In this document: positions 1 through 64,000 of the stretch, one piece after another | Layout: each line of letters begins with the position of its first letter | How positions within the stretch are numbered: position 1 is the first letter of the stretch | Sequence record: NC_042018.1 | DNA length: 64,000 bases | Strand: one strand, 5' to 3' | The notes under the pieces: generated by a model | Databases searched by the model: none | Seen by the model: the letters and a program-made list of their open reading frames with translations, nothing else | Told to the model about the DNA's origin: nothing | Program-made: the position numbers and the translations under genes

Positions 1-2
1 GT

Positions 3-425
3 TACATCGACGTTAAGCTCGATTCCAAGCAAGAAGATGACTTGATTCGGGACTTAACAACTTTAGGGATTAAAGCTCTACCAAAAGGGAAGTACCACTG
101 TACTGTCATTTATGACAAACGTGAGGAACTTGATAAGCCGCTGTGCGACATCGACCCTGAGCAAGTCTTTGAAGCACACGTCGTGGAGGTTAAACCACTC
201 GGAGATGCCCTGGTCTTTACTATGACGTCTAAAGATATCTATGATGAATTTAGACGATTGCAGGAAGCCGGATATCAGCACAGTTTCCCTGAGCTGTTGG
301 TTCACATGTCAATTTGCTACGACTTCAGTGCGTACGACAAGTTGAAGGTGGAACAGTTCATGGGCCGATGGATAGGCCGCAACATTCAGTTCTCTCGCGA
401 ATCGTTACAACCCGTTAAGTATTGA
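3..425 (+). CDS. hypothetical protein, 5'-truncated by window edge
   Basis: Frame is open from base 3 (YIDVKLDSKQEDDLIR...) to TGA at 425, followed by a terminator. Confidence 0.8.
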   Translation, partial: YIDVKLDSKQEDDLIRDLTTLGIKALPKGKYHCTVIYDKREELDKPLCDIDPEQVFEAHVVEVKPLGDALVFTMTSKDIYDEFRRLQEAGYQHSFPELLVHMSICYDFSAYDKLKVEQFMGRWIGRNIQFSRESLQPVKY

Positions 426-429
426 TGCT

Positions 430-462
430 CCCCTGCCCTCGTCCTACGGGACGGGGGTGGGG
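430..462 (+). terminator. intrinsic terminator-like hairpin
   Basis: CCCCTGCCCTCGTCC-TACG-GGACGGGGGTGGGG just after a stop codon. Confidence 0.65.
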
Positions 463-485
463 TTAATCTATAAGAAATTTCATCT

Positions 486-505
486 CTAAATTATTATCGT
501 GTATG
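486..505 (+). promoter_or_regulatory. putative early phage promoter (variant)
   Basis: CTAAATTATTATCGTGTA matches the recurring intergenic motif. Confidence 0.55.
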
Positions 506-548
506 TAGACCACCTATATACACTTATCCAATCAAGAGGACACAAGTA

Positions 549-1118
549 ATGAAAAAGAAAGCGACACATAAATTCTTCCCTAACGGTAAACAAGTGGGTG
601 AAGCCGTTTCTGCGTGTTTAAACAACATGGTGTGGGTTGCCGGGAGTCACGGTGTATTACCGCCGAACATGAATGTCACTGTGCCGTTCATGCTTACCGC
701 CACTGACCGCATGATGGTGAAGAACTCCGTGTGCAATATCTTGATCGACAATGAAGCCAGCTGGCAGTTAATTCTGGTGGCCGCTTTCGACAATGCCAAA
801 TCCCGCTCTTACGTAACGGCGGATATCCATTTGAATCAATGGACCTTGGCTGAAGTTGGGCAGAAGATTATGGAAATCTGTGAAGTCACGGTTCGCAAGA
901 TGGAAGAAGTGTTCTGTGGTGAAGGCGCAGTTAACCTAAACGATATTCACCACTACGGTTACATGCTGTCGCCTACGCAGGGTCTGAACACTGACGTAAT
1001 CGAAGAGCGGTTAATCGATGCCTTACAAACGGGTAGCTTCGATCACTACGACTGGCAGTCCCGTCCGGTTATTACTCCCAAAGACTTTATTGACTCTATC
1101 GCGGCTGTGAAGATTTAA
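549..1118 (+). CDS. hypothetical protein
   Basis: 189 aa ORF, RBS AAGAGGA, downstream of the promoter motif. Confidence 0.8.
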   Translation: MKKKATHKFFPNGKQVGEAVSACLNNMVWVAGSHGVLPPNMNVTVPFMLTATDRMMVKNSVCNILIDNEASWQLILVAAFDNAKSRSYVTADIHLNQWTLAEVGQKIMEICEVTVRKMEEVFCGEGAVNLNDIHHYGYMLSPTQGLNTDVIEERLIDALQTGSFDHYDWQSRPVITPKDFIDSIAAVKI

Positions 1119-1137
1119 GATATAGAAATGTTCACGT

Positions 1138-1157
1138 CTATATAGTTAGGGTGAATA
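1138..1157 (+). promoter_or_regulatory. putative early phage promoter
   Basis: CTATATAGTTAGGGTGAATA; one mismatch to the copy at 18691. Confidence 0.7.
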
Positions 1158-1219
1158 AGTAATACATATTTATTCTTATAATAACGATATTGACAGTTAA
1201 TCTACTGGAGATAAAAATC

Positions 1220-2254
1220 ATGGCAAAACGTGATATTAATTACGCTGTAGAACGCATCACCAATTCCTTGTCGAATGCAATGAATGGCGGTACGTCGCAA
1301 GAACAACTTCTTGCTCTGTATAAGTCTCGACTGTTTGATGAAGAGCTGGTTGACAAAGATCGTCGCAATCAGGTTCTGATGGCAGTCAATAAAGAACTCG
1401 GCATGGACATCAAGATGCGTGATGTTAAGCAAGCCGACAACACCTTACTTGAACAAGTTCTGGCTAACAGCGGTGAAACCGGGCCTGAAATTGTACAAGA
1501 GCCAAATGACCTTCCTGCTCCTACAGCAGAGTTCATTCTGGCAAACCGGGAAGAGTTCAGTGTGGCTGAAGTTACCAAAGCCGGCATCGACCTCCACTCC
1601 CATCAGGGTACTCAAGTAGCAGACGCTACAGGCCCAGTTTCTGAAGTTAAATCCGCAAACACCGTAAACACTAATTCCACTGAGGATACCGACATGACTA
1701 CCAACGCTTCTAACTCTTACAACACCACTACCTCTACTTCTGCTCAGGCTGACAACAACCACACCGCAGAAGAAGCGCTGAACAAAGGCGCTGAAACCGT
1801 TGACGAAACGCTGAAAGCTGGCGCTGAACAGGCGAAAGAAAAAGCGCAGGAAACGGTTGAGAATCTGGCCGATGAGTCCTTCATGGATAAAGTCAATTCC
1901 ATCCGTCCTGAATACCTGGCTGCAGGCGCTGCTGTAATCGGTGCAGGGGCAACTATCCTGAACGCTGATGCAGTAAACGCTTACAACCTGGCCGGCGGCG
2001 CAGCAGGCGTAGCAGCAAGCTACTTCGGTGCTAAACATTTCCTGGGTGGCCGTGAAAACAACATCGTGACCAAATCCATCGCAGTATCTGCGGGTCTGGT
2101 TGCTGGTGCTGCACTGGCTCGTGCTGGTGACATGGTGCGTGACTACGTTATCGCTGGCGATGCCAACCAGGCTGCTGATGGCGAAACCGTGGTTACCATC
2201 AAACCGGTTCCGGCTCCGGCACCTGTAGTAACTGTTGAACAGCCACTGTTCTAA
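1220..2254 (+). CDS. hypothetical membrane-associated protein (Ala/Gly-rich C-terminal helices; possible internal start at 1694)
   Basis: ATG 1220 follows GGAG RBS; acidic helical region, then Gly/Ala-zipper hydrophobic segments. Confidence 0.8.
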   Translation: MAKRDINYAVERITNSLSNAMNGGTSQEQLLALYKSRLFDEELVDKDRRNQVLMAVNKELGMDIKMRDVKQADNTLLEQVLANSGETGPEIVQEPNDLPAPTAEFILANREEFSVAEVTKAGIDLHSHQGTQVADATGPVSEVKSANTVNTNSTEDTDMTTNASNSYNTTTSTSAQADNNHTAEEALNKGAETVDETLKAGAEQAKEKAQETVENLADESFMDKVNSIRPEYLAAGAAVIGAGATILNADAVNAYNLAGGAAGVAASYFGAKHFLGGRENNIVTKSIAVSAGLVAGAALARAGDMVRDYVIAGDANQAADGETVVTIKPVPAPAPVVTVEQPLF

Positions 2255-2261
2255 CAGGCGA

Positions 2262-2281
2262 GGGGGAACTTCGGTTCCCCC
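2262..2281 (+). terminator. intrinsic terminator
   Basis: GGGGGAAC-TTCG-GTTCCCCC followed by TTAGTTTT. Confidence 0.8.
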
Positions 2282-2343
2282 TTAGTTTTACCCCGACTAT
2301 TTAAAATTTATTAGATTGACGTTTTTCTTTAAAGGGTTGAATC

Positions 2344-2745
2344 ATGAAAAAGTTTATCGCTCCACTTGTTGCTGTTCTGCTGTCTGCTTGCGCTACCCAA
2401 CCGAAGCCTGCGGTAGAAGTTACCTATGAGTGTTCCAACTTCACCATGGGTCGTATTACTTCCCTGACTGAAGCGCCGGCACCGTCAAAGATTATTCCGG
2501 TCAAGCAGGTTGTCGTTCAGAACGATGAAGGTTACTTCATTCCGAAAGGTGGTGCGTTCGAACGTGACCGCTACTACTTCTGGCTCAATGAAGATGCCAG
2601 CACACAGAAAGCCGTCAGTGGCAAATTGGCCATGACTGAAAAAGATAGCAACTTTGTTATCTATGCTTTCCGTACTCCGTACAACGGCACCAACCCGCAG
2701 GACGTTGTGGGTTACATGGCGCTGTTGGACTGCGTGAAGAAATAA
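2344..2745 (+). CDS. putative lipoprotein
   Basis: MKKFIAPLVAVLLSA-C: signal peptide with lipobox. Confidence 0.8.
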   Translation: MKKFIAPLVAVLLSACATQPKPAVEVTYECSNFTMGRITSLTEAPAPSKIIPVKQVVVQNDEGYFIPKGGAFERDRYYFWLNEDASTQKAVSGKLAMTEKDSNFVIYAFRTPYNGTNPQDVVGYMALLDCVKK

Positions 2746-2751
2746 CGTAGC

Positions 2752-2986
2752 GGGCTGGGTATCCAGCCCCTATAGAAAAGTGAAAACCATTGCCATGGTT
2801 TTAACCCAACCGGTAAGAGTCCTTTGGACCGCCTCCTGTTCGAGGCCATTTTTCTATAGTCACCTCGTTAATGCCAACACATCTGATACGTAGATGCCTT
2901 AGGAATCCTTTCTGATTCCGGGAGAAAAAGGAATTTCTCCTTCTTTTTATTCCGTGGCCTTCCCGTAGTTATCTACGGGAGGGTCC
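2752..2986. ncRNA. candidate structured non-coding RNA (eight stems, multi-arm junction)
   Basis: 284-nt ORF-free gap containing 8 inverted repeats, including a perfect 10-bp closing stem 2770-2779/2850-2859. Strand and function unknown. Confidence 0.45.
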
Positions 2987-3029
2987 ATACTACAACAATC
3001 ATTTTTATTTTTTGTAAGGAAACCGTTTC

Positions 3030-3665
3030 ATGTCTACTCCTGCCGTTACGTCCATTGCCGAAGCCATCAGTGACGTTCTGTGGCCGGACAGTATTCTGAT
3101 TGACTTTGAATCGTGCAGCCTCCAGCCTGACAGTGCACTACTCAGCTTTGGGGCATTGGCCTTTAACCGCCATCAGGTTGCCAGTGTGTCGCATTACGCC
3201 AACATCCCTGAGATGATGATTAACATCAACCTCGACCTTACTACCCAGTTCCTGCAAGGGTTTGATTTTGATAAAGACACCGCTAAATGGTGGCGGGAAA
3301 AGAACGGACACAACATCAAAGGGTTGTACATTGATCGTGTGGAACTGATCGACATGGTGACCCAACTGAATACGCTGTTAGCGACGGTGAAGAAGAACTG
3401 CAAAGACGTGGCCTTCTTCTGTCGTCATCCGCATGCTGACTACGTGTGGTTACGTACCGTGTGTGAGCGCTTAGGGGTTCGCAATCCCATCAGCTACAAC
3501 CGCATCTATGATGTGGCGACCTATGTGTTCAGCCGTACTGATAACCTGCGTGGGGTTTATGAACTGGATACGCCGCGCAGCAGTTTCCACCATGCGTTCA
3601 ATGACTGCTACCGGGATGCATTACAGGTTGCTACTGTTAACGAAAGGAAGATACTCGATGTCTAA
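3030..3665 (+). CDS. DEDDh 3'-5' exonuclease (Rv2179c/DUF5051-like exoribonuclease)
   Basis: ILIDFES (DxE), HADY, HHAFNDCYRDA (H..D) motifs. Confidence 0.8.
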   Translation: MSTPAVTSIAEAISDVLWPDSILIDFESCSLQPDSALLSFGALAFNRHQVASVSHYANIPEMMININLDLTTQFLQGFDFDKDTAKWWREKNGHNIKGLYIDRVELIDMVTQLNTLLATVKKNCKDVAFFCRHPHADYVWLRTVCERLGVRNPISYNRIYDVATYVFSRTDNLRGVYELDTPRSSFHHAFNDCYRDALQVATVNERKILDV

Positions 3666-4116
3666 GATTGCATACATGACCTATCTGGTGAATGAGATAC
3701 CGATTGTGTTTCATTCTGCGCTTATGTCGCTGGCTAAGGAGCTCGTAGCATATGAGCAACAGCTTACGATGGATGTGCTGGGAAAACAGCGTCACATGGT
3801 TCCTGTGGACTCTGTGAAGGACTTCTTTATTGAAGACAGCGTGGTTGTGGTGGCCTTTAATGAGCGGGAAGAGTTACCGGTGGGGTTCTGTAGCTATTGG
3901 GCAGAACCGACCCAGGGTCGGCTGATTATCGACACGGTTTACGTTGCTCCTGCTTACCGTCAACAAGGCATTGCCAGGGCCATGTTAGCAGGACCCCTGG
4001 ACATGGGGTTCTCACTTATTGACATTCACGCCATGGCGAATAACCCCGCAGCGTTAAAACTGTATGCGTCATTAGGATTTAAACCCTATATTACTACGAT
4101 GACGAAAGTAAATTAA
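3658..4116 (+). CDS. GNAT family N-acetyltransferase
   Basis: VYVAPAYRQQGIARAML (acetyl-CoA motif A) and NPAALKLYASLGF. Start reset to ATG 3658, overlapping the upstream stop. Confidence 0.85.
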   Translation: MSKIAYMTYLVNEIPIVFHSALMSLAKELVAYEQQLTMDVLGKQRHMVPVDSVKDFFIEDSVVVVAFNEREELPVGFCSYWAEPTQGRLIIDTVYVAPAYRQQGIARAMLAGPLDMGFSLIDIHAMANNPAALKLYASLGFKPYITTMTKVN

Positions 4117-4142
4117 TCTTTTCATTTAAGGAGACATTCCAC

Positions 4143-5144
4143 ATGTCAAGCTTAGAACAAATGTTTGATAAAGCCATGAACGAACATACTGCTTCGTTTA
4201 ATTCAAACCTAAAAACCATTAATGCCAAAGGGTGGGTAAACGATTGGGTTAACCGCCACAACGGCAAAGTTCCAATTAACTTTATCCCTTACGAAGAATT
4301 TCGTGCTCACCTAACTTCATTCTTTAAACCCGGCCACGGTCACGATGAAGCCGGTGCTGATGTTGTTGGGTTAACACTGTTTCAACATTTGATGTACAAC
4401 TTGACCAAAGTGGATATCCATGTCGAAGAAACCGTTATTGTGGAGTTAATGAATGACACCACCTTCGATAAAGATGAAGCAAAAATACCCACAGAAGTAT
4501 TAAAGCGGCTCCCCTACTGGTCGGTGCACATTCCTATCACCAGAAGCTTTAATGAAGAGGTAGACGATCCGAACGCCAATTATTATAAGTTTCTCGAGGT
4601 GTACGTCAGCCGCATTAACATCGATAATGACGACGCGTTATTAATTGACATCAATGCGATGTACAAAGATAAAATTCTGCAACACACCAGAGTGATATCA
4701 TTAAATTCCCCTACTATACGGGAGGGGTTAGAACGTCACGCCGACATGAATGACCGGCTGGATATAAACAAACACGGTGATATTTTTGACTTTACCTTAC
4801 GTCAAGTGTTTCCGGTTATTTTGTATGTGTGTTCTCAGCAAAAACAAAAGGACATTGGTAGTTCCCCCCTGACCGGGTACAGTATCAAACGAAAAGGGAA
4901 GAACTTTGTTTTAAAAGCAGCCCCTAAAGTCAAAGTGATTGAATATGGACAAGAGCTAAAAGAACAGCTTGAACGTTTCCATCAATTGCTAAAACAAGAG
5001 CGTGACTTTAAAGGCCGTATTCCCCATATTCGTAAAGCGCACTGGCACGGTTACTGGATAGGACCTCGTGTTGGTGAACGTGATTACATCTATCATTGGA
5101 TTCCGCCAGTCATTGTGTCGGGTTCTGAAGCAGAAATTAAGTAA
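4143..5144 (+). CDS. AcrVA2/FinQ-like protein
   Basis: 333 aa; IPTEVLKRLPYWSVHI, VILYVCS and C-terminal PHIRKAHWHGYW..WIPPVIV resemble AcrVA2/FinQ motifs as recalled (not searched). Confidence 0.65.
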   Translation: MSSLEQMFDKAMNEHTASFNSNLKTINAKGWVNDWVNRHNGKVPINFIPYEEFRAHLTSFFKPGHGHDEAGADVVGLTLFQHLMYNLTKVDIHVEETVIVELMNDTTFDKDEAKIPTEVLKRLPYWSVHIPITRSFNEEVDDPNANYYKFLEVYVSRINIDNDDALLIDINAMYKDKILQHTRVISLNSPTIREGLERHADMNDRLDINKHGDIFDFTLRQVFPVILYVCSQQKQKDIGSSPLTGYSIKRKGKNFVLKAAPKVKVIEYGQELKEQLERFHQLLKQERDFKGRIPHIRKAHWHGYWIGPRVGERDYIYHWIPPVIVSGSEAEIK

Positions 5145-5162
5145 CCTTATTTGGAGAGTGTT

Positions 5163-5534
5163 ATGGCAACACGTATTTTTGCAGGTAGCATTGATTTAGT
5201 CACGGTGTCGTTAAACGAACGTCTGCAGCCCATGTTAAAGGGTCAGGTTATTGACTGGTTTAGCTACACCAAAGAATCAGGCTCTCAAGTTGAGTACGTC
5301 TGGGATGGCCCGGCTGTGGTGACCATTTGGGATTTGATTGTTTCAGCCAAACCCAACATTGGTAGTGGTGACGATGATGACGGGTTTATTCTCACCGAAG
5401 AAGAGGTAAAGGGATTCATTGCGGATGGTCTGGAGCAAACCACCGGGTTTGTTCGTAATAAGTTCATCAAGCTGGAATCGTTGGTGGGTCGCTTTGATTT
5501 TGACAAGCACTGCCTGGTCTTCTTCTTTTCTTAA
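5163..5534 (+). CDS. hypothetical protein
   Basis: ATG 5163 after GGAGAG RBS; 123 aa. Confidence 0.75.
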   Translation: MATRIFAGSIDLVTVSLNERLQPMLKGQVIDWFSYTKESGSQVEYVWDGPAVVTIWDLIVSAKPNIGSGDDDDGFILTEEEVKGFIADGLEQTTGFVRNKFIKLESLVGRFDFDKHCLVFFFS

Positions 5535-5548
5535 TAGTAGGTAACAAA

Positions 5549-5719
5549 ATGAAAACGAATGTTACAACAAACACCGACCCGTTTATTGGTCGTCAGGTCC
5601 CTGACAGTGAGCCGGTCGTGATGTCTAAAACTAAACTGCTGGTGATTGCCTTGGTGGCTTTCCTGACAGGGATGTGCTTTGGTGCAGCTTTCATGTTGGA
5701 ATACATCCCATGGTTATGA
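5549..5719 (+). CDS. small membrane protein (56 aa; not in ORF track)
   Basis: MKTNVTTNTDPF...LLVIALVAFLTGMCFGAAFML..., RBS AGGT, one TM segment; stop overlaps the next ATG. Confidence 0.65.
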   Translation: MKTNVTTNTDPFIGRQVPDSEPVVMSKTKLLVIALVAFLTGMCFGAAFMLEYIPWL

Positions 5720-5949
5720 TGAAAAGCGCTCTGTCGATATCAGTGTCGTTACATCTGAGCGGAACATTGGGATTAAAACCCATCACGCATAATCCTTACC
5801 TGTATGGTGGTTGGCGTTTGCTGCCCGACGTGGAAACCACAACGATATATCAGAAACCCGATTCGGTTTATGAAAACGTTGTGCATGCCCATCTAACAGC
5901 GAACATGACACCGAAGGAAAACATCCCTAGAGTGAGAATTGTGAAATAA
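5716..5949 (+). CDS. hypothetical protein
   Basis: ATGA overlap with the upstream small ORF; 77 aa. Confidence 0.55.
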   Translation: MMKSALSISVSLHLSGTLGLKPITHNPYLYGGWRLLPDVETTTIYQKPDSVYENVVHAHLTANMTPKENIPRVRIVK

Positions 5950-6015
5950 GTTATCCTGTTACTTTTTACAAAACAATATATACTTTGTTCACTTACAACT
6001 TTTTAGGGAATCCTT

Positions 6016-6366
6016 GTGGGAACTTTTTCTGTTTATTTTGCGGCCAGCCCAATTAAGTTTCTGATTGGGTTGGTGCTGTTGTTGATATTCCTCATCTCCT
6101 TTATCCGGGGTAATCAAGTAGCTTGGAAAAGAATGGGGTTGAAGCGGGATACCCGTTTCTATATCTCAGCAGCACTGGTTCTACTGTACTTTGCTTTGGG
6201 GTTTAACATCGGACACCGACAAACCGATTTACACCGCGAGCAATTTGACACACCGATGGCTACCACAGCACCGGAATTACCTGCAGAAAGGTCGATTGAA
6301 AAACCTGATGCAAAAGCACTCTTTAAAACTGAATTAGAAAACATTAAAAAGGAAAACGCACAGTGA
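6016..6366 (+). CDS. membrane protein (2 TM) upstream of SPFH gene
   Basis: Two hydrophobic helices; GTGA overlap with the SPFH gene. Confidence 0.75.
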   Translation: MGTFSVYFAASPIKFLIGLVLLLIFLISFIRGNQVAWKRMGLKRDTRFYISAALVLLYFALGFNIGHRQTDLHREQFDTPMATTAPELPAERSIEKPDAKALFKTELENIKKENAQ

Positions 6367-7232
6367 AACGTGTTATCGCACTTATTGGTTTAATCTTCGC
6401 TTCTATTCTTCTCTCTGGCTGCGGTGAGGTTGTTGAACCCGGCTTCAAAGCCAAGTTCCTCAGCCGCGACGGGTATTCTCCGGAAATCAAAGAGTCCGGT
6501 CGTTACAACGTCTTCTGGTGGGAAGAGCTGGTCTTCCTGGAAACGTCCACCAAAACTGTTTCTGTTCCGCTGAAAGTGAAAATGGCCGACGGCCTTGATC
6601 TGAAGTTCAATATCAACTTCCGTACCCGCATCGGTGGGAACGACAAAGTTCTGAACGCCATGTTCAACGATGTTAAAGTTGATGTCGATGAACAAGATCG
6701 TAAGGTCATCACGCTGGACAAAGTATTTAACATCTACGGCAGTGACGTGGTCAGTAACGTTGGCCGGTCGGTGCTGGGCAAATACAAAGTGGAAGAGGTC
6801 GCCAAGAAGTACGACGACATCAACAAACAGCTTCAGGTTAAGCTTAGTGAAGCCATGAAGAACAACCCGCTGGAAGTTTCTAACGTCACCCTGGCTGATG
6901 TAGACTGGCCGAAAGTTATCACCGACGCGATTGAGAAACAATCCGAACGCGAACTGGCGATTAAGACCGAAGAGAACCAGCAGGCAATCGAAATGGTGAA
7001 ACGCACCAATGAGCTGGCACTGGCTCAAGCGGACCGCGAAATTGAACTGACCAAAGCCCGTACGTTGCGTGATCAAAACGCCATTACCAACGAAGGCTTG
7101 AGCGACAAACTCCTGGCTTACAAAGCACTGGACGTTCAAGCGAAAATGGCAGAAAACAAAGCCGCCATCTTTGTTCCGTACGAAGCGTTGAATGCCCCAG
7201 GGTTATCCAACCGCGTCTTTAACAACAAGTAA
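6363..7232 (+). CDS. SPFH/Band-7 (prohibitin-like) lipoprotein
   Basis: Lipobox LLSG-C, GCGEVVEPG, band-7 core and C-terminal coiled coil typical of phage SPFH proteins. Confidence 0.85.
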   Translation: MKRVIALIGLIFASILLSGCGEVVEPGFKAKFLSRDGYSPEIKESGRYNVFWWEELVFLETSTKTVSVPLKVKMADGLDLKFNINFRTRIGGNDKVLNAMFNDVKVDVDEQDRKVITLDKVFNIYGSDVVSNVGRSVLGKYKVEEVAKKYDDINKQLQVKLSEAMKNNPLEVSNVTLADVDWPKVITDAIEKQSERELAIKTEENQQAIEMVKRTNELALAQADREIELTKARTLRDQNAITNEGLSDKLLAYKALDVQAKMAENKAAIFVPYEALNAPGLSNRVFNNK

Positions 7233-7239
7233 TTCGGTG

Positions 7240-7261
7240 TCCTCCTGTTTCGGCAGGAGGA
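7240..7261 (+). terminator. intrinsic terminator
   Basis: TCCTCCTG-TTTCGG-CAGGAGGA followed by a T-rich run. Confidence 0.75.
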
Positions 7262-7328
7262 TTCTTTTCTTTGAGGTTGAATAATCGAAAACAAAGAAAA
7301 GCATAACCGCACTTATTAAGGATAAGCA

Positions 7329-7658
7329 ATGCACCACATCACTGACTTATTAACACAACACCAACTCAACACTATTTGCGACAACAACGTATTGTTCGCA
7401 GAACTTGCACGACTGACTCAGGAAGACCCGGTGTTTATCGCCTGTCAGGGTTATCCTGGCGGTACCGTAATTGCCAACAAGAAAGGCAGTGTGCGTCTGG
7501 ACGGTATTCATATCCGTTTAGGTGAGCGTTTTCTGACGGCAACCAAAGTCTCTGCACCGGCGGCAGTTTCTTCAGTAACCGTGCAACAAAAAGAAGCGGC
7601 TGTAGCGAAAAAGAAAAAACCACTGGTTCGCAAAGCCAAAAAGGGAAAACGTAAATGA
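7329..7658 (+). CDS. hypothetical protein with Lys-rich tail
   Basis: 109 aa, RBS AAGGA, tail KKKKPLVRKAKKGKRK. Confidence 0.75.
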   Translation: MHHITDLLTQHQLNTICDNNVLFAELARLTQEDPVFIACQGYPGGTVIANKKGSVRLDGIHIRLGERFLTATKVSAPAAVSSVTVQQKEAAVAKKKKPLVRKAKKGKRK

Positions 7659-7687
7659 AACCAATCTTTAATCGTAAGGGTTAATCC

Positions 7688-8335
7688 ATGAGCCACTCGC
7701 TTTCTATTTCTACTGACGGAACAGTCATTACGCTGACCCGCAACGGTCAGAAGTTCGAACTCATCCTCGAAAAACAAAAAATCATGATCGCCGATAAACC
7801 GGTGCGTGCTACGCTTACTCATAACGACAAAATCATGTGTCGTATGCCGTGCGTAACCGAAGACCCGATTAAAACGCTGGTCATGGCCTACCGTATGATG
7901 AAGTGCGGCGTTATCGGTTATGACCGTAACGGTTCCTGGGATCCGCTGGCCGATTTCCGGATGGCTGTTAATCAATTCACCAAACACGATATTCAAATGA
8001 GTGCGTGGATTGAAGACGAAGACGAAAACTCCAACCGTAACTTCTACAAGCTGCCGTTCTCTAATGGCCTGCTGGCAGTAGAAACCGTGCTGGATGGTCG
8101 TAAGTACAGCGTTCGCCAGGAATGTTCACCCACATCTAACCAGATGTACTGTGTGAAGCTGGTGTTCTGCCCGCACAGCGTTTATCCGTTACAACCGGGT
8201 TATGTTGAGCAAACCATTGAAGCGCGCATGTGGTACTCTGACAGTCGTATTCTGCCGGACGCAGAAGCTATGATTGCCCAGTACGTCAAAGCCCGTAAAT
8301 ACCCTCACCCTGAATACGAAGCAGAACCCGCATAA
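7688..8335 (+). CDS. hypothetical protein
   Basis: 215 aa, RBS AAGGG. Confidence 0.8.
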   Translation: MSHSLSISTDGTVITLTRNGQKFELILEKQKIMIADKPVRATLTHNDKIMCRMPCVTEDPIKTLVMAYRMMKCGVIGYDRNGSWDPLADFRMAVNQFTKHDIQMSAWIEDEDENSNRNFYKLPFSNGLLAVETVLDGRKYSVRQECSPTSNQMYCVKLVFCPHSVYPLQPGYVEQTIEARMWYSDSRILPDAEAMIAQYVKARKYPHPEYEAEPA

Positions 8336-8343
8336 GGCCCACC

Positions 8344-8607
8344 ATGAGCATCTTTTGGATTGTTGTTCTCTATACTGTTTTGGTAATGATTCTTTGTGCG
8401 CTGGAGTATAAGGCGTATATCCGTAACGGTAAGTTCAAGAAGCGGGCCTTCGCTAAAGACTTCGTGCGGTTGTGGACGGTGGGGATGTGTATCATCCTGG
8501 CGGCCATTTGGGAAGCCTTGAAGTTTATCTTCGTCTGGGCAGGTAAAATCATTGACTGGGTCTGGGCGTTGATGAAGTTCATCGTTGCCAAAGCTCGACA
8601 AGACTAA
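8344..8607 (+). CDS. small membrane protein
   Basis: 87 aa with hydrophobic helices. Confidence 0.7.
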   Translation: MSIFWIVVLYTVLVMILCALEYKAYIRNGKFKKRAFAKDFVRLWTVGMCIILAAIWEALKFIFVWAGKIIDWVWALMKFIVAKARQD

Positions 8608-8612
8608 TCTCC

Positions 8613-8640
8613 TATTCCTCTGCCTCACAGCAGAGGAATA
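8613..8640 (+). terminator. terminator-like hairpin
   Basis: TATTCCTCTGC-CTCACA-GCAGAGGAATA. Confidence 0.6.
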
Positions 8641-8666
8641 TCCTTAAGCTAATTTAAGAGGTAATT

Positions 8667-9158
8667 ATGCAACCTATTCATGTGTTATACCAAGAGTTCA
8701 TTGAGAAGCTGCGGGCACTGATTGATTCACAAAGCAACTTCGCCAAGGTGGAATTCAAAACCGACAGCCGTTGGTTAACCGTGTGGTGTATGGTGGGTCA
8801 AAACGAAAACCTGGAACGTGAATGTGTGTACCGGGTAGAGTACGGTCACCTCGACCGCAGTAACAAGGTCAGAATGCACTTTAAAGAGATTGCAGACCTG
8901 CATGCATTCATTCGTACCGCCATCTGGAAAAATCCTCGCTACGCGACGCTGAGGGCGGATTTCAAGCACAAGGATTTCTTTCGCCAAGGCACCTTGCGTA
9001 TGTTGCGGGCAATGAAAGCCATGCACGAACCCAAAACGGCGACCACCACCGATTTCTTTAAGGGATGTAAAGGCACGGAAGATAACGGCCCGACAACGGA
9101 GTTAGTGTTGCACGTAAAGAAGGATCACGGCGGTAACGTTTTTGTTGTAGAACACTAA
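8667..9158 (+). CDS. hypothetical protein
   Basis: 163 aa, RBS AGAGGT. Confidence 0.8.
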   Translation: MQPIHVLYQEFIEKLRALIDSQSNFAKVEFKTDSRWLTVWCMVGQNENLERECVYRVEYGHLDRSNKVRMHFKEIADLHAFIRTAIWKNPRYATLRADFKHKDFFRQGTLRMLRAMKAMHEPKTATTTDFFKGCKGTEDNGPTTELVLHVKKDHGGNVFVVEH

Positions 9159-9164
9159 TTTACT

Positions 9165-9191
9165 CTGAGAGGTCCCCTGCGGGCCTCTCAG
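9165..9191 (+). terminator. intrinsic terminator
   Basis: CTGAGAGG...CCTCTCAG, with poly-T at 9203-9212. Confidence 0.65.
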
Positions 9192-9212
9192 GGATATTCT
9201 TATTTTTTTTTT

Positions 9213-9221
9213 GATGCTATG
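9213..9221 (+). promoter_or_regulatory. putative late promoter (TATG)
   Basis: GATGCTATG upstream of the SGNH tail protein gene. Confidence 0.5.
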
Positions 9222-9244
9222 GACTCAACCAAAAGGAACTTAAA

Positions 9245-10726
9245 ATGGAAACCAGCATCAAGTTTAGTGAAATGCCGAAACTCGACTCTATCACTGCGGA
9301 TACCCTTATCCCAGTTGTAGGAACAGGGGAAGATGGCCAGCCTGCTAACTTCAGTATTAAGGGGTCAACCCTGTTGGCGTTTGTGGGAGAACTCGCGACG
9401 CCTGTTGGGTCAGCTAATCAACGTCCTTTCCAGGAGTGGCTGTCTCAGCTAGAACGTCGTACTACCTATGACTTCCGTCCCGTTCCAGTAATGACCAATC
9501 CTCCAGTGACGTCTCTGGTGAAATCCCAAGGGGTATCGGGTGTGTCAGTCGTTAACGGTGGCGCGGGTTATAAAGTCGGCGACAACTTGACCGTGGATGG
9601 CGGTGAGTTCGGCGTAGCTGCACGTCTGCGTGTAACGTCTGTGGATGGCGACGGTAAGATTTTGGCAGTCGCGGTACAGCTGACCGGCACGTATATTACC
9701 AAACCTGTTAACCCAGTTTCAACAACGGATGATTCTACCGGCACAGGGGCAACCTTTAACCTGACGTGGAACCCAGGCGTAGGGTCTACTATCTATAACG
9801 GTAAGACCTGGAACCGTACTGATGAAACCCTGTTTAAGTATCTGGGTTACAACATCAAGGACACCTCTTCAGGTTATCGCGGTAACGGTATCGGTAATGG
9901 TACGCAGTGTGTAATTGAATTCTTCTGTGATGCCGACGCCATTGACTTCCGCTTCATTGGCGGTAATGCTCAGTACGACCTTTACGTCGACGGACAGCGT
10001 ATCAGTGATAAACCAATTCAAACGGATTCATCCGGTGCGCCCTACATCTATAATGTCACTTGGCCGACTTCTGTGCCACGTCATTATAAACTGATGGGTA
10101 TTAACACCGGGTTTGGTGGTATCATCACTGCCCAACAGTATACTGTATGGCATCCAGGTCCACGTCGTCGTCCATTAATTTGGCAGATGGGTGACTCTTA
10201 CACCTACGGTACTGGTGCAACCCAAATCTCATTCAACGATCTCAAAGTGATGGCAGACATTCTGGGGTTTGATTCCATTGCGGACGGGATTGGAGGTAAG
10301 GGGTGGACGTCAACCGATTCCACTATTCCTCAACAGCGTGTGGCTGACAAGCTCGCTATCCTCAACGATACGCCAGAGTATGTCTTCCTCTCCCTGGGCT
10401 ATAACGACGCCGCAGCGGGCCGTTTAGAAGTACTGGAGACCAACTTCCGGGCAACGATTGCGAAGCTCAATGAAGTGGTGCCTAATGCCAAGGTTGTGGT
10501 AATTGGTCCGGCAACTCCAATGGGATCAACCAGCAAGATTACCGACATCCGTGCATCCCTTATCAAACTCAGTGCTGAATTCAACCTGATGTTTGTGGAT
10601 GTGGATAACTGGGTTAGTGCGGCGAATGCCAAGCTGTATACCCTGAGTGATAACACCCACCCTAACGACGCCGGGTATATCTACCGTGGTGTACGTTTAG
10701 CTCAAGCATTGGCGAGTCGTATCTAG
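9245..10726 (+). CDS. tail-associated SGNH/GDSL esterase (putative O-acetyl esterase tailspike)
   Basis: Blocks GDSY, GIGG, LGYND and DNTHP (DxxH); N-terminal IKFSEMP anchor-like motif and Gly-rich beta modules. Confidence 0.8.
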   Translation: METSIKFSEMPKLDSITADTLIPVVGTGEDGQPANFSIKGSTLLAFVGELATPVGSANQRPFQEWLSQLERRTTYDFRPVPVMTNPPVTSLVKSQGVSGVSVVNGGAGYKVGDNLTVDGGEFGVAARLRVTSVDGDGKILAVAVQLTGTYITKPVNPVSTTDDSTGTGATFNLTWNPGVGSTIYNGKTWNRTDETLFKYLGYNIKDTSSGYRGNGIGNGTQCVIEFFCDADAIDFRFIGGNAQYDLYVDGQRISDKPIQTDSSGAPYIYNVTWPTSVPRHYKLMGINTGFGGIITAQQYTVWHPGPRRRPLIWQMGDSYTYGTGATQISFNDLKVMADILGFDSIADGIGGKGWTSTDSTIPQQRVADKLAILNDTPEYVFLSLGYNDAAAGRLEVLETNFRATIAKLNEVVPNAKVVVIGPATPMGSTSKITDIRASLIKLSAEFNLMFVDVDNWVSAANAKLYTLSDNTHPNDAGYIYRGVRLAQALASRI

Positions 10727-10731
10727 CGTAC

Positions 10732-10739
10732 ATGCTATG
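10732..10739 (+). promoter_or_regulatory. putative late promoter (TATG)
   Basis: ATGCTATG, same as the copy at 9214. Confidence 0.45.
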
Positions 10740-10767
10740 CTCTATACAACCTCACTCTGGTGTCACT

Positions 10768-11646
10768 ATGGATAATACGTTTTCGGTCGAGTCTCGTGAC
10801 ATTGATTGTCAGCTTGACCACGCGTCACGCATCGCACAAGGAATGTGCGATACTGTCAATGGCAGTGAAGGGCTCACGGATGCCCAACTGTACCTGCACG
10901 GTATTCTGTTTGCTCATGGCATTTTACCGAACCGGGTAGAGGGCAACGAAAGTTTAATCGTGGGCTCTCTGCTCAATGAGTTCAGTAAGTTCTTTGACAT
11001 GATCTCCGATATCTCTAACGGGCTGGGCAAGTTCTTCTCAGGCGATGCGTTAACCAATGAGTTGCTGAAATCATCAAAAGCCATTGAAAGCGCCGTGACC
11101 GGTATCAAGAAGTTAGAAGGTCAACAGCAACTTAAGTCTTCGCATCAAAGTGATTTGAATAAACTGTTTCGTCGTTTCATTAATGACATGGAAGGCAACA
11201 TCAAGAAACAGGCGAAGATTTGTGTGTCCATGGAAAAGGTCGATAAAAACGTCACGGGTAACTGGAAGTACCACGCGATGGTCATGAAGCAAAGTTCCTA
11301 CCATGAAGAACTGTTGGATTGGGCAGAGAACCTGGGAACGGTATCGTCAGTGTCCGAAGCCAGTCGTATCCTTAGCAGACTCCAGTCGGTTATTAAAAAC
11401 ATGACGGGACAAATTCGGGATGCAAATAAAGCGGCACAAGACCTGGAACATAACCGTCGTCTCTTTCTGCAAGGGAAGCGGATTGAGAACAACAAAGAGA
11501 ACAAAAAGAACTTAGCACTGGCTCACACCATGACCGTTTACATGATTGACTTAATCAAGTTAACGAAGCAGGACATTGAGCTTAAGATGAAATTCATCAG
11601 TGCTTGTACCTCGCACTTAAAACCAGGTTGCTTCCAGAAGGCATAA
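10768..11646 (+). CDS. putative phiKZ-type internal head protein (paralog of 40803-41729)
   Basis: LTDAQLYLHGILFAHGILP..EGNE propeptide-like motif shared with 40803; helical; follows the late motif. Confidence 0.6.
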   Translation: MDNTFSVESRDIDCQLDHASRIAQGMCDTVNGSEGLTDAQLYLHGILFAHGILPNRVEGNESLIVGSLLNEFSKFFDMISDISNGLGKFFSGDALTNELLKSSKAIESAVTGIKKLEGQQQLKSSHQSDLNKLFRRFINDMEGNIKKQAKICVSMEKVDKNVTGNWKYHAMVMKQSSYHEELLDWAENLGTVSSVSEASRILSRLQSVIKNMTGQIRDANKAAQDLEHNRRLFLQGKRIENNKENKKNLALAHTMTVYMIDLIKLTKQDIELKMKFISACTSHLKPGCFQKA

Positions 11647-11653
11647 CGGATAT

Positions 11654-11661
11654 ATGTTATG
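11654..11661 (+). promoter_or_regulatory. putative late promoter (TATG)
   Basis: ATGTTATG. Confidence 0.55.
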
Positions 11662-11708
11662 CTTTATAACAAAGTAGCTTGACTTCTTATTTTGCAAAAG
11701 GAACTCAC

Positions 11709-12305
11709 ATGTTTGGACTCAACTCCCTCTGGGTCTTCCTGGTGCTGGCTGCTGTGATGGTGGTAGGTTACTACCGTTTCAGCGCTAAGGCCAAGAAGCC
11801 TTTCGAGATCATTACCGGGATTACCGGTTTCTTCGATGACATTCACCGTAAAGTCGAAGAAGTAATCGCTTATATTAAAACCCTGTCCAAGTACCACCTC
11901 GACCTGCATGAGCGAATATCCGGCATTCTGGATTTGTTCAGCAGTGCGCAAACCGAAAGGGCTGCCGTTGAGCAACGCTTGAAACAACACCTTACTGATC
12001 TGGTCGACCAGCGCTTCGCCGAACTTAAGGAGGGGCTGGATAAACAGACGGAACGAATATTCCACGGTCTGGACATGCATCGCAAGGTTCTGGTTACTGA
12101 AGTGACAAGTGCGCTTACCCCGCCGGAACCCGTGGTGCAACAGCTGACTCCTGAGCCGTCGAAAGACACCGAAGCGACGCCGTTTAAAGCGGCAACTGAG
12201 CTGGCGGAAGCTCCGAAAGTTGATCTGACCCAAAGCGGTCAAGCCGGGTTTGTACCCGAACCGGAAGTAAAAGCGGTGAAAGGCCGTGGGCGTAGCAAAA
12301 AGTAA
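11709..12305 (+). CDS. membrane-anchored coiled-coil protein
   Basis: ATG 11709 after AAGGAA; N-terminal TM, coiled coil, Pro/Glu linker, basic tail. Confidence 0.75.
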   Translation: MFGLNSLWVFLVLAAVMVVGYYRFSAKAKKPFEIITGITGFFDDIHRKVEEVIAYIKTLSKYHLDLHERISGILDLFSSAQTERAAVEQRLKQHLTDLVDQRFAELKEGLDKQTERIFHGLDMHRKVLVTEVTSALTPPEPVVQQLTPEPSKDTEATPFKAATELAEAPKVDLTQSGQAGFVPEPEVKAVKGRGRSKK

Positions 12306-12317
12306 GTGATCCCCTGT

Positions 12318-12344
12318 ACTACTCCCCGCAATGCGGGGAGTAGT
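12318..12344 (+). terminator. intrinsic terminator
   Basis: ACTACTCCCCGCA-A-TGCGGGGAGTAGT. Confidence 0.75.
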
Positions 12345-12376
12345 AGTTCCTGTAGTTATTTTTTATTCTTCGTACA

Positions 12377-12385
12377 AATGTTATG
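12377..12385 (+). promoter_or_regulatory. putative late promoter (TATG)
   Basis: AATGTTATG upstream of phoH. Confidence 0.55.
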
Positions 12386-12432
12386 CACAGCAACCCCGTC
12401 CATCATTTTGATGTTTAATAAGGAAGTATCGC

Positions 12433-13197
12433 ATGACTAAACGTATTAATGCGAAACGTATCGCTCGCCAGTCACGTCGTGAAGATAAACGCGCTAAACT
12501 CCAACTGGTGTCCGACCAAACGCAACAAGAGCGTGTACACGAGCCTGCACCGGCGAAGCGTCTCAATGCTCCTCTGGCTGCTCGTAATCCTAATCAGGAA
12601 CTGTACATCAATGCGCTGCAATCCAAGCGTTTGATTTTCAGCACGGGCAGTGCCGGGGTAGGTAAAACGTATCTGGCCACTTCTCACGCTTGCCGTGAAC
12701 TGCTGGCAAAAGATATCGACCGCATCATTGTAACCCGTCCGGTGTTACAAGCAGACGAAGACCTGGGCTTCCTTCCGGGTGACGTCAATGAAAAGTTTGC
12801 ACCGTATTTCCGTCCGGTATACGACGTGCTGCTGGAGCAGCTCGGTGGCTCATTCCTGGAGTACTGCTTGAAACCAGGCATCGAGAAAGTTGAAATTGCA
12901 CCCTTTGCGTTTATGCGTGGCCGTACCTTCAAGAACGCCGTGGTGATTCTTGACGAAGCGCAAAACGTGACGGTAAACCAGATGAAGCTTTTCCTGACAC
13001 GTATCGGGGAAAACTGCACGGTGATTGTGAACGGCGATATCACCCAGTGTGACCTGCCGCATCACAAACAAAGCGGGTTGCAGGATGCACTTAACCGCTT
13101 CCAGGACAACGAGCTGGTTGGCGTTGTTCACTTTACTGACGACGATTGTGTTCGTTCAGACATTTGTGCGCTCGCATTAGACGCATACAGCAAATAA
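12433..13197 (+). CDS. phoH: PhoH family ATPase
   Basis: GSAGVGKT Walker A, ITRP, LGFLPGD, FMRGRTF, ILDEAQN, GDITQCDL. Confidence 0.95.
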   Translation: MTKRINAKRIARQSRREDKRAKLQLVSDQTQQERVHEPAPAKRLNAPLAARNPNQELYINALQSKRLIFSTGSAGVGKTYLATSHACRELLAKDIDRIIVTRPVLQADEDLGFLPGDVNEKFAPYFRPVYDVLLEQLGGSFLEYCLKPGIEKVEIAPFAFMRGRTFKNAVVILDEAQNVTVNQMKLFLTRIGENCTVIVNGDITQCDLPHHKQSGLQDALNRFQDNELVGVVHFTDDDCVRSDICALALDAYSK

Positions 13198-13211
13198 AAA
13201 AAGCAATACCA

Positions 13212-13241
13212 TAACCGCACGGGGGAAACCCTGTGCGGTTA
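13212..13241 (+). terminator. terminator-like hairpin
   Basis: TAACCGCACGGG-GGAAA-CCCTGTGCGGTTA. Confidence 0.7.
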
Positions 13242-13255
13242 AATGGAACTCAGTC

Positions 13256-13275
13256 CTATATTACTAAGGTGAATA
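13256..13275 (+). promoter_or_regulatory. putative early phage promoter
   Basis: CTATATTACTAAGGTGAATA; contains TATATTAC, the phiKZ early core. Confidence 0.75.
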
Positions 13276-13296
13276 TAACTGAAGAAAGGCTGTATC

Positions 13297-13815
13297 ATGA
13301 GCGACATCTTTAAGCAAGATAGCCAAGGTCGTTTAATCGGTTATCACGTTGAATGTATTTCTGAGTGCAAGGAAGATGCCCGACCCCAACTGTCGACGTC
13401 AACCCTGCAGGATGATAAGCCGTTGTTCTTGTGTGCACGCAAGAATGATTGGTATCCGTTTCATTTAAAGGAAGCCGATAACTACCGTATCCTGAAAGTA
13501 ACGTTTTGGTCACCCGGTCAGTCGGTCACCTTTAATGAGGAGAAAGATTATAAGCAACTGTTTAACATGTTGCGTGATAAAGACAATCCCGACAAGTACC
13601 ACTTCATGCTAACCCCGTTCGGTAAGACCTATATCGAAAAGGGGTATCACCTCATCAACCTTCACACCAAACATGAGCTGCAGGAATCCTTCCTTTGGAC
13701 GCCGTCAACCTATGTGGATGAGATTGAAGAGATTGAAGTCAAACCCATGCCGTTGAAGATTGCTGGCATGCCGGATATCGTTAACGTTGTTTATCAAGAG
13801 GAACCCCCTGAATGA
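13297..13815 (+). CDS. hypothetical protein
   Basis: 172 aa, RBS AAAGG. Confidence 0.8.
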   Translation: MSDIFKQDSQGRLIGYHVECISECKEDARPQLSTSTLQDDKPLFLCARKNDWYPFHLKEADNYRILKVTFWSPGQSVTFNEEKDYKQLFNMLRDKDNPDKYHFMLTPFGKTYIEKGYHLINLHTKHELQESFLWTPSTYVDEIEEIEVKPMPLKIAGMPDIVNVVYQEEPPE

Positions 13816-14165
13816 GTAATAGTCTAACCCAAGTTTGGAAGTCCCTGAAAGCAGAACATGGCGTACCGGTGGCGTCTGAATTGTTGGTGGGGTATTACGA
13901 AGAGCAAGGCGTGAAGTTTGCAGAGAACTGGGACATGATGCAAAAGAGTCAAGTCATCGCTACGTTCTTTGAAAGCATCCGCACTGTGAAAGGTGGGGTG
14001 GTGTTTGATGTCAAGGTGGGTGGTGAGACATTAAAGGAAACCGTGGACGCAGTATTCCATGCGTTAGCGCAATCCCAACCGGTTACCGTACCCGAAGATT
14101 TCCTGGTGTACCCGTTCAGCAAACAAGAAAAGAAACAACTCCGCAAAGACCGTTACCGTCGCTAA
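13812..14165 (+). CDS. hypothetical protein
   Basis: 117 aa, ATGA-coupled to the upstream gene. Confidence 0.8.
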   Translation: MSNSLTQVWKSLKAEHGVPVASELLVGYYEEQGVKFAENWDMMQKSQVIATFFESIRTVKGGVVFDVKVGGETLKETVDAVFHALAQSQPVTVPEDFLVYPFSKQEKKQLRKDRYRR

Positions 14166-14169
14166 CTCT

Positions 14170-14195
14170 CTACCCTGGGCTCACGCCTGGGGTAG
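14170..14195 (+). terminator. intrinsic terminator
   Basis: CTACCCTGGGC-TCAC-GCCTGGGGTAG, T-rich downstream. Confidence 0.65.
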
Positions 14196-14288
14196 GTAGT
14201 CTGCTTTATTTTTAAGTGTTTTTTCACGGTGCGTTTAATCTATTGTATTAACTGTTCTGATGAGGATAACTTATAATTATTTTCATCC

Positions 14289-14308
14289 CTACATCATTAA
14301 GGTGAGTA
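14289..14308 (+). promoter_or_regulatory. putative early phage promoter
   Basis: CTACATCATTAAGGTGAGTA. Confidence 0.7.
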
Positions 14309-14353
14309 GGACACCTGATCTGGGCAGTTTAATACGTAGGGATTCGACACAAG

Positions 14354-14731
14354 ATGAACCATGTTAAAGTAATAACGGCACTGCCCCAAACCAACGAAGC
14401 AATTCGTCAGTTGAAGGAGCTAGTGAATGAGTTAATCGCTTTGATTTTGAGAACTAAGGATAGAGAATTACAAGAACAGCTTGACCGTCGCATATTGCAA
14501 CTTCGGTTGTATATTGCTGAGCTTGAATCTGACGTCGACGTAGGTAGGGATAGATTCGATACTGTGCGGTTTAACCAAGCAGTAAAGGAACAATTTGTAC
14601 TCAAGCGTAAAGTGAAAAACGCTATCCACGAACAGCGGGAGCTAGAGCAGATGAGAATACCCGCCGGTATACTGTTCTTGATTTTCTTACTCCTCGTACT
14701 GTCAGCTGCAGTCGCAGGATTTGTTATTTAA
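14354..14731 (+). CDS. coiled-coil protein with C-terminal TM anchor
   Basis: 125 aa; hydrophobic tail ILFLIFLLLVLSAAVAGFVI. Confidence 0.75.
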   Translation: MNHVKVITALPQTNEAIRQLKELVNELIALILRTKDRELQEQLDRRILQLRLYIAELESDVDVGRDRFDTVRFNQAVKEQFVLKRKVKNAIHEQRELEQMRIPAGILFLIFLLLVLSAAVAGFVI

Positions 14732-14794
14732 CTTACCGGACAAATCGTAAAACAATTTGCCCTTAACCCCAGTAACCCGTAAAAAGGAAGCGAC

Positions 14795-15826
14795 ATGTCT
14801 ACACAAACTGTATTAAATAAGTTCGGCACCACCACCATTCATGACCGCATTGTTAAGCTCACCTCTATGCAACCCATGGTTATCATGGAGATGCGTTTCA
14901 GTGAAACGGTCTATGACGACGGGGGCGTCTTCCGTGGCAATAGCCTGATGTTTATTTGTCCTGAGCTGAAAACCTCGCTCTACATTCAACCTAGCGGTTA
15001 CGGTGCGCTAATTAAGGCACTGGGAAATGTGGTGTCGGAGGGTCATCAGAAGTTCAAGGATAACCAAATCCCTAACCGGTTTAGCAATACGGTGGGTGAG
15101 GTTACGGTCAGTGTCACCCAACGGGGTGTCAGTGTCTCTTATAAAGGCCAGGCAAACATGATGGTGTATCGCAGTCCACACGCCAAGGTTACCAGCGAAT
15201 TTGGAGGACTCAGCAGTCAGAAATTGCTGTCCCGTCATATCCAATGTGCTGACGATATCTTGACCGCGTTGATACCTACCGTCGCTGCGGGTGATGCCTG
15301 GATTACTAAACGGGCGTTGCCAGAGAACAACGACCACGGTGAGATTGTTCAACCTCACATGTTGTACCGTCAAGTTCCAAGCAGTGAAGCAGGACGTGGG
15401 TTAACCACCATGTCTATCCTGGTTCACAAATGCCTGAACTTCACGGAGTCAGTTTACCGTGTTCAGCTTTCTACCTCGAACACCATCCTGAGTTTGTATG
15501 ATGAGCCCAGTGACCATAACCCGCGTCCAAAGTGGGTATTGATTCAGCTGCGGAAAGCCCTCATCACGCTGAAACACCTGATGGAAGATAATCCTGACGT
15601 TCCCCAGCGCGTTGACCTGTTTGACTGTACTGCGCAGTATGACATGTTCAAAGTGTACAACGGGTACGTGGCGTCGGTTCCCTCTAAACGGGGAATGCGC
15701 ATTGTCATTAACTACGACTACGTTCCGGCGTATTCTAAGTTAAGCTGGTTGGACAGTGAGATAGATATGGACGATGTCCTTGCAGCATTTGACCACATCA
15801 TTGAACACTATCCTGTCGATAATTGA
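14795..15826 (+). CDS. hypothetical protein (paralog of 15897-16811)
   Basis: 343 aa, RBS AAGGAAG; shared C-terminal motifs VDLF, YNGYVA, RIVINYD. Confidence 0.8.
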   Translation: MSTQTVLNKFGTTTIHDRIVKLTSMQPMVIMEMRFSETVYDDGGVFRGNSLMFICPELKTSLYIQPSGYGALIKALGNVVSEGHQKFKDNQIPNRFSNTVGEVTVSVTQRGVSVSYKGQANMMVYRSPHAKVTSEFGGLSSQKLLSRHIQCADDILTALIPTVAAGDAWITKRALPENNDHGEIVQPHMLYRQVPSSEAGRGLTTMSILVHKCLNFTESVYRVQLSTSNTILSLYDEPSDHNPRPKWVLIQLRKALITLKHLMEDNPDVPQRVDLFDCTAQYDMFKVYNGYVASVPSKRGMRIVINYDYVPAYSKLSWLDSEIDMDDVLAAFDHIIEHYPVDN

Positions 15827-15842
15827 GACTCAGTCTCTTGTG

Positions 15843-15866
15843 GCAGCAAGGGTAACAGCTTGCTGC
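15843..15866 (+). terminator. intrinsic terminator
   Basis: GCAGCAAG-GGTAACAG-CTTGCTGC-TTTTTT. Confidence 0.7.
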
Positions 15867-15896
15867 TTTTTTCAATCCCAATAGAAGGATTTTAAT

Positions 15897-16811
15897 ATGT
15901 TTACTAAAGTTGATATGCATCGTGTCGAACGTGTCGTCTGTGATAACCCACTGGTGACCTGTTCATTCGTTATGTCTGTAGCGGACGATAATGGAAAATT
16001 GAACAACGTTTCTCGTTTTGAATTCCACAACTACAACACCGGTCAGGTTCTACGAATCATTGGCGGTAAAAAGAAAGACCTGGTGAAAGATTTGAAAACC
16101 ATGTTGGAAAACAGAAACACTAATCAACAGGTTGGCGATACCAACAAACGGTTGTTGATTAATGCGTTGGGTGAACGCAAGACGGAAATCAGTTACTCGT
16201 TCCGGGGGTATCGTCATGTGTTGACTCATGGCACCACGGAATACGTCACCACTGAGCATCTGAAACGGTTGATCGCGATTCTGGACTGGTACATGGAGAT
16301 GCGTCTTCCATGGATTCACGACGGGTTCTTTGACAACCGGGTTAAGGTTTCTCCGGACCAAACAGCCGAAGACCTTACCGTACGTATTATCCGTAAGAAA
16401 GATTCCAAGAACCCACCGATGGCCATTGCATTAGAGAATGACATCAACAACGGTCAACGCACGGTTCGGTTCTTAAACGGAATGTCGTCACTGGTGCTGG
16501 TTGATTATACTGCTGGGCTGAAAGACACCACCATTAAGAAAGTGCTGGAAAAAATAAGTAATACTTTACTGCACGTTCTAAACTATGACCAGAAATGCCA
16601 CAACATCGATTTGTTTCATCATTCCGATGACATCTCTCCGGAGATTTTAACCTACAAAGGTTATGTGGCACTTTCTCAGGATGCCAAGCATCGCCGTGTG
16701 GTGATTAATTTCGACCAGAATATAATGTGTTCAAAAGCACACTGGGTTCACGAACGTTTCTTTACCAAAGCAGTACAAGAAGCTCTATCTGATATTATCG
16801 CGGTTTATTAA
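15897..16811 (+). CDS. hypothetical protein (paralog of 14795-15826)
   Basis: 304 aa, RBS AAGGA; IDLF, YKGYVA, RVVINFD. Confidence 0.8.
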   Translation: MFTKVDMHRVERVVCDNPLVTCSFVMSVADDNGKLNNVSRFEFHNYNTGQVLRIIGGKKKDLVKDLKTMLENRNTNQQVGDTNKRLLINALGERKTEISYSFRGYRHVLTHGTTEYVTTEHLKRLIAILDWYMEMRLPWIHDGFFDNRVKVSPDQTAEDLTVRIIRKKDSKNPPMAIALENDINNGQRTVRFLNGMSSLVLVDYTAGLKDTTIKKVLEKISNTLLHVLNYDQKCHNIDLFHHSDDISPEILTYKGYVALSQDAKHRRVVINFDQNIMCSKAHWVHERFFTKAVQEALSDIIAVY

Positions 16812-16818
16812 GCAGGAC

Positions 16819-16844
16819 CTGGAGCCTCCGCAAGGGGGCTCCAG
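16819..16844 (+). terminator. terminator-like hairpin
   Basis: CTGGAGCCTCC-GCAA-GGGGGCTCCAG. Confidence 0.7.
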
Positions 16845-16906
16845 TAGTAGTACGTAGTACCTATAACTAAAATCAAAAATATTTTCATTTACAAAGGAGA
16901 ATTATA

Positions 16907-17317
16907 ATGAAAAAGAAAGACACAATTACTACCATAGAAGCAGAAGTATTACACAGCATGGCAAACAAATTAATTGCACGTTGTCACGTACAGAATCAAA
17001 AACAGTATTCCGCAGAATTAAACGGTATCTGTATCGACCTGAGTGCACGTTCCAGTAACTACCTGGCGATTTCACAGGGTCGCATGTCTTCCCCGATTTA
17101 TAACAACGACGCGTTAGAAGTCGAGTTAGAGGTTTTGAACAGTTACGAAGTTATCATCAAAGGGTTTGAAGTTCCTAGACCCCGTGTATTATCCGGCATT
17201 TATGACGTGGAAGATACCGGTGATGAAGATGCACCGTGGAACAGTAAGTCAGAATGGATTGTGTTTGGTGGTCTGCTGGTACTGACCGCAATATCCTTCT
17301 GCTGGGTCTACTTCTAA
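16907..17317 (+). CDS. hypothetical protein with C-terminal TM anchor
   Basis: 136 aa, RBS AAGGAG. Confidence 0.8.
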   Translation: MKKKDTITTIEAEVLHSMANKLIARCHVQNQKQYSAELNGICIDLSARSSNYLAISQGRMSSPIYNNDALEVELEVLNSYEVIIKGFEVPRPRVLSGIYDVEDTGDEDAPWNSKSEWIVFGGLLVLTAISFCWVYF

Positions 17318-17322
17318 AAACA

Positions 17323-17345
17323 ATAGGTGACCTCGTGTCACCTAT
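17323..17345 (+). terminator. intrinsic terminator
   Basis: ATAGGTGAC-CTCGT-GTCACCTAT followed by a T-run. Confidence 0.75.
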
Positions 17346-17372
17346 TTTATTTTTTATGTGAGGGCGTAATTT

Positions 17373-17759
17373 ATGACGCAACAAGAAGTCTTACAGGCGA
17401 TTTACGTCAGAGCAGAACTGATTCATAAACTGATGGTGTTTGCTAACCTGGCCGTACAACGCTTTCCAAAACCCATGATAATTCGGTTATCGCCGTTCAT
17501 GGAAAACTGTACCGAATGGGTGGAGTATTTTACTCGGCTCATTCATTCTGTTCAACACGACTGGGATGACTCAGTAGATATGTCTGCTGAGTTTCATTCC
17601 CTGTTCGGTAAAGCCGACCTGTTCCTGCAACGGTCAGCGGAAGAATTGTTGGCGGTGGTAGAGGTTGCTTATAAATGGCGACGCAAGATACTTACGCGAT
17701 TCTACCTGACCATCGTATTGTTTATCGTGGCGATTGCTTTCGCCGTTATCACCACTTAA
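17373..17759 (+). CDS. hypothetical protein with C-terminal TM anchor
   Basis: 128 aa, RBS GAGGG. Confidence 0.75.
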   Translation: MTQQEVLQAIYVRAELIHKLMVFANLAVQRFPKPMIIRLSPFMENCTEWVEYFTRLIHSVQHDWDDSVDMSAEFHSLFGKADLFLQRSAEELLAVVEVAYKWRRKILTRFYLTIVLFIVAIAFAVITT

Positions 17760-17771
17760 TAAGGATAACCC

Positions 17772-18284
17772 ATGCCACATTTCTTAGGGGCGGATTTTCA
17801 TCTGTGTGACCCCAGTTCCCTCAAATACCGAAAACAGTTTCCCTCTCTGGGGTATCACGACGAATACGTCTGCGATGTGGTCTTGGCCAAACTTCGCCCT
17901 AATGACCTGCTCACCATGGTAGGAGACTGCCTGGTGGGAAAGGGAGCCATTGAGCTGATTAAAAAGTTTCCCTGCCGTAAGCGCCTGATTGCAGGCAACC
18001 ATGAATTTGAGAAAGGCATTAACTTCGCCGATTTAGTAGGAGTCGTGGATGAGATTCACTCATCGTACAAATGGCGAGGCCGTTTCAATATTGTCCATAT
18101 TCCGCCGCATCCTGCCCATCTTCGTGGTAAGACTATTATTCATGGGCATCTTCACGAAGTCATTATACCTGATCCTCGTTTCATTAACGTCTCGTTAGAA
18201 GCGACAGGGTATCGTCTGGTACAGGCCGAAGAGATTATTACCGGCGAGTATCGTTCTTATCGTATTCCGGAGGTTTGCACGTGA
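17772..18284 (+). CDS. calcineurin-like metallophosphoesterase
   Basis: ADFHL (DxH), VGD, AGNHE (GNH), H, IHGHLH (GHxH). Confidence 0.9.
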   Translation: MPHFLGADFHLCDPSSLKYRKQFPSLGYHDEYVCDVVLAKLRPNDLLTMVGDCLVGKGAIELIKKFPCRKRLIAGNHEFEKGINFADLVGVVDEIHSSYKWRGRFNIVHIPPHPAHLRGKTIIHGHLHEVIIPDPRFINVSLEATGYRLVQAEEIITGEYRSYRIPEVCT

Positions 18285-18664
18285 TCTTTGTTAATGGATA
18301 TGCTAAAACCCACATCAACATCGCTAAGCCTGATGAACTGGTAGAGCGCATCGAAGTGATGCCCGTCACGGGATTACAAGTTAAAGCCGATATCCGCAAG
18401 CAAGTGGATGATTTGGTGCGTGACCAAAAGCTGTGGGTGCTAACGAGCGACCCCGCCAGCTTGAATCCCATTGACCCGAGCAGTCGTTGGTGTCGTGGCT
18501 ACGTGACACACATCGATTGGATTGATGACACCGAGGTCAAGGTCACCATGCAGGTCATGAAGCACACCCGTGGTGCCGAGTTTAACCGGTGGCAGCTTAC
18601 TGCTAAACAAACCCGGAGTCGGGAAGACGGGCTTTATATTGAGCCCTACGTTCTACTGTTCTAA
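18281..18664 (+). CDS. hypothetical protein
   Basis: GTG 18281 after GGAGG; GTGA overlap with the upstream stop. Confidence 0.75.
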   Translation: MIFVNGYAKTHINIAKPDELVERIEVMPVTGLQVKADIRKQVDDLVRDQKLWVLTSDPASLNPIDPSSRWCRGYVTHIDWIDDTEVKVTMQVMKHTRGAEFNRWQLTAKQTRSREDGLYIEPYVLLF

Positions 18665-18690
18665 AAATTAATCTGGAGTTGTTCTCAGGT

Positions 18691-18710
18691 CTATATAGTT
18701 AAGGTGAATA
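18691..18710 (+). promoter_or_regulatory. putative early phage promoter
   Basis: CTATATAGTTAAGGTGAATA. Confidence 0.75.
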
Positions 18711-18757
18711 AACAACATAGTTTATCACTTTAATTCACCTGCCTGAGGATAACCCAA

Positions 18758-19051
18758 ATGAAACGTCGCATCTATAGCAACCCTGAAAAACTGTTTTCTG
18801 CTCTTACAAAACGTCACGCTGTGAAAGGTGACTGGTTAGGTCGTATGGCTGTCAAATTCGAAGAACTGGGCGTCGCCTTCCCTACTACGTGGTCTAAAGA
18901 AAAACGTGATGACTTCATCATGACTTTCCTGAACACTGCAACAGTAGAAGATTGTGGCACCAAACTGTCTTTAATGACAGCGAAAGAAATTGGCAACGAC
19001 GAGGCTCTGACCATTTTGTACGATATCATAAAAGCAGTATCAATAACCTAG
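18758..19051 (+). CDS. hypothetical early protein
   Basis: 97 aa monocistron between a promoter and a terminator; RBS GAGGA. Confidence 0.8.
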   Translation: MKRRIYSNPEKLFSALTKRHAVKGDWLGRMAVKFEELGVAFPTTWSKEKRDDFIMTFLNTATVEDCGTKLSLMTAKEIGNDEALTILYDIIKAVSIT

Positions 19052-19078
19052 CGGAGGAGCCTATGCTCGCTCCGCTAG
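19048..19078 (+). terminator. intrinsic terminator
   Basis: CTAGCGGAG...CTCCGCTAG with long T tracts. Confidence 0.75.
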
Positions 19079-19114
19079 AGTTTATTTTTTTTTTGTCTCT
19101 TTTTTTTTTCGTGT

Positions 19115-19123
19115 AATTTTATG
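19115..19123 (+). promoter_or_regulatory. putative late promoter (TATG)
   Basis: AATTTTATG. Confidence 0.55.
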
Positions 19124-19152
19124 ACCCGTCACTTTACATAAGGAATCGGTAA

Positions 19153-19836
19153 ATGAAAATCGGCATTGAGCAGACCCTTATCAATGCGCTTGTTAGGACA
19201 CACACGCCTTTGGTTACTCCAGAGTTGGCTACGCGTTTATTCACTGATTTAGCCACATCTGAAATAATCGTAGTGCCGACTGCCGGGGATGTGACTTCCA
19301 TGAAGTTTACTGCAGACATCACCTGTGAACGTCGACGATTCCGAGCACCGGACCAAACGTGGCAAGGATCCCCACTACAGGACATCATTAAGCCAGAGCT
19401 GCTCTATTCAGGAACACTGGATGAATTCTTGGCTGAAGGTGATAATGCATTGATATTGGTAGACGACGGTAAGCTGTATGTCCCGTATTCTCCCGACGAC
19501 ACCTACATGACCGAAGCAGAAGCTCTTGAGTTATTAAGCTTCGCCACGGGATTTGATTTTGGTGACATCGGTGAGATTAAAGGCATTCACGCCACCAACT
19601 TCTTTACCAAAGAAACGATTACCACTCCCCCTGCAAATCTAACGAACAGATTAGAGGCTGTTTGGACCATCACAGGCGGGATTATCAGTGGTACCGTGTT
19701 TTTCATTAATGATGGTTATTTCTCGTTTGCGGAAGACGTTGACCTTGGAACATTGCCTACTCAGTTAAACGGTGTTCTGGCGGAAAACGGTAACAGCTTC
19801 GTAACGGAACAAGGAACTTCTATTGTTACGGAGTAG
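19153..19836 (+). CDS. putative virion scaffold-family protein with C-terminal xENG..xTExG motif
   Basis: IEQTLINAL...IISGTVFFINDGYFSFAEDVDLGTL; tail LAENGNSFVTEQGTSIVTE. Confidence 0.65.
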   Translation: MKIGIEQTLINALVRTHTPLVTPELATRLFTDLATSEIIVVPTAGDVTSMKFTADITCERRRFRAPDQTWQGSPLQDIIKPELLYSGTLDEFLAEGDNALILVDDGKLYVPYSPDDTYMTEAEALELLSFATGFDFGDIGEIKGIHATNFFTKETITTPPANLTNRLEAVWTITGGIISGTVFFINDGYFSFAEDVDLGTLPTQLNGVLAENGNSFVTEQGTSIVTE

Positions 19837-19868
19837 CAAACCCATACGCTATTATAAGGAAAGTTGCA

Positions 19869-20534
19869 ATGAAGATAGAACAAAGTTTGCTCGATCGTTT
19901 TATTGCCGTGCGTAGTTCGGAGTTAACGGCCGAACAGATAACCCAGTATTTTGACGGTCTTACCCTCGAAGACCTTCAGCTTACCGCCATCAAGTGGGAC
20001 GGTAATAACAACCGAGCCGTTCGTGGCGTAATGGTGTGTAAGAGCCGTAAATGGCGAGCGATTCGTGTAGCATGGACCAACACCGCCATGTCCAGCATGA
20101 TCAAACCGGATTTCCTGGATGACCGTACGTTGGCAGAATTCTTGACAGAGGTTGTACCGGGTAAGTTGCATGTCATCCCCAGTGACAACCGCGGTCAGAT
20201 GGGTCATATCTGTATCCCGTCTGCTGCTGGACAGAGTTACGATCAAGAAACCCTGATGTCCTTGCTGGGTGCATTAACCGGGTATGACTTCACTGACATG
20301 GGGACATTGAAAGATGAGTACGGTAAACCGTGCCACGTTATTGAAACGTTCCCTAACCCAACGATAGAAGACAGTGTCATACCGGACATCAGCATGAATG
20401 GGCGTGTTGATTACGCGTACCGCATCTCTGGTCCGATTGCCGAAGGTATCGTGCTGTTTGTGAATGACGGTTACCACCAGTTCCAGAATGACGTGGACAT
20501 TGGTGTACTGCCGGGTGAGTTACCTACCACGTAA
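19869..20534 (+). CDS. putative virion scaffold-family protein (paralog of 19153)
   Basis: IEQSLLDRF...GIVLFVNDGYHQFQNDVDIGVL. Confidence 0.65.
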   Translation: MKIEQSLLDRFIAVRSSELTAEQITQYFDGLTLEDLQLTAIKWDGNNNRAVRGVMVCKSRKWRAIRVAWTNTAMSSMIKPDFLDDRTLAEFLTEVVPGKLHVIPSDNRGQMGHICIPSAAGQSYDQETLMSLLGALTGYDFTDMGTLKDEYGKPCHVIETFPNPTIEDSVIPDISMNGRVDYAYRISGPIAEGIVLFVNDGYHQFQNDVDIGVLPGELPTT

Positions 20535-20539
20535 TAATA

Positions 20540-20567
20540 AACTCCTGGGGCTTCGGTCCTGGGAGTT
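20540..20567 (+). terminator. intrinsic terminator
   Basis: AACTCCTGGGGC-TTCG-GTCCTGGGAGTT. Confidence 0.7.
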
Positions 20568-20588
20568 ATTGTCATTATTTTTTCACAC

Positions 20589-20608
20589 CTACATTATCTA
20601 TATGTAAG
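20589..20608 (+). promoter_or_regulatory. putative early phage promoter
   Basis: CTACATTATCTATATGTAAG; 27-nt identity with 41780-41806. Confidence 0.75.
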
Positions 20609-20648
20609 ACAACCGGTTTCTTACTCATTTAACTCAAAAGGATAGATC

Positions 20649-20909
20649 ATGTCTAAGAGCATCAAAATCGCAGAATCGCAGCTGGGCTTTGTTGGAGAAA
20701 CCAAAGAGTTCGTAGTCACCGGTGTGAAAGCTGGTTCTTTCACCATCGCCAAAGACGAGCAGGTGCTGTCTGTGGAAGGTAGCCTCGACGGCCTGAAGGT
20801 TGCCGATCTGGTTGTGGTGAAAGACGGTTCGCTGTGGAAGAAAGGCACCGAAACCAGTCAGAAAAAGCACAACCCGTCGCCGGCCACCATGGCTGAATAC
20901 GGTTTCTAA
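20649..20909 (+). CDS. hypothetical early protein
   Basis: 86 aa monocistron, RBS AAGGA, strongly biased codon use. Confidence 0.8.
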   Translation: MSKSIKIAESQLGFVGETKEFVVTGVKAGSFTIAKDEQVLSVEGSLDGLKVADLVVVKDGSLWKKGTETSQKKHNPSPATMAEYGF

Positions 20910-20929
20910 TCTTCGATCATGCTGGCGCG

Positions 20930-20953
20930 CTCCGTACCCTTCGGGGTACGGAG
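20930..20953 (+). terminator. terminator-like hairpin
   Basis: CTCCGTACCC-TTCG-GGGTACGGAG. Confidence 0.7.
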
Positions 20954-20957
20954 TTCA

Positions 20958-20971
20958 ATAACTACAATATC
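20958..20971 (+). promoter_or_regulatory. putative second-class (middle?) promoter or operator motif
   Basis: ATAACTACAATATC, identical at 35077-35090. Confidence 0.4.
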
Positions 20972-20988
20972 AGAGTTTTTCGTGAACC

Positions 20989-21558
20989 ATGAAAAGAACA
21001 AAAAACATTAACCGAGCACGGTTTCGTAAGAAGTTAGTTGTGACTCACGCTTCTTTGTTTTACGGCGGGATATTAGGTGCTGCACTTTTCTTAACGGGGT
21101 GTGATGATACCACGACCCGAACTGAATACCTCAACCGTCCTTATACTGATGCGGTTGATTGTTACAAACACAGTGACTTAAGTTATGATGACTGTGTGCG
21201 TGGGCAGAAACAGGCCGTTGAAGAGGCCATGGCGACGAAACGCTTTTCCTCCAGAGAAGAGTGTCTTCGGGACAACCCCAATAACGATTGTCAACAGAAC
21301 GGTAGCGGGTCCCATGCAACGTACTACCCCTATCCCCACTATTACGGTTACAACACCGCCACGGGAACGGGACAAGCCTTTTACCAGGGAAGAAGCAGCA
21401 ACAGTTTTTCCTCCTCTCAAGGTAAATCGTTTAACGCCAAAACGTCCAGTGTACCCAGAACGTACACAACCACACGTGGTGGTTTCGGTTCGTCTTTCGG
21501 ATCTTCGTCTCATTCATCTTTCTCGTCTTCTTCCTCCCGGAGCAGTTTTGGGGGATAA
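20989..21558 (+). CDS. ygiB: YgiB/DUF1190 family lipoprotein
   Basis: MKRTKNINRARFRKK, LTGC lipobox, DC..C..REEC..C cysteine pattern, TTRGGFGSS...SSRSSFGG as in enterobacterial YgiB. Confidence 0.8.
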   Translation: MKRTKNINRARFRKKLVVTHASLFYGGILGAALFLTGCDDTTTRTEYLNRPYTDAVDCYKHSDLSYDDCVRGQKQAVEEAMATKRFSSREECLRDNPNNDCQQNGSGSHATYYPYPHYYGYNTATGTGQAFYQGRSSNSFSSSQGKSFNAKTSSVPRTYTTTRGGFGSSFGSSSHSSFSSSSSRSSFGG

Positions 21559-21575
21559 CCATTAAGGTAACAATT

Positions 21576-22127
21576 ATGAGCATCATTGTTTACTCACCGT
21601 CTGAGATGTGTATTATTGCAGATACCTTTACTCTGCATACGGATGATTTCAACGGGGCTATCAGTCAGGCATCGTTTCGTAACGAAAGCAAGATTGTTAC
21701 CACAGACGATCAACATTTCGCCTACTGCTTTGAAGAGACCCAGGCTCCGGCATTTATTCCGGTACTGACGGCGTACCTTAAACGGTATGAACTTGGGTTG
21801 CTGAAGAAAGACGACAAGCTTCCCCTCTATGAACCCATTCAGTTCTCGCTGGGTATCATGAGTAAACGTTACATGTACCGGGTCATCAACCGGAAAGACA
21901 AGATCACCATCAGTCGTCGAGTGATGACGTTCTGTAATCATTGTGACAATGCGTCGTTAATGTATGCGGCTAAATTGCCAGCAATGGAAGTGTGGGAAGA
22001 GCTAACGAAGATGGATGATGTCTATCATGGGTTAGTGCCAGACGTGGTCACCAACAAGCATCTCAAGCTGATTAAGAAGCAAAAGAAAACCACCGTCCAG
22101 CCTGACCAGATTACGACCGAGGTGTAA
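21576..22127 (+). CDS. hypothetical protein (weak Ntn/proteasome-beta-like N-terminus)
   Basis: 183 aa, RBS AAGGT; SIIVY...IIAD..SKI pattern. Confidence 0.7.
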   Translation: MSIIVYSPSEMCIIADTFTLHTDDFNGAISQASFRNESKIVTTDDQHFAYCFEETQAPAFIPVLTAYLKRYELGLLKKDDKLPLYEPIQFSLGIMSKRYMYRVINRKDKITISRRVMTFCNHCDNASLMYAAKLPAMEVWEELTKMDDVYHGLVPDVVTNKHLKLIKKQKKTTVQPDQITTEV

Positions 22128-22130
22128 CCC

Positions 22131-22607
22131 ATGTTTATTACCGACAATAAGTATGCTGCCTTCAGCGATTGCAAAGACGACATGAAATGTGGTCCGTATG
22201 AAGTTATGCCGTATGTGGTAGAGTATAAAGAACAACACTACCTGTTGTGGCAGGGCGAGATTAAAAACGCAAAAGGTACCGACCGTTATACACTGGGTTT
22301 GTTAATGAACAAGCACGGTGTGTTCTTCCATTGCCAAATCGATCAGGTCACCCTGTCCGTAATGCAAACTGTACCGGCGATTAAGAACCGTGTACTGAGC
22401 CTCTGTAGTGTGGACTCCGAGAACGGGCGTTTCCAGGTGGGAATTATGGAACGGGCTATGCGTTATCACGGTTGGTCGGTGAAAGAGCTGTTTGATAACT
22501 TCCGCAACTGCGGGACCTCTTACCTGACGCAGTGTGTCAGCATTGATGATTTGAAGAAACGCCTGGAGAAAGTAAATGAAAGTGACATCAACTACCACCT
22601 CAATTAA
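22131..22607 (+). CDS. hypothetical protein
   Basis: 158 aa, RBS GAGGT. Confidence 0.75.
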   Translation: MFITDNKYAAFSDCKDDMKCGPYEVMPYVVEYKEQHYLLWQGEIKNAKGTDRYTLGLLMNKHGVFFHCQIDQVTLSVMQTVPAIKNRVLSLCSVDSENGRFQVGIMERAMRYHGWSVKELFDNFRNCGTSYLTQCVSIDDLKKRLEKVNESDINYHLN

Positions 22608-22947
22608 GAGCGTGGAGATTACTGGCACCATGATTGCAGGACCACACAAGTTAACCCGCAGTGTGCGTCGTGAATTGTTGGAAAGCATTAAGCGGGAAGA
22701 ACTGAAAGTATACCAGCGCATCTTAAGCTACGGAGCCAAGACCTATGCCGAACTTGAGTTGGCACAGTGCGGTGAAGTTACCTCCCTGCATTTCCACGAC
22801 AAAAAGAAAACCAACAAGGTTACCGTTGTCCTGGATAAAGCCACCTGGGAAAACCGCAGCTGGGCCAGTTCGTTTGACTTGGTACGTTTATACGTGGTCG
22901 ATAAAGTCCTCGGCCCTCACTACATTTATGGTTTACGTTTCCTGTAA
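22576..22947 (+). CDS. hypothetical protein
   Basis: 123 aa, overlaps the upstream gene end; RBS GGAG. Confidence 0.65.
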   Translation: MKVTSTTTSIKSVEITGTMIAGPHKLTRSVRRELLESIKREELKVYQRILSYGAKTYAELELAQCGEVTSLHFHDKKKTNKVTVVLDKATWENRSWASSFDLVRLYVVDKVLGPHYIYGLRFL

Positions 22948-22957
22948 GGATAGAACA

Positions 22958-23542
22958 ATGTCTGATTCCGTTAAGCACACACCGCACAACCGTCATCCTG
23001 AAGGTGACGATCCGTTTGAAAAATACATTCGCTTAGAGCGCCACCAGTTGGCCATGGGCGATTTAACCGACGATGCATTAGCCAATGCCGTTTACCTGCA
23101 CGGTAACGTAACACCGAAGATTGAAGACGTGTTAAGCGGTGAAGCAAAAATGCCGATCATTTATCTTACCGCGGCCAAAGAACGTATTCGTTGGTTAAGC
23201 CGTCGCAACATGAAGCTGGAGCAACAGCTGGCAGAAGCGCAGGCTGCCTTGGCGGAGAAGAACCGTTATGTTCAAATTGACGGGGCGGTCAGTGAACACG
23301 GTTCGGCAAACGGCGAACTTAAGAACATCATATTGAAACAGCTTTCCCACACTCCGGCCAAAGAGATCTCTATCTCCAAGCCATTACAAGACGCTATCAA
23401 GAACGGCGGTGGAATTCCTCGCGGAAGTTTTTATATGATTGCTGCAATTACTCCGCCTGAAAAGTCACGCCTTCTGATTATAGAAGGTTCCTATGACACT
23501 ACTGAAAAAGCTCCCGATGGGGGAGAAGGCCAGGGAAGTTGA
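22958..23542 (+). CDS. hypothetical protein
   Basis: Start reset to ATG 22958 after AAGGA; LAMGDLTDDALANAVY..AAKERIRWLSR phage-type motif. Confidence 0.75.
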   Translation: MSDSVKHTPHNRHPEGDDPFEKYIRLERHQLAMGDLTDDALANAVYLHGNVTPKIEDVLSGEAKMPIIYLTAAKERIRWLSRRNMKLEQQLAEAQAALAEKNRYVQIDGAVSEHGSANGELKNIILKQLSHTPAKEISISKPLQDAIKNGGGIPRGSFYMIAAITPPEKSRLLIIEGSYDTTEKAPDGGEGQGS

Positions 23543-23855
23543 TACCCTGGCTTTAAGTGAACTCATTGAAGATGGCCTGCACGAAACTGAAACGTCAGGC
23601 TACTTCAAATCCAAACGCGGTGGTTACGTTTATTTAAGTGCTGCCGCGGCGGCTGTTATCCGGCTTTTTGTTGCTGACATTAAGGCCCACGCTAAAGAAC
23701 ACAAATACGAGTTCGCAAATGCAACCAAACAAGGTTGCTTTATGTTGTGGAAGCATTCCAACGAGAAAGCCCGCAACCGTGAACTTTATTATCGTTATGC
23801 GTTTCATCCACCGGTTGAAAGACACATCCCGGTGGTGGACCTGCAAATTCCGTAG
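23493..23855 (+). CDS. hypothetical protein
   Basis: 120 aa, RBS GAAGG. Confidence 0.7.
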   Translation: MTLLKKLPMGEKAREVDTLALSELIEDGLHETETSGYFKSKRGGYVYLSAAAAAVIRLFVADIKAHAKEHKYEFANATKQGCFMLWKHSNEKARNRELYYRYAFHPPVERHIPVVDLQIP

Positions 23856-23864
23856 GGAACCCCC

Positions 23865-24254
23865 ATGAAAAACCATGGCATTATCCGTCGTACTCCTGAA
23901 AACAGTCTCCATACGTTCCTGGTGAAGTTGGACGCGGACTGTGTCCCTGAAGGTGATAACCGTCAAATCTTTGCGGTAATCGACCGTCAGTTTCAAACGC
24001 TTGGGACAGCGCGTATTAAAGAACGTCGACACGGTCAATATGTGTTTGAGATGGTTATCCCCAATAAAGCCACAGCCGCCGCGTTGTATTCGTTAACCGA
24101 TAAAGAAAACCAATCTGCGGGGAACATTTGGGGGCACAGCAACCGACGTTGCCAGGATATCTTCTGTATTGAATTGGGTATCATGAGCCAGGCTAACAAT
24201 CCGGAAAGTTTTGGTTATCGGGAGTATAATCCGATTTACCGTAACCTGCACTAA
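23865..24254 (+). CDS. hypothetical protein
   Basis: 129 aa, RBS AGGGA. Confidence 0.75.
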   Translation: MKNHGIIRRTPENSLHTFLVKLDADCVPEGDNRQIFAVIDRQFQTLGTARIKERRHGQYVFEMVIPNKATAAALYSLTDKENQSAGNIWGHSNRRCQDIFCIELGIMSQANNPESFGYREYNPIYRNLH

Positions 24255-24319
24255 GTAAAGTTTCTCTGGTGGTTTATTATATTACGTAAACCACCTCACT
24301 CCCTTTAAAAGGAAACCTC

Positions 24320-24934
24320 ATGTTTAACGTCACCATTTTTGATAAAATCATCAGCTGGTCTAAAGCCCGCAACATTATTGGTGCTGGCACTACCATCGGT
24401 CAGGTTGGTAAATTCAACGAAGAAGTTGGGGAAATCCAAACCGGTCTGGTACGGACTAACGTTGCTGATATCAAAGATGCGGTTGGGGATGCGCTGGTTA
24501 TTATGACCAACGTGCTGACAATGGAGCAGTACGCGGTGAAGCAAACCATCAACCTGTTGGTGGAGCCGACGCCGCGTTTTAAAGACCTGCACGACAACCA
24601 CATCATTTGTGGCATCAACTACAAGTGGTGTAAATACTTCTGGGAAGAAGGTTTCCTGGGGATGTGCATGACCGACCTGGATGACCTGGCAAGCGACGTG
24701 GTAGAGCTGCTGGCTGAGTTGGCGCGTCGTCACGGTTTCACCTTGACCGAAGCTATTGAACATTCCTACGCGCAGATTGAGCACCGCGTGGGTATCTTCT
24801 ACAACAACGTCTTTATCAAGCAACAAGACTTCACCGTTGACCTGTTGCAGAACATCATCGCCGACAGTGAAATCACTGATGCTGTCCGTGTCTTTGCTGA
24901 CGAACAACTTCACCTGCTGCGAGAGAAACTGTAA
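24320..24934 (+). CDS. MazG-like nucleoside triphosphate pyrophosphohydrolase
   Basis: W..ARNI..., KFNEEVGEI...IKDAVGDALV (EExxE...D), SYAQIEHRVG. Confidence 0.8.
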   Translation: MFNVTIFDKIISWSKARNIIGAGTTIGQVGKFNEEVGEIQTGLVRTNVADIKDAVGDALVIMTNVLTMEQYAVKQTINLLVEPTPRFKDLHDNHIICGINYKWCKYFWEEGFLGMCMTDLDDLASDVVELLAELARRHGFTLTEAIEHSYAQIEHRVGIFYNNVFIKQQDFTVDLLQNIIADSEITDAVRVFADEQLHLLREKL

Positions 24935-25206
24935 TGTCCGAAATCAAAATTGAACAAAAGCTCAGCAAACAACACAGCGCGGATATGCAAGCCCAGTATA
25001 AAAACGGGGTGGTGTATATCCTGAGCAAGCGTCCAGACGACAACAAGTGTGCGGCAGACCTGATTGCCGGTAAAGCCAAACGCATCATGTTCCTGCACTC
25101 TAAGTTGGTCGTTCACGCTGAGGTTCTGAACAATGCCGATATTGACCTGAAAGGCAAATTCAAGGTCAGTAAGCTCGACGACGGTTTCGCTATTCATCCA
25201 CTGTAA
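24934..25206 (+). CDS. hypothetical protein
   Basis: 90 aa, TAATG-coupled. Confidence 0.75.
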   Translation: MSEIKIEQKLSKQHSADMQAQYKNGVVYILSKRPDDNKCAADLIAGKAKRIMFLHSKLVVHAEVLNNADIDLKGKFKVSKLDDGFAIHPL

Positions 25207-25211
25207 CAGTT

Positions 25212-25237
25212 GCCTCCTTACCCTAGGGTAAGGAGGT
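25212..25237 (+). terminator. terminator-like hairpin
   Basis: GCCTCCTTACC-CTAG-GGTAAGGAGGT. Confidence 0.6.
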
Positions 25238-25248
25238 AGGAGTTTATT

Positions 25249-25662
25249 ATGGGTCTCTTATTTATTCCCGGTTTCTTTTTCCTTTTGGGTGTCATGGTAT
25301 TGTTCCCTAAGAAAGACCGCAGTAAGAACCGGGTGACTTTCTTTAAGGTAATGACGGGTATCGCTGTGTTCTTTACGGTACAAGTCCTTACCATGAATTA
25401 CGTGTACAATCGCGTAGGGGACAAGTATTATGTCGAAGGCACCATAACCCATACCGGTCCCGCTAAAGAAGGCGGGTTCTTTGAACAGGCAGGATGTTAT
25501 GCCAGTGTTCGCACCGAGAGTGGTAATATTGTCACTCCTTGGATACCCAACTGCGGGGTCGTGGGAATGAAAGTGTATAAAGCTTGCGAAGGCACTAGCT
25601 GTTATGGTTCATGGGTTAGTTATAATGAGTTGTCCCCAGGACATCGTCTCTCCCGCAGTTAA
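25249..25662 (+). CDS. membrane protein (2 TM + soluble Cys-containing domain)
   Basis: 137 aa, RBS AGGAG. Confidence 0.75.
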   Translation: MGLLFIPGFFFLLGVMVLFPKKDRSKNRVTFFKVMTGIAVFFTVQVLTMNYVYNRVGDKYYVEGTITHTGPAKEGGFFEQAGCYASVRTESGNIVTPWIPNCGVVGMKVYKACEGTSCYGSWVSYNELSPGHRLSRS

Positions 25663-25665
25663 CCT

Positions 25666-25694
25666 ACTCCTACTCCCTTCTGGGGAGTAGGAGT
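25666..25694 (+). terminator. intrinsic terminator (ACTCCTACTCCC family)
   Basis: ACTCCTACTCCC-TTCTG-GGGAGTAGGAGT. Confidence 0.75.
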
Positions 25695-25839
25695 AAACCC
25701 TGGCTTATTTATTGTTTGTTATCTTGGATGTCGTAATACTTCGTATTACTCCGCTATTAACTGTCGATCCCTGGACAGTATAGGTAGGATGATATTAATA
25801 AGTTAATATAATAGTACCAAAATAAAACTTTATGGGTTT

Positions 25840-25848
25840 AATGTTATG
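25840..25848 (+). promoter_or_regulatory. putative late promoter (TATG)
   Basis: AATGTTATG. Confidence 0.55.
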
Positions 25849-25886
25849 CAACACCCGAAGTCGTATTATTTGAAAAGGATACCATC

Positions 25887-26537
25887 ATGGCTCTTATTAA
25901 TTTCGAAACCGCGTTTCTGGACAAGTTCAAAGCAGCTCACGTTGCCGAGCATGACCTGAGCGCCCTCCTGCCGCAGCACCTGTCTGTTGCCGCAGCAGCT
26001 ATCGCCGACGTGGGTGGTACTGCTAAGTTCAAAGGCAACGTCGTGTCTGTTGTGGGTTCTCCGATCAAGTTCTCTGCTGTTGATCAGCTGTGGAACCCGA
26101 CCAAGCTGTCTGCGCTGGTCATGGACGGTTACATCACTGAAACCGATCCGGCTGTGTTCACCTCGAACACCACCAAAGAAGTGTACACCGAAGTAGGTAC
26201 CATCGTTCTGCGTCTGGAAACCCTGACCGGTGACGGCGCGTCTGACCTCGACCTGATCAAAGATCGTCTGGGCGTCCTGACCAACTATGACTTCGCCACT
26301 GCGGGTAAAATCGTAACGGCTGACGGCGTAACCGGTCTGGTGCAGGTAACAGCAACTGACGGTTCTACCGAACTGAACGGTTCTGACCTGAAGTCCGAAG
26401 ATTTCGACCACGTGTACAAAATCGCCCTGGGCGGTAAACTGTTCGATAACGAACTGGTGTTCGTGGTTGGCGGTAACGGTACTGTTGAACTGGCGTCGAA
26501 AGACCTCGGTGACGTAGCTACCCAGCAGACTGTTTAA
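25887..26537 (+). CDS. putative abundant virion scaffold-family protein
   Basis: FETAFLDKF N-terminus, C-terminal LASKDLGDVA; strongly biased codons; late motif upstream. Confidence 0.65.
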   Translation: MALINFETAFLDKFKAAHVAEHDLSALLPQHLSVAAAAIADVGGTAKFKGNVVSVVGSPIKFSAVDQLWNPTKLSALVMDGYITETDPAVFTSNTTKEVYTEVGTIVLRLETLTGDGASDLDLIKDRLGVLTNYDFATAGKIVTADGVTGLVQVTATDGSTELNGSDLKSEDFDHVYKIALGGKLFDNELVFVVGGNGTVELASKDLGDVATQQTV

Positions 26538-26561
26538 GTCTCTCGTTAAATAAGCAACCTT

Positions 26562-26589
26562 CTACCCTACCCCGCAAAGGGTAGGGTAG
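26562..26589. terminator. bidirectional terminator
   Basis: CTACCCTACCC/GGGTAGGGTAG between convergent genes. Confidence 0.7.
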
Positions 26590-26602
26590 GGGTTTATACT
26601 GT

Positions 26603-27397
26603 TTATTTGTACATCAGTAATTCCGTAACTGATTGGCGTGTGTCACCTTTACAACTGATGAGCCGCATAATGTCCAGCTCAACTAAAGAGAATTCGCTAT
26701 AGAGTTCTTTTACAACATCATTGTTAGAGTTCGTGGCAATAACCTTTACACCTTTACTGGCTAATTCATTCAGGCGATATTTTAATTCTACCTGGTGAGT
26801 CATATTAAAGGGTTCTTTATTGTAGTTTGTAAAGTTGCTTGTGTAATTGAGGGGTACATAGGGTGGGTCGCAAAACACCACATCGTCTTTGTCTACCGAT
26901 GCTAACGTCTCTTCAAAGGACTGATGGAGAAACACGGCATTCTGACTGCGTCTATGAAAATCCAGTAACTCTTCTTCCGGGAAGTACACCGTTTTGTATT
27001 TTCCGTATGCGGCGTTAAACACCCCCTTCAGATTATACCGCACCAATCCATTAAAACTGTGGCGGTTTAAATACAACAGCAGCACGGCACGTTCATAAGC
27101 GTCCTCAGAGTTGTTGTACTCGTCTCGGAACTTAAGGTACTGTTCTGGATTGTTGTGTTTAAACAACGCCTGTGTGTCCTTTATAACGCGTTTAACGTTA
27201 TCCCTGACGGCAGTATGAAGACTGATTAAATCTTTGTTGTTATCTGAGAGAATATACTCGTCAAACTGGGTATTGAGAAAAACAGCACCGCTTCCCACAA
27301 ACGGTTCTATTAATCGCTTTCCAGAACCGACGTAGGGTAACAGTTGGTCGAGTACACGGGTTTTTCCGCCTACCCATTTCAAATACGGACGTATCAT
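26603..27397 (-). CDS. dam: DNA adenine methyltransferase (Dam, D12 class)
   Basis: LKWVGGK, IEPFVGSGAV (SAM motif I), YLNRHSFNGL.RYN..G.FN, FCDPPY (motif IV). Confidence 0.93.
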   Translation of the reverse strand: MIRPYLKWVGGKTRVLDQLLPYVGSGKRLIEPFVGSGAVFLNTQFDEYILSDNNKDLISLHTAVRDNVKRVIKDTQALFKHNNPEQYLKFRDEYNNSEDAYERAVLLLYLNRHSFNGLVRYNLKGVFNAAYGKYKTVYFPEEELLDFHRRSQNAVFLHQSFEETLASVDKDDVVFCDPPYVPLNYTSNFTNYNKEPFNMTHQVELKYRLNELASKGVKVIATNSNNDVVKELYSEFSLVELDIMRLISCKGDTRQSVTELLMYK

Positions 27398-27429
27398 GGA
27401 GTGCCCTTAACATACAGTAATTTTTACGT

Positions 27430-27449
27430 CTACATTATTAACATGAATA
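27430..27449 (+). promoter_or_regulatory. putative early phage promoter
   Basis: CTACATTATTAACATGAATA. Confidence 0.75.
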
Positions 27450-27480
27450 ACGTATAGTATTTTTACTTGGAGTGTAACGA

Positions 27481-27909
27481 ATGAAAAAGGTAATTGCAGG
27501 TCTGGTTGCAGGTTTAGTTTTAGTATCCGGTTCAGCGTTCGCCGATACCGTGTTTTATTGTAAAAGTGATACTACTATGGTAACCGTCGTAGAGAAAAAC
27601 AATATCTTTACGTTTAGCCAGTTTGAGAAAGGTCGTACCAAACCTGTGTTGTCTATTTCCAAACCCCGTGACAGCCTGGGGATGGACATCAGTACCGAGA
27701 ACGGCCGCGACTTTGCCATCTCGCTGATGTTCGTAGAAGGCGACATTGTTTATCAAGCTGCCAACGATAAACAAGGCGGTAAGAACTACGGCAGCTTTGA
27801 AGTGCTGCGCATGGGAACGTCCGTGGGATTTGGCAAGTGTGAGCCTGACAGTTACATCCAGAAACTCACCGATGCGAAAACCATGAAAGACATCACGGTC
27901 GTTGATTAA
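27481..27909 (+). CDS. secreted/periplasmic protein
   Basis: Signal peptide ...GSAFA-D; two Cys. Confidence 0.8.
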   Translation: MKKVIAGLVAGLVLVSGSAFADTVFYCKSDTTMVTVVEKNNIFTFSQFEKGRTKPVLSISKPRDSLGMDISTENGRDFAISLMFVEGDIVYQAANDKQGGKNYGSFEVLRMGTSVGFGKCEPDSYIQKLTDAKTMKDITVVD

Positions 27910-27945
27910 CGTTATCAGTTATTCCACATAACAAAGGAAGGCAAT

Positions 27946-28785
27946 ATGTTTAGCAAGAACCTTGACTGGTTTACTCGGTCATCCTATTTTGGTACCTGGA
28001 GTCGTGTGTTGCTGCGAATGGGCGGTGACTACCCGAAGCAGGTTGAAATCTCGCTCAATACCCCCAACAATTGGGATTTGGAATGGCGGGATATGCTGCA
28101 GTGTCGGGTGCGTGTTCATCAGACACCGAAAGCAGAACGGGATGTGTATATTCATAACCTTCCCGACAGCGTGTACGACACCCTGGTAGATCATTTCGAT
28201 ACAGAGACGGCGGACTTCTTTGTTCATACCGACCTTTATAAAATGATTGACTGGGAAAACTTCGACGAAGTTGAAGCTGACTGGGTCGGCGGTGGCGGAG
28301 TACCTATCGCACTGGTGATTAAGTCCCAGGCGTGGTTACCAAACCAGATGCGGGACTACTGGGAAACCAACCGTGCTACCTTGTGTGAAAGCTTCTACAT
28401 TCACCGTGATGCCCGCATGCAAGCCAAGCTGCGTTTACTGGCCAACAAGTTCAATCCTGAAGATGCCGGTGACTTCGGTAGGTTCATGAACTACGTGACC
28501 ACGGCCGATAACGTGTGGAACCCTGAGAAGTATCAGAACTCACGGGTTATGTCTGGCAACAGCTTCGGTAAAGAATCCTGGTTCCGTTACCAGTACGTGT
28601 TAGGTAACGCCTTTGCCGAAGGTTACATCGATACTTTCCAGTTCCGAATCTTTAAGAACCACTCGAACTTCCAGCTGTATATGAAGACCCGCGACGGCAA
28701 GTGGCCTGAGAACTGTACCTACAGTGTCACGGTCGATAAGAAGAACGACATGATTGCGTTCATTGCTGACAAACTTAACCATTAA
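27946..28785 (+). CDS. hypothetical protein
   Basis: 279 aa, RBS AAGGAAGG. Confidence 0.8.
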   Translation: MFSKNLDWFTRSSYFGTWSRVLLRMGGDYPKQVEISLNTPNNWDLEWRDMLQCRVRVHQTPKAERDVYIHNLPDSVYDTLVDHFDTETADFFVHTDLYKMIDWENFDEVEADWVGGGGVPIALVIKSQAWLPNQMRDYWETNRATLCESFYIHRDARMQAKLRLLANKFNPEDAGDFGRFMNYVTTADNVWNPEKYQNSRVMSGNSFGKESWFRYQYVLGNAFAEGYIDTFQFRIFKNHSNFQLYMKTRDGKWPENCTYSVTVDKKNDMIAFIADKLNH

Positions 28786-28825
28786 TCTATTTGAAGGGGA
28801 GCCCATCTCCCCGTAAGGAAATAAC

Positions 28826-29266
28826 ATGACTCTGAACTTAGTAGAAACCCACGAAGAAAATACCACCCCGGCTTTCAGCATCATTACCGTTGACCGCTTT
28901 GGTGAAGAAACGCTGTGCTATGTTGACCAGGACGAATTCCTGGGTGAAGCACTGCTTTCCTTTGACGAGGATGGCAGCAGTCGTTTCGGTGTGCTGTACG
29001 ACAACAATGAAACTCACTCTCAGATTATGATGGTGAACTATTTCAGCGGCGATCTGGAAATGCTGAAACTGGTTGCGTACCGTAATGATTCCGAGCTGGT
29101 GCTGACCTGCTGTATCGAAAACGAAGACGGAGCCGATAAGCGTCTTAATGACGTTGTTGACTTCCTGAACAGTTCAGAGAAACTTCTGATGATTAATGGC
29201 GATGTTTGGACGGAGATTCTGAGCGCATACGGGAACTGCATGGATCGCTTCCAACAGGAGGCGTGA
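28826..29266 (+). CDS. acidic hypothetical protein
   Basis: 146 aa, RBS AAGGA. Confidence 0.8.
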   Translation: MTLNLVETHEENTTPAFSIITVDRFGEETLCYVDQDEFLGEALLSFDEDGSSRFGVLYDNNETHSQIMMVNYFSGDLEMLKLVAYRNDSELVLTCCIENEDGADKRLNDVVDFLNSSEKLLMINGDVWTEILSAYGNCMDRFQQEA

Positions 29267-29267
29267 T

Positions 29268-29741
29268 ATGGTTACTCGTCGCTTGACCTCACGGAACCGG
29301 GTTAACTCAGCACACTATGTGGTTAACCATGTTCATTATGCCCGTAACGGCATTTACGAAATTAAACTGGCAGAGTTTCCCGCTGACCGCATTCTTAACT
29401 CCGACGAATCATTAGAGCGTCTGGCCCGAGCAATGCAGCGCGAAGCCTTTATTGTGGAATACTATCCCAGCTTAGCCCACAACCCGAACAAAGACAAGCA
29501 GTGTGCGAAAGTCCTCAAAGCTTGGTACGACGCCAAAGAACGTGTTATTCGCGGCATGGTTCAACTTGAGGGACATTATGCACGTCACCTTGACCAACTG
29601 ATTCGGTATTCGGGTGAATTGACGTTGGCCATTCGTGGGAAGTATCTGCCGGGTGGTCTCAACAAGAATGAATCTACTACCTTTACCTACACGGAAATCA
29701 CCGGTTTCCGTTTAATGATCCCTAACGTTCGCTCTTGGTAA
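29268..29741 (+). CDS. hypothetical protein (possible degenerate prohead-protease-like fold)
   Basis: 157 aa, RBS GGAGG; see findings. Confidence 0.7.
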   Translation: MVTRRLTSRNRVNSAHYVVNHVHYARNGIYEIKLAEFPADRILNSDESLERLARAMQREAFIVEYYPSLAHNPNKDKQCAKVLKAWYDAKERVIRGMVQLEGHYARHLDQLIRYSGELTLAIRGKYLPGGLNKNESTTFTYTEITGFRLMIPNVRSW

Positions 29742-29767
29742 TCCAATTACTTAATAAGGACAGTACA

Positions 29768-30400
29768 ATGAACAAGCATTCTTTCTTCTCCTCACTCGCT
29801 TCTTTCCGTAACCCTGAGTTCAAACAAATCGCCTTTCAAAGAAAATGTGTTACCGCTATTCGCGAGCACCTGAAATGGTTGGTAACGGATTTTGAACTCA
29901 CTGACGATCTTTATCAGGAAGGCCGTCCTATTTTGCTGGAGCCCAGCAAAACCAAAGTGGACGATAATCTGGAACTGGTGATTGCAACAGAGATTGATTT
30001 ACGCGGTCACATTCTGACATACATTGCTTTCCACAGCTATAAAGAGAAACAACCTAAAGCCAAAGAAGGCAAAGTGGATGACACGTCTAAAGTGAACCAA
30101 CCCACTGGATTTGGTTTCAGTCGCCAGTCATCTGATCGTGACTCTCGTACTCCGTGGCCGACTTCAATGGATCCGAAAGACACAGAAACCCACACTGTTT
30201 CAATTAAGCGTCTCAGTGATCACATCTCAACTTTCTCAGTGCCGCGTTCTCAGGTACGACATGAAACTGTTCGTGGGCCGGAACTGTCGTTGATCGATAC
30301 ATTGACACAAGACCACCAATTACGTGAAGCGCTGTGGAAAGCTGAGTTCCGTATGTTCTATTCTGAAGAAGAAGCCATCTTTACTGTTGCGATAATCTAA
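29768..30400 (+). CDS. hypothetical protein
   Basis: ATG 29768 after AAGGA; 210 aa. Confidence 0.75.
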   Translation: MNKHSFFSSLASFRNPEFKQIAFQRKCVTAIREHLKWLVTDFELTDDLYQEGRPILLEPSKTKVDDNLELVIATEIDLRGHILTYIAFHSYKEKQPKAKEGKVDDTSKVNQPTGFGFSRQSSDRDSRTPWPTSMDPKDTETHTVSIKRLSDHISTFSVPRSQVRHETVRGPELSLIDTLTQDHQLREALWKAEFRMFYSEEEAIFTVAII

Positions 30401-30633
30401 TGATACGCGAGCTGGAAAACGGCAAGCGGTACTTAAGTTACTCCGGTCGACCCTTTCAGGTCACCGGGGTAATGCAGTATGCGCTGAACTGTTCAGTCAG
30501 GGCAGTTCGATATATCAACCTTCTTCCAACCGACGATGCCGCAGCAGGTACTGAGTGGTATCTGGAAGAGTCTGTGTTTTTAAGAACGTTCCGGTACGAC
30601 GATACCGAGACGTATGTCACGAGGGTAGAATAA
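30400..30633 (+). CDS. DUF1653-like small protein
   Basis: GKRYLSYSG..FQV.GV...AVRY.NL....W pattern. Confidence 0.55.
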   Translation: MIRELENGKRYLSYSGRPFQVTGVMQYALNCSVRAVRYINLLPTDDAAAGTEWYLEESVFLRTFRYDDTETYVTRVE

Positions 30634-31289
30634 TGGAACCAATTGTCAACAACCGTGTAGTAGAACCGTCACATACTGTCAGTGAAGACATCTACCTGTT
30701 ATCGATGTCTGCGGTCGGTGATATCGCAAAAGCGATTTACGTCAGTATCTTTGCGTTGGTGAATGAACCCCACCAGGTAAAGAACGTTAAAGTTCACCGT
30801 GCCCGTATCGTTACCGATGATCGTCGTCGCTCTATGCAAAAAGACTTTATCGGTAAAGTTCGTTTCCTGGAAGCCCGCTGCGGGAATCACCTGTTGGAAA
30901 ACTACTGCACGGATAAAGTAACGGGTATCAATAACTTCGTGTTTTACCCCACCGCCTTTATCAACGAATATTGTGCAAACAAAGTCAACAGCGCGAAAGC
31001 GTTAGCTGAAACCTTTGAACAGCATGGTGTTGCTACGTCCTACATGGAACTGGGAATGGCGCTTAACTTGATTGCACATCAATACCAATCCAGCGCCATG
31101 GCCGGTGAGTTCCACCAACATCGCATGGAACTGTTGGACAACATCAAACAACAGGTACAAGACAATTTCCCGGAGTTAATGATTGAAGAACATCGGATGA
31201 TTGTTGACGGTCCGATTTTCTACAAGCTGCGTAAATGCCCCGGCAATGTGGAGAAAGACAATGTCTCAGTTGAAGACGAGGATGAATGA
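30633..31289 (+). CDS. hypothetical protein
   Basis: TAATG-coupled start at 30633; RBS GAGGG. Confidence 0.75.
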   Translation: MEPIVNNRVVEPSHTVSEDIYLLSMSAVGDIAKAIYVSIFALVNEPHQVKNVKVHRARIVTDDRRRSMQKDFIGKVRFLEARCGNHLLENYCTDKVTGINNFVFYPTAFINEYCANKVNSAKALAETFEQHGVATSYMELGMALNLIAHQYQSSAMAGEFHQHRMELLDNIKQQVQDNFPELMIEEHRMIVDGPIFYKLRKCPGNVEKDNVSVEDEDE

Positions 31290-31428
31290 TGCCTTCCTCG
31301 ACCACCTGCTCAAAACCTCGGCCCCAGCTACCGCGCCGAAAGCTAAACCCGATTTTACTCCGCCGCAACCCGCAACGTTTCGGCAAATCTTTTCCACTAC
31401 TTTAGAGAAAGCTAAAAATGAACGATAA
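31261..31428 (+). CDS. small hypothetical protein (start uncertain)
   Basis: Fills the gap between coupled genes; Pro/Ala-rich. Confidence 0.45.
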   Translation: MSQLKTRMNDAFLDHLLKTSAPATAPKAKPDFTPPQPATFRQIFSTTLEKAKNER

Positions 31429-32116
31429 ACAGATTGATGCGATTATTGACGATATCATGAACCTGGACAAAAAAGCCGAGTTTCTTCCTATCGTCACGCC
31501 GGATGGAAAAGAAACCCTTGTCAGTGTCGACACGGTAATGAAGGCTATCGGCCTGGCTAAACTGCACGAAGGTGAAATCTCGCCGGTTATTCTCGGAGAG
31601 CAGGTTATCTTCGATCACAAAGATCGCATCTCCGGTAACCGTTATGTGTTCTACACTCATGACCGGGTAGTAACGGCGTTCGACTTAACGGTTTGTGTCA
31701 TGAACAAAGACAACAAACTGATTAAGCGTGGGGTGGTTGCAGAGCTGTGCGGTGAGAGTTTCTTGTTTGCTCGCTTCATGGAAAACCTGTACCAGGAATT
31801 CAGCTTTGCGTTTGCGTACCCGGCAACCACTACCATTCTCAATATGGCCAAAGCTGGATTGGTCGGTAACGAAGTTGACGAAGGGAACTGGGAACCGCTG
31901 TTGAACGGTAACAAAATTACTGATAACGGCGAAGTTATTCCTCCCGGCTTTAAACTGACCGAAGGTGACCAAAGTAAAGGGGTCATTGTTCAGGTTCTGG
32001 AAGACCACGATCTTCCGCACAATGAAAAGGGTGAGATTGCTGAAGTAGCACGATACACCACCCCCACTTTCCCAAACAAATCAAAAATTGGCTTTGACCC
32101 AAAGGATAAGAACTAA
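31418..32116 (+). CDS. hypothetical protein
   Basis: 232 aa. Confidence 0.8.
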   Translation: MNDKQIDAIIDDIMNLDKKAEFLPIVTPDGKETLVSVDTVMKAIGLAKLHEGEISPVILGEQVIFDHKDRISGNRYVFYTHDRVVTAFDLTVCVMNKDNKLIKRGVVAELCGESFLFARFMENLYQEFSFAFAYPATTTILNMAKAGLVGNEVDEGNWEPLLNGNKITDNGEVIPPGFKLTEGDQSKGVIVQVLEDHDLPHNEKGEIAEVARYTTPTFPNKSKIGFDPKDKN

Positions 32117-32117
32117 T

Positions 32118-32645
32118 ATGTTACACGTTAATTTAAGCATGCCCCAGCAGACTCGTTTCGGCCACGCTCTCCTGCACTTCTGGTACGGTTCTAAATCAGA
32201 AGAGATGCGTGGGTTGGTTATCTCCATGACCGGTTACCCTCATAACGGCGGCGAACATTCACTGACCATCGGCGCTAACCCGAAAGATGTCATTGCCTGG
32301 GTGCAGCTGTTCCGTGATGAGTTCCCGTATGTGGACGAGGAAATCCAGCTGCTGCTCAAAGAGTTGGAAGGCAAGACCACGGGCAAGGTTAACTTGATTC
32401 AGGTAATTCGTGACAACAAAGAAAGCCTGTTATGGCAGTGGGTGCGTTGTCAGGACCGTTTCATTAACCCTGTTGATGGGAACGTGGATAAGAAGCAATT
32501 CATTCGCAAACATGTTGCTGGTCAACAACAACCGTTTGTGGGTCGTCCGGTCCGTACCGAAGAAGCACCTGATGAAATCCACTGCCGTAAAGAAGACGCA
32601 CCGGCAGTCATCGAACATATCAAACAACACGGGCGGGTACATTAA
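32118..32645 (+). CDS. hypothetical protein
   Basis: ATG 32118 after AAGGA; 175 aa. Confidence 0.75.
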   Translation: MLHVNLSMPQQTRFGHALLHFWYGSKSEEMRGLVISMTGYPHNGGEHSLTIGANPKDVIAWVQLFRDEFPYVDEEIQLLLKELEGKTTGKVNLIQVIRDNKESLLWQWVRCQDRFINPVDGNVDKKQFIRKHVAGQQQPFVGRPVRTEEAPDEIHCRKEDAPAVIEHIKQHGRVH

Positions 32646-32953
32646 TGTCTCGACTGAAAGAGTTTGCGGTGGTCTCTGAAACCACCGGTAAGGTCCTGGG
32701 ACGCTACTTAGAAGATAAAGTGACCGGATGTATCAAGAAGTTCCGTCACCTCTCCTACGGCGTTTTGAAGGACGGTGAAGTGGTATCCCACGATACCGTG
32801 ATGCTCACGTCTACCCAAAAATACATCCACGCAGTAAAAGAAGTAGGTAACGACAAGTTCGTGGTGGATGGCAAAGCGTTTGGTCACGATGTTGAAATTT
32901 TGATGGTGCTCCAAGACTGGGAAGTTGAACCGGTTCAAGCTGCTGTCATTTAA
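32645..32953 (+). CDS. hypothetical protein
   Basis: 102 aa, TAATG-coupled. Confidence 0.75.
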   Translation: MSRLKEFAVVSETTGKVLGRYLEDKVTGCIKKFRHLSYGVLKDGEVVSHDTVMLTSTQKYIHAVKEVGNDKFVVDGKAFGHDVEILMVLQDWEVEPVQAAVI

Positions 32954-32972
32954 TCTGCAGAAGTATTCGTCT

Positions 32973-32992
32973 CTACATCATTAACGTGAATC
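32973..32992 (+). promoter_or_regulatory. putative early phage promoter
   Basis: CTACATCATTAACGTGAATC. Confidence 0.7.
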
Positions 32993-33008
32993 TAACCAGG
33001 GGGTAGTT

Positions 33009-33302
33009 ATGGAACCTAAAAATGAAGTAGTAAAAATTATTGTCGACACCTTGATTGAATTCGTTGAAGGCAAAGAAGGAGACGATAAGTTTACCATTAA
33101 AGAGTTAGTCCAAGGGTATTGTAAATCCGACTCCCCGACTCACATGAATATGGCAGCGGTTTATAAACAAACATATGAGCAATTGCTGATTCGTGACCTG
33201 GCTTATGTTGGTGGAATGCCGGAAGGTGCGGGACTAGAAGATGTGGTATGGTATCGCAAGTTTGACAACGGTGTGTATGAACTTTATAAGGCATGTAAGT
33301 AA
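33009..33302 (+). CDS. hypothetical protein
   Basis: 97 aa, RBS AGGGGG. Confidence 0.75.
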   Translation: MEPKNEVVKIIVDTLIEFVEGKEGDDKFTIKELVQGYCKSDSPTHMNMAAVYKQTYEQLLIRDLAYVGGMPEGAGLEDVVWYRKFDNGVYELYKACK

Positions 33303-33484
33303 TGACTTCTAAAGATTTCAACAAACAGTGGGAACAACGTAATAAAGAACGTTGGCCTGGGTTGACGTGCCCTGTCATACACGTTACTGAAAATGTGGAT
33401 GTTGACAAATTGCTTAAAGAAGCAAAGCAACCAATTATGGTTTGTCAGCTAACTATCAAAAACATGGGTTTTGTATCAAAGTAA
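33302..33484 (+). CDS. small hypothetical protein
   Basis: 60 aa, TAATG-coupled. Confidence 0.65.
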   Translation: MTSKDFNKQWEQRNKERWPGLTCPVIHVTENVDVDKLLKEAKQPIMVCQLTIKNMGFVSK

Positions 33485-33497
33485 AAGGAGAATGGCA

Positions 33498-34421
33498 ATG
33501 GGTATGTTTGACAGTATCAAAGTGGAAGAGAACAACGTTTGCAATATCGTTATCCCGGTAGACGAGTATCAAACCTACAGTCTGGATAATCAGTGCTGGA
33601 CGTACCGCATTACTCAAGATGGTAAGTTGGTTGTTGACAACAAACCCAGCGACTACGCAAAGCCTTACGACGAGCAATTCCGTCGTTGCTTGAGTGACGG
33701 GGCGTTCGCTTTGGGCAGAATTAACGCCGGTCTGTTTGAAGGTGTTATTCAAATGGGTGGGGACGTCAAAGAGACTGGCGAATGGAAAGATTACACACTG
33801 TTAATTCACGGTAGTGAAATCCAGTTTGTCACCGCTTACGACGAAGTCATTTACAGTCGCGATCCTGAAAGCAACGATAGCTTTAAAGAAGCCATTGAGC
33901 GAGAATGGAATCAGTCACCGACTTCAGCAACACAAAATATCATGTTTCAGCAGATGATGTCGACTAAGCATCTTCTCATGAAGCCGGCCACAACGGAAGG
34001 TGTGCGTGCAGCCAATGGCATACTTACAGAAACCATGGCAAAGATGGGGTTCAATATAGACGGCACCCCTAAAGAAGACGCTGTTGTTGATCCCGAGCAA
34101 AAAGAGTTTGTGGAAAGGTTAGCGGCACAACTTCCTGGAGTCATTCGTCCCGATGGCAGTATTGATATCTATCAACTCATCCGGGGCCAAACAGGTGATC
34201 TGAATGTTGAGATGATTAAGCAACTCAACGAAGCACCTTTCATGGACCATTATGCTGATGGGATTGTTAACCTGGGTTCAAACCTGGAATCTCGTTGTGC
34301 GTCTCGTTCTTTGCTAACCAAAGAAGAAGCAGAGAAAGGGTTTAAGCTCGAAACAGAAGCTCGCAGAGAAAAACTGATAGAAGCAATAAAGAAAGGAGGG
34401 GATGATGGAAGTAAAATTTGA
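33498..34421 (+). CDS. hypothetical protein (MGMFD N-terminal motif)
   Basis: ATG 33498, 7 nt after AAGGAG. Confidence 0.75.
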   Translation: MGMFDSIKVEENNVCNIVIPVDEYQTYSLDNQCWTYRITQDGKLVVDNKPSDYAKPYDEQFRRCLSDGAFALGRINAGLFEGVIQMGGDVKETGEWKDYTLLIHGSEIQFVTAYDEVIYSRDPESNDSFKEAIEREWNQSPTSATQNIMFQQMMSTKHLLMKPATTEGVRAANGILTETMAKMGFNIDGTPKEDAVVDPEQKEFVERLAAQLPGVIRPDGSIDIYQLIRGQTGDLNVEMIKQLNEAPFMDHYADGIVNLGSNLESRCASRSLLTKEEAEKGFKLETEARREKLIEAIKKGGDDGSKI

Positions 34422-34848
34422 TGTTACTCCGGCGCAGCTTAAACGTTTAATGGGTAACAGCCAGACCGATAAAGAAGTGGTTGCTCGGCTTATCAGCGCG
34501 ATAAACCAGTCGGAATTCTTTAAGTCGATTGATGATCTGGCTAGCGATATTGTTGCTCATATTTTGAACACCGTTACCGTTAAAGCCAATGAACGTGGTT
34601 TCTCTATTGCCGGGACGGCAATGTTTTATATCACTAACGTTAACCCCCAGAAATTCGACAAAGAAGTATTTGATACGCTGGTAGAAATGGTTAGAAATCG
34701 TTTATTGAAAATGGGACTAATCTACAAGCATCCTGAATGCGATAAAGTAACTGACGGTGACCTGTGGAAGTTCGGTGAGAATCAACCGGCCATATTCAGG
34801 GACTCTGCTGCGTTTCACTTCGCCCACACATTCTCTCAGTTTAAATAA
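34402..34848 (+). CDS. hypothetical protein
   Basis: 148 aa, RBS AGGAGG. Confidence 0.75.
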   Translation: MMEVKFDVTPAQLKRLMGNSQTDKEVVARLISAINQSEFFKSIDDLASDIVAHILNTVTVKANERGFSIAGTAMFYITNVNPQKFDKEVFDTLVEMVRNRLLKMGLIYKHPECDKVTDGDLWKFGENQPAIFRDSAAFHFAHTFSQFK

Positions 34849-34856
34849 GGCACAAC

Positions 34857-35063
34857 ATGGAAAAGGTCAAACGTCTGTACGTCATGGTTAACAACACCCG
34901 TGTGGGTTCCGGTTATACAGACTATAACCGCGCAGTAAAGAAGTTCAATCAGGCAGTTAAAAGCAACAGCGGCAACAATAAAGTAAGCCTTGTTATTCTT
35001 ACCGACAAGAATAACAAAGTTGAGCTGCTGTCTAACCAATCACAAGAGCAGTTCGCTGCTTAA
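34857..35063 (+). CDS. small hypothetical protein
   Basis: 68 aa, RBS AAGG. Confidence 0.65.
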   Translation: MEKVKRLYVMVNNTRVGSGYTDYNRAVKKFNQAVKSNSGNNKVSLVILTDKNNKVELLSNQSQEQFAA

Positions 35064-35076
35064 TTAGTATTACTCT

Positions 35077-35090
35077 ATAACTACAATATC
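35077..35090 (+). promoter_or_regulatory. putative second-class (middle?) promoter or operator motif
   Basis: ATAACTACAATATC, identical at 20958; lies upstream of the HTH gene. Confidence 0.4.
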
Positions 35091-35103
35091 CTAAGGAACC
35101 ATT

Positions 35104-35478
35104 ATGTCCCGTAAATTAAAATCCGTAGAGTCTGTAACTCGTTTCGCCTTAACCCGTCTGTCTTCTATGCTGTACCGTCTGCATAAAGAAAAGACCATGA
35201 AAGAAATTGCTGAACGTGCTGGCGTATCAGCGAGTGTTCTGTCGAGCATCAAAAACGACACTATTAAAAGCATTGCGCTCCCGCGTGTACTTCGCATCAT
35301 TGAGAACCTCAACGTTGAGTACACAATGAACATTAGCAACCGCGCCGGCATCAAATACTACTCCTTTGAAATGGAAGGCTACGGTCACTTTGGGCGGTCT
35401 GATAAAGACACTGTCGAAGTTCGTGAGCCGGGTAAGAAATTGCCCAAACACATTCCGTCTACTGTCCGCTATAACTGA
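35104..35478 (+). CDS. XRE/Cro-type helix-turn-helix protein
   Basis: KTMKEIAERAGVSASVLSSIKND helix-turn-helix. Confidence 0.8.
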   Translation: MSRKLKSVESVTRFALTRLSSMLYRLHKEKTMKEIAERAGVSASVLSSIKNDTIKSIALPRVLRIIENLNVEYTMNISNRAGIKYYSFEMEGYGHFGRSDKDTVEVREPGKKLPKHIPSTVRYN

Positions 35479-35485
35479 GGTTACC

Positions 35486-35761
35486 ATGCGTAAATTTGGA
35501 TCTCGTTTACTCAAGAACATCATCAGCGCCGTCATCCAACCTACCTTTGAGAAATCTCAGGCGTTGGAACCTATTCCTCCCCTCACTAGCGCGGACTTGT
35601 CTCTAAAGCACATGCCAGTAGAAGAGGTGGCAGAGTTCAGAGCGTTGAATGGTCGATACCCTGTGAGACATATACCTTTCGCGGTATTGTCAGTGCATCC
35701 GTGTGTTCGGGGTTTCCTCGCTATCTTTGAATCACAATCAACCAGGGCTCCTCATGCTTGA
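35486..35761 (+). CDS. hypothetical protein
   Basis: ATG 35486 after GAGGT. Confidence 0.65.
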   Translation: MRKFGSRLLKNIISAVIQPTFEKSQALEPIPPLTSADLSLKHMPVEEVAEFRALNGRYPVRHIPFAVLSVHPCVRGFLAIFESQSTRAPHA

Positions 35762-36011
35762 GAACTTACAGTACGTCGTATTCATCAACCCACAAATGCA
35801 GATCATGCCACGCTTCTCTCCTAATACTCATGTTGAGGTAGGTGAAGATAAAAAGCGGGTTCCGGTGTTGTTTGATGAGGCTATCATTCGTGGTGTCTTA
35901 CCGGCAAAGGTTATGGTGGTGGTACTCAACCCCAAAACCATGACGCCAGTAAAATCCACTGTGATTGAAAAGTGTGAAGTCTGGCCGCCGTTAATTGAAG
36001 AGATCGCGTAA
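35754..36011 (+). CDS. hypothetical protein
   Basis: ATG 35754 overlaps the upstream stop. Confidence 0.65.
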   Translation: MLENLQYVVFINPQMQIMPRFSPNTHVEVGEDKKRVPVLFDEAIIRGVLPAKVMVVVLNPKTMTPVKSTVIEKCEVWPPLIEEIA

Positions 36012-36014
36012 CCT

Positions 36015-36043
36015 ACTACTCCTACCCAAAAGGTAGGAGTAGT
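36015..36043 (+). terminator. intrinsic terminator (ACTCCTAC family)
   Basis: ACTACTCCTACC-CAAAA-GGTAGGAGTAGT-TTTT. Confidence 0.8.
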
Positions 36044-36088
36044 TTTTCACTGCCTTTTTATTTGTATGTTTGCTATTGGGTTTGAAAC

Positions 36089-36108
36089 CTATATTACTAT
36101 TATGAGAA
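36089..36108 (+). promoter_or_regulatory. putative early phage promoter
   Basis: CTATATTACTATTATGAGAA (TATATTAC core). Confidence 0.7.
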
Positions 36109-36130
36109 AAAGTGAAAAGGTTCTTTTATC

Positions 36131-36748
36131 ATGGCTAAATTTAATAAATTTGGACGGGAGTTTCTTTTAAATAAAGCAGCATGCCCAGACATGGTTTACT
36201 GGGCTTTACGATTTAGTGATGAGGGATTTTGGAATGCCGACAAAGATTCATGGATGGGGGCGTTTAATATACGGATTGACAAAACCACAATCCTCCTGCA
36301 CACCAGTAATGAAAACGACGACACCAATTTCCAGAAGTTCTTGTGGAAGCTGCATAAGCTGGAAACAGCAATAAAGCAGTTCATGGAAACAGCCAAGAAA
36401 GGTCCCAAAGGGTTTAAGAGCGTAAGGACCTGGCTTAACCCCGAAAACACCAAAGGCGAGCATTACTTTAACGGCTACGTGGTTCAGTCGTTTGAAGAAT
36501 CGTCGTTCTCACGTATCTCTATTGCCGACTGCAACCGATCTATCATCATGTCGTTTGCTGATGAGACCATTGGCGGTCGGTGGGCAAAACGGGAGAACAG
36601 AGACAACTACCGCCGACTCGAAAGCATAATCAAACAGATTGGCGCTATTCGAGAAGCAGCTAAACAAATCAATGAAAAAGTGGCAGCCCGTCCACCCGAA
36701 AAAGAAGATCGGGTTCCGGTGTCCACCATGAAAATTACAGTACGTTAA
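36131..36748 (+). CDS. hypothetical protein
   Basis: 205 aa. Confidence 0.8.
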   Translation: MAKFNKFGREFLLNKAACPDMVYWALRFSDEGFWNADKDSWMGAFNIRIDKTTILLHTSNENDDTNFQKFLWKLHKLETAIKQFMETAKKGPKGFKSVRTWLNPENTKGEHYFNGYVVQSFEESSFSRISIADCNRSIIMSFADETIGGRWAKRENRDNYRRLESIIKQIGAIREAAKQINEKVAARPPEKEDRVPVSTMKITVR

Positions 36749-36763
36749 TAAGGATAGAACCCT

Positions 36764-37135
36764 ATGGGACGTTTTACCCGTAATGTGGGTTATCGTAGCA
36801 AGCACAACAAACGTTGCCAGGAACTCAAAGAAGCTATCCTGAGAACGGCGGCAAATTATCGACGAGTATGTGAACTGGGACGCAACAAGAAACAGTTGTT
36901 GAGTTACATGCTTCGTCAATACAGTCGCAATAAAGTGGCTGCGGATTTACACACCATCAAAACCCTGCGGATAACCTTGGCGAAGCTGGCAAGGGAATCC
37001 AGACTGTATGAGCTGCAGCTGACTGAATTAAAAGCGCAGTACCATACCGCATACCAAAACCTTTTAACACGTATTACCAACAATAGAGGAACGAAAGATG
37101 CCGAATCAATCTCAAGCTCCAGCAGTTGTTACTAA
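36764..37135 (+). CDS. basic helical hypothetical protein
   Basis: 123 aa, RBS AAGGA. Confidence 0.7.
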   Translation: MGRFTRNVGYRSKHNKRCQELKEAILRTAANYRRVCELGRNKKQLLSYMLRQYSRNKVAADLHTIKTLRITLAKLARESRLYELQLTELKAQYHTAYQNLLTRITNNRGTKDAESISSSSSCY

Positions 37136-37478
37136 TCGTATCGCCCTGGTTTTAAAGGTCAATCACCTGGAAGCCATCGAAGGCGGGTTTGAATCCGGTG
37201 CGCCGTTTGTACTGGAGTACGAGAACAAGCAGGTCTTCCCGAATGAAGAAGCCCGCACGCTGTTCCTGAAGTCCATGCAGCTTATTCAAACCATCGAGTA
37301 CGGCTGGGACTATGCGGTGTATCGTGTAATTCCAGAAAACCGTGAAGTTCTCGTTGGACCAGGCGACTACCTCGTGGTCTTTGAAGACCGTAGTTTCGCT
37401 GCCTATGTAGGTGCCGGCGGTCTTAACATCATCAACCATCCAGAACTGGGTGACATCATTACGGTGAGCCGCGATTAA
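37098..37478 (+). CDS. hypothetical protein
   Basis: 126 aa, RBS AGAGGA; VGPGDYLV phage-type motif. Confidence 0.75.
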   Translation: MPNQSQAPAVVTNRIALVLKVNHLEAIEGGFESGAPFVLEYENKQVFPNEEARTLFLKSMQLIQTIEYGWDYAVYRVIPENREVLVGPGDYLVVFEDRSFAAYVGAGGLNIINHPELGDIITVSRD

Positions 37479-37480
37479 TC

Positions 37481-38416
37481 ATGACCACGGAGAAACCTAA
37501 AATGACCAGCACGCCCTTAGAGCTCTTCGAAGCTTTTGAAGAGTTACAGTCTGACATCTTTGCCAAACACGAAGGTGAGAGTATTACACCTGAGTTATTA
37601 GGTCGGGTTGAAGCTGATTTCTTCGATGCAATTAACCTGTGGCGTTACCGTCCCTCGTTGATTCCTCGTACTAAGGGCCGTCTGTTGTCCGTAAAGGTAA
37701 CAGTAAATGAAGCGGGTAATGGCCTTACTGTTACTCCCAGCGATGATCTGAAAACAATCCTGGAAGATCTCATTCGTGAGGCCCTCCGTGATAAGAACTC
37801 GTTTCACTCAAGGAATCACCCGATGCTTGAATCTGGACATTTCCGCTCACAGCTTAACCTGTTTGTAAAATACGACGGTCGACTGCTTAATCCGTTCTTG
37901 TCAACCATAGAACGGCCTGATGCAGAGAACCAGCACGTTGAACACCTGTTCATCGGATTCAGAAAATCTTTCGATCGGTTATTCCATACCGATGGGTTTG
38001 AGAAAGAGTTCCCTGACCTCATCCGTCGGGCAGAACAATCCGGTAAAGCGACTCTGGCTAAATCCCATGTCGAGATTATCGTTATCAAGAGCGCGATGGG
38101 AATAAACCCTGAAACCTTGGTTAACGAACATAATCTGGGCGAGTACACCGGTCCTAAGCTGGTGTTAAGTGGGGGAGCGATAGATGTACTGCACAAGCTG
38201 TTTTGGTTCGGCCCGCAAAACGTTGGCGACTTGCCTTCAAAAGCAGGTGAAAGCGAATTGCGAGAACTGGGCTATTGTCAGCGTATGCTTGTAAAGAACG
38301 CACCCAAAGACAGAGACCAGTGTGTCATCATGTTAACCGCCCCAGGGCTGCTGTACGCAATTAAGCAGTACCAAGCAGCCAAAAACTTACCACCGTCTGA
38401 TTCAGCAAAACTGTAA
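37481..38416 (+). CDS. hypothetical protein
   Basis: 311 aa; GPQNVGDLPSKAG motif. Confidence 0.8.
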   Translation: MTTEKPKMTSTPLELFEAFEELQSDIFAKHEGESITPELLGRVEADFFDAINLWRYRPSLIPRTKGRLLSVKVTVNEAGNGLTVTPSDDLKTILEDLIREALRDKNSFHSRNHPMLESGHFRSQLNLFVKYDGRLLNPFLSTIERPDAENQHVEHLFIGFRKSFDRLFHTDGFEKEFPDLIRRAEQSGKATLAKSHVEIIVIKSAMGINPETLVNEHNLGEYTGPKLVLSGGAIDVLHKLFWFGPQNVGDLPSKAGESELRELGYCQRMLVKNAPKDRDQCVIMLTAPGLLYAIKQYQAAKNLPPSDSAKL

Positions 38417-38421
38417 CGTAT

Positions 38422-38447
38422 CAGGTGAGGGCTGATGCCCTCACCTG
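38422..38447 (+). terminator. intrinsic terminator
   Basis: CAGGTGAGGGC-TGAT-GCCCTCACCTG. Confidence 0.75.
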
Positions 38448-38522
38448 TGATTAGTTTTTACTGTCGGTATTATGGTATTAGTCAAGCACATTTACTGACT
38501 TTACGGAATAGGATAATAAGCA

Positions 38523-39362
38523 ATGAAACAATATTTAGATATGGCGCGTCATGTACTGGAAACCGGCGTTGAAAAGAAAGACCGTACCGGCACAGGGACC
38601 CTGTCTGTATTTGGTTACCAAATGCGTTTTGACCTGGGTGAGGGTTTCCCGCTGGTGACCACGAAGAAGTGCCATATGCGTTCTATTATCCATGAACTGC
38701 TGTGGTTCCTTAAAGGCGACACCAACATTCAATACCTCACTGACAACGGTGTCACCATTTGGGATGAGTGGGCGCTGAAAGAAGACGAAATCGTCGAATA
38801 CCCAATGTCCAATTCTGACCGTGTGGGTTATGCAGTAACCAACGGTCTATGGTCTGATGGGGGTTCTCGCTTAATTGCCAAACTTAACAAGCTGGGTGAG
38901 GAAGAAGGAAACCTCTACCTGGATACGCTGGGCGTGCCGCGCAGTGAGAAATATGTTAATCGTAAAAAGGGCGACCTGGGTCCAGTTTACGGCAAGCAGT
39001 GGCGTAACTGGGACGCAACCTCCCGTCGTGGTATGATTGCCGGTCAGGCCGAAAGTATCGACCAAATTGCAGTGGTCATGGATCAGCTGAGAAAAGACCC
39101 TGATAGTCGCCGTATCATCGTGTCAGCCTGGAACGTTGCAGAGCTGTCGCAAATGGCCTTGGCTCCGTGTCATGCCTTCTTCCAGTTCTATACTCGTGAA
39201 CTGAGTTTTGAAGAGCGTGAGAAATGGGTCATTATGAACGATGAAGATGAGAAGCTGGAAAACTATCTTAACGAGAGAATGGTTGACAAAGAGCTTAACG
39301 AGATGTGGATGAACGATCGTAACGTTCCAACTCGAGCGCTGTCTTGTCAACTCTATCAGCGT
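38523..39362 (+). CDS. thyA: thymidylate synthase, exon 1 (280 codons)
   Basis: [39 protein letters not shown] (catalytic Cys); ends CQLYQR. Confidence 0.93.
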
Positions 39363-40451
39363 AAACAACACTGCGCCTTCTAGTGGTGACACTAGTCGAA
39401 GAACACTCCCTAAAACGGGAAGAACTCCAATTGGAGAGAATCCGTTACTAAGTAATCCATTTCCAGGCATACTTCTTTTTTAAAAAGGAGGTTGTTATGG
39501 AAGCTGTGTGTTATATCCTCTCTTTTAAGAAAGAAGGAAAAGTGAAAACGTACATTGGTCATACGGTTGAGTTTGATAAACGTTTAGCTCGTCATCTCAG
39601 AGAGCTTAAGCAAGGTAACCACCACAACAGTGAGTTACAAGCTTTATATAACGAAGGCTGGGAATTTGACAGCCACAAGCTCATTCCTGTTAAGAATAAA
39701 GTTTTGGCTCACAAGTTAGAGCAGGAACATATTCTCAATAGCCAAAATAATCCTGACGTCGTCAATATTGAATGTGGTAATGACACTTACACCAACAATC
39801 CTCGTAAAGAGGAAATACGGGTGAAACTGATTACTCATTTAAAGAACTTCATGGACAGTCTTTCTGAGGAAGAAAAGAAAGAAGTCTATGGACGGGTTGG
39901 CGAAGAAAATGGAATGTACGGTTCTACTCACTCCGAAGAAGCACGCAAAATAATCAGTGAAAAAGTTAAGGCTTATTACGAGACACATGACGCACCTGCT
40001 AAAGGTAGAAAGCTTACCGATGAGCAACGTGCTCTTTTGTCCATTCTTGCATCCAATCGTACCGGTGAGTCTAATCCCTTCTATGGTAAGACTCATAGTG
40101 ACGAAACCCGCAAGAAAATAGCCGAAGCTAAAAAGGGTAACCTCCCTGTTAACTCGAAGCAGGTATCGATTAACGGTGTGGTTTATAAAAGTATGTCAGA
40201 AGGTGCGAGAGATGTTGGTGTTAATCCAACCGTTGCTCTTTGGCGTATTAAAAGCGTTAACCCGAAGTATGCTGATTGGAAATGGGTTTAAATGTCCAAC
40301 GACCAGAACGTGATTGTTCGTAGGGTTCAAGTGAACTCGAAATGGGAGAGCTTCTGCATATGCAGAAGGTGATATGGTCTGATCTGCATGGTGACATGCA
40401 GCTGCAAGTAATGTTGCGGGGTGGGAGTAACGAACCCACCTGAACATATTG
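39363..40451 (+). mobile_element. group I self-splicing intron (1089 nt) in thyA
   Basis: 5' exon ends in U and intron ends in G. P1 GCGU/GCGC(39373-76); P10 CACU(39369-72)/AGUG; P7 GACCA(40301-05)/UGGUC(40375-79); P8 hairpin 40351-68. Splicing restores YQR|[11 protein letters not shown]. Confidence 0.9.
39497..40291 (+). CDS. intron-encoded GIY-YIG homing endonuclease (I-TevI-like architecture)
   Basis: CYI..YIG, KRLARH, HHNSELQ..YN, LEQ..I, NUMOD3-like repeats (GMYGSTHSEEAR, PFYGKTHSDETR), C-terminal HTH. Confidence 0.9.
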   Translation: MEAVCYILSFKKEGKVKTYIGHTVEFDKRLARHLRELKQGNHHNSELQALYNEGWEFDSHKLIPVKNKVLAHKLEQEHILNSQNNPDVVNIECGNDTYTNNPRKEEIRVKLITHLKNFMDSLSEEEKKEVYGRVGEENGMYGSTHSEEARKIISEKVKAYYETHDAPAKGRKLTDEQRALLSILASNRTGESNPFYGKTHSDETRKKIAEAKKGNLPVNSKQVSINGVVYKSMSEGARDVGVNPTVALWRIKSVNPKYADWKWV

Positions 40452-40748
40452 AGTGCTGACGTCTTCCTCGGCGTGCCGTTTAACATCGCCAGCTACGCGC
40501 TGCTGATTCACATGGTTGCTCAACAGGTTAACATGGTGCCTGAAGAGTTCGTGTGGACAGGCGGTGATGTGCATCTGTACTCTAACCACCTGGAACAGAT
40601 TAAAGAACAGCTGACCCGTGAACCACGTCCGCTGCCAAAACTGGTTATCAAACATAAGCCGGCCTCTATCTTTGAATATAACTTCATTGACTTTGAGCTG
40701 CAGGATTATGATTCACATCCGACCATCAAAGCACCGGTCGCGATTTAA
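40452..40748 (+). CDS. thyA: thymidylate synthase, exon 2 (98 aa)
   Basis: [40 protein letters not shown]. Confidence 0.93.
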
Positions 40749-40762
40749 AACCATTTAATCTA

Positions 40763-40792
40763 TACTCCTACTCCCGTTGGGGAGTAGGAGTA
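40763..40792. terminator. bidirectional terminator (ACTCCTACTCCC family)
   Basis: TACTCCTACTCCC-GTTG-GGGAGTAGGAGTA between convergent genes. Confidence 0.8.
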
Positions 40793-40802
40793 TTTATATT
40801 GC

Positions 40803-41729
40803 TTATTTTTTGCTTGCAATAAATTCAGAGAGTTTATTACATTCGGTGACGATAGCCAGGTTCAATTTGGTTACCTTAGCCACAGCGGTAATCCAAATCT
40901 TAAGCATCTCCATTACTTGACGAACGGTAACACCCTTTTCCCGTTCCGGCGCTTGTGAGTCATCGGTAGTCAAGCCCAGAGATTTTAGATGCTCAAACGA
41001 TTCGTAATACTTCTTGTAGAACGATTCGCTGCCTTGCAGGGATTTGAACTCTAGGTCCGCGTGCTCAACATAATACTCACATGTGCTGAGCGTTTGGGAG
41101 AAGTCTGTGGATGAAAAGGTTTTCTCATCCCCACCGGCGCTGATTAACTTCTTGGCGTAACCTTCCAGATCGTTGTAGAGTTTCGGCTCAACGTCTTTGC
41201 GTTTTTCCAGCTCGGTTAACGCATGGTCAAGGACGTTCTTACGCTCTTCAGCAATCTTGATGATTTTGTCACCGCGTGCTTTAACGTCGTCTTCGATATC
41301 GATGATTTTCATCTTCTCTTTGAACTCGACGGTGTTCACTACCTTCTTGCATTCCAGCAAGCTGGCTTTGGTTTCTTTCACAGCGGTTTCAGCGGTCTTC
41401 TTCTTAAAGAAGAAATCCCAGATACCACGGAAGATCTTCTGGATATACTCCAGCGCTTTACCGAAGGTTTTCTTGATGGTATCCATCGCCCCTTCGTTAC
41501 CGTCACGCATCATCGGTACAATGCCTTGAGCGTACAGTGCGCCATGCAGGTATTCCTGTGCGTGGGTCAGTCCTTCCACACCAGTTACCGGTGAGATGGT
41601 GTCAATCACGCCGTCCATTACCTGCTCGATGTGCTCTGGCAGACCGTCAAAGTCTTCAGCCTGAATATCAACACCTGGAGTTTCAGGAGCAAGGCCTTTG
41701 ATTTCCAGGAAATCTTCGTAGTACGTCAT
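40803..41729 (-). CDS. putative phiKZ-type internal head protein
   Basis: Acidic N-terminus, AQEYLHGALYAQG..GNE|G.MDTIKK..IWDFFF; late motif upstream on the minus strand. Confidence 0.65.
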   Translation of the reverse strand: MTYYEDFLEIKGLAPETPGVDIQAEDFDGLPEHIEQVMDGVIDTISPVTGVEGLTHAQEYLHGALYAQGIVPMMRDGNEGAMDTIKKTFGKALEYIQKIFRGIWDFFFKKKTAETAVKETKASLLECKKVVNTVEFKEKMKIIDIEDDVKARGDKIIKIAEERKNVLDHALTELEKRKDVEPKLYNDLEGYAKKLISAGGDEKTFSSTDFSQTLSTCEYYVEHADLEFKSLQGSESFYKKYYESFEHLKSLGLTTDDSQAPEREKGVTVRQVMEMLKIWITAVAKVTKLNLAIVTECNKLSEFIASKK

Positions 41730-41762
41730 AATGTTCTATCCTGTCTGAATAAGGGTTAAAGT

Positions 41763-41771
41763 CATAACATT
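41763..41771 (-). promoter_or_regulatory. putative late promoter (TATG), minus strand
   Basis: Reverse complement reads AATGTTATG. Confidence 0.55.
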
Positions 41772-41788
41772 CTTATTAATTTTCACAC

Positions 41789-41808
41789 CTACATTATCTA
41801 TATGTATT
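41789..41808 (+). promoter_or_regulatory. putative early phage promoter
   Basis: CTACATTATCTATATGTA; identical context to 20589. Confidence 0.75.
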
Positions 41809-41838
41809 AGCAACCCTTGATGAATAAAGGATAGAGAA

Positions 41839-43518
41839 ATGACCGACATGTTTACTCCATGTAATAGCAACGACATCGATTTCAACAAGCTGGCACCGCA
41901 GACGTTCTATAAAGGTGATGAAGTTCGAGTGATTGTTGACCATGTGGTTAAAGAAGTGGAAGCGATGGTAACATCGACCATGGGCCCGAACGGTCGTCTG
42001 GCGGTAATCAGTTACGGTACCGAACCCAAGACCACCAAAGACGGCGTCACTGTAGCGCGCAGCATTAAGTTCACCAACGAAGCTGCCGAGTACATCAACC
42101 GTATCATCACTGAGCCGGCTCTGAAAACCGACGAAGAGTGTGGCGATGGTACCACGACAACAATCTTCTTAACCAAGCTGTTGTACGATCTGATGATTGA
42201 ACACAACACCTTCCTGAAACATAAACGCATTGAAGAAATCGTGCAGTTTATGATTCTTAAACTCAAAGAGATGGCTATTCTGCCGGACGTGAACAGCGAA
42301 GAGCTAGCAGCGTTGGCGTTAACCAGTAGTAACAACGACCAGGCCATTGCGACCACGGTAGTACAAACGTACCGTGATTCTGAAACCGGGTTCCCACACA
42401 TTGAGTTGCGTTCTGGTAGCCAGCCGCATGACGTGGTAGAACCTATTGCTGGTTTACCGCTGCGCATGAAGTTCGCTAACGCCGCGTTCAGTCGTTACGG
42501 TAACGGCGAGAACACCACGCTGACAGATTACGTGGCTGTGGGTGTGGATGCATTGTTGAGCGTTCCTAATGACGACGTTGGCAAGGTGTATCTCGAAGCG
42601 CTGAAAGAGCTGGCTGATAAATACCCGAACCGTCCTATTCTGTTAATTGGTCGCAGCATTGAAATCGATCTGTGCAACCTGGTGATGCAAGTTAACCGCC
42701 ACAAGAACTCCTGGATTATTCCGGTAACCACTGGGCTGGGCGGTACGCTGGCAACCTTGCTGTTGGGCGATATCTTAACGGTGCTGGGTGGTAAGCTGGT
42801 GACCTCGGTTAGCGAAGTGGCGTCTGTGGAATTAATCCCGTCGTCAGATGAGCTGGTGTTGGGTTCTGACCGTGGGTTGGTAACTAAGCTGACCGCTGAA
42901 TCTCAAGAGCGTGTGAATGCACGTATTGCAGAAGTTCAGGAAACCTTAAACCAGCTACAACAGGCTGACCGTTTCAGCTTACGTTCTCGTTTCACTGAAA
43001 GTCGTATCCGTGATTTGAAAGGCGAACTGATTGTTATCTATGTAGGTGGCGAAACCCAGTCCGAAGTCAAAGAGCGCATCGACCGTTTCGAAGACGTAAA
43101 CAAAGCGGTACGCAGTGCACTGGATAACGGCATCCTGCCGGGGTCGGGCTATGCCATGCGTGAACTGGGAACGGAAGTTATGCGTAACTTCGATAACGAA
43201 GAAGATCTCGAACTGGTGGGGGATATCTTCAATATCTGTTATCAACAATACTTCCGTCTATTTGGTTCGTTGGGTCTCTTTGATGCCCATCGTTATCTTG
43301 AACTGGTGGACCAAATGGATGTGGATACTCTGGGCAGTGAGTTCAGTCGTTACATTAACCTGGCAACGGGTGAAGAAGGTCTGCCGCATGAAATCGGTGT
43401 CTTCGATACTGCGTATGCTTCTATCACCGCATTGCGTGGTGGTCTGAAGACGGCGAAGATTCTGGCGCAAACCAGCACCATTCTGCTGGGTAGCAAACTG
43501 GGCTCTCGTCAATTCTAA
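41839..43518 (+). CDS. groEL: phage-encoded GroEL-like chaperonin
   Basis: STMGPNG, TTKDGVTVA, GDGTTT, GGET..EVKE..DR.ED, GILPGSG; 559 aa, no GGM tail. Confidence 0.92.
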   Translation: MTDMFTPCNSNDIDFNKLAPQTFYKGDEVRVIVDHVVKEVEAMVTSTMGPNGRLAVISYGTEPKTTKDGVTVARSIKFTNEAAEYINRIITEPALKTDEECGDGTTTTIFLTKLLYDLMIEHNTFLKHKRIEEIVQFMILKLKEMAILPDVNSEELAALALTSSNNDQAIATTVVQTYRDSETGFPHIELRSGSQPHDVVEPIAGLPLRMKFANAAFSRYGNGENTTLTDYVAVGVDALLSVPNDDVGKVYLEALKELADKYPNRPILLIGRSIEIDLCNLVMQVNRHKNSWIIPVTTGLGGTLATLLLGDILTVLGGKLVTSVSEVASVELIPSSDELVLGSDRGLVTKLTAESQERVNARIAEVQETLNQLQQADRFSLRSRFTESRIRDLKGELIVIYVGGETQSEVKERIDRFEDVNKAVRSALDNGILPGSGYAMRELGTEVMRNFDNEEDLELVGDIFNICYQQYFRLFGSLGLFDAHRYLELVDQMDVDTLGSEFSRYINLATGEEGLPHEIGVFDTAYASITALRGGLKTAKILAQTSTILLGSKLGSRQF

Positions 43519-43525
43519 ATAATAC

Positions 43526-43545
43526 AAGGGGGCTTCGGCTCCCTT
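43526..43545 (+). terminator. intrinsic terminator
   Basis: AAGGGGGC-TTCG-GCTCCCTT followed by a T-run. Confidence 0.7.
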
Positions 43546-43564
43546 TATTTTTTGTAGGTAAATC

Positions 43565-43825
43565 ATGTTAACCAAACATATGCGCTTGTTGTTAAAACCT
43601 GGGTTTCTGCTGTACCTGTTTGTAGCGCTGGTTATGGAACGGTTCTCTTTCACCGAATTGGGCCGTACCTTTATTCAACTTCACCTGCTATCCACCATCA
43701 CCATTATTCTGCTGCACGGATTGCCTTTACGGGAAGCGTTTAAGATTAAGTACATGCTGTTGATAATGGTTAGCTCATTAGGATTTTACTGCTTGTTCCA
43801 TATTGTGTTAGCTTCTCTTTATTAA
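43565..43825 (+). CDS. small multi-TM membrane protein
   Basis: 86 aa, about 3 hydrophobic helices; RBS AGGT. Confidence 0.7.
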   Translation: MLTKHMRLLLKPGFLLYLFVALVMERFSFTELGRTFIQLHLLSTITIILLHGLPLREAFKIKYMLLIMVSSLGFYCLFHIVLASLY

Positions 43826-43839
43826 AAGGATAATTCGCG

Positions 43840-44427
43840 ATGTCCGCAAAACTGTATTTCTATTATGGTGCCATGAATGGGGCAAAGACCACACAGCTCA
43901 TTCAGAACGCATATAACTATCAAGAGCGCAAGATGCTGCCGGTGGTGATTAAGCCTAGCATGGATACCCGTGAAGGTGAAAAGCCGCGTGTGATTAGCCG
44001 TATTGGCTTAGAGTACCCTGCCATGATTGTGGAGTCCTACAACACCGACGCCATGATTGCGGCCTGCAAAGACATTCTGGCTACCGGTGTGAACGTGGTC
44101 ATGGTAGACGAGTCGCAGTTCTTTAGCGTAGAACAGATTCGTGTACTGGAAGACCTGGTTGACGAACACAACATTCCGGTGGTGTGCTACGGTCTGCGTA
44201 ACAGCTTTAATAATGCCGGTTTCGAATCCATTGACTGGCTGTTGCGTAATGCCGACAAAATGGTTGAAGTCAAAAACATCTGCTTCTGCGGCGCGAAAGC
44301 CACTCACAACCTCATGGTCGTAGAAGGCAAGCCGGTAAAAGAAGCGGACAGTCCGGTTTGTGTGGGTGGGAACACCCTGTACCATGCGGTTTGCCGACGT
44401 CACTTTAAACGCGGGCAGTTCGAATAA
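43840..44427 (+). CDS. tdk: thymidine kinase
   Basis: YGAMNGAKTT P-loop, VDESQF, YGLRNSF, zinc site C.CG...YHAVCRRH. Confidence 0.93.
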   Translation: MSAKLYFYYGAMNGAKTTQLIQNAYNYQERKMLPVVIKPSMDTREGEKPRVISRIGLEYPAMIVESYNTDAMIAACKDILATGVNVVMVDESQFFSVEQIRVLEDLVDEHNIPVVCYGLRNSFNNAGFESIDWLLRNADKMVEVKNICFCGAKATHNLMVVEGKPVKEADSPVCVGGNTLYHAVCRRHFKRGQFE

Positions 44428-44428
44428 G

Positions 44429-44479
44429 AATTCTATGGTAGGTCTTTACTCTAACCTCCCCTCACCGGGAGGTTAGGGT
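44429..44479 (+). promoter_or_regulatory. late TATG motif followed by leader/terminator hairpin
   Basis: AATTCTATGGTAGGT, then 12-13 bp stem 44448-44479. Confidence 0.5.
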
Positions 44480-44515
44480 GTTATCCATGGTTTTTATTTT
44501 TTTCGGAACTCCGCC

Positions 44516-46906
44516 ATGAAAGAAATCACTGAAGTGAAGGAATTCACTCCAATTGTCCCCTTGCTTGAACCGGGAGACAAAGTTGAAGGTGGCGACTCTG
44601 GTCCCAGTAACGCACAAGCAAAAGCGTTAGCAAACCGTACCGCCTTTTTGAAAGACGAGCAGGAAAAGCTCGATCAAAAGGTCGATAATCTTGGTCCAAC
44701 GGATGTGGGCGCAGAACCAACGGGTGCTGTACAGCAAGGTGTCGATGCTCACAAACAGGAGGCCGATCCCCATACGCAGTACGTGCGTAAGGATACCGCT
44801 AACAAACCCAATGGCTATTTGCAACTTGATGATACAGGTAAGTTACCTGCTGGAGTTATCAGTACCCTTTCTGCTCGCTATCTTACTCTGGCTACTGAAG
44901 CGGAAAGGCTAGCGCTGACGAAAGCCCCTGACCTGACGATTTGTGCTCAAGTCGATAACAACACGATGTACTACCTCAATGCGAATCTAGACCCGTCTGT
45001 GAAGACGAACTGGATCACAGGGCAGTCAGCTGTTGTATCAGGTCTTATCTCCTTCCACGGCCGTACAGGCGTCGTAGAACCCGAAGCAGGCGACTATGAT
45101 GCAGACGACATCACCGAAACCCCTACCCGTGAATTTGTTACCCCACAACAGAAGCAGTCGTGGTCCGGTAAACAAGATACACTGGTGTCGGGTGTTAACA
45201 TTGCTACCTTTAATGGTAAAAGTATTCTGGGTAAGCAGGATTTAAAACCTGCTGATATTGGGTGTGCTGAAACAGGCCACAAACACGTTCCTGATGACAT
45301 CACAGGATTGAACACCCGTATCCAAACTGTAACCGGTAATGCTTTGGTGGCAGGCTCTGGCGCACAAGTGGTGTTTGACCCAGAAACCGGGAAAACCACG
45401 ATCGGTATCAGTGGGAGTTCAAACGGCAGCGGATTGACCGTGATAACCCGTAACGGGTCCACTGCAGGACAGACACACTCTTTCCTGTTGGATAAACCCA
45501 GCGACTACAGTTTGATGGCTCAGGTATTAAAAGAAGAGATCGGCACCACGAACCAATCATACCCGGTAGATTCTTTTGATGCAGCGTCGGCTCAGTATTA
45601 CGACATGACATCGGCTTTGACCTTCAACGGGGTTATGCAACCGTACAGCGGTGAACTATATACCCTTGCCCTGAATAACGGGTACTACCAGTCAGTTATT
45701 GCTGCAGATGGCGTCTCTCTCAGTATTGATGCGACAGCCGGCGACCTGTTGATTCCTACGATGACATCGGATAGTGTACCCTCTGGTTATGTCATTACCC
45801 AAAGTTCATCATACAACTCCTCGTACATGGGATGGAAAGCCTTTAACGGTAACCCTACTGACCCGGCGAACCGATGGTCTACTACAGCGGGTGCGCCGCA
45901 ATGGCTGCAGATGCAGTTACCTGTCGCCACGGATGTAGCAGCATATGTCATGCAGACCCGACCAGATACTCAATTTGGTGGGATTCCAGCAGCCTGGACG
46001 TTGGCAGGGTCTAACGACGGCACTACCTGGACACCGGTAGACAGTCGCTCTGGTATTACCTGGACCAACAGCGAGAAGAAAACTTTTACCCTTGCCAACA
46101 AAGTCAACTACCGTTATTTCCGTTTGACCATCACAGCGGTAACAGGTAACCAAGACCTGGTCACGGTGTCGTTGTTCAACCTGATGGGCCCGCAAGGCAA
46201 AGCGATTCTGAAAGCCAGTGACGGTCATAACTACACTGCCGCTAACGGCACATTAACTCAGGTGAGTGATGATCTGTCTCTGATTGATTTCGACACCTCG
46301 GGTTTCTCTCAGTCCGGTACTATACTGGCATCAACCTTAGTAGGTAAGTTACCGATTACACTGGTCTCAAAGAACCCCATTAAAGCGCAAACTCGTTACC
46401 TGGCCAAAAACCAGATTGCGAAGATGAAGGTGGCCTTAAATGGATACCAATGGGCAAAGGTCAACAGTGCGGCCGTTGTGTCGACCCAAACCGGGAACGG
46501 TAAAGTTCGTATTGCGGTAAGTCGAGACAACAAAAACTTCTTTGCCTGGAGTGGGTCTGCTTGGGTGAGCTTGGGTATCTTAACCAATGACGACACCAGT
46601 GCAATCACGCTCATTAACCAAGGTATGAGTCCGGCTACAATTGCAGGATTAACGTCTACGCAATGGATGGCATTGTTCGGTGGGGATACCAGTGAACCCG
46701 ATGTACTTGCTTTTGCTTACGGGTTGCAGGTTTCCTCAACAACAGATGTGGCAAGTTTGGACTCTATCACACTGAACGTAAACAACGCCAGTTTGTGGAA
46801 AGTTCAAACGCCAACAGAAGTAGAAATTCGTTGGAACCGTAAGTCAGTAAGTTTCAAAACGGTTACCGCGGGTAACTACAAATTTATTTACCAAACTCCT
46901 CGATAA
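44516..46906 (+). CDS. tail fibre protein with F5/8 type C (discoidin) carbohydrate-binding domain
   Basis: GGDSGPSNAQAKALANRT.FLK fibre N-terminus, DPHTQY, discoidin motifs PQWLQMQL, WTLAGSNDGTTW, YRYFRL. Confidence 0.8.
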   Translation: MKEITEVKEFTPIVPLLEPGDKVEGGDSGPSNAQAKALANRTAFLKDEQEKLDQKVDNLGPTDVGAEPTGAVQQGVDAHKQEADPHTQYVRKDTANKPNGYLQLDDTGKLPAGVISTLSARYLTLATEAERLALTKAPDLTICAQVDNNTMYYLNANLDPSVKTNWITGQSAVVSGLISFHGRTGVVEPEAGDYDADDITETPTREFVTPQQKQSWSGKQDTLVSGVNIATFNGKSILGKQDLKPADIGCAETGHKHVPDDITGLNTRIQTVTGNALVAGSGAQVVFDPETGKTTIGISGSSNGSGLTVITRNGSTAGQTHSFLLDKPSDYSLMAQVLKEEIGTTNQSYPVDSFDAASAQYYDMTSALTFNGVMQPYSGELYTLALNNGYYQSVIAADGVSLSIDATAGDLLIPTMTSDSVPSGYVITQSSSYNSSYMGWKAFNGNPTDPANRWSTTAGAPQWLQMQLPVATDVAAYVMQTRPDTQFGGIPAAWTLAGSNDGTTWTPVDSRSGITWTNSEKKTFTLANKVNYRYFRLTITAVTGNQDLVTVSLFNLMGPQGKAILKASDGHNYTAANGTLTQVSDDLSLIDFDTSGFSQSGTILASTLVGKLPITLVSKNPIKAQTRYLAKNQIAKMKVALNGYQWAKVNSAAVVSTQTGNGKVRIAVSRDNKNFFAWSGSAWVSLGILTNDDTSAITLINQGMSPATIAGLTSTQWMALFGGDTSEPDVLAFAYGLQVSSTTDVASLDSITLNVNNASLWKVQTPTEVEIRWNRKSVSFKTVTAGNYKFIYQTPR

Positions 46907-46915
46907 GGTGTAATC

Positions 46916-47431
46916 ATGCGCTATTGGATTCGTCGTGACACGTTAAGTTATGAACTTAGCGAAGATGACATGTCGTTCATGGGCTATGTGGAAGTAACCA
47001 AACGTCCCGATGTCTATTCGGAAGTTTACTCGTGGTCCTTTGCAGAAGGCCGCTGGGTAGCTGACCGTGAAGCATTGCGTGTTGCTATTGCTCAGCGTCG
47101 TTTTGATGTTGAAACCGCCGGGGTGTATGTGGGTGAATACCGCATCGACACCACTGACCGCGGTAAGTTGATGTTAATGATGGCGGCAAGCCGTGCAGAG
47201 TCTCTGCCGGAAGGCACGTTGGTGTCGTGGAAAGTCTCCAATGATTCCTACACCTCGTTCACCCCTGCTCAAATCATTGCATTAAAGAACGAAGTGTGTG
47301 ACTACATCGGTCAGTGTTTTGAATACGAACGTTTGTTAGCGGACCGCATTATCCGCCAGGATTTTGATGTTGCTGAAATCACCGTTGGGTGGCCAAGTAA
47401 CGTCATTACTCTGCCTGGGGTAGCGGCGTAA
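46916..47431 (+). CDS. DUF4376-domain tail fibre assembly/accessory protein
   Basis: IAQRRFDVETAGV..IDT.DR, SWK..N..F, V..YIGQCF..ER; lies between two fibre genes. Confidence 0.75.
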   Translation: MRYWIRRDTLSYELSEDDMSFMGYVEVTKRPDVYSEVYSWSFAEGRWVADREALRVAIAQRRFDVETAGVYVGEYRIDTTDRGKLMLMMAASRAESLPEGTLVSWKVSNDSYTSFTPAQIIALKNEVCDYIGQCFEYERLLADRIIRQDFDVAEITVGWPSNVITLPGVAA

Positions 47432-47486
47432 TTTGTTGTCCGGTTCTGTTGGGAGAGCCGGGCAATTTCTTTTTATTGGTGATGGC

Positions 47487-49946
47487 ATGAAACCGATCAA
47501 TGAATTGGATGTATTTGTACCAGAGGTTCCTCTCTTAGAAGAATCAGATTTGGTAAAGGGCGGGGAACAAGGCCCGAGTAATGCTCAAGCACTGGCATTG
47601 GCTAGCCGTACCCATTTTCTCAATGAACGTCGTAAAGAACTCGAAACCGAACTCGACCGCATTGATACCGCACTCAGTGGTTTAGATGCTGATAAAGTTG
47701 GGGCCGATGCTAAAGGCACGGCAACCGGTTTGGTTGATGCGCACGTAAAAGATGCTGACCCACACACCCAGTATTTAACCGATGCCCGTGGTAAACTGTT
47801 GTTTGTGGACAAAACCACCGCCAACAAACCGAATGGGTATCTGCAGTTAGATGCCAACGGGAAACTGCCGGCCGGTGTTGTAACCAGCTTATCGGCACGC
47901 TACGTTATTGTGGCTGACGAAACAGAGCGACTGAAGTTAACAACCACAAATGACCTTACCATTGCAGCGCAGCAATCTGACGATACCCTGTATTACTTAA
48001 ACGCCGGGACTGACCCTTCTGTCAAGGGTAATTGGATTAAGGGTCAATCGGCTACGGTATCGGGCGTCGTATCTTTCTTTGGTCGTACCGGGGTAATTAC
48101 TGCTGAAAGCGGTGACTATACGGCTGACCAGATTAATGAAACGTTAACGCGGTTATTTGTTTCCCCTCAAGAGAAACAGACCTGGAACCAGAAACAGGAT
48201 AAGCTAGTTTCCGGTACCAACATTAAAACCTTTAAAGGACAGTCTTTGGTTGGGGCGGGCGACCTTTCATTCAACTATGCTGACTTTGGTGCGGCAGCTG
48301 AAATACACAAGCATGTGGCTTCGGATATCACTGACTTTAATGATAAGGTAGACGGGCGTGCTTCTTCTTTATTAAAGGCAGGCCAAAACATACAGCTCGT
48401 GGTTGATCCTACAACCAAAGCCGTTACCATTAATGCGGCACCACCTAATGCGGCTTCATTGTTTGCTTCGGTTGACCGAATGGGTTCGTCTGCAAACCAG
48501 ATGCACGTGATAAACTTCAACCAGGATATAACGTACAACCTGGAAGCGTATGCTTTGAAGTTAGAGAAGGGGTCGACTAACCAGGTGTATACCTTGGAAA
48601 CGTTTGATCCAACTTCTGCACCGTTCTTTAACTCTACCCAATATCTGACCTTTAACGGTGTTTTGGGTGTGGCGTATAACTGGACACCGACGCTGCGTCA
48701 AAACAAAACGCGTTATGAAATGGAATTCGATCCGAACGTTAATGCTTTATCACTGTTCTCTACAGCCGGTAAAAACATTATCCCGGTGATGGCAGGCAAT
48801 GGTGGGATTAACGGTTATGTGCCGTTTGCATCTTCGGAGTACAGTGCGGACTATACAGCATATCGTGCGTTCTCCAACCTCCAGGCTGCTAATGGTGCAT
48901 CAGACTGTTGGGCATCAGGTAAAGGCCAAGTTCCGTCTGCTGCTAACCCACAATGGATAGGTATCTCTTTGCCTGCGGGCGTTAAGATAACAGCGTACAG
49001 TTTTGTGAACCGTAGTGCAGGTGCGGTATCCACACCGTCTAAATATAAACTCCAGGGCAGTAACGATAAAACCACCTGGGATGACATTGAAGCGGTACGC
49101 TCTAACACTAACGATGCAGCGGCGTTTGAGTTCTTCCATTCAGCGAGACCTACCAAAGCCTATCAGCATTATCGTCTCTACATTACTGAACGTTATCCTA
49201 ACAATCCCGACTATGACTTTGTCGTGGTTTGGCGTTTACGGTTGTATGTAGAGAAACCGGTGGTGTTCCAGGGTGAGACCAGTGATGCTTTATACACACT
49301 GGACAGTAATAACGTATTGGTTCCGTTAACTGACATCTCTGACGCGGGTATTGAAGCACAGGGTATTTCGGTGGCTAAAAATATTCCACCGGCAAACCTG
49401 TTGGCTTATCCGTTGAAAAAGATTGTGGGACTGGAACCCTCTACCCTGAACGTCAAGCTTGTCCCGATGGAACAGATCGCCATCATGAAAGACCCGTTGG
49501 TGACGAAGCCGTTTAGTAAAATAAACGCCATGAACTACACCGCGGTCCTGTTGGAAAAGACCCGGTACGCTATCTCCCCTGACGGTGTTACCTTCTATAC
49601 TTACAACGGCGGTACGTGGACGTCATTAGGGGCGTTGAAGAACGACCTGGCGTCAGCGAAGAAATTGGCGGCTCAAGGTATGATGAACGGCTTGGCAACA
49701 GGGACTATCATGACCTTGTACACCCAGCTGGGGATTAGATTCACGGCGTTCAGTTTGGCCTACGGGATTTTCCCAACGGTAGCCAACGAAGTTATCTCGG
49801 TCGACCAAACGTTGTTGAGTGTGGATTTCGCGGATACGTGGAAGAAACAAACACCGGCTGAGGTAGAGATTCGTTACAGCTCCGGGAATATCTCCTTTAA
49901 AACGGTGGCAGCGGGAGACTACAAGCTAGTTTACCAAGTCGCCTAA
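47487..49946 (+). CDS. tail fibre protein with discoidin domain (paralog of 44516)
   Basis: Start reset to ATG 47487 (MKPINEL aligns with MKEITEV); same N- and C-termini; QWIGISL, YKLQGSND..W, YQHYRL. Confidence 0.8.
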   Translation: MKPINELDVFVPEVPLLEESDLVKGGEQGPSNAQALALASRTHFLNERRKELETELDRIDTALSGLDADKVGADAKGTATGLVDAHVKDADPHTQYLTDARGKLLFVDKTTANKPNGYLQLDANGKLPAGVVTSLSARYVIVADETERLKLTTTNDLTIAAQQSDDTLYYLNAGTDPSVKGNWIKGQSATVSGVVSFFGRTGVITAESGDYTADQINETLTRLFVSPQEKQTWNQKQDKLVSGTNIKTFKGQSLVGAGDLSFNYADFGAAAEIHKHVASDITDFNDKVDGRASSLLKAGQNIQLVVDPTTKAVTINAAPPNAASLFASVDRMGSSANQMHVINFNQDITYNLEAYALKLEKGSTNQVYTLETFDPTSAPFFNSTQYLTFNGVLGVAYNWTPTLRQNKTRYEMEFDPNVNALSLFSTAGKNIIPVMAGNGGINGYVPFASSEYSADYTAYRAFSNLQAANGASDCWASGKGQVPSAANPQWIGISLPAGVKITAYSFVNRSAGAVSTPSKYKLQGSNDKTTWDDIEAVRSNTNDAAAFEFFHSARPTKAYQHYRLYITERYPNNPDYDFVVVWRLRLYVEKPVVFQGETSDALYTLDSNNVLVPLTDISDAGIEAQGISVAKNIPPANLLAYPLKKIVGLEPSTLNVKLVPMEQIAIMKDPLVTKPFSKINAMNYTAVLLEKTRYAISPDGVTFYTYNGGTWTSLGALKNDLASAKKLAAQGMMNGLATGTIMTLYTQLGIRFTAFSLAYGIFPTVANEVISVDQTLLSVDFADTWKKQTPAEVEIRYSSGNISFKTVAAGDYKLVYQVA

Positions 49947-49994
49947 TTTTATGGTAGGTTCAATATTGCTCAGCCTCCCTTTCGGAGGCTGAGT
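49945..49994 (+). promoter_or_regulatory. late TATG motif followed by leader/terminator hairpin
   Basis: AATTTTATGGTAGGT, then stem GCTCAGCCTCC/GGAGGCTGAGT. Confidence 0.5.
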
Positions 49995-50021
49995 ACTTTC
50001 TATTTTTACAAGGCGATTCGT

Positions 50022-50891
50022 ATGGGCTTAAATCTTCGTTTTATGCCTTACACTGATGGGGATTCTGACGGGGTGGATATTTACCGAGCCACATCCAAGA
50101 CCGGTGAGCGTCAGCTCATGAAGAGTCTGGCCGCTGGGATTCATGAGTTTAGCGACCACAGTGTGGAAGCCAATAAAGTGTATTGGTACTGGATACTGAA
50201 CAAATCTGCCGCCAACGGAGACCGACTCAGCCAACCCATGAGTGCACCAACGTTCATTGATTTGGGCCCTGGCCCGAAGAAACTGCTACGTGGGGATTGG
50301 GATTTCGGTTACCTGGGGTATGTCCCGGTCGCGGATATGTTCACCTATGCTCAAGCACAGAGCGCAGCAGCCATTCAAGCAGCACCGGATGGCGGCACAC
50401 TGAACGGATTCCATAAGTGTGTAGTACGGGGACGGATTATTTACTTTGGGGATGTCATTTATTCTCGTACAGTAAACCGTACCACGGTAGGGAATGCTCT
50501 GTTAGCACAGGACAGCAATCCGTTAACCACAGCACCTCGTCTGGCGGTAAATGATTATGAGTACATCGTACGGTGCCCTTACTCTTCTACTTTATCTACT
50601 ACTGCGGTTGTGGGTACGGGTGACGGGTTGGATGGTACCATCAAACTCAGTGAAGTCGGCATGCTAGCGTCGCTTATTCTGGATGCAGATACTGCTGGTA
50701 AGCTTAGTGGGAATAAGCTGGGTGATCTCGCTAACAATGGGTTATCAACCTTTTATTTCTCTAATACGTACGCTGCTAACAATGTTGTGAACGTGTTCAG
50801 TCTGGTTGCTGATGCGTCTATCGGACCTGCCAGTGACATGACAGGGAACCGTCCATTCTGGCCTGTCTTCGAGTTAGTGCTACACGAATAA
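50022..50891 (+). CDS. putative virion protein, FN3-like + GPGP + lectin-like PVxEL family
   Basis: VDIYR, YWYW, DLGPGPKKLLRGDWDFG, C-terminal FWPVFEL. Confidence 0.7.
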   Translation: MGLNLRFMPYTDGDSDGVDIYRATSKTGERQLMKSLAAGIHEFSDHSVEANKVYWYWILNKSAANGDRLSQPMSAPTFIDLGPGPKKLLRGDWDFGYLGYVPVADMFTYAQAQSAAAIQAAPDGGTLNGFHKCVVRGRIIYFGDVIYSRTVNRTTVGNALLAQDSNPLTTAPRLAVNDYEYIVRCPYSSTLSTTAVVGTGDGLDGTIKLSEVGMLASLILDADTAGKLSGNKLGDLANNGLSTFYFSNTYAANNVVNVFSLVADASIGPASDMTGNRPFWPVFELVLHE

Positions 50892-50917
50892 GGCTGTTAA
50901 ACATACAGGTGGATTAA

Positions 50918-52669
50918 ATGAGTTTACCGAGTCGGCAACTCTTTTTAGACCGTTTTATGGAAGTAAACCGTATACGGTATAAAAACGATCCTGAAGTTTT
51001 GGACCGGTTGAACAAGCTCACTGTAAAAGACATTGTCTTTGAGGGGCTGACCGAAGACCCAAACCGACCTGGGGGGATGATTTCCAACTTCTCGGTACCT
51101 GCCAAAGCCATTGAAGCCTATGCGCAACGATGGATTCCGGTAGACATCAAGAGCAAACACATCATCAATCCAGCAAACGTTACCAATGTCCCGACATTGA
51201 ATGACGTCATTGCTGCGCAAGCCCGCGGGTTGTTTACCTATCAGGATAATGGGTCAACCAAACTAGCGATCGTTATGGCCTTCCGTCAAGATATCCCTGT
51301 GGAGAACTTGGCGAAAGAAGTTACCAAAACCTTAAACCGCACAACCAGTTACGTCATTAAAGACGGTGACCTGCAAATAAACTTCAACGACTCCACGGAT
51401 GATTATAGATTATTTGATGTTCGTAATGAGACCATCAGCGGTGAAGTAGCAGTGATTCGTCTCCCCAGTAACCTGTTAAAAGGAACCTGGTGGTTAGGCT
51501 ATCTGGGTGAGTGGACACCTGATGAAGTTATCCGTCCCAGTATTCTGGCCGAAATGGTTGGGGTGCCGAATGGGATTAACCCAGACGTGGAATGGTTAAA
51601 GTTCTCAGTAGAGGGCCGCATCATTTATGTTGCCAAACGACCCATTAGCAAAATGGTCAGTTATGGTAGCCTGTCGGGGTTAAACCTGGTAGACGGTAAC
51701 CGTATTGTTGATATCGATCATGAACAGTACAAGATTCGACTGTTAACCGCAGAAGACTCTGACACGTCCGACTGGAACCGGGTGATGTACCGTGTTTCTG
51801 AAGATGACCCCACAGGAACTTTCTGGGAAGAGTTCACCGACCAAGAGTTAGGTATCAATAACTCTGATAACGGTGGGATTACCCTGTCTCGTTCTGAAAG
51901 TGGTGGGTCGGTCTACGGTCGTGGTCGTTACAGCATCACGTCTCTGCAATCTGTTATTAAAACCGCTTCTTCTCCGGCAACGGGCTGGCGTCCTGTTCTG
52001 GAACTTATCGGTGTTGACAATATTGAATACGCACCGACAGCACACTTAACCGGCGTGATTCCTGTTGAACCTGAGATGTCAGGCGGAGCATCGGGTGACT
52101 TTGTTTATGCCGTAGGTCCTGTGGCTTCACGCATGACGGAACACACCGACTTTAACGGTTACCGTTATGATGATGTCGTCTTTGCGGTGCAGGGTGTTGA
52201 GGTCTATCAGAACCAGTTAGTGCCGGCAACGGAAATTGTTGACTACAGCTACGTCGCGGTCTTCAACGTTATGTCGGTAGAGGTTAAACCTGACACGGTC
52301 GTGAAACCCACGGAAATTACAGGGTCGAGAATTCAGGACGTTGTAATTGTACCAAATACCGTTAAGTCAACGGTTGACCCTGACTGGCTGGAGTCTGACA
52401 ATAACACCGCCGTGTCGAACGGAATCATTTCAGCCGTTGCAAAACGCGGTGTTATCACTTTGTTACCAACTTCGGGTTACGCTAATACCGCTGACTCAAA
52501 CAGCGTGGTTGGGGCCGTAACGAAGAAAGGTAGCTATGTCATTGCCGCTGATTTTGTAATTGAAGAGATTACGTTTAACGGCATCGACAACTGGATTCCA
52601 GAAACAGACTACGGCGATCTGTTTGAAGAAGAAGTGTATAATCCTGACACGACATTTATGTCTTTCTAA
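50918..52669 (+). CDS. putative virion protein L1: scaffold domain + lectin-like domain + tail
   Basis: RQLFLDRF N-domain; WLKF..EGR, YGRG...GWRPVLE; C-terminal PETDYGDL. Confidence 0.7.
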   Translation: MSLPSRQLFLDRFMEVNRIRYKNDPEVLDRLNKLTVKDIVFEGLTEDPNRPGGMISNFSVPAKAIEAYAQRWIPVDIKSKHIINPANVTNVPTLNDVIAAQARGLFTYQDNGSTKLAIVMAFRQDIPVENLAKEVTKTLNRTTSYVIKDGDLQINFNDSTDDYRLFDVRNETISGEVAVIRLPSNLLKGTWWLGYLGEWTPDEVIRPSILAEMVGVPNGINPDVEWLKFSVEGRIIYVAKRPISKMVSYGSLSGLNLVDGNRIVDIDHEQYKIRLLTAEDSDTSDWNRVMYRVSEDDPTGTFWEEFTDQELGINNSDNGGITLSRSESGGSVYGRGRYSITSLQSVIKTASSPATGWRPVLELIGVDNIEYAPTAHLTGVIPVEPEMSGGASGDFVYAVGPVASRMTEHTDFNGYRYDDVVFAVQGVEVYQNQLVPATEIVDYSYVAVFNVMSVEVKPDTVVKPTEITGSRIQDVVIVPNTVKSTVDPDWLESDNNTAVSNGIISAVAKRGVITLLPTSGYANTADSNSVVGAVTKKGSYVIAADFVIEEITFNGIDNWIPETDYGDLFEEEVYNPDTTFMSF

Positions 52670-52682
52670 AAGAGAGTAAATC

Positions 52683-53579
52683 ATGGGCATTCGTCTCGAA
52701 ATTACTAACAAAAACACCGTACCGGTAACGATTAACGTTTACCGTGGTGATCAAGAACTGGACCGTGCTAATCTCCCGCCGGCAATTGGTCAGATTGCCA
52801 ACACCACCGATAACCCGGCTATCTTTAATGATAACACGGTGGTGCAAGGCAAAACGTATTTCTACGTGTTTGAAACCGTGGGACCGAAAGATCGTGCCTA
52901 CACCCGTAACTTCAAAATCCAGGCGCTGGAAACCCGCGGTCCGGGTGATAACGATCTCAAAATCGGCAACCGCAACCTGGGGTATTACGGCAACCTGTCA
53001 GCCGGTGCGATTACTGATGCCGCGTCTCTGTGCTCTGCGATCGGTTTGACCGGCCACACCGTTAACTCCTTTGCGACCTGGTACAAATTTGCGCGTAAAG
53101 GCAAAGTGCTGTTTGTGCCGAACGCACACATTGCTCGCGGTGGGATGTCGTTCAACAAACTGAAGACGCTCGGTCTGGTGGACGGCAAAACCATCACCAT
53201 CGGTGCCTTTAAATATAAAGTGCGTCTGATGAGCGGTTGGGATGACAGCAAAGCGCTGGATGCGAACATGGTGGTAGGTACTAACTACAGCATGGAAGAT
53301 TACCTGGACAACTCTTGCGAATTCAACGACCTGGTATATCCGCTGGTGAAGTGGACACCTAACGGTCAGCATTTGCCAGGTCTGTTCCAGCAGACAGTTA
53401 CGGCGGTAACGTCTAACACGCTGCCGCTGTGCAAGGATAACGACGGTACAAAATTTGTGCGCCGCACTATGGCGGCTGATACCCGTGCCGCTGTTTCCAC
53501 CATTGCTATCGATAATACACCAGACGCTGTAAACGCTTCTTACAGCCTGCTGCCGGTTCTGGAACTCATCGAGGGGTAA
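52683..53579 (+). CDS. putative virion protein A1 (FN3-like + PVLEL family)
   Basis: INVYR..ELDR..LP, ETRGPG, WYKFARKGKV, LLPVLELIEG; paralog of 57179. Confidence 0.7.
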   Translation: MGIRLEITNKNTVPVTINVYRGDQELDRANLPPAIGQIANTTDNPAIFNDNTVVQGKTYFYVFETVGPKDRAYTRNFKIQALETRGPGDNDLKIGNRNLGYYGNLSAGAITDAASLCSAIGLTGHTVNSFATWYKFARKGKVLFVPNAHIARGGMSFNKLKTLGLVDGKTITIGAFKYKVRLMSGWDDSKALDANMVVGTNYSMEDYLDNSCEFNDLVYPLVKWTPNGQHLPGLFQQTVTAVTSNTLPLCKDNDGTKFVRRTMAADTRAAVSTIAIDNTPDAVNASYSLLPVLELIEG

Positions 53580-53583
53580 TCTC

Positions 53584-54516
53584 ATGTCATTAGTGGTGCA
53601 ATGGGAAGATATCCCAGATGCCGCTGGTTACGAAATCTATCGGTCTAAGACGAAGTTCTCTTTGAGCACGTTGCCGACCGATAAGGTTAGTGTGCCGGCT
53701 GGTGCAACGGAATACGAATACACCGACGTGGATCGCCAAACCGTTTACTGGTTTGCTATTCGTACCCTCGACGCTAACGGAGCAGGAACCTTTGGTCAAG
53801 TCTTCCCGTTAGGTTATTTCCCGGACACCGGTCCTGGTCCTTCTACATTGTTACGTGGGGACTGGGCGTTTGGTTTCTTTGGGGAAGTTAGCCCGAGTCT
53901 GGTAGGGACATCGGACGAAGTGTATGCTCAACTGACGCAGACAACGGCGGATAACCCCATCAAGCCTACGGTAAAAGATTTTGTTTACCTGAAATGCATT
54001 GTGAACGGGAAGATTGTCTTTATTCCTTCGTCTCCGTTTGCAACCTATGCGGTGATGGGAACGACGGCGCATTACATCTCAATAGGTGCAACGGGCGATG
54101 CTGGGTTAGATGACAACACCGCACCGGTTATCAAACTCAAGGGACGGGATTACCGTCACCGCTTACCAAGAGCAAGCAACAGCAAATCCACAGCGGGAAC
54201 TGTTAATCTGGATGTGGTATCAGACGATGTGTTAATGTCTGAGGTCGGTATGTTAGCGGCGCTCCTGTTATCGACCGCTGAAACAGACGTGTCGAAGAAC
54301 CCAGACAACCGTAATGCCGCACCGTTGCATTATCGTCTCGGTGACTATACCGATCTTGCCAACGTCATTACGCTTCATCGTTTCGCTAACTACGGTGGCA
54401 ACAACAACTCGCTGTACAGTTACGTTGTTACGCCAAGCACGGGCGCTATTGCAAACAAGGTCTGGTATTACACCGACCCGAAAGCCTACCTGCCGGTATT
54501 AGAACTGCTCTTCTAA
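53584..54516 (+). CDS. putative virion protein B1 (FN3-like + PVLEL family)
   Basis: PDTGPGPSTLLRGDWAFG, KCIVNGKI, YLPVLEL; paralog of 58072. Confidence 0.7.
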   Translation: MSLVVQWEDIPDAAGYEIYRSKTKFSLSTLPTDKVSVPAGATEYEYTDVDRQTVYWFAIRTLDANGAGTFGQVFPLGYFPDTGPGPSTLLRGDWAFGFFGEVSPSLVGTSDEVYAQLTQTTADNPIKPTVKDFVYLKCIVNGKIVFIPSSPFATYAVMGTTAHYISIGATGDAGLDDNTAPVIKLKGRDYRHRLPRASNSKSTAGTVNLDVVSDDVLMSEVGMLAALLLSTAETDVSKNPDNRNAAPLHYRLGDYTDLANVITLHRFANYGGNNNSLYSYVVTPSTGAIANKVWYYTDPKAYLPVLELLF

Positions 54517-54526
54517 GGAGAACATA

Positions 54527-55387
54527 ATGGGTGTGAAGATTCAGTGGATTGACCCCAATATCGATCCATTAGATACAGTAGAAATCTGGCGTTCTCCCAC
54601 AAAAGCCGGTGCGCCGGTTAAGATTGGGAGTGTGGCTGGCGACGTGCGTGAGTATCAGGACGATACAGCTGAACGAAACAAAGTTAGTTGGTACACACTG
54701 ACTTCAGTGCGTGGTCAAGGCAAAGCCATCAGTACACCGTTTCCGGTAGGTAACTATCCTGATACGGGTCCAGGCCCTAAAACCATCATGCGTGGTACGT
54801 GGGAGTTTGGTGTGTTCGGTGAAGTGGATGCTAACCTGCTTCCGGGTTTCAGTGAAATCCAGGAGAAGGTGGGTATCGCTCCGAACAATTCCGTGGTCCG
54901 ATTCTACAAATGGATTGTTAACGGCCGCATCATCTTTATTCCATGGGGACCGTACAGCAGTGCGTTTGGTACTACTATCACTGCTGCCGGTATCATGGTG
55001 CCTCAGGGTAAAACGAATGAGGCGGGTTTGGTGATTGATCGTGAGGGGTACGGCTACAACATTCGTCCTCCTTACGCGACCAACAACTTCACCAGTGAAC
55101 TAACGACCATTGCTGACGGTGGGGATGAAACCCTGAAGCTTTCAGAGTTGGCTGCAATTATGACCAGTCTGGTTGGGATGGACACGAAGTTAATGTACGG
55201 TGACATGAAGTGGGGTGATATTTCTCCTGCTGCAGCGGGCGGTAACTATTACCTGACCAACACCTACATTAACGCCAACAACTCCACCCTGGTAGCAAAC
55301 ATCGCAGCGTCACCGGCGTTAGTGAGATCAGGTAGTACATCTTCTGCTCGTGGCTTGTGGCCCGTGTACGAACTGCTGTTAACATAA
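54527..55387 (+). CDS. putative virion protein C1 (FN3-like + PVYEL family)
   Basis: NIDPLD, PDTGPGP, KWIVNGRI, LWPVYEL; paralog of 59047. Confidence 0.7.
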   Translation: MGVKIQWIDPNIDPLDTVEIWRSPTKAGAPVKIGSVAGDVREYQDDTAERNKVSWYTLTSVRGQGKAISTPFPVGNYPDTGPGPKTIMRGTWEFGVFGEVDANLLPGFSEIQEKVGIAPNNSVVRFYKWIVNGRIIFIPWGPYSSAFGTTITAAGIMVPQGKTNEAGLVIDREGYGYNIRPPYATNNFTSELTTIADGGDETLKLSELAAIMTSLVGMDTKLMYGDMKWGDISPAAAGGNYYLTNTYINANNSTLVANIAASPALVRSGSTSSARGLWPVYELLLT

Positions 55388-55395
55388 TGGGGACA

Positions 55396-55419
55396 CCTCC
55401 TCCCTTCACTGGGAGGAGG
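55396..55419 (+). terminator. terminator-like hairpin
   Basis: CCTCCTCCC-TTCACT-GGGAGGAGG between the two cassettes. Confidence 0.65.
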
Positions 55420-55440
55420 GTCTTATATAACTGATGGCAA

Positions 55441-55449
55441 AATGTTATG
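55441..55449 (+). promoter_or_regulatory. putative late promoter (TATG)
   Basis: AATGTTATG. Confidence 0.55.
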
Positions 55450-55498
55450 TTCCTGATTTCTTTATCCCTTATTATCCGTAAACGGAGAGGTACATGAC

Positions 55499-57163
55499 GT
55501 GAGTATAAACAGGCGTCAGCTCTTCCTGGACAGGTTCCTTGCCTATAACAGGTCGCGCTATAAAGATAACCCTGACGCACTCAAACGACTGGACAGACTC
55601 ACCTTCGAGGACATGGTTTTCGATGGCATTGCTATTGATACCAGCAAAGCCGGTGAGCTTCGTCGTCGCGTCGCTAACTTCCATGCCGATGCGCAAATGA
55701 TGGAAGGTGTTGATCAACGCTGGACGTGCACCAGTCTGTTGCATCGCAAAGTCATCCCCACTGAAAACTATATCAACAGCACGCCGTTTGCCTCTCTGGA
55801 AGATTTTAAGAAAGTTAACCTGCAAGGTGTGTATCAGTATTTAGATGACGGTGTTCCGGTATTGGGTGTGGTACTTGCTACCGACTCGTCTAAAACCGAA
55901 GACGTTACCCCGGAGTTGATTACACTCCTGAACACGGTATCTCGTTACCAACTGTTAACCACCGAGCTGTCAATTGAAGCTGCTGACCGTGACCACTTCC
56001 CAATGCACTTCACCTACATGGGTGATACCATTGTGGGTCGCATTACTGTCATCCGTCAAGCTGCAGACCGACCTGCGGTAGGTAACGAAATTCTTGGTTA
56101 TTACGGTGAGTTCCCGTCCGACTACTTAATCTCCAGCGGTGTATTGGCTGAGATGTTAGGGTTGGCTGGTGATAAACTGATTACCGGTGCAGAGACAGTG
56201 CCGTGGTTGAAGTTTGCTTACTTCGGTAAACTCCTGCATGTGTCAAAGCGTCCTATCAGTAAAAACATGACGTGGACGGCGCTGAACGACATGGGGTTAG
56301 TTGACGGCTCCCGTATTATTCAGTTAGGTAATAAGCGTTATCGGGTACGTTTATTACACGGAGCAGCAAATGACTTCGGTAATGAATGGAACGACCTCAT
56401 CTATCGCGTTCATTATCAAGATCCAACTAATACGTTCTGGGAGCGATTCACAGACGAAGAGATGGGGCTTGGTTGGGATGCAGTTACCAACAAATGGTAT
56501 CGTGATGGGTCCATTGCCTTTACCCAGGATGCAGTCGATGCTACTACGGTGGTAACACGTGGTGGCGGGCAGGATGGTGCGTCACTGACCGTGACCGGTA
56601 CCGTAGCGAAAACCACGACCAGCAAGTATTACGGTTGGCGACCGGTGTTGGAATACATTGGAACAAGCGGAATAGATACACCGTACATTGCGGATATCAG
56701 TTCTCCACTGTCGTTGGATTTCTCATCTGAAATCAACACCGACTTTACTGGGGTCTTGCGTCCGTTTGGGTTTGACGTGGAAATGGTGCCGGATGCGAAG
56801 ATTGTACCTAGCGCTGTTAACAACGTTACCCTGTTTGCGGTGAAGTTGGATTCTGCTTCGCTGGTAGGTAGTGCAGAAGCTCCGGTTGTCACCAAAATCG
56901 AAAACAACTCGGTGAAATTCCCACGTGATGTCAGACTGGATAAAATGGTCCCGTTAACGTGTGACATCTATTCACTGGAAGAGCCGGACGATACAGTTAG
57001 ACTGGCTACGGTCGACATGGGTGACATCACTCCACGTCAAATTCGACCAACCATTCCATTAGCGGCACAGGACCTCGGTGACATTGCAACCAAACAAGTC
57101 AACCCAGATGCTGATGGGAAATACAACGGTCTGTTTACCCATAACGGCACGCTACATTATTAA
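55499..57163 (+). CDS. putative virion protein L2: scaffold domain + lectin-like domain + tail
   Basis: GTG after GGAGAGG; RQLFLDRF, WLKFAY.GK, TRGGG...YGWRPVLE, QDLGDI; paralog of 50918. Confidence 0.7.
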   Translation: MSINRRQLFLDRFLAYNRSRYKDNPDALKRLDRLTFEDMVFDGIAIDTSKAGELRRRVANFHADAQMMEGVDQRWTCTSLLHRKVIPTENYINSTPFASLEDFKKVNLQGVYQYLDDGVPVLGVVLATDSSKTEDVTPELITLLNTVSRYQLLTTELSIEAADRDHFPMHFTYMGDTIVGRITVIRQAADRPAVGNEILGYYGEFPSDYLISSGVLAEMLGLAGDKLITGAETVPWLKFAYFGKLLHVSKRPISKNMTWTALNDMGLVDGSRIIQLGNKRYRVRLLHGAANDFGNEWNDLIYRVHYQDPTNTFWERFTDEEMGLGWDAVTNKWYRDGSIAFTQDAVDATTVVTRGGGQDGASLTVTGTVAKTTTSKYYGWRPVLEYIGTSGIDTPYIADISSPLSLDFSSEINTDFTGVLRPFGFDVEMVPDAKIVPSAVNNVTLFAVKLDSASLVGSAEAPVVTKIENNSVKFPRDVRLDKMVPLTCDIYSLEEPDDTVRLATVDMGDITPRQIRPTIPLAAQDLGDIATKQVNPDADGKYNGLFTHNGTLHY

Positions 57164-57178
57164 TTCATAGGAACAGTC

Positions 57179-58069
57179 ATGGCTATTCTGATTAAATTCA
57201 ACAACCCCAATGCTGATGACATTACCCTGAATGTCTATCGAGCAGATGCTGAAATGGACCGCAGCAAACTTCCGGCTCCGCTGGCTACCTTAACCGGTCG
57301 CCCAACTGAGTTCCTGGACAAAACTGCTGTGCAGGGCAAAACCTACTTCTATATCTTCGAAGCTATCGGTAACAACGACCGTGACATCTCTCGCAACATT
57401 AAACTGATTGCAGCAGAAACACGCGGTCCAGGCAACAACATTCTGAAAGAAGGCACTCGTGAGCTAGGCCACTATGACGTGATGCCGGCGTCTGACCTGC
57501 TGGATTACCAACAGCTGTTTGCTAAGATGGGTAACCCTGCTGGCTTTACAGCGAGTAACTTCACGAACTGGGTTAAGTTTGCACGCAAAGGGAAAGTCTT
57601 CTTTGTGCCTTCATCACCTATTGGGGTAGCTATGCCTCAGGCAATGAAAGATGCCGGCTTTATGGGTGACGGTAAGATTATTGAACAGAACGGGTTCAAA
57701 TACCGTGTTCGTTTAGCACGCGGTTGCAGTGAAACCGATGCCGAAGCGACGACGTTCCTGGCGGATAAAGTCGCGTTGACTAACTACGACATGGATACAT
57801 TTGATATCAGTTGTGAATTCAACGATCTGGTGTACCCGCTGTTAAACGTTACGCCGTTAAAACAACGGTTGTCAAATAAACTCAATGGCAGCATCAAAAC
57901 GATAACAGGTAGTCGCTTTGTTCCTGTAAAGGAAGCATTGGCTGATTCGTCTCCGGTGTCCCGTACCTATTACGACGCAACCGATCGTACCCAGGCGACG
58001 TGTCTTCGTGCTATTGCTCTTAACGTGGCTTGTGCGTTCTGGCCGGTATTAGAACTGATTGAGGGCTAA
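57179..58069 (+). CDS. putative virion protein A2
   Basis: LNVYR..EMDR.KLP, ETRGPG, WVKFARKGKV, FWPVLELIEG. Confidence 0.7.
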   Translation: MAILIKFNNPNADDITLNVYRADAEMDRSKLPAPLATLTGRPTEFLDKTAVQGKTYFYIFEAIGNNDRDISRNIKLIAAETRGPGNNILKEGTRELGHYDVMPASDLLDYQQLFAKMGNPAGFTASNFTNWVKFARKGKVFFVPSSPIGVAMPQAMKDAGFMGDGKIIEQNGFKYRVRLARGCSETDAEATTFLADKVALTNYDMDTFDISCEFNDLVYPLLNVTPLKQRLSNKLNGSIKTITGSRFVPVKEALADSSPVSRTYYDATDRTQATCLRAIALNVACAFWPVLELIEG

Positions 58070-58071
58070 TT

Positions 58072-59037
58072 ATGGCAGTCATTATTAGTTGGAAGCCCAT
58101 AGCCAACGCCGACAAGATTCGCGTGTATCAATCAACTACTCCGTTCACGTTTGCAGACATTGCCGGGAACCCCGCTATTACCATGGTAGAAGTGCCCGGG
58201 ACTGATGTTAGCAAAGCTGTGACCATCCCACGTAATAACGTGCACTGGTTCGCGTTGTCAGCGGTTGATGCAGACGGTCTGGAGTTGTTCTGTGAAGTGT
58301 TCCCAATGGGTAACTTCCCTAACACCGGACCTGGGCCGGATACCATTCTTCGTGGTAACTGGGATTTCGGTTTGTTTGGTGAGCTTTCTACCGAACAGCT
58401 GTTTACTAATGCTGAACTAGGTGCAGGAATTGTTGCAGCAGGTGCGACCGTTGATAACGTTACCAGCGGCAACCGTATCACCAAGTGGTTTAAGTGTATC
58501 GTTAACGGGAAGATTCTGTTTATCCCAAATAACTACGTTTATCTCATGCCTGAAGGTGGCGATAAACCGACCCTGTTAGCCCAGCGTAAGTTGAGCATGA
58601 CCGCCGGGTTTCCGGGTGCAGCTGTTCTAAGCAAGAACGGCAATGATTTCATGTATCGTTTACCGTCCTATACCCGAAGTGTGCCTGCTGGGCAAATCAC
58701 GCAGCCAGCCTCTGACGATATCTTGAGTTCTGAAGCCGGGATGATTGCGGCATTAGAAACAGGGGCATTGAAAATTGGGCGAAACAGCGTGGGGGTTGGG
58801 CGCACTCCGTATAACGTGTGGGATAACCTCGGTGATATGGTCTTGGGTTCAACTGGTAACACCCCGCTGGCAACGGCGAACTATTATTCAGTAAGTTCGA
58901 ACATGCAATGGGGTGTGCACTGCATGATTCCTCGTGATGGGTCGTACATGACCTACGGGATTCAGCAGTGGTTCCAGAACAGTAGCGTCTCCTACGGTAA
59001 CTTCTACGTCATGCCGATTCTTGAATTGGTCTTCTAA
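58072..59037 (+). CDS. putative virion protein B2
   Basis: PNTGPGPDTILRGNWDFG, KCIVNGKI, VMPILEL. Confidence 0.7.
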   Translation: MAVIISWKPIANADKIRVYQSTTPFTFADIAGNPAITMVEVPGTDVSKAVTIPRNNVHWFALSAVDADGLELFCEVFPMGNFPNTGPGPDTILRGNWDFGLFGELSTEQLFTNAELGAGIVAAGATVDNVTSGNRITKWFKCIVNGKILFIPNNYVYLMPEGGDKPTLLAQRKLSMTAGFPGAAVLSKNGNDFMYRLPSYTRSVPAGQITQPASDDILSSEAGMIAALETGALKIGRNSVGVGRTPYNVWDNLGDMVLGSTGNTPLATANYYSVSSNMQWGVHCMIPRDGSYMTYGIQQWFQNSSVSYGNFYVMPILELVF

Positions 59038-59046
59038 GGATATCCA

Positions 59047-59901
59047 ATGAGCATTACTATTAACTTTCGTAACCGCAACATTGATGCCCTGGATGAGATT
59101 CGTATTTACCGTACGGAGAACCGGGGTGTTGCACCAACCCTGATTGCGACCATTACCAACGACAAGGTCTTTTACAAGGACACAACAGCCCAGTACAACC
59201 AACTGTACTTCTATCAGACCGGTGCGGTGTATCAAGGTATCGAAAACCGCAGCGAACTGTTCCCGGCTATTGCGTTCCGTAATAATGACAACGGTCCGGG
59301 TCCACAAAAGCTCATTCGCGGTAACTTTGAGTTTGGGCTGTTTGGTCCGGTGGACATGAACGACCTGCCGTCGTTTGATGCGGTGTCGGTATCAGCAGGC
59401 GTTACTCGTAACGTTACTGGTAACCCCACGGCGGCGCTGAAGTGGTGTATTAATGGTAAAATCATTTACACCTTTAATGCGGCGTTCCACACGGGTATCT
59501 CCAAAGACAACCTGAAGAAGCTGTTCATTGCTGCAAACAAAGAGTCGGACTTCTTCAGTATCGACTTAGCGGGGAAAACCTTTAAGGTACGTCCGCCGTT
59601 TGCCACTACGCTGCGTGGGGCCATCGTAGGGACCGGGGAAACCTATCCCCTGACGTGGTCAACGGATGTTCAGCAAAGTGAAGCAGGCGCGATTATGCGC
59701 AGCTATTTGGGGTCTGCTGCTGTCAAGGCCGGCGATCGGATGTATGACCTGGCTCCGTTACCGGCGGGTGGTTTCTGGACTAACACCTACTACGATCTGA
59801 ACACGTACTACATGTTCTATCTGGACGGCAACACAAGCGCTTATCGTGCATCCTCTGGTACGGGTCCTTTCTATCCGGTGTATGAGTTGATGCTTGATTA
59901 A
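59047..59901 (+). CDS. putative virion protein C2
   Basis: NIDALD, DNGPGPQKLIRG, KWCINGKI, FYPVYEL. Confidence 0.7.
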   Translation: MSITINFRNRNIDALDEIRIYRTENRGVAPTLIATITNDKVFYKDTTAQYNQLYFYQTGAVYQGIENRSELFPAIAFRNNDNGPGPQKLIRGNFEFGLFGPVDMNDLPSFDAVSVSAGVTRNVTGNPTAALKWCINGKIIYTFNAAFHTGISKDNLKKLFIAANKESDFFSIDLAGKTFKVRPPFATTLRGAIVGTGETYPLTWSTDVQQSEAGAIMRSYLGSAAVKAGDRMYDLAPLPAGGFWTNTYYDLNTYYMFYLDGNTSAYRASSGTGPFYPVYELMLD

Positions 59902-59916
59902 TAAACTGGAGACTTA

Positions 59917-60501
59917 ATGAAAATTCCAAACATGCAGTTGTTTTTGGACAGGTTCATTAGCGTTAACAGAGTCAGGTATCGGCAACAGCCGAGCGTTTTG
60001 GCTATCCTCGACACATTGACATTAAAGAACGTTATCTTCTCGAAGGTGCGTTCTGATATTGATGCGTTCGGGGAACTGGTGCGTACCGTGGACATGTATG
60101 TGCCAAAAGTCATGAAGGCCATGGACCAAAGTTGGTTACCTGCCTACTACACCACCCCGCGTATCACCAACATGGTGACCACCGATGTGCAGGATGAAAA
60201 TGACCTCATCACGCTCGAGGTACCGGGGTTCTACTTTTACAAGGACCGTAACAGTAAAGTGCAGGGATGTGTGGTGGTGCCTGCCCAGATTAATTCGGAA
60301 GACATTGCGGATTACGTCAAGGACATGGTGAAGAATGCAAATGCTTACCAAATCAATGACGACCAAATCTCGGTAGCCAGTAACTTCTCTGAAGTTATTG
60401 TAGACACCCCCGCCATCTACCAACGACTCAAGCTTGTCCTTTCTCTGCGTGATTTCTCATTTAATATCCCCGACACGGACTACGGGGATTTGGGGGTCTG
60501 A
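59917..60501 (+). CDS. putative virion scaffold-family protein
   Basis: MQLFLDRF...IPDTDYGDL. Confidence 0.7.
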   Translation: MKIPNMQLFLDRFISVNRVRYRQQPSVLAILDTLTLKNVIFSKVRSDIDAFGELVRTVDMYVPKVMKAMDQSWLPAYYTTPRITNMVTTDVQDENDLITLEVPGFYFYKDRNSKVQGCVVVPAQINSEDIADYVKDMVKNANAYQINDDQISVASNFSEVIVDTPAIYQRLKLVLSLRDFSFNIPDTDYGDLGV

Positions 60502-60509
60502 ATTTTATG
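60501..60509 (+). promoter_or_regulatory. putative late promoter (TATG)
   Basis: AATTTTATG. Confidence 0.55.
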
Positions 60510-60541
60510 GACCGATTATTATAACACCGAGGTAATTTATT

Positions 60542-61177
60542 ATGGGAATGCTTGACCAACGTCAGCTATTTCTGGATAAGTTCGTTGCGTATAACAAACA
60601 ACGTTATGCCTCCGAACCTAACAAAGTTGCGGCGTTCGATAACTTATCGTTGAGCGACGTCCAGTTCGGTACCATCACCAAGACGGAAGATAACGGCGTC
60701 TACAAACGCTCTTACGACCACGTTAACTCAACGTCTCGTAACTTCACGTCTGACCCGCAGCGTTTCAATGCAGCTAACCTGGCCAGCCAGTGGGTAACCA
60801 CAGCCAGCCAGATGGCGGACATTGCCGATGTGCGTGCCGCACCGCCGGGCATCTATTTCTACCTGGATGCTCTGAACAACAATGCCCGTACCCTGTGCGT
60901 GGTATATCCGTACGACTTCGATACCAGTGACGATGTCGCGTTCAAAGATCAAATCTTCACCATGATCAACGGCGCGTGTAAATATGCACTGGACAAATCG
61001 ATCTTCGATATCCAGCCGTGGACTCAGTCTGACCCGACGGACAAAATGACTTACGTTCAAGACGAAGTCATCGCGGGTTGGGTGCTGACCATCAAAGGTA
61101 CTCAGGATACGCTGGTTATTCCGGATACCGACTACGGCGATCTGATTAACGAACAAAACGGTGGCGTTGCGCCGTAA
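60542..61177 (+). CDS. putative virion scaffold-family protein
   Basis: RQLFLDKF...IPDTDYGDL. Confidence 0.7.
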   Translation: MGMLDQRQLFLDKFVAYNKQRYASEPNKVAAFDNLSLSDVQFGTITKTEDNGVYKRSYDHVNSTSRNFTSDPQRFNAANLASQWVTTASQMADIADVRAAPPGIYFYLDALNNNARTLCVVYPYDFDTSDDVAFKDQIFTMINGACKYALDKSIFDIQPWTQSDPTDKMTYVQDEVIAGWVLTIKGTQDTLVIPDTDYGDLINEQNGGVAP

Positions 61178-61195
61178 TAACGTTTGTTACTGACT

Positions 61196-61222
61196 AGGTT
61201 AACCCCGCGATGGGGTTAACCT
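61196..61222 (+). terminator. intrinsic terminator
   Basis: AGGTTAACCCC-GCGAT-GGGGTTAACCT followed by a T-run. Confidence 0.75.
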
Positions 61223-61250
61223 TTTCTCTTTTCTGTTAAGGACATTTGAT

Positions 61251-62126
61251 ATGGACGCAAACCTGCAACTCTTCCTTGACAAGTTCATTGAGGTGAATAA
61301 GCAGAAGTATGCTGATGAACCTGAAGTGCTTGCTCTTCTGGAAGGATTGACACTGGCGGATGTTGTTTTCGACAGCATCGAAATCGATGAGAGTTTAGGC
61401 GAAGGCGGTCGTATTGCCAGCTTCCATTCTCCTTCCCGTAAATTCAATGCCCCGCAACAACAGTGGCTTTGTTCAACCCTCCAGGGTAAGAACGTCGTTA
61501 CCTTTACTGATGCAAAAGTGTTTGATGACAAAGCATCGGTAAAAGCACTGACGGCACCAGGTATCTACCTGCACAAAGCAGGCGACGCCACAGCGGTATC
61601 GGTATTGACAGCTGAAGACGTTGCTGATGTTGACACTGCAACGCAAAACATTATTGCTGCCTTAACCGGTGCGGTAAATTATGAACTAAAGGTTGAAGAC
61701 CTGTTGATTCCAACCTTTACCCTCGGAACAGATTTCGAAGGTCTGGTCAGTTCACACTGCATCGAAGACACGTTTAACGTGTACTTTATCCCGAAAGCGG
61801 TAGCTCCGTCTGAACCGGGTGAAGGTGGTGAAATTGATCCAGGTACTGGGGGCGGTGAAACAGGCGGTGGTGAGACCGGTGGTGAACCTGAAGTGGATCC
61901 CAACGAACCGGTAATCACTCCAGAAATGGAAGCCGAAGATAAAGCCCTGGCCGACCCAACTGCCGGCGGCATTTATTCTGACGTAGGCGACAAAGGGTTT
62001 GGTGTATTAACTGTACCGCGTGAAATCTCTGAAGAGACAGCCAACATTGCTACCATCACTGGTATGACGTTTGGTCTGGTAGGCGCTGGTTCTCTGACGG
62101 TGGAGACTTTAAATGAAAACGCGTAA
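61251..62126 (+). CDS. putative virion scaffold-family protein with Gly/Glu/Pro linker
   Basis: LQLFLDKF N-domain; PGTGGGETGGGETGGEP linker; small C-terminal domain. Confidence 0.7.
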   Translation: MDANLQLFLDKFIEVNKQKYADEPEVLALLEGLTLADVVFDSIEIDESLGEGGRIASFHSPSRKFNAPQQQWLCSTLQGKNVVTFTDAKVFDDKASVKALTAPGIYLHKAGDATAVSVLTAEDVADVDTATQNIIAALTGAVNYELKVEDLLIPTFTLGTDFEGLVSSHCIEDTFNVYFIPKAVAPSEPGEGGEIDPGTGGGETGGGETGGEPEVDPNEPVITPEMEAEDKALADPTAGGIYSDVGDKGFGVLTVPREISEETANIATITGMTFGLVGAGSLTVETLNENA

Positions 62127-63462
62127 GCATATTAACGAAATCTTCCTGGAAGCCACGGCGGATTGGCTGCGTAAACAAGGCCGCGAAGCTGACGCGAAAA
62201 TCATTGACGGTATCGACCCGGCCACGTTTGTCCGTAGCGGATACAAATCCAACAACATCTACGGCAGCAGCGGTAACCCGAACAAAGGTAACGGTGGCAA
62301 AGTCACCATTAACCAACTGGGGTACACGGCGCAGGTCACTAAACGTACCGGCGAAGTCATGAACGCCAGAAGTTTAACGCTCGCTGACTTCATTGCCCAA
62401 ATCCCACCGGAAATCCGTCCTAAGTTCATTGGTGACCTCGGTTCCAGTTCCAGTACCGTATGGGACCCGGCGTCTGTGGGGCTGAACGTAGCACGCCCTG
62501 GGTGTCGTTGCTTTGGCCAGATGGGTGCTAACGGTCAGGCATTCATTGTGATTGTGGGTTCTGATGAAGATGCCACTGATCCGGCTGTGATTGAGAAGTA
62601 CCTGCCGTTTACGTTTGGGTTCACCAAATCAGATATCTATCCGGGCAGTGCTTACGGTGCGGAAACTTATTTCCGTAATAACACCAACCTGTTTAACTCA
62701 ACGTTCAGTGCCCTGGTGTGGAAATCTACCCAGCCAGCTCCTGAACAGAAACCGGTTAACCAGGACCTGCCGATTCTGACGTACTCAACTCCGACCAACA
62801 AAGCACCGAGCGCACGTTATCGTTCCGTTCCGCCGTTGAACCTGACGGTTGACTGGGAAGTGCTGCGCGGTAAGTACACCTCGAAGGTCCATTATAACCA
62901 ACTGTGGATTGACCTGGTTGAAGCGGCGCTGCGTAAAGCCGGTGATAACTACAACGCTGATCTGATTAAACGTATTAATCCGGAAACCTTTGTTCCGTTC
63001 CAGATTAAGAACGACACAGCGAACAAGAAGTACACCTACCTGGGCGCACAGTGCAGTACGTCGAAGCTGTATTTCGAAAGCATCACCTTCAACATCTATC
63101 AGGCTACAGCGGATTCTACCCGTATGTTCCTGGCAGACTTTGGTTGGGTGTATGCACCGGAAGCGGGTGTCACCTGGAATCTGTTGGCAAACCAAGCAGC
63201 AGCGAACGCCTATACCGGTACGGATATGGTGGGGGAGAATGAATACCATTACTTCTTCCAGCATGTACCGAAAGGCACGAAGCTGACCAAAGCGATGGTG
63301 TTGGATGCATTCCCGTTCCATGCAACCGGTGTGGATTACCTCTACCCGCTGTTCACGGACACCATGACCAAAGCCTCGGTCAACTTCTACAACGAGCTGC
63401 AGGAGAACATGTGGACCGGTTCTTCTACTATCGGTGTTAACGTTATCGCTGATTTAGTGTAA
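62113..63462 (+). CDS. putative virion protein with two tandem scaffold-like domains
   Basis: HINEIFLE..LRKQG..IDPATFV and HYNQLWID..LRKAG..INPETFV. Confidence 0.7.
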   Translation: MKTRKHINEIFLEATADWLRKQGREADAKIIDGIDPATFVRSGYKSNNIYGSSGNPNKGNGGKVTINQLGYTAQVTKRTGEVMNARSLTLADFIAQIPPEIRPKFIGDLGSSSSTVWDPASVGLNVARPGCRCFGQMGANGQAFIVIVGSDEDATDPAVIEKYLPFTFGFTKSDIYPGSAYGAETYFRNNTNLFNSTFSALVWKSTQPAPEQKPVNQDLPILTYSTPTNKAPSARYRSVPPLNLTVDWEVLRGKYTSKVHYNQLWIDLVEAALRKAGDNYNADLIKRINPETFVPFQIKNDTANKKYTYLGAQCSTSKLYFESITFNIYQATADSTRMFLADFGWVYAPEAGVTWNLLANQAAANAYTGTDMVGENEYHYFFQHVPKGTKLTKAMVLDAFPFHATGVDYLYPLFTDTMTKASVNFYNELQENMWTGSSTIGVNVIADLV

Positions 63463-63470
63463 ACCCCTAT

Positions 63471-63500
63471 CACTCCTGCCTCCGTAAGGGGGTGGGGGTG
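63471..63500 (+). terminator. terminator-like hairpin
   Basis: CACTCCTGCCTCC-GTAA-GGGGGTGGGGGTG. Confidence 0.65.
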
Positions 63501-63522
63501 GTATAACAATAATTTTTCAGAT

Positions 63523-63542
63523 CTACATTATTAATATGTAAG
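63523..63542 (+). promoter_or_regulatory. putative early phage promoter
   Basis: CTACATTATTAATATGTAAG. Confidence 0.7.
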
Positions 63543-63585
63543 TTTAGCTGATATCTTTTTATGAGGTGTAAATGAGGTAACCATT

Positions 63586-64000
63586 ATGCCGCAAGTTGAA
63601 TTTTTATACCGGGGAATTGTAAAGCTAAAAGGCAATACACTGCACTGGGATAATGTCCAGAACAGCATTTCTCCTAAACGAACCCCCAACACTATACCGG
63701 TGCGCGTTACGTTAGAACACCCGCCTAATTACGTATCTGTTACGCGATTAGGACGAGACTGTGTGGGAATCCAAATTAGCGACGGCATGCAAACCGTTAT
63801 TACCTTTATCAAAGAAGGAGTAAAATCCCGCTGCACGATTAACCGCGGCATCCGTGACCCGCTTGAGGGGTGGAGAGAATTTCAAGTGGTGTTGCTGTCT
63901 GAACATTGTAAGGCCATAAACAAACTCTATAAGCCCATGAGCGGCTTTCTTAGTTTATTGATGTCTCAGTCACCTGAATTAAGAAAGTCCTTTAGAAGCT
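63586..64000 (+). CDS. hypothetical protein, 3'-truncated (not in ORF track)
   Basis: ATG after GAGGT; MPQVEFLYRG... open to the window end. Confidence 0.7.
   Translation, partial: MPQVEFLYRGIVKLKGNTLHWDNVQNSISPKRTPNTIPVRVTLEHPPNYVSVTRLGRDCVGIQISDGMQTVITFIKEGVKSRCTINRGIRDPLEGWREFQVVLLSEHCKAINKLYKPMSGFLSLLMSQSPELRKSFRS

Follow-up and report, generated by a model that had tools for sequence, protein, structure and literature searches.

What does the gap between genes gp123 and gp124 of Erwinia phage vB_EamM_RisingSun encode? RisingSun is a 235-kb jumbo phage and a distant relative of the phiKZ-like phages (PMC6034870). The window analysed here is a stretch of 64,000 nucleotides (nt) that corresponds to positions 124001–188000 of the RisingSun genome (NC_042018.1), and coordinates below refer to the window unless stated otherwise. 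The gap occupies positions 2746–3029 (284 nt), with the gp123 stop codon at 2743–2745 and the gp124 start at 3030, and no open reading frame (ORF) lies between the two. An initial annotation, made from the letters alone, had pointed to eight stems in this ORF-free segment, in a genome whose other gaps carry a single hairpin, and had proposed a non-coding RNA with a defined structure, other than a canonical tRNA. Its description of the locus was accurate: each of the eight stems can be found in the sequence, none of them more than one base from its stated position, the segment is indeed free of ORFs between the gp123 stop and the gp124 start, and the usual gap of this genome consists of one hairpin, a spacer, a T-rich tract, and a ribosome site. 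What is unusual about the gp123/gp124 gap lies ahead of that arrangement. There, positions 2752–2951 encode a conserved structured non-coding RNA of approximately 200 nt on the + strand. The features of the gap and of its two flanking genes are the following:

2344–2745, + strand: gp123, a Cor-like lipoprotein gene (phrog_1119, E 9e-12; signal peptide with a lipobox in the translation)
2752–2769, + strand: H1, a 7-bp G+C-rich hairpin abutting the junction (2752–2758 with 2763–2769), found in all relatives
2770–2859, + strand: four-way junction of 90 nt, into whose shape all homologues fold individually
2770–2782 with 2847–2859, + strand: P1, the closing stem, 13 bp including one G·U pair
2783–2802, + strand: P2 arm (stem 2783–2790/2795–2802)
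2803–2818, + strand: joining strand from P2 to P3
2819–2829, + strand: P3 arm (stem 2819–2822/2826–2829)
2831–2846, + strand: P4 arm (stem 2831–2835/2842–2846)
2860–2901, + strand: variable linker, including a non-conserved hairpin at 2880–2896 (stem 2880–2884/2892–2896)
2902–2919, + strand: H5, a 6-bp hairpin adjoining the terminator (stem 2902–2907/2914–2919)
2920–2951, + strand: T, an intrinsic terminator matched by a terminator scan, with an 8-bp stem (2920–2927 with 2934–2941) and then a U-run
2953–2988, + strand: H7, a long hairpin (stem 2956–2968/2973–2986), a generic gene-junction signal outside the conserved core
3002–3020, + strand: T-rich tract (3002–3013) and ribosome binding site (3016–3020) of gp124, nearly invariant in relatives
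3030–3665, + strand: gp124, a DEDDh exonuclease gene (Rv2179c-like; PF16473, E 4e-13)

The RNA starts 6 nt after the gp123 stop codon and consists, from 5′ to 3′, of H1, the four-way junction (P1–P4), the variable linker, H5, and the intrinsic terminator T with its U-run. The strands that connect the helices of the junction measure 0, 16, 1, and 0 nt, and the arm loops vary between 2 and 6 nt. The closing stem had been described as a 10-bp helix (2770–2779/2850–2859); those pairs exist, and the true length of the helix is 13 bp. The eight stems do not all belong to one structured unit: two of them were rejected as core stems. One of them, the 2880–2896 hairpin, sits in a linker of varying length and sequence and is broken by a substitution in a near-identical metagenomic contig (L017). 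The other, H7 (2956–2986), shows covariation among members of the RisingSun group, but the most distant relative (L027) lacks it and has the T-rich tract and ribosome site directly after the terminator. We read H7 as part of the generic junction signal of this genome and not of the RNA core.

All genes neighbouring the RNA are on the + strand. The 3′ end of gp124 overlaps the start of gp125, a GNAT acetyltransferase gene, and an Acb1-family enzyme and an AcrVA2-like protein are encoded near the gap. In our reading, the genes clustered around the element (Acb1, the Cor-like lipoprotein, the exonuclease, the GNAT protein, and the AcrVA2-like protein) are counter-defence genes. The gp123 product matches the Cor superinfection-exclusion family. 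The GNAT gene is annotated from an earlier start, with a longer gp124 overlap, in the RisingSun RefSeq record (window 3628–4116) than in Joad (L002 5358–5816). Joad also carries an HNH endonuclease gene between its gp121 and gp122 homologues (L002 1977–2909), which RisingSun lacks (~1119–1189).

The fold of the gap is far stronger than that of shuffled sequence, a check that the initial annotation had suggested: its minimum free energy is −102 kcal/mol versus −67.9 ± 5.0 kcal/mol in 200 dinucleotide shuffles (z −6.85). The reverse strand of the gap gives a z of −7.18. When 2936 windows of 240 nt were ranked genome-wide after GC correction, those over the element were placed between 19th and 51st; the element is therefore in the top 1–2 per cent of the genome by folding and is not its most structured place. 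The best-folding 240 nt of the genome (genome positions 10646–10885; GC-corrected z −5.2) lie outside the studied window, in a 614-nt non-coding region (genome positions 10661–11274; L007 262–875) with direct repeats rich in purines and neither a tRNA nor an obvious gene.

The gap is nearly identical to that of RisingSun in Joad and in the metagenomic contig L017. A protein search with the exonuclease yielded four diverged lineages (L010, L011, L012–L014, and L015; 62–78 per cent identity), all of which keep the RisingSun gene order and have gaps of 262–267 nt. L027 came from a profile search; its exonuclease is 39 per cent identical, and its 285-nt gap is situated between a gp123 homologue (34 per cent identity) and the exonuclease gene, with a GNAT gene following. 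The synteny of the RNA and the exonuclease gene is kept in all six of the six lineages that carry the RNA. By contrast with these, other exonuclease homologues (L025, L029, L031, and Klebsiella phage Miami) are preceded by short gaps with no element and have no gp123 homologue. Searches of larger collections extended this set very little: the IMG/VR protein search found no further relatives, the IMG/VR search with two DNA patterns returned nothing or chance matches that the covariance model rejected, the JGI metagenome scan recovered only one near-identical contig (L017), and the species-genome scan gave two chance matches, both rejected by the covariance model. A DNA search and two models (R1 and R2) applied to whole genomes counted a single copy each in RisingSun and Joad and zero in Miami. 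A possible second RisingSun copy, suggested by an 11-mer repeat at genome position 209690, was dismissed: the repeat is within a gene and matches by chance.

Folded separately, the sequences from L010, L011, L012, L015, and L027 give the same plan as RisingSun, and the pairing is maintained by compensatory changes, so that the comparison with relatives proposed in the initial annotation came out in favour of the element. Because there are only six independent lineages, the covariation statistics are modest: 16 of the 53 pairs in an RNAalifold consensus have changes on both sides, and in a model-based alignment of H1 and the junction 96 per cent of cells are paired and 7 pairs show double changes. 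That level of covariation was reached by none of 500 shuffles, and slid partners pair in only 32–54 per cent of cells. Among the individual stems, P1 covaries at 8 of its 13 pairs; two pairs of H1 have changes on both sides (100 per cent of cells paired), as do four of the eight pairs of T (89.6 per cent paired). In L027, each strand of P1 is identical to its RisingSun counterpart at only 7 of 13 positions, yet the two strands pair with each other at 12 of 13. The covariance model also detects the junction in L027 (E 1e-5).

The remaining helices barely vary, and P2–P4 and H5 are thus supported by conservation rather than covariation. The sequence of the H5 stem is invariant in the RisingSun group and the stem is one pair shorter in L027; in every relative of the RisingSun group, H5 starts exactly 42 nt ahead of the U-run. 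Both MAFFT and model-based alignments misplace some short arms. The cells of H5, P3, and P4 that appear unpaired in the alignments are alignment errors, since the per-sequence folds show these arms paired, H5 fully so in every fold.

Sequence conservation follows the same modular plan. DNA identity to the diverged relatives is 78–84 per cent in the junction, 55–71 per cent in the flanking genes, and 26–45 per cent in the linker, the length of which ranges from 18 to 44 nt among homologues. Nucleotide conservation starts exactly at H1, the end of gp123 not being conserved. The unpaired bases just ahead of P3 are nearly invariant, and those 3′ of P1 are not conserved. In metatranscriptome contigs of a co-occurring strain, there is one difference in positions 2763–3050 versus 27 expected from the flanks (P ~1e-11), a pattern that recent recombination, as an alternative to purifying selection, could also have caused. 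To judge from these alignments, the element is under stronger sequence constraint than the neighbouring genes. The gp123 gene itself diverges fast (~55 per cent DNA identity among relatives), which contrasts with the RNA element located 3′ of it. At least two RisingSun-like strains, up to 10 per cent divergent in gp123, co-occur in the food-fermentation metatranscriptome libraries (window 1900–3900, runs X1–X7), and parts of the same region (window 1900–3900) are also found in runs from root, groundwater, and wastewater samples.

Is the conserved structure an RNA, and does it belong to a known class? Paired positions include 23 G·U cells and no A·C cells. The tolerance of G·U pairs and the absence of A·C, together with a U-run on the + strand only and neighbouring genes that are all on the + strand, indicate an RNA made from the + strand and not a DNA structure. 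A G+C-containing hairpin directly before a U-run, as in an intrinsic terminator, is present at T on this strand in all relatives. No ORF in the gap is conserved: those that exist differ in frame, place, and length among relatives. ARAGORN predicted no tRNA or tmRNA genes in the window, and the Rfam tRNA and tmRNA models had no match at E values up to 10. The Rfam 15 riboswitch, leader, and ribozyme models, searched to the same E limit, gave no relevant match in the window region or at the loci of five relatives, and the annotations of RisingSun and Joad contain nothing equivalent to the element. The initial proposal, a structured RNA that codes for no protein and differs from a canonical tRNA, was thus borne out by compensatory changes in relatives and by the lack of a conserved ORF and of ARAGORN or Rfam matches. 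On the present comparisons, we take the element to represent a phage RNA family that is new and confined to one lineage, though familiar in its general kind. Two smaller candidate motifs were discarded: a CsrA-type GGA loop motif in the terminator, which is conserved in the RisingSun group and absent in L027, and a pseudoknot that would pair the terminator loop with bases 3′ of the U-run, which by eye is not conserved.

To place the RNA in a transcript, we mapped promoter-like motifs by k-mer enrichment and a weight matrix. One motif, composed of a T-rich tract, a spacer, and a conserved octamer, occurs at approximately 28 sites genome-wide, 27 of them on the + strand and a single weak one on the − strand. 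It matches predicted early promoters of the Pseudomonas phages EL, phiKZ, 201phi2-1, and OBP (PMC7058600). Three of its sites are relevant here:

465–502, + strand: predicted early promoter ahead of gp121 (core octamer 487–494; score 29.6), its position kept in L010, L011, and L012
1117–1154, + strand: predicted early promoter ahead of gp122 (core 1139–1146; score 21.4), its position kept in relatives with scores of 32–34
4065–4102, + strand: predicted early promoter at the gp125 end (core 4087–4094; score 31.1), kept in L010, L011, L012, and L015

The gp122 promoter is the nearest of its class upstream of the element. A position-weight scan found no EL/phiKZ-type early promoter in the gap, where all scores are below 0; a promoter of another class there could go unrecognised. 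With no early promoter in the gap and the nearest ones preceding gp121 and gp122, an early gp121/gp122–gp123 transcript probably has the element as its 3′ end. The simplest reading is that T sits mid-way in a promoter-to-promoter unit that also holds gp124 and gp125. In L027, 28 extra nt between H1 and the junction contain a weak look-alike of the promoter core, which makes independent transcription possible in that relative. In L030, whose exonuclease is 40 per cent identical, a hairpin and a good early promoter precede the exonuclease gene instead of the RNA (L030 1–100), suggesting that the exonuclease gene is an early gene in this phage group. Contigs assembled from RNA-labelled food-fermentation libraries cover the genes and the gap at flat depth, with DNA carry-over possible. 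Position 2939 is where one contig of X1, a run presumed to be RNA, stops, and depth is lower past that point, in a kind of data in which contigs cannot prove RNA ends; contigs of other RNA-labelled runs bridge the terminator site.

The explanation that we favour, in which our confidence is about evenly balanced, is that the element is a structured RNA borne on a 3′ untranslated region (3′-UTR) and ending at T, with a junction read by a protein and a terminator that limits read-through into gp124–gp125. Transcription would start at the early promoters at 487 and 1139, and the element would be the tail of the gp121/gp122–gp123 message. Some or all of these transcripts would stop at T, short of the exonuclease and acetyltransferase genes, and the RNA would either stay on the message or be cut off as a stable species of approximately 200 nt. 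A protein of the phage or the host would bind the junction and its arms at their invariant sequences, and T would at the same time set the amount of transcription entering gp124–gp125. The analysis shows the structure with its conservation and strand, the lack of coding potential, and the positions of the promoters; it is discrete accumulation, protein binding, and an effect on the downstream genes that we infer here. The main rival, somewhat unlikely in our view, is a cis-acting leader or attenuator for gp124–gp125, a role that the initial annotation had also raised; its junction would be read by a protein, the polymerase (as in the put RNA of phage HK022), or a small molecule and would decide the passage of T. 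Terminator-type leaders have the same order of junction, linker, terminator, and gene. Between T and gp124 there is no early promoter, and the next is found only at the gp125 end, likewise in relatives, so that read-through is the simplest route to early gp124–gp125 expression; the contigs from RNA-labelled libraries bridge T, although they may contain DNA. Against a leader, no conserved pairing competes with T; in nascent folds its 5′ strand has different partners from one homologue to the next, and T forms in every homologue with or without P1 (the latter with P1 forbidden in folding). P1 is a stable 13-bp helix, unlike the short switching helices of riboswitches, and this stability, along with the lack of a conserved antiterminator pairing, makes a classical riboswitch unlikely. 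Nor does any known riboswitch or leader model match, the conserved stretch 3′ of H7 may hold a promoter of a different class, and the L030 exonuclease gene is driven directly from its predicted early promoter.

The other alternatives fit the conservation pattern or the strand less well. The locus could be a passive pile of terminator and stabiliser hairpins that shield the gp123 message from 3′ exonucleases and have no further specific function: hairpins between genes are routine in this genome, H1 comes directly after the stop codon, and T is a standard terminator. We consider this improbable, because simple stabilisers have no need of a four-way junction, the junction sequence (including the arms and the unpaired bases ahead of P3) is more conserved than the neighbouring genes, and the linker varies freely while the modules do not. 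A DNA element, such as a replication origin, a recombination site, or a cruciform, would also be compatible with inverted repeats, which pair in DNA too, and with the reverse strand folding equally well, and a self-cleaving ribozyme that processes the operon transcript would be compatible with a multi-way junction, typical of several small ribozymes. The many G·U pairs without A·C, the directionality of a terminator with a U-run, and the absence of any Rfam ribozyme match in any relative make this pair of possibilities very improbable. The initial annotation had also suggested a tRNA mimic or decoy, which would draw off an anticodon nuclease or some other defence aimed at tRNAs. The idea is invited by the four-way junction and its surroundings, which are rich in genes of counter-defence (Acb1 and AcrVA2-like), and RisingSun has no tRNA genes, either by ARAGORN on the window or according to its genome description (PMC6034870). 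The idea is nonetheless hardly credible: ARAGORN and the Rfam tRNA models report nothing, even at E 10; the 13-bp closing stem and spacings of 0, 16, 1, and 0 nt do not fit the helix lengths and joining strands of a cloverleaf; a conserved 7-nt loop is absent from all arms, the P3 and P4 loops varying in length and sequence within the 2–6 nt range; and the bases 3′ of P1 are not conserved. The analysis gave no support to a specific function as a protein sponge, another of the roles first suggested.

Comparison with known RNAs shows both likenesses and differences. A review mentions non-coding RNAs expressed by phiKZ without giving a structure or family (PMC13282480), and the element resembles these in being a non-coding RNA of a related jumbo phage. 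It resembles a SAM-I terminator-type riboswitch in having a four-way junction of ~90 nt, a linker, and a terminator before a gene, and it differs in its 13-bp closing helix, the lack of any Rfam riboswitch match, and the lack of a conserved antiterminator. It shares with a tRNA a single meeting point of four helices and a last arm that joins the closing stem directly, whereas a tRNA has a 7-bp acceptor stem, 7-nt anticodon and T loops, and a conserved 3′ end, in place of the 13-bp stem and 2–6-nt loops found here. Enterobacterial 3′-UTR-derived small RNAs (sRNAs) of the CpxQ, SroC, and RaiZ type are mostly 50–100 nt long, have a single-stranded seed, and depend on Hfq or ProQ. Like them, the element starts just past a stop codon, has no separate promoter that could be recognised, and uses the intrinsic terminator of its parent message; unlike them, it is ~200 nt long, is dominated by a four-way junction, and is phage-encoded. 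The put element of phage HK022 consists of two hairpins just after a promoter. Like put and the EAR antitermination RNA of Bacillus, the RisingSun element is a cis-encoded folded RNA within an operon, upstream of a terminator; it shares neither sequence nor shape with put, and the early genes of this phage are probably transcribed by a polymerase that the phage itself encodes.

Phages related to phiKZ transcribe their own genomes with their own polymerases, and to our knowledge little is known about control at the RNA level in this group. The element is an unannotated, modular, covariation-backed structure at a defined point of an early operon, beside counter-defence genes. Its constraint, its clear modular structure, and its defined position in the operon make it a concrete, small, and mutable target. 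It raises the questions of how such phages end, process, or meter their early transcripts, whether they use RNAs against host factors, and which proteins read this RNA. Only tentatively do we entertain the possibility that the element founds a new class of regulatory RNAs in jumbo phages: a four-way-junction RNA, made early within the counter-defence gene cluster, that binds a protein or ligand and would either titrate a host factor or defence sensor or gate the exonuclease–acetyltransferase pair by the state of the infected cell. The covariance model of the element can be used to annotate relatives.

A separate observation concerns the gaps of this genome in general. A junction signal recurs before many genes and consists of a hairpin, a spacer of 8–15 nt, a T tract interrupted by one A, and a ribosome site. 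Examples are found at window positions 3002–3020 and at genome positions 18150–18185, 23920–23948, 168480–168516, and 202560–202598. This signal could be a terminator–reinitiation signal or a second promoter class.

Follow-up and report, generated by a model that had tools for sequence, protein, structure and literature searches.

AcrVA2, FinQ and related proteins

AcrVA2, which is encoded by a prophage of Moraxella bovoculi, is to our knowledge so far the sole bacterial protein whose recognition of a nascent peptide leads to destruction of the corresponding mRNA. It is a type V-A anti-CRISPR that binds the N-terminal LSKT peptide of Cas12a and lowers the cas12a mRNA; in the pattern reported for cas12a, 5'-proximal reads and footprints persist while the 3' part of the transcript is lost. 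Mutational data showed that H286, R288 and H291 of AcrVA2 are needed for down-regulation of the mRNA, and that mutation of W79 and D89, in the N-terminal part of the protein, leads to a moderate loss of function (Marino et al., bioRxiv 10.1101/2022.11.29.518452). According to a review (PMC13728456), the C-terminal part of AcrVA2 reportedly binds ribosomes and polysomes and recruits a cellular RNase.

A second described system is FinQ, a fertility inhibitor of IncI-type conjugative plasmids. FinQ acts on the F transfer operon, without Cas12a, and was reported to lower the mRNA of F-plasmid transfer genes (Marino et al.). Conjugative plasmids that carry it number in the hundreds (611 of 744 records). 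Marino et al. described homologues of AcrVA2 on plasmids and in so-called “megaphages”, typically where Cas12a is absent, and considered that these probably have other targets. AcrVA2-like proteins had already been noted in huge phages by Al-Shayeb et al. 2020 (PMC7162821). The idea that homologues of AcrVA2 act on targets other than Cas12a is therefore not new, having been published by Marino et al. (bioRxiv 10.1101/2022.11.29.518452). Here we describe a member of this family, gp126 of Erwinia phage vB_EamM_RisingSun, in a window of 64,000 nt from sequence record NC_042018.1; all coordinates refer to this window.

The gp126 gene

The product gp126 is encoded by a single plus-strand ORF of 333 codons at 4143..5144, with an ATG start and with the stop codon included in the coordinates. 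A ribosome-binding site, AAGGAG, was read at 4128-4133 on the same strand, with the ATG 9 nt downstream. The ORF is intact and agrees with an earlier note, made from the letters of the window, that had described a protein of 333 aa. All of the motifs quoted in that note were found in gp126: TK at residues 88-89, PTEVLKRLPYWSVHI at 116-130, LYVCS at 227-231, PHIRKAHWHGYW at 294-305 and WIPPVIV at 319-325. Counts of sigma-70 promoters and terminators were those expected from shuffled sequence, and Rfam and tRNA scans of the window returned nothing at the gathering threshold. GC3 is 43% in gp126 and 52-61% in its neighbours. Comparison with an orthologue of 82% identity gave dN 0.10 and, with dS saturated, a dN/dS of ~0.05. 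The gene is under strong purifying selection and is, on that ground, functional.

GenBank and RefSeq label gp126 a “putative mycothiosynthase”. No similarity to GNAT proteins or to MshD was found in gp126 or in the unrelated gp127 of phage Joad; the true GNAT protein is the neighbouring gp125. The public annotation is wrong in both RisingSun and Joad, and a correction is due.

A distant member of the AcrVA2/FinQ family

Several lines of evidence place gp126 in the AcrVA2/FinQ family as a true but distant member. The Pfam tag PF26125 (“AcrVA2-like”), to which AcrVA2 itself belongs, is precomputed on gp126 and on its relatives. A phmmer search of the PDB matched residues 114-327 to AcrVA2 (7ci1, E 8.3e-12) and gp126 also matched phrog_6160 (E 3.6e-86); because of these two matches, the family likeness is far beyond chance. 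A family profile built from 96 sequences aligned with 7CI1 over nearly its whole length (E 1.4e-48; profile positions 12-321 of 328, chain positions 9-319 of 323), and a profile search retrieved 3,181 cluster representatives at E<=1e-3 (50% clustering). Scans of gp126 against Pfam, NCBIfam and PADLOC gave nothing useful; PF26125 went unreported, presumably since the Pfam copy that was scanned does not include that model. A stretch of 22 residues resembling dCTP deaminase (E 0.05-0.14) in the family scans was weak and was taken as chance.

The predicted structure leads to the same place. The AF2 model of gp126 has a pLDDT of 88.6 and a pTM of 0.87, and a Foldseek search of the PDB with this model matched AcrVA2 alone (7ci1/7ci2; E 1.4e-13, probability 1.00, TM 0.56-0.62 over ~335 columns). 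Beyond AcrVA2 nothing in the PDB fell below E 0.1, the next match being at E 0.14. Foldseek matches to the ribosome hibernation factor HPF were weak and not significant (E 0.26-0.8).

For FinQ, the ORF compared was L011:2255-3346 (363 aa). Alignment of the family profile with this ORF by hhalign identified it as a homologue (99.9%, E 3.3e-37, 239 columns), as did pairwise BLASTP against gp126 (E 4e-11, 23% identity), and the two proteins have a C-terminal His/Arg/Trp block in common, whereas the first ~85 residues cannot be aligned. When gp126, or a protein of phage Special G annotated as “FinQ”, was used directly as a tblastn query, FinQ of E. coli was missed; it was found by way of a homologue on a Providencia plasmid and then confirmed by direct comparison. 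The earlier note had stated a likeness to both AcrVA2 and FinQ, and had named profile searches against the two proteins and structure prediction as checks. The profile searches bore out the likeness to both, and the model reproduced the AcrVA2 fold.

Like AcrVA2, gp126 is carried by a mobile element; it is of similar size (333 vs ~322 aa), matches AcrVA2 over the full length of the profile, has a three-part fold that is alike, and retains the HxRxxH motif. Identity between the two is just 17-19%, however, and whereas AcrVA2 belongs to a prophage, gp126 belongs to a lytic, chimallin-encoding jumbo phage of a host in which Cas12a has not been described. Also unlike AcrVA2, gp126 has no adjoining AcrVA1-type partner gene. 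FinQ is encoded on an IncI-gamma/K1 plasmid, flanked by excA and trbA, whereas gp126 has no conjugation context. A tblastn search found AcrVA2-like relatives of gp126 in 77 phage records. Proteins of this type are encoded by Shewanella phage vB_SbaS_Y11 (ORF43), by jumbo phages of Erwinia, Dickeya, Klebsiella and Serratia, and by the huge-phage clusters of Al-Shayeb et al. 2020, most of them in hosts not known to carry Cas12a. In a fold search of BFVD, the proteins of other phages matched with E values from 1e-11 to 5e-18; they are 22-27% identical to gp126, and their genes differ from that of gp126 in genome position and neighbours (e.g. gp231 of Special G).

A conserved C-terminal module and rapidly diverging N-terminal and middle parts

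Secondary structure in the model, alignment columns, identities and pI divide gp126 into three parts, all on the plus strand. The N-terminal region (residues 1-113; 4143..4481) is acidic (pI 5.2) and mostly helical. The middle region (residues 114-240; 4482..4862) is a mixture of beta-sheet and helix and opens with conserved P116, P124 and W126. The C-terminal module (residues 241-333; 4863..5141) is basic (pI 9.9) and is the best conserved part of the protein. Rates of change differ sharply between these parts. In clade members P0003-P0008, the C-terminal module is 77-89% identical, residues 46-113 are only 25-39% identical, and residues 136-215, the most variable part of all, are 20-37% identical. 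Within the clade, identity rises to 77-94% over residues 291-327. The C-terminal module of gp126 is thus conserved while the N-terminal and middle parts diverge fast.

The C-terminal module holds the motif H295-x-R297-x-x-H300 (HxRxxH; 5025..5042), which aligns with H286/R288/H291 of AcrVA2 (the chain numbering of PDB 7ci1 is that of the paper plus 1). The His-rich C-terminal motif pointed out in the earlier note is thereby confirmed. Each of the three HxRxxH residues is retained in 95 of the 96 aligned family members, and H302 is likewise near-invariant. In the model, strands 295-297 and 300-306 hold the motif. The N-terminal residues of AcrVA2 that matter for function are less strictly kept. 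The counterpart of W79 is Y85, in a column with W in 88 members, Y in 5, F in 2 and Q in 1; the counterpart of D89 is E95, in a column with D in 58 of the 96 members, N in 15, E in 10 and other residues in the rest. Both are conservative replacements rather than identities.

An exchangeable gene in a conserved neighbourhood

Comparison with Joad indicates that gp126 occupies a slot whose content can change. By blastn and read-out of the junctions, the segment 4148..5162 (plus strand) is without counterpart in Joad: homology between the two phages stops after ATGTC and resumes somewhere from 5147 onwards, ahead of the gp127 start codon (ATG at 5163). The ribosome-binding site upstream is identical base for base in Joad despite the different ORF downstream of it. 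Joad fills the slot with an unrelated orphan gene of 162 aa, such that the swap is ORF for ORF, and the Joad proteins flanking the slot are 92-99% identical to those of RisingSun. Searches of 5.8 billion clusters and of the phage collection returned no homologue of the orphan gene, and its single-sequence AF2 model was poor (pLDDT 44.9). No repeats flank the gp126 cassette. The similarity of gp126 to its relatives is also incongruent with the backbone, being 82% where the flanks are 29-77% and 49% where the flanks are 59-94%. A scan of IMG/VR for RisingSun-like loci returned RisingSun alone, and the gene was encountered in four metatranscriptome runs from food fermentation. We conclude that the gp126 gene is accessory and exchangeable between related phages. 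It is dispensable on E. amylovora, since Joad infects this host without it.

The neighbourhood of the slot is more constant. A conserved pair of genes at 3030..4116 (plus strand; assigned by Pfam and synteny), encoding an Rv2179c-like 3'-5' exoribonuclease (gp124) and a GNAT acetyltransferase (gp125), precedes the slot in each of the six RisingSun-like genomes that were compared. Three genes upstream of gp126 is a gene for a Cor-like superinfection-exclusion protein (phrog_1119, E 9.4e-12). Six genes upstream is gp120, which is cut by the window edge so that its 3' part occupies 1..425 (plus strand). This protein is annotated as an “RNA ligase”, but it matches the Pfam family of the anti-CBASS protein Acb1 (PF23474; E 2.4e-13, with a score of 50.5 bits where the cutoff is 27), and the same tag is found in relatives. 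The nearness of Acb1 is a hint of an anti-defence role for gp126 that is suggestive only, as the region also has housekeeping genes such as that for DHFR. What is new here is the ORF swap with Joad, the similarity that is incongruent with the backbone, the modular conservation under purifying selection and the Acb1 gene upstream.

Phage type and host

The earlier note had placed the gene in a probable nucleus-forming phage of enterobacteria. In tblastn searches, gp28 of RisingSun matched the “nuclear shell protein” of Pseudomonas phage EL (48% identity over 95% of the length, E 1e-161), and further matched OBP and a gene annotated as “chimallin”; phmmer searches for chimallin against the PDB and Pfam gave no direct match in RisingSun. 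Against the PDB, gp17 matched tubulin/FtsZ (E 5.6e-14), phiKZ039 (E 2.1e-10) and PhuZ201 (E 4.3e-09). At least four fragments in RisingSun are “RNA polymerase beta subunit” by annotation. Because a chimallin homologue (gp28) and PhuZ (gp17) are both encoded, this Erwinia jumbo phage is, by its genes, of the nucleus-forming type that the note had suggested. A nucleus was described by microscopy in four Enterobacter phages considered close relatives of RisingSun, rather than in RisingSun itself (bioRxiv 10.1101/2024.10.29.620934). A description of the CRISPR loci of E. amylovora listed a type I-E system together with the remnant of an I-F array, and made no mention of Cas12 or type V (PMC9004355), making it reasonable to presume, as the note did, that Cas12a is not the target.

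Possible targets and mechanisms

We propose that gp126 is a translation-coupled, protein-specific silencer of a target other than Cas12a, probably an inducible or continuously renewed component of host defence, and we hold this reading with moderate confidence. The site of action of gp126 would be the cytoplasm of the host and not the phage nucleus. Its fast-evolving N-terminal and middle parts may bind a short stretch of one particular protein while that protein is leaving the ribosome, and its conserved basic C-terminal module, with HxRxxH, is envisaged to engage the translating ribosome; the target mRNA would then be destroyed by a cellular RNase. In a complex prediction of gp126 with uL23 and uL29, the score derived from the two ribosomal proteins and so speaks neither for nor against ribosome binding by gp126. 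A mechanism of this kind would work like tubulin autoregulation in mammalian cells, where a nascent N-terminal peptide is read and that mRNA is decayed, an analogy drawn by Marino et al.; the tubulin system is eukaryotic and without homology to gp126, and the likeness would be one of mechanism only. One point against such a role for gp126, noted by Marino et al., is that defence proteins already in the cell at the arrival of a lytic phage are out of reach of a block on biogenesis (bioRxiv 10.1101/2022.11.29.518452). Since pre-existing proteins would be spared, the target is more likely to be made de novo in infection, either as an induced defence or as a protein of a rival mobile element. Of proteins needing synthesis during infection, we favour an inducible or continuously renewed component of host defence. 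The changes at Y85 and E95 also speak against the proposed role, as does the dispensability of the gene on E. amylovora.

The second of these classes deserves consideration as an alternative: the same mechanism could be directed against a co-infecting or superinfecting phage, an induced prophage or a resident plasmid, as a FinQ-style exclusion at the level of translation. A precedent is provided by FinQ, a widespread plasmid homologue that lowers transfer-gene mRNA, and a biogenesis block suits targets made de novo, as those of any incoming element are. The Cor-like gene nearby points in the same direction, and the exchange of alleles between related phages fits competition among phages that circulate together. 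However, it is not obvious what a lytic phage would gain by blocking conjugation, and the nearest clearly assigned neighbour, Acb1, is directed against host defence. We consider a target in a rival element to be a rather unlikely alternative, albeit one to be taken seriously.

The near-invariance of H295, R297, H300 and H302 (94-95 of the 96 members) could instead mean that gp126 is itself a ribonuclease, with the C-terminal His/Arg block as its active site, and not the adaptor for a cellular RNase. Catalytic sets of His and Arg are common in metal-independent RNases, and the spacing from R297 to H302 happens to match R-x4-H. While these features are consistent with catalysis, the review states that AcrVA2 does not cleave mRNA itself and recruits a cellular enzyme (PMC13728456), and AcrVA2 was found to have no resemblance to known enzymes (bioRxiv 10.1101/2022.11.29.518452). 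Moreover, the motif lies in beta strands of the model and not in a helical fold of the HEPN type, and Foldseek finds no nuclease. Catalysis by gp126 itself is accordingly improbable.

Less probable still, and only barely worth entertaining, is that gp126 regulates the phage's own expression, for example by co-translational shut-off of an early phage protein. Phages encode translational or mRNA-level regulators of their own genes, such as RegA and RegB of T4, and a factor of this kind would act in the cytoplasm, which is where translation of phage mRNAs takes place. However, the gene is not core, Joad having an unrelated gene in its place between near-identical flanks, and the exchange of its alleles does not follow the backbone, a freedom that would not be tolerated in a regulator co-adapted to a target in its own phage. 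Finally, Cas12a is most likely not the target, and a true Cas12a anti-CRISPR is scarcely credible: gp126 shares with AcrVA2 both the family and the functional residues of the C-terminal part, but its host was described with type I-E and remnant I-F loci and no type V (PMC9004355), its identity to AcrVA2 is only 17-19%, with the putative recognition parts diverged, the chimallin/PhuZ nucleus machinery shields DNA from DNA-targeting nucleases, and the family occurs mostly where Cas12a is absent (bioRxiv 10.1101/2022.11.29.518452).

Implications

The interest of gp126 lies solely in its target, as homologues in Cas12a-free hosts have already been published. The AcrVA2 family is thousands strong (3,181 representatives), almost all in hosts without Cas12a, and the effect of FinQ on F transfer genes is the only target known besides. 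A broader proposal, which we offer tentatively and consider somewhat less likely than the silencing role of gp126, is that AcrVA2-family genes in nucleus-forming jumbo phages, which shield their DNA but have mRNAs and proteins in the same cytoplasm as the host, are exchangeable “addressed silencers”. Each would combine an unchanging module for engaging the ribosome with a recognition part that changes rapidly, and related phages would trade alleles, as cassettes the size of an ORF, to keep up with different targets. In RisingSun, the target would then be non-CRISPR, either an inducible Erwinia defence or a protein of a rival phage. If this is true, the target of gp126 would be the first in the family that is neither Cas12a nor of plasmid origin. 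RisingSun and Joad, natural isolates on the same host that differ cleanly, ORF for ORF, provide a ready-made comparison in which expression profiling could reveal a first new target. Its identity would show which cytoplasmic threat still matters to a phage that keeps its DNA in a protein shell.

gp126 is a member of the AcrVA2 family

The window matches Erwinia phage vB_EamM_RisingSun (MF459646/NC_042018, 235,108 bp) at 100% identity, at about 124001-188000 of that record. The gene under study, gp126, is a 333-aa ORF with an ATG start at 4143..5144 (+), and the sequence shows a ribosome-binding site, AAGGAG, at 4128-4133 (+). An earlier note had described this ORF by a set of motifs, all of which are present: TK (residues 88-89), PTEVLKRLPYWSVHI (116-130), LYVCS (227-231), PHIRKAHWHGYW (294-305) and WIPPVIV (319-325). 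The database name of gp126 is “putative mycothiosynthase”. This name is unsupported, the actual GNAT acetyltransferase being gp125, directly upstream, and the present analysis corrects the annotation.

The same note had likened the protein to AcrVA2, the Cas12a inhibitor, and proposed an HMM search and structure prediction as checks; profile and fold both match AcrVA2. Pfam, NCBIfam and PADLOC scans of gp126 gave no relevant match; a precomputed Pfam tag, PF26125 (“AcrVA2-like”), is attached to gp126 and all its close relatives. A phmmer search of the PDB with gp126 found AcrVA2 (7ci1; E 8.3e-12, gp126 residues 114-327). In an exhaustive profile search, 3,181 cluster representatives passed a cutoff of E<=1e-3 and 1,737 one of E<=1e-10; a profile of 96 sequences drawn from these matches aligned to AcrVA2 with E 1.4e-48, covering chain residues 9-319 of 323. 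When the AlphaFold2 model of gp126 (mean pLDDT 88.6, pTM 0.87) was compared with the PDB using Foldseek, AcrVA2 was the sole match (E 1.4e-13, probability 1.00, TM 0.56-0.62, ~335 columns), with the next at E 0.14. The proteins matched in a viral structure library, from Dickeya, Erwinia and uncultured phages, are uncharacterised.

Residue equivalences come from aligning the PDB chain with HMMER and from column counts in the 96-sequence alignment; chain numbering is that of the AcrVA2 paper plus 1, as counted from the phmmer and profile alignments. H295, R297 and H300 of gp126 are the counterparts of AcrVA2 H286, R288 and H291, and each is conserved in 95 of the 96 members. At two other positions the change is conservative and not an identity: Y85 corresponds to W79 (W in 88/96) and E95 to D89 (D in 58/96). 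Mutants of AcrVA2 W79 or D89 have moderate defects (bioRxiv 10.1101/2022.11.29.518452).

Among 50,697 phage records, 77 have a homologue of gp126. Jumbo phages of Erwinia (54), Klebsiella, Serratia and Dickeya make up most of these, with 22-27% identity; Shewanella, Leptospira and Pasteurella phages of small size account for a few, and further homologues are on plasmids across many phyla. AcrVA2-like proteins in huge phages were noted in 2020 (PMC7162821), and homologues from settings without Cas12a, including those of “megaphages”, have been said to act on other targets (bioRxiv 10.1101/2022.11.29.518452). gp126 is therefore a member of a curated family, for which the idea of a target other than Cas12a is already published. 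Four metatranscriptome runs of a food fermentation contain the gp126 sequence almost verbatim (word share 0.80-1.00), as RNA or carried-over DNA, and a root metagenome contains part of it (word share 0.48). Given these matches, RisingSun-like phage seems to occur beyond orchards.

A conserved C-terminal module and a variable remainder

In the gp126 model, the N-terminal part is helical, with helices to about residue 103, the middle consists of a beta-sheet and helices, and the C-terminal part has short strands bearing a His/Arg/Trp block. By thirds, the pI runs from acidic at the N terminus (5.2) to basic at the C terminus (9.9). Within the RisingSun-like clade, residues 291-327 are 77-94% identical, whereas identity falls to 20-39% for residues 46-113 and 136-215 in clade members P0003-P0008. 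Across the family, the share of the top residue per column is highest at residues 301-320 (0.64) and lowest at residues 1-20, 61-80 and 201-220 (0.16-0.17). The architecture is that of a conserved module, putatively the effector, with a variable part attached. This agrees with the published picture of AcrVA2 and FinQ, whose C termini are alike and whose N termini diverge (bioRxiv 10.1101/2022.11.29.518452).

The relationship to FinQ

Used directly as tblastn queries, neither gp126 nor the “FinQ”-annotated protein of Erwinia phage Special G reached E. coli FinQ. A gp126 homologue on a Providencia plasmid (E 2e-8), used as the query, matched finQ-annotated genes on plasmids of Escherichia, Salmonella, Shigella and Klebsiella (E 4e-12); its search returned 744 plasmid records in total, of which 611 are conjugative. 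FinQ was tested directly using the full 363-aa ORF carried by an IncI-gamma/K1 plasmid (NZ_CP042886.1) whose E. coli host came from surface water. This ORF matched the family profile (hhalign probability 99.9%, E 3.3e-37) and gp126 itself (E 4e-11, 23% identity, residues 51-326). These matches show that the likeness of AcrVA2 to FinQ, which the note had stated, is real and extends to gp126.

On this plasmid (L011), the PGAP annotation of FinQ covers 259 aa (locus 2567-3346), as against 363 aa for the ORF (L011:2255-3346). Alignment to the family begins 5' of the PGAP start, at FinQ residue 86 by hhalign and at locus position 2501 by tblastn; this start is probably too far downstream. One paper gives the length of FinQ as 361 aa.

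Replacement and probable exchange at the gp126 locus

Five RisingSun-like genomes share a gene order of DHFR, Acb1-like, three genes, Rv2179c-like exoribonuclease, GNAT, zero to three extra genes and the AcrVA2-like gene, followed by a variable accessory region. In the sixth, phage Joad, the flanking proteins are mostly 92-99% identical to those of RisingSun, and the slot after the GNAT gene is occupied by an unrelated 162-aa gene. DNA homology between the two phages extends to window position 4147, taking in the ribosome-binding site and the ORF's initial five bases, and resumes somewhere between 5147 and 5163, where the next gene has its ATG. The Joad gene had no Pfam, PHROG or PADLOC match, was absent from other phage records and had no homologue among 5.8 billion protein clusters; AF2 run on the single sequence gave a poor model (pLDDT 44.9). 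Every more distant relative has an AcrVA2-like gene at the slot; its presence is therefore the older state and the Joad gene a replacement. The Joad gene (Joad gp127, L002:4143-4631) is also labelled “putative mycothiosynthase” and is unrelated to gp126 or GNATs.

By neighbouring genes, relatedness to RisingSun decreases from Joad to L004, then L012 and L005, then L013. The gp126 copy in L012 is 82% identical to that of RisingSun, with flanks at 29-77%, while the L004 copy is 49% identical, with flanks at 59-94%. This incongruence with the backbone points to exchange of gp126 alleles between related phages. The gene is also compositionally odd (GC 41.5%, GC3 43%; neighbours GC3 52-61%); no repeats were found around the cassette. 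Between the RisingSun and L012 copies, dN is 0.10, synonymous sites are saturated and dN/dS is ~0.05, lowest in the C-terminal module, values indicative of strong purifying selection on gp126 and not of a relic.

Genes around gp126

Six genes upstream of gp126, gp120 (window 1-425, starting just before the window; L001:2992-3426) is labelled “RNA ligase” and matches Pfam Acb1, an anti-CBASS 2H phosphoesterase (E 2.4e-13, 50.5 bits, cutoff 27). The syntenic gene in three relatives has the same tag, and gp120 is a probable anti-CBASS gene. The overlapping pair gp124 (Rv2179c-like 3'-5' exoribonuclease, Pfam E 3.9e-13) and gp125 (window 3030-4116) is conserved upstream of the slot in 6/6 genomes and, since these include Joad, is independent of the AcrVA2-like gene.

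A little downstream of the swapped gene, gp128 (5549-5719; 56 aa, hydrophobic C-terminal stretch) is a second local hot spot, with 70% identity between RisingSun and Joad as against 92-99% for its neighbours. Joad also has an HNH endonuclease gene (L002:277-1209) between its gp121 and gp122 homologues that RisingSun lacks. Cargo 3' of the slot differs among the relatives: L012 (6159-8457) and L013 carry NadR-like (AAA_28/CTP_transf_like) and NMN transporter genes, L005 has a NadR-like gene (11842-12939), and the L013 cargo (7846-8946, 10229-12067) includes a YadA-like trimeric autotransporter adhesin gene. Terminator-like hairpins at 2822-2941 (in the 285-nt gap before gp124) and 7239-7262 (just after gp131) could possibly bracket gp124-gp131, gp126 included, as one transcription unit; such sites are as many as expected from shuffled sequence.

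Farther downstream, a thymidylate synthase gene (38523-40748) is annotated in two pieces (Pfam model 1-171 and 169-266) separated by an I-TevI-like GIY-YIG/NUMOD3 homing endonuclease gene, with a sub-threshold group I intron signal (RF00028, 40157-40401, 19.9 bits, E 0.022); the split looks like a T4 td-type intron. The annotation of gp190 (41839-43518) is a GroEL-type chaperonin; phage EL, whose nuclear shell protein is the closest to that of RisingSun (48%), is known for its own chaperonin.

Mechanism and target

The claim that RisingSun is nucleus-forming holds. Over 95% of its length, gp28 shares 48% identity with the “nuclear shell protein” of Pseudomonas phage EL (E ~1e-161), with further matches to OBP and a gene labelled “chimallin”; phmmer against the PDB and Pfam gave no direct match for gp28. 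gp17 is a PhuZ-type tubulin (PDB E 5.6e-14, phiKZ039 E 2.1e-10, PhuZ201 E 4.3e-09), and the annotation lists several split genes for RNA polymerase beta. Moreover, a nucleus has been observed in four Enterobacter phages of a chimallin-encoding clade, called close relatives of RisingSun (bioRxiv 10.1101/2024.10.29.620934).

AcrVA2 binds nascent Cas12a at its N-terminal peptide, leading to loss of cas12a mRNA, an effect that is independent of promoter and codons and requires H286/R288/H291 (bioRxiv 10.1101/2022.11.29.518452). In a 2026 review of the published work, the C-terminal part is described as associating with ribosomes/polysomes, and the mRNA as degraded by a cellular enzyme and not by AcrVA2 (PMC13728456). 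Since gp126 retains the AcrVA2 fold, functional residues and basic C-terminal module and evolves under purifying selection, we infer an AcrVA2-like mechanism, which would operate in the cytoplasm, the site of host ribosomes. Docking of gp126 on uL23/uL29 gave no answer and is evidence neither for nor against.

Blocking synthesis cannot clear proteins already there (bioRxiv 10.1101/2022.11.29.518452), so the target should be made during infection. We favour a host defence component, given the Acb1 gene upstream and the accessory, fast-evolving, exchangeable behaviour of gp126. The main alternative is a protein of a rival element, for which FinQ is a precedent and which is also suggested by a Cor-like exclusion gene three genes upstream of gp126. 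Cas12a itself is unlikely, since the only CRISPR systems described for E. amylovora are one of type I-E and a remnant I-F array (PMC9004355), the putative recognition parts have diverged and the nucleus protects the phage DNA.

Besides the corrected annotation, this analysis adds the direct test of FinQ, modular conservation within one phage clade, the ORF-for-ORF swap in Joad and the incongruence between gene and backbone, the evolution of the locus being the part new to the literature. RisingSun and Joad form a natural pair for descriptive expression profiling, which may lead to the first non-Cas12a target.

Follow-up and report, generated by a model that had tools for sequence, protein, structure and literature searches.

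Known introns of thymidylate synthase genes and their endonucleases

I-BmoI, encoded in the thyA intron of Bacillus mojavensis, and I-TevI, encoded in the T4 td intron, nick the same positions of thymidylate synthase genes, within the Gln-Arg codons, and I-BmoI requires a G at position -2 (PMC3161791). I-TevI also represses its own gene (PMC2988022). The C-terminal resemblance of I-BmoI to I-TevI has been described as slight beyond the NUMOD3 repeats. An enzyme of a different nuclease family, the intron-encoded HNH endonuclease gp210 of phage PhiPA3, is used against phiKZ in competition (PMC11620839).

The window considered here, the whole stretch of 64,000 nucleotides that was analysed from record NC_042018.1, comes from the giant (jumbo) phage vB_EamM_RisingSun of Erwinia, and the expectation from the sequence-only reading that the carrier would be a Gram-negative jumbo phage was correct. 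Its thymidylate synthase gene, thyA, is interrupted after the Arg of LYQR/S, very probably by a group I intron from the T4 td lineage, mobile and self-splicing, that encodes an I-BmoI-like homing endonuclease (Table 1). The intron is confirmed as real, unannotated and an ordinary addition to a known family, and it leaves current understanding unchanged. What it does add is a Gram-negative jumbo-phage case to the td/I-BmoI pair, where the same Arg codon is nicked and the introns are 21 bp apart.

The interrupted gene and its annotation

Separate Pfam searches with the two thyA exons gave adjoining profile matches (Table 1), so that the pieces abut and the thymidylate synthase profile is restored without loss or gain. 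The interruption is at 39362/40452, between Arg CGT (39360-39362) and Ser AGT; as read from the sequence, the last codons of exon 1 are TAT CAG CGT and the first of exon 2 are AGT GCT GAC. CAGCG at 39357-39361, in exon 1, is the motif nicked by I-TevI and I-BmoI in their own targets.

GenBank has two thymidylate synthase fragments and an endonuclease at the locus, without an intron. The CDS for exon 1 overruns seven codons into the intron to a TAG at 39381-39383, and exon 2 is a separate CDS starting at TTG 40449, upstream of which no Shine-Dalgarno sequence is seen. The RisingSun genome paper nowhere mentions the intron. The records for RisingSun and for Joad need correcting to a single, probably spliced thyA in place of two fragments. 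In the remainder of the RisingSun genome neither a further group I match nor another copy of the endonuclease was found.

Table 1. Features of the interrupted thyA gene of RisingSun (positions in the 64,000-nt window)
Feature	Position	Strand	Evidence or remark
thyA exon 1	38523..39362	+	Pfam PF00303 profile positions 1-171, E 7e-69
Group I intron, 1089 nt, td-like, subgroup IA with P7.1/P7.2	39363..40451	+	helices checked by complementarity; homology to td intron
P1, GCGUA 39359-39363 / UGCGC 39372-39376	39359..39376	+	U39362.G39373 wobble at 5′ splice site
P10, CACU / exon 2 AGUG	39369-39372 / 40452-40455	+	script complementarity check; CACU adjoins guide
P2 hairpin, 6 bp, GUGA tetraloop	39380..39395	+	complementarity check
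P3, 5′ strand	39406-39410	+	complementarity check
P4, whole	39414-39419 / 39441-39446	+	complementarity check
P5, whole	39425-39428 / 39433-39436	+	complementarity check
P6, only 2 bp	39447-39448 / 40294-40295	+	complementarity check
P6a	39455-39464 / 40278-40287	+	3′ strand is the last ORF codons
Hairpin pairing endonuclease Shine-Dalgarno GGAGG (39487-39491), enclosing start codon	39472..39536	+	fold -22 kcal/mol, z -3.3
Homing endonuclease gene, 264 aa	39497..40291	+	GIY-YIG domain, two NUMOD3 repeats, I-TevI-type helix-turn-helix
P7, GACCA / UGGUC	40301-40305 / 40375-40379	+	complementarity check
P7.1	40306-40319	+	complementarity check; order as in td
P7.2	40323-40338	+	complementarity check; order as in td
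P3, 3′ strand	40344-40348	+	complementarity check
P8	40351-40368	+	complementarity check
P9	40384-40401	+	complementarity check
P9.1	40402-40419	+	complementarity check
P9.2	40420-40440	+	complementarity check
Terminal G (omega G), 3′ splice site	40451	+	3′ ends of td, JA29, Bobb, SPbetaL1 and L013/L015 introns align there
thyA exon 2	40452..40748	+	PF00303 profile positions 169-266 (match 40452-40745), E 5e-40

The ribozyme

Helices were placed sequence by sequence with a script, since a MAFFT alignment of the 3′ halves had slipped at P7.1 and P7.2 and a covariance model cannot span the 800-nt ORF; SL2, Bobb and JA29 are outside the completed set. All 15 helices of the RisingSun intron are complementary at every position, 84 bp altogether, the core of P3, P4, P5, P6, P7 and P8 with its P3/P7 pseudoknot among them, and the 294 non-coding intron bases around the ORF make up an entire group I core. 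GCGCC is the internal guide sequence, and J8/7, which reads GUGAUA and then UGGUC, aligns with the family consensus GAUAUAGUC. Of the features proposed beforehand, P1, P10 and the terminal G are borne out by the script together with reading of the sequence; the ORF, which had been put between the P6 and P7 elements, is indeed in the loop closed by P6a, 5′ of P7, as I-TevI is in td. An unconstrained fold of the core with the ORF deleted recovered 68 of 68 bp in the eleven predictable helices (P2, P3, P4, P5, P6a, P7.1, P7.2, P8, P9, P9.1 and P9.2), with a z-score of -4.8; the count of pairs does not include P7, which is knotted with P3, or P1 and P10, which depend on bases of the exons, and P6, of 2 bp, was unrecovered.

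The relationship to td is close in several respects. Over its final 132 nt the intron shares about 80% identity with the 3′ end of T4-type td introns (P7′-P9.2), in a match that stops right at the 3′ splice site, and the agreement is far beyond chance. The gene, the ribozyme lineage and the helix set with P7.1 and P7.2 are common to both introns, as are GUGA loops in P2 and P9 and a P6a loop holding an ORF whose last codons are the P6a 3′ strand. The sequences of P3, P8 and P9.2 differ, and P1 and the guide (GCGCC in RisingSun, GCCU in td) differ because the RisingSun intron is 21 nt upstream.

Where the letters have changed, pairing has been kept. Both td and the close, ORF-less relative L015 have GACUA/UAGUC as P7, so that GACCA/UGGUC in RisingSun is a true compensatory change, as had been suggested. 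Comparison with L015 as a whole gives nine compensatory double changes and no broken helices, and against td P3, P7, P7.2, P8 and P9.2 stay paired with changed letters. P10 covaries with the Ser codon in six homologues, being AGUG/CACU in RisingSun, AGC/GCU in L013 and L015, UCAGC/GCUGA in Bobb and phiKT1028, UCAA/UUGA in JA29 and AGUAAU/AUUACU in SPbetaL1. RisingSun and Joad share 96-99% identity in each half of the ribozyme, with the ORF between the halves diverged to dS of about 1.

A search with Rfam Intron_gpI (RF00028), which had been named as a check, gave no match at gathering thresholds over the whole 64-kb window and, on relaxed searching, a partial match of 19.9 bits (E 0.019) to the RisingSun intron, against a cut-off of 50. 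The T4-type td intron, at 42.5 bits, is also under the cut-off, and the low RisingSun score arises, like that of td, because the ORF interrupts the model. Homologues that score above it are SL2 (69.9 bits) and L015 (58.5 bits), which are ORF-less or uninterrupted for the model, and SPbetaL1 (50.7 bits). Two microRNA matches in the relaxed Rfam search are due to chance, the region concerned being the hairpin over the endonuclease ribosome-binding site.

The endonuclease

Pfam assigns PF01541 (GIY-YIG), PF07460 (E 1.6e-16) and PF20987 (E 1.6e-7) to the ORF product, and among PDB entries it matches 1i3j (E 4e-11) and 1mk0. It is homologous to I-TevI over the full length, at 29% identity. Its size of 264 aa is close to the 266 aa of I-BmoI, and the two share GIY-YIG, two NUMOD3 repeats and the lack of a zinc finger; the linker segment KAYYETH of RisingSun corresponds to KLYYSTH in the I-BmoI type and is absent from other relatives. 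The I-TevI linker zinc finger is absent, with the Cys-rich segment of I-TevI aligning to, and replaced by, the second NUMOD3 repeat, and its absence argues for an I-BmoI-style build, not for a place outside the wider I-TevI/I-BmoI family. The C-terminal domain, unlike that of I-BmoI, matches the I-TevI helix-turn-helix. Protein identity to the I-BmoI-type ORF of SPbetaL1 is only 36%, and the ORF is in P6a in RisingSun whereas in the Bacillus intron it ends just before the J8/7-P7 segment; the hosts also differ, a Gram-negative jumbo phage in one case and Bacillus in the other. The nearest endonuclease relatives found are those of the introns in phiKZ-type phages, JA29, phiKT1028 and Bobb (41% identity for SL2).

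The view that the GIY-YIG enzyme is intact is well supported. Y19, R29, H33, H42, E75 and N90 (I-TevI Y17, R27, H31, H40, E75 and N90) are invariant in nine relatives and the first catalytic Tyr, Y6, is present. Relative to the Joad allele dN/dS is 0.11 at dS of about 1, with an omega of 0.18 for the nuclease domain, and purifying selection across the whole length is strong; the enzyme is apparently intact.

As in td/I-TevI, a hairpin pairs the ribosome-binding site of the endonuclease gene. The I-TevI counterpart has -11.6 kcal/mol and z -5.1, and a smaller alternative hairpin further upstream in RisingSun, within 39468-39494, has -7.5 kcal/mol and z -2.3.

Insertion site, cleavage and immunity

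In RB3 td the boundary after the equivalent Arg codon falls between -22 and -21, which places the RisingSun insertion 21 nt upstream of that in td and agrees with the sequence-only reading. That reading also equated the site with the one reported for Bacillus phage beta22, and this held when checked via equivalents: published I-BmoI substrate oligonucleotides have the intron position between GCCCGT and AGTAAT, corresponding to CAGCGT and AGTGCT in RisingSun, and the SPbeta-type phage SPbetaL1 has that intron, too, at Arg/Ser. The site follows Arg CGT in LYQR/S, the bases at -2 and -1 being G and T, in SL2, Bobb, JA29, phiKT1028, SPbetaL1 and the relatives L011-L015 too. The Arg codon is CGT in every intron-bearing allele seen and in 34 of 73 intronless ones.

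From the position of the intron directly after CAGCG a novel cleavage geometry had been put forward as a possibility, but such a geometry has a precedent: I-BmoI, from the same site, nicks the I-TevI positions (PMC3161791). The exact nick positions of the RisingSun enzyme could differ, given its 31-36% identity to I-TevI and the I-BmoI type.

The splicing, cleavage, mobility and regulation that we infer would run as follows. Guide GCGCC would pair with the end of exon 1, U39362.G39373 marking the 5′ splice site for attack by exogenous guanosine; CACU would then align exon 2 through P10 and terminal G40451 would dock, so that the exons could be ligated to give CQLYQR-SADVFLG. On the model of I-BmoI and I-TevI, exon 2 DNA of an intronless thyA is the likely binding region of the endonuclease, which would reach back to nick CAGCG, on the top strand between C39360 and G39361 and on the bottom strand two bases upstream, leaving a 2-nt 3′ overhang. 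Repair of the break from an intron-bearing copy would copy the intron in. The hairpin over the ribosome-binding site probably holds endonuclease translation low, which would let the ribozyme fold.

Insertion changes the target. The RisingSun intron ends in ATTG, so that position -2 becomes T, as in the intron-bearing I-BmoI substrate; the exon 1 bases (T-1, G-2) and those given by the intron 3′ end (G-1, T-2) are the same in the two systems. The intron-bearing allele thus loses G-2, the loss on which I-BmoI self-immunity is based, and reading of the sequence between 40435 and 40451 shows no CNNNG motif. As the intron supplies TG for GT at -1/-2 and so removes the required G-2, the interrupted allele should be immune to its own enzyme, and immunity of the allele together with a role in phage competition, both raised earlier, is plausible.

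Other explanations

The intron might be decayed, with a dead ribozyme, a thyA pseudogene whose function has passed to the host thymidylate synthase and only a selfish endonuclease kept. The sub-threshold Rfam score and the two separate database fragments could be read in this way, as could the result that the ligated junction of RisingSun was not found in the public runs, those with this stretch holding only contigs. Exon-exon type joints in a metatranscriptome come from diverged, probably intronless, relatives. One candidate joint, from 39362 to 40454 with TC between, was rejected as it reads Ser TCT, from a diverged relative, and would be an intronless gene or the spliced RNA of another organism. 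Against decay, the core helices are all intact, as are the U.G pair and the terminal G, changes relative to relatives are compensatory with none disruptive, the ribozyme halves have stayed nearly identical to those of Joad while the ORF diverged, and both exons have full, gap-free profile matches; such a fate is very improbable. Even harder to credit is that a free-standing endonuclease gene has split thyA without splicing, with the fragments translated apart and reassembling, as reported for a fragmented phage ribonucleotide reductase. GenBank does give exon 2 a CDS of its own, and free-standing relatives of the endonuclease adjoin td in Acinetobacter phages. TTG 40449, however, has no Shine-Dalgarno sequence before it, the bases flanking the ORF are homologous to a proven ribozyme, and the break comes right after the Arg codon in conserved LYQR/S, between residues that are contiguous in the profile.

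It is somewhat less improbable, though still unlikely, that the intron splices and its endonuclease no longer homes, either being inactive or being kept for repression or to help splicing. I-TevI as repressor of its own gene offers a precedent, and versions of the Arg/Ser intron without an ORF persist in nature. The conserved catalytic residues and the selection on the full length and on the nuclease domain speak against it, and mobility that continues today would fit the patchy presence of a sister intron in phiKZ-type phages that are nearly identical. The reading of a mobile, self-splicing intron with a homing endonuclease is much the best supported.

Distribution and relatives

That the Bacillus-type site is occupied in a Gram-negative jumbo phage stands; that this would be a singular case does not. 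Homologous introns at Arg/Ser are present in phiKZ-like Pseudomonas phages, Dickeya phage JA29, Vibrio phage phiKT1028, Bacillus phage Bobb, SPbetaL1 and several metagenomic jumbo phages, and no published descriptions of the thyA introns of the phiKZ-type phages, JA29, phiKT1028 or Bobb were found in the literature searched. Introns of phiKZ-type phages (SL2, OMKO1, PA02 and others), JA29, phiKT1028 and Bobb have the site, the GCGCC guide and a homologous core in common with RisingSun, and differ in the lengths of peripheral helices. The sister intron is in 12 of 55 phiKZ-type records, phiKZ itself being without it, and 73 of the 80 nearest metagenomic thyA genes are uninterrupted.

It is conceivable, if on present evidence doubtful, that a single td-type intron lineage has moved between the Arg/Ser sites of Bacillus hosts or phages and those of four or more groups of Gram-negative jumbo phages, its endonuclease cassettes changing places among the P6a, P8 and P9.1 loops. 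The GIY-YIG enzyme of phiKZ-related phages might then be a weapon against intronless co-infecting relatives, and the interrupted allele would be protected from every I-TevI- or I-BmoI-like enzyme, since they share the requirement for that G. If so, the RisingSun enzyme would cut the thyA of such relatives, as gp210 of PhiPA3 does its target. In both cases a jumbo phage related to phiKZ has an essential gene with an intron that bears a homing endonuclease, and intronless relatives are potential targets; the nuclease family and the target gene are different.

The homologues form a natural series for comparison, with the same ribozyme and site: the ORF is in P6a (RisingSun), is in P9.1 (SL2) or ends just ahead of J8/7, and other members have a different, broken ORF in its place or none. 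The series can be used for studying how introns and endonuclease genes come together and separate. PhiKZ-type phages with and without the intron are a possible test system for endonuclease-driven competition between phages.

The divided thyA gene and its insertion site

The thyA gene of Erwinia phage vB_EamM_RisingSun is split by a genuine group I intron of the lineage of the T4 thymidylate synthase (td) intron, with an I-BmoI-style GIY-YIG homing endonuclease and at the very site of I-BmoI, the endonuclease of the Bacillus mojavensis thyA intron. It is unannotated: for 38523-40748, which is 100% identical to RisingSun MF459646 and 90% identical to the sister phage Joad, GenBank has two entries named 'putative thymidylate synthase' and, between them, a 'putative GIY-YIG family homing endonuclease', but no intron, and the words intron, thymidylate, homing and GIY-YIG are absent from the RisingSun/Joad genome paper (PMC6034870). 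The window corresponds to positions 124001-188000 of MF459646 (235 kb). The finding matters mainly as an annotation fix and as one case of a broader, undescribed spread of the intron among jumbo phages. The annotated exon 1 coding sequence runs seven codons into the intron (39363-39383) to end at a TAG inside P2, and that of exon 2 is made to start at an in-intron TTG, 40449.

The main points of the sequence-only reading, a group I intron at Arg|Ser and an intact-looking GIY-YIG enzyme in a Gram-negative jumbo phage, all proved right. Exon 1 ends ...TAT CAG CGT at 39362 and is followed by AAACAAC, while the intron ends ...ATATTG at 40451 before AGT GCT GAC of exon 2. Searched separately, the exon translations cover positions 1-171 and 169-266 of the thymidylate synthase profile, so that joining 39362 to 40452, as had been proposed, restores an unbroken enzyme across ...CQLYQR|. 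In the T4-type phage RB3 the td intron follows ...TTC TTG GGT and the boundary after the Arg codon falls between -22 and -21, which puts the RisingSun site exactly 21 nt upstream of the td site, again as first read.

Directly before the LSCQLYQR motif exon 1 has an insertion of about 40 residues (~39200-39340), and the exon does not get to Pfam profile position 171 before residue 255. No part varies more between RisingSun and Joad than this insertion, and comparable stretches are present in Pseudomonas phage SL2 and metagenomic relatives.

The ribozyme

A script picking the best complementary stems between conserved landmarks, with a second checking every pair, found the full group I helix set in the RisingSun intron, all pairs being standard (84 bp in total).

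Features of the RisingSun thyA intron (positions in the window)
Feature	Position or 5′ strand	3′ strand	Remark
Exon 1	38523-39362		
Intron	39363-40451		1089 nt
Endonuclease ORF	39497-40291		264 aa
Exon 2	40452-40748		
P1	39359-39363	39372-39376	U39362.G39373 at splice site
P10	39369-39372	40452-40455	pairing with exon 2
P2	39380-39385	39390-39395	GUGA loop
P3	39406-39410	40344-40348	
P4	39414-39419	39441-39446	
P5	39425-39428	39433-39436	
P6	39447-39448	40294-40295	2 bp only
P6a	39455-39464	40278-40287	closes ORF loop; 3′ strand is last ORF codons, as in td
P7	40301-40305	40375-40379	GACCA / UGGUC
P7.1	40306-40310	40315-40319	
P7.2	40323-40328	40333-40338	
P8	40351-40357	40362-40368	
P9	40384-40390	40395-40401	
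P9.1	40402-40407	40414-40419	
P9.2	40420-40425	40435-40440	
Terminal G	40451		

With the ORF loop deleted, an unconstrained minimum-energy fold recovered 68/68 bp of the eleven predictable helices at -97.2 kcal/mol, where shuffled sequences gave -73.6 ± 4.9 (z -4.8). Being knotted with P3, P7 is beyond the reach of a fold of this kind; P1 and P10 lie outside it as they need exon bases, and the short P6 was not recovered. Scores from the Rfam model Intron_gpI (cut-off 50 bits) vary with whether an ORF breaks up the model: RisingSun reaches 19.9 and even td, also interrupted, no more than 42.5, against 69.9 for the uninterrupted SL2 core, 58.5 for L015 with no ORF and 50.7 for SPbetaL1.

Comparison with L015, a metagenomic jumbo-phage contig with an ORF-less intron of 371 nt at the same insertion site, shows nine compensatory double changes (one each in P2, P7, P8, P9.2 and P10, two each in P7.2 and P9.1) and no broken helix, and among them is the P7 variant that had been read as compensatory. 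Relative to td, the pairing of P3, P8 and P9.2 is kept with largely different letters. P10 tracks the Ser codon across homologues, exon 2 start and intron partner being AGUG/CACU in RisingSun, AGC/GCU in L015 and a second metagenomic jumbo-phage contig, L013, UCAGC/GCUGA in Bobb and phiKT1028, UCAA/UUGA in JA29 and AGUAAU/AUUACU in SPbetaL1. Over its last 132 nt the intron is ~80% identical to the 3′ end of T4-type td introns, and this similarity stops precisely at the 3′ splice site. Its first 60 nt, which comprise the guide sequence and P2, find their match in Vibrio phage phiKT1028 and Bacillus phage Bobb instead.

The endonuclease and its predicted target

The ORF product has GIY-YIG, NUMOD3 and I-TevI DNA-binding domains and matches the solved I-TevI structures of the DNA-binding domain (1i3j, E 4e-11) and the catalytic domain. 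It aligns end to end with I-TevI (29% identity), and the residues equivalent to Y17, R27, H31, H40, E75 and N90 stay invariant when eight relatives are aligned with it; at the place of the I-TevI zinc finger, the RisingSun enzyme and all other aligned relatives have a second NUMOD3 repeat. The nearest relatives found are in phiKZ-type phages (41% identity). Identity to the 266-aa ORF of SPbetaL1 is 36%. That ORF has Tyr6, Tyr17, Arg27, His31, Glu74 and Asn87, exactly the published I-BmoI residues, and the 3′ end of its intron is identical to the published I-BmoI intron-containing oligonucleotide, so it is taken as I-BmoI or a near-identical orthologue. Between RisingSun and Joad the ORF is gap-free with dS ~1.0 and dN/dS 0.11, so both alleles are maintained as proteins.

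In the I-BmoI oligonucleotide table the intronless target is ...GCCCGT|AGTAATGAC, with GCCCGT at -6 to -1, whereas the intron-bearing allele has G at -1 and T at -2; I-BmoI requires a G:C pair at -2 and nicks the bottom strand at -4 (PMC3161791). This G coincides with the one essential to I-TevI, which lies at -23 relative to the td site. RisingSun has CAGCGT before the insertion site and ...ATTG at the intron end, and CNNNG is absent from the last 17 nt of the intron. On the simplest reading the enzyme would behave like I-BmoI, binding exon 2, nicking in CAGCG and sparing the interrupted allele; the novel cleavage geometry earlier suggested would then not be needed.

The Shine-Dalgarno GGAGG and start codon lie inside a hairpin (39472-39536, -22 kcal/mol, z -3.3), and a smaller upstream alternative hairpin uses the motif AUACUUCU, which also occurs in the hairpin covering the ribosome-binding site of I-TevI. 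The T4 hairpin keeps translation down and so lets the intron fold (PMC2988022), and by analogy the RisingSun hairpin may have the same role.

Free-standing genes with ~34% identity to the endonuclease occur in Acinetobacter phage Apostate (L008 1501-2295) and in Ac42 (L010 1462-2253), on the opposite strand between nrdA and an uninterrupted td gene, which suggests intron-less homing beside the same target gene.

Distribution and mosaicism

Homologues of the intron that share its GCGCC-type guide are inserted directly behind this Arg codon of thyA in phiKZ-type Pseudomonas phages (SL2, for example, where the ORF is in P9.1), Dickeya phage JA29, Vibrio phage phiKT1028, Bacillus phages Bobb and SPbetaL1, and IMG/VR contigs of 237-250 kb; no description of the Gram-negative cases was found in the literature searched. 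The patchy distribution is as expected of a mobile element: the intron is in 12 of 55 phiKZ-type records, the gene being uninterrupted in the other 43, phiKZ among them, and thyA is uninterrupted in 73 of the 80 nearest IMG/VR relatives. The closest of these 73 have 55-58 of 69 bases around the junction in common with RisingSun, and so are plausible targets. The Arg codon is CGT in all intron-bearing alleles versus only 34 of the 73 intronless ones, which fits a need for U at -1, though the intron-bearing alleles are mutually related. In SL2 (L004 1222-2312) the GIY-YIG ORF lies in the P9.1 loop and exon 2 is annotated 'hypothetical protein'. The introns of L013 (11935-12783, minus strand) and L015 (1435-1805) are 79-80% identical to that of RisingSun in the 3′ half and different in the P4-P6 region; L013 has a different ORF, apparently broken into 98-aa and 66-aa pieces.

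RisingSun (38023-41250) and Joad form a sharp mosaic around the intron. Exon 2 is 100% and the ~500 nt downstream 99.6% identical, and the ribozyme halves 96% and 99%, whereas the ORF they enclose drops to 80% identity (dS ~1) and the end of exon 1 (~39213-39340) contains indels and can hardly be aligned. ORF and ribozyme thus have separate histories, as was reportedly found long ago for beta22.

RisingSun- or Joad-like DNA that includes the intron is present in public sequencing runs X1 to X3. X7, a food-fermentation metatranscriptome, has a contig (record 13) of the same intron minus the ORF, joined 39498 to 40283; the deletion is almost exact, and as the ribosome-binding site and the 'AT' of the start codon are kept it looks like a deletion derivative. 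X7 also has contigs of thyA relatives in which the gene is uninterrupted and the alignment breaks off precisely at 39362/40452. All of these sequences are contigs, and none amounts to proof that the RisingSun transcript is spliced. A longer uninterrupted thyA contig in X7 (record 11) is 89-94% identical in DNA to 40473-40631 and 39177-39328, and its junction reads like enterobacterial thyA, which hints that parts of RisingSun thyA may be of fairly recent bacterial origin.
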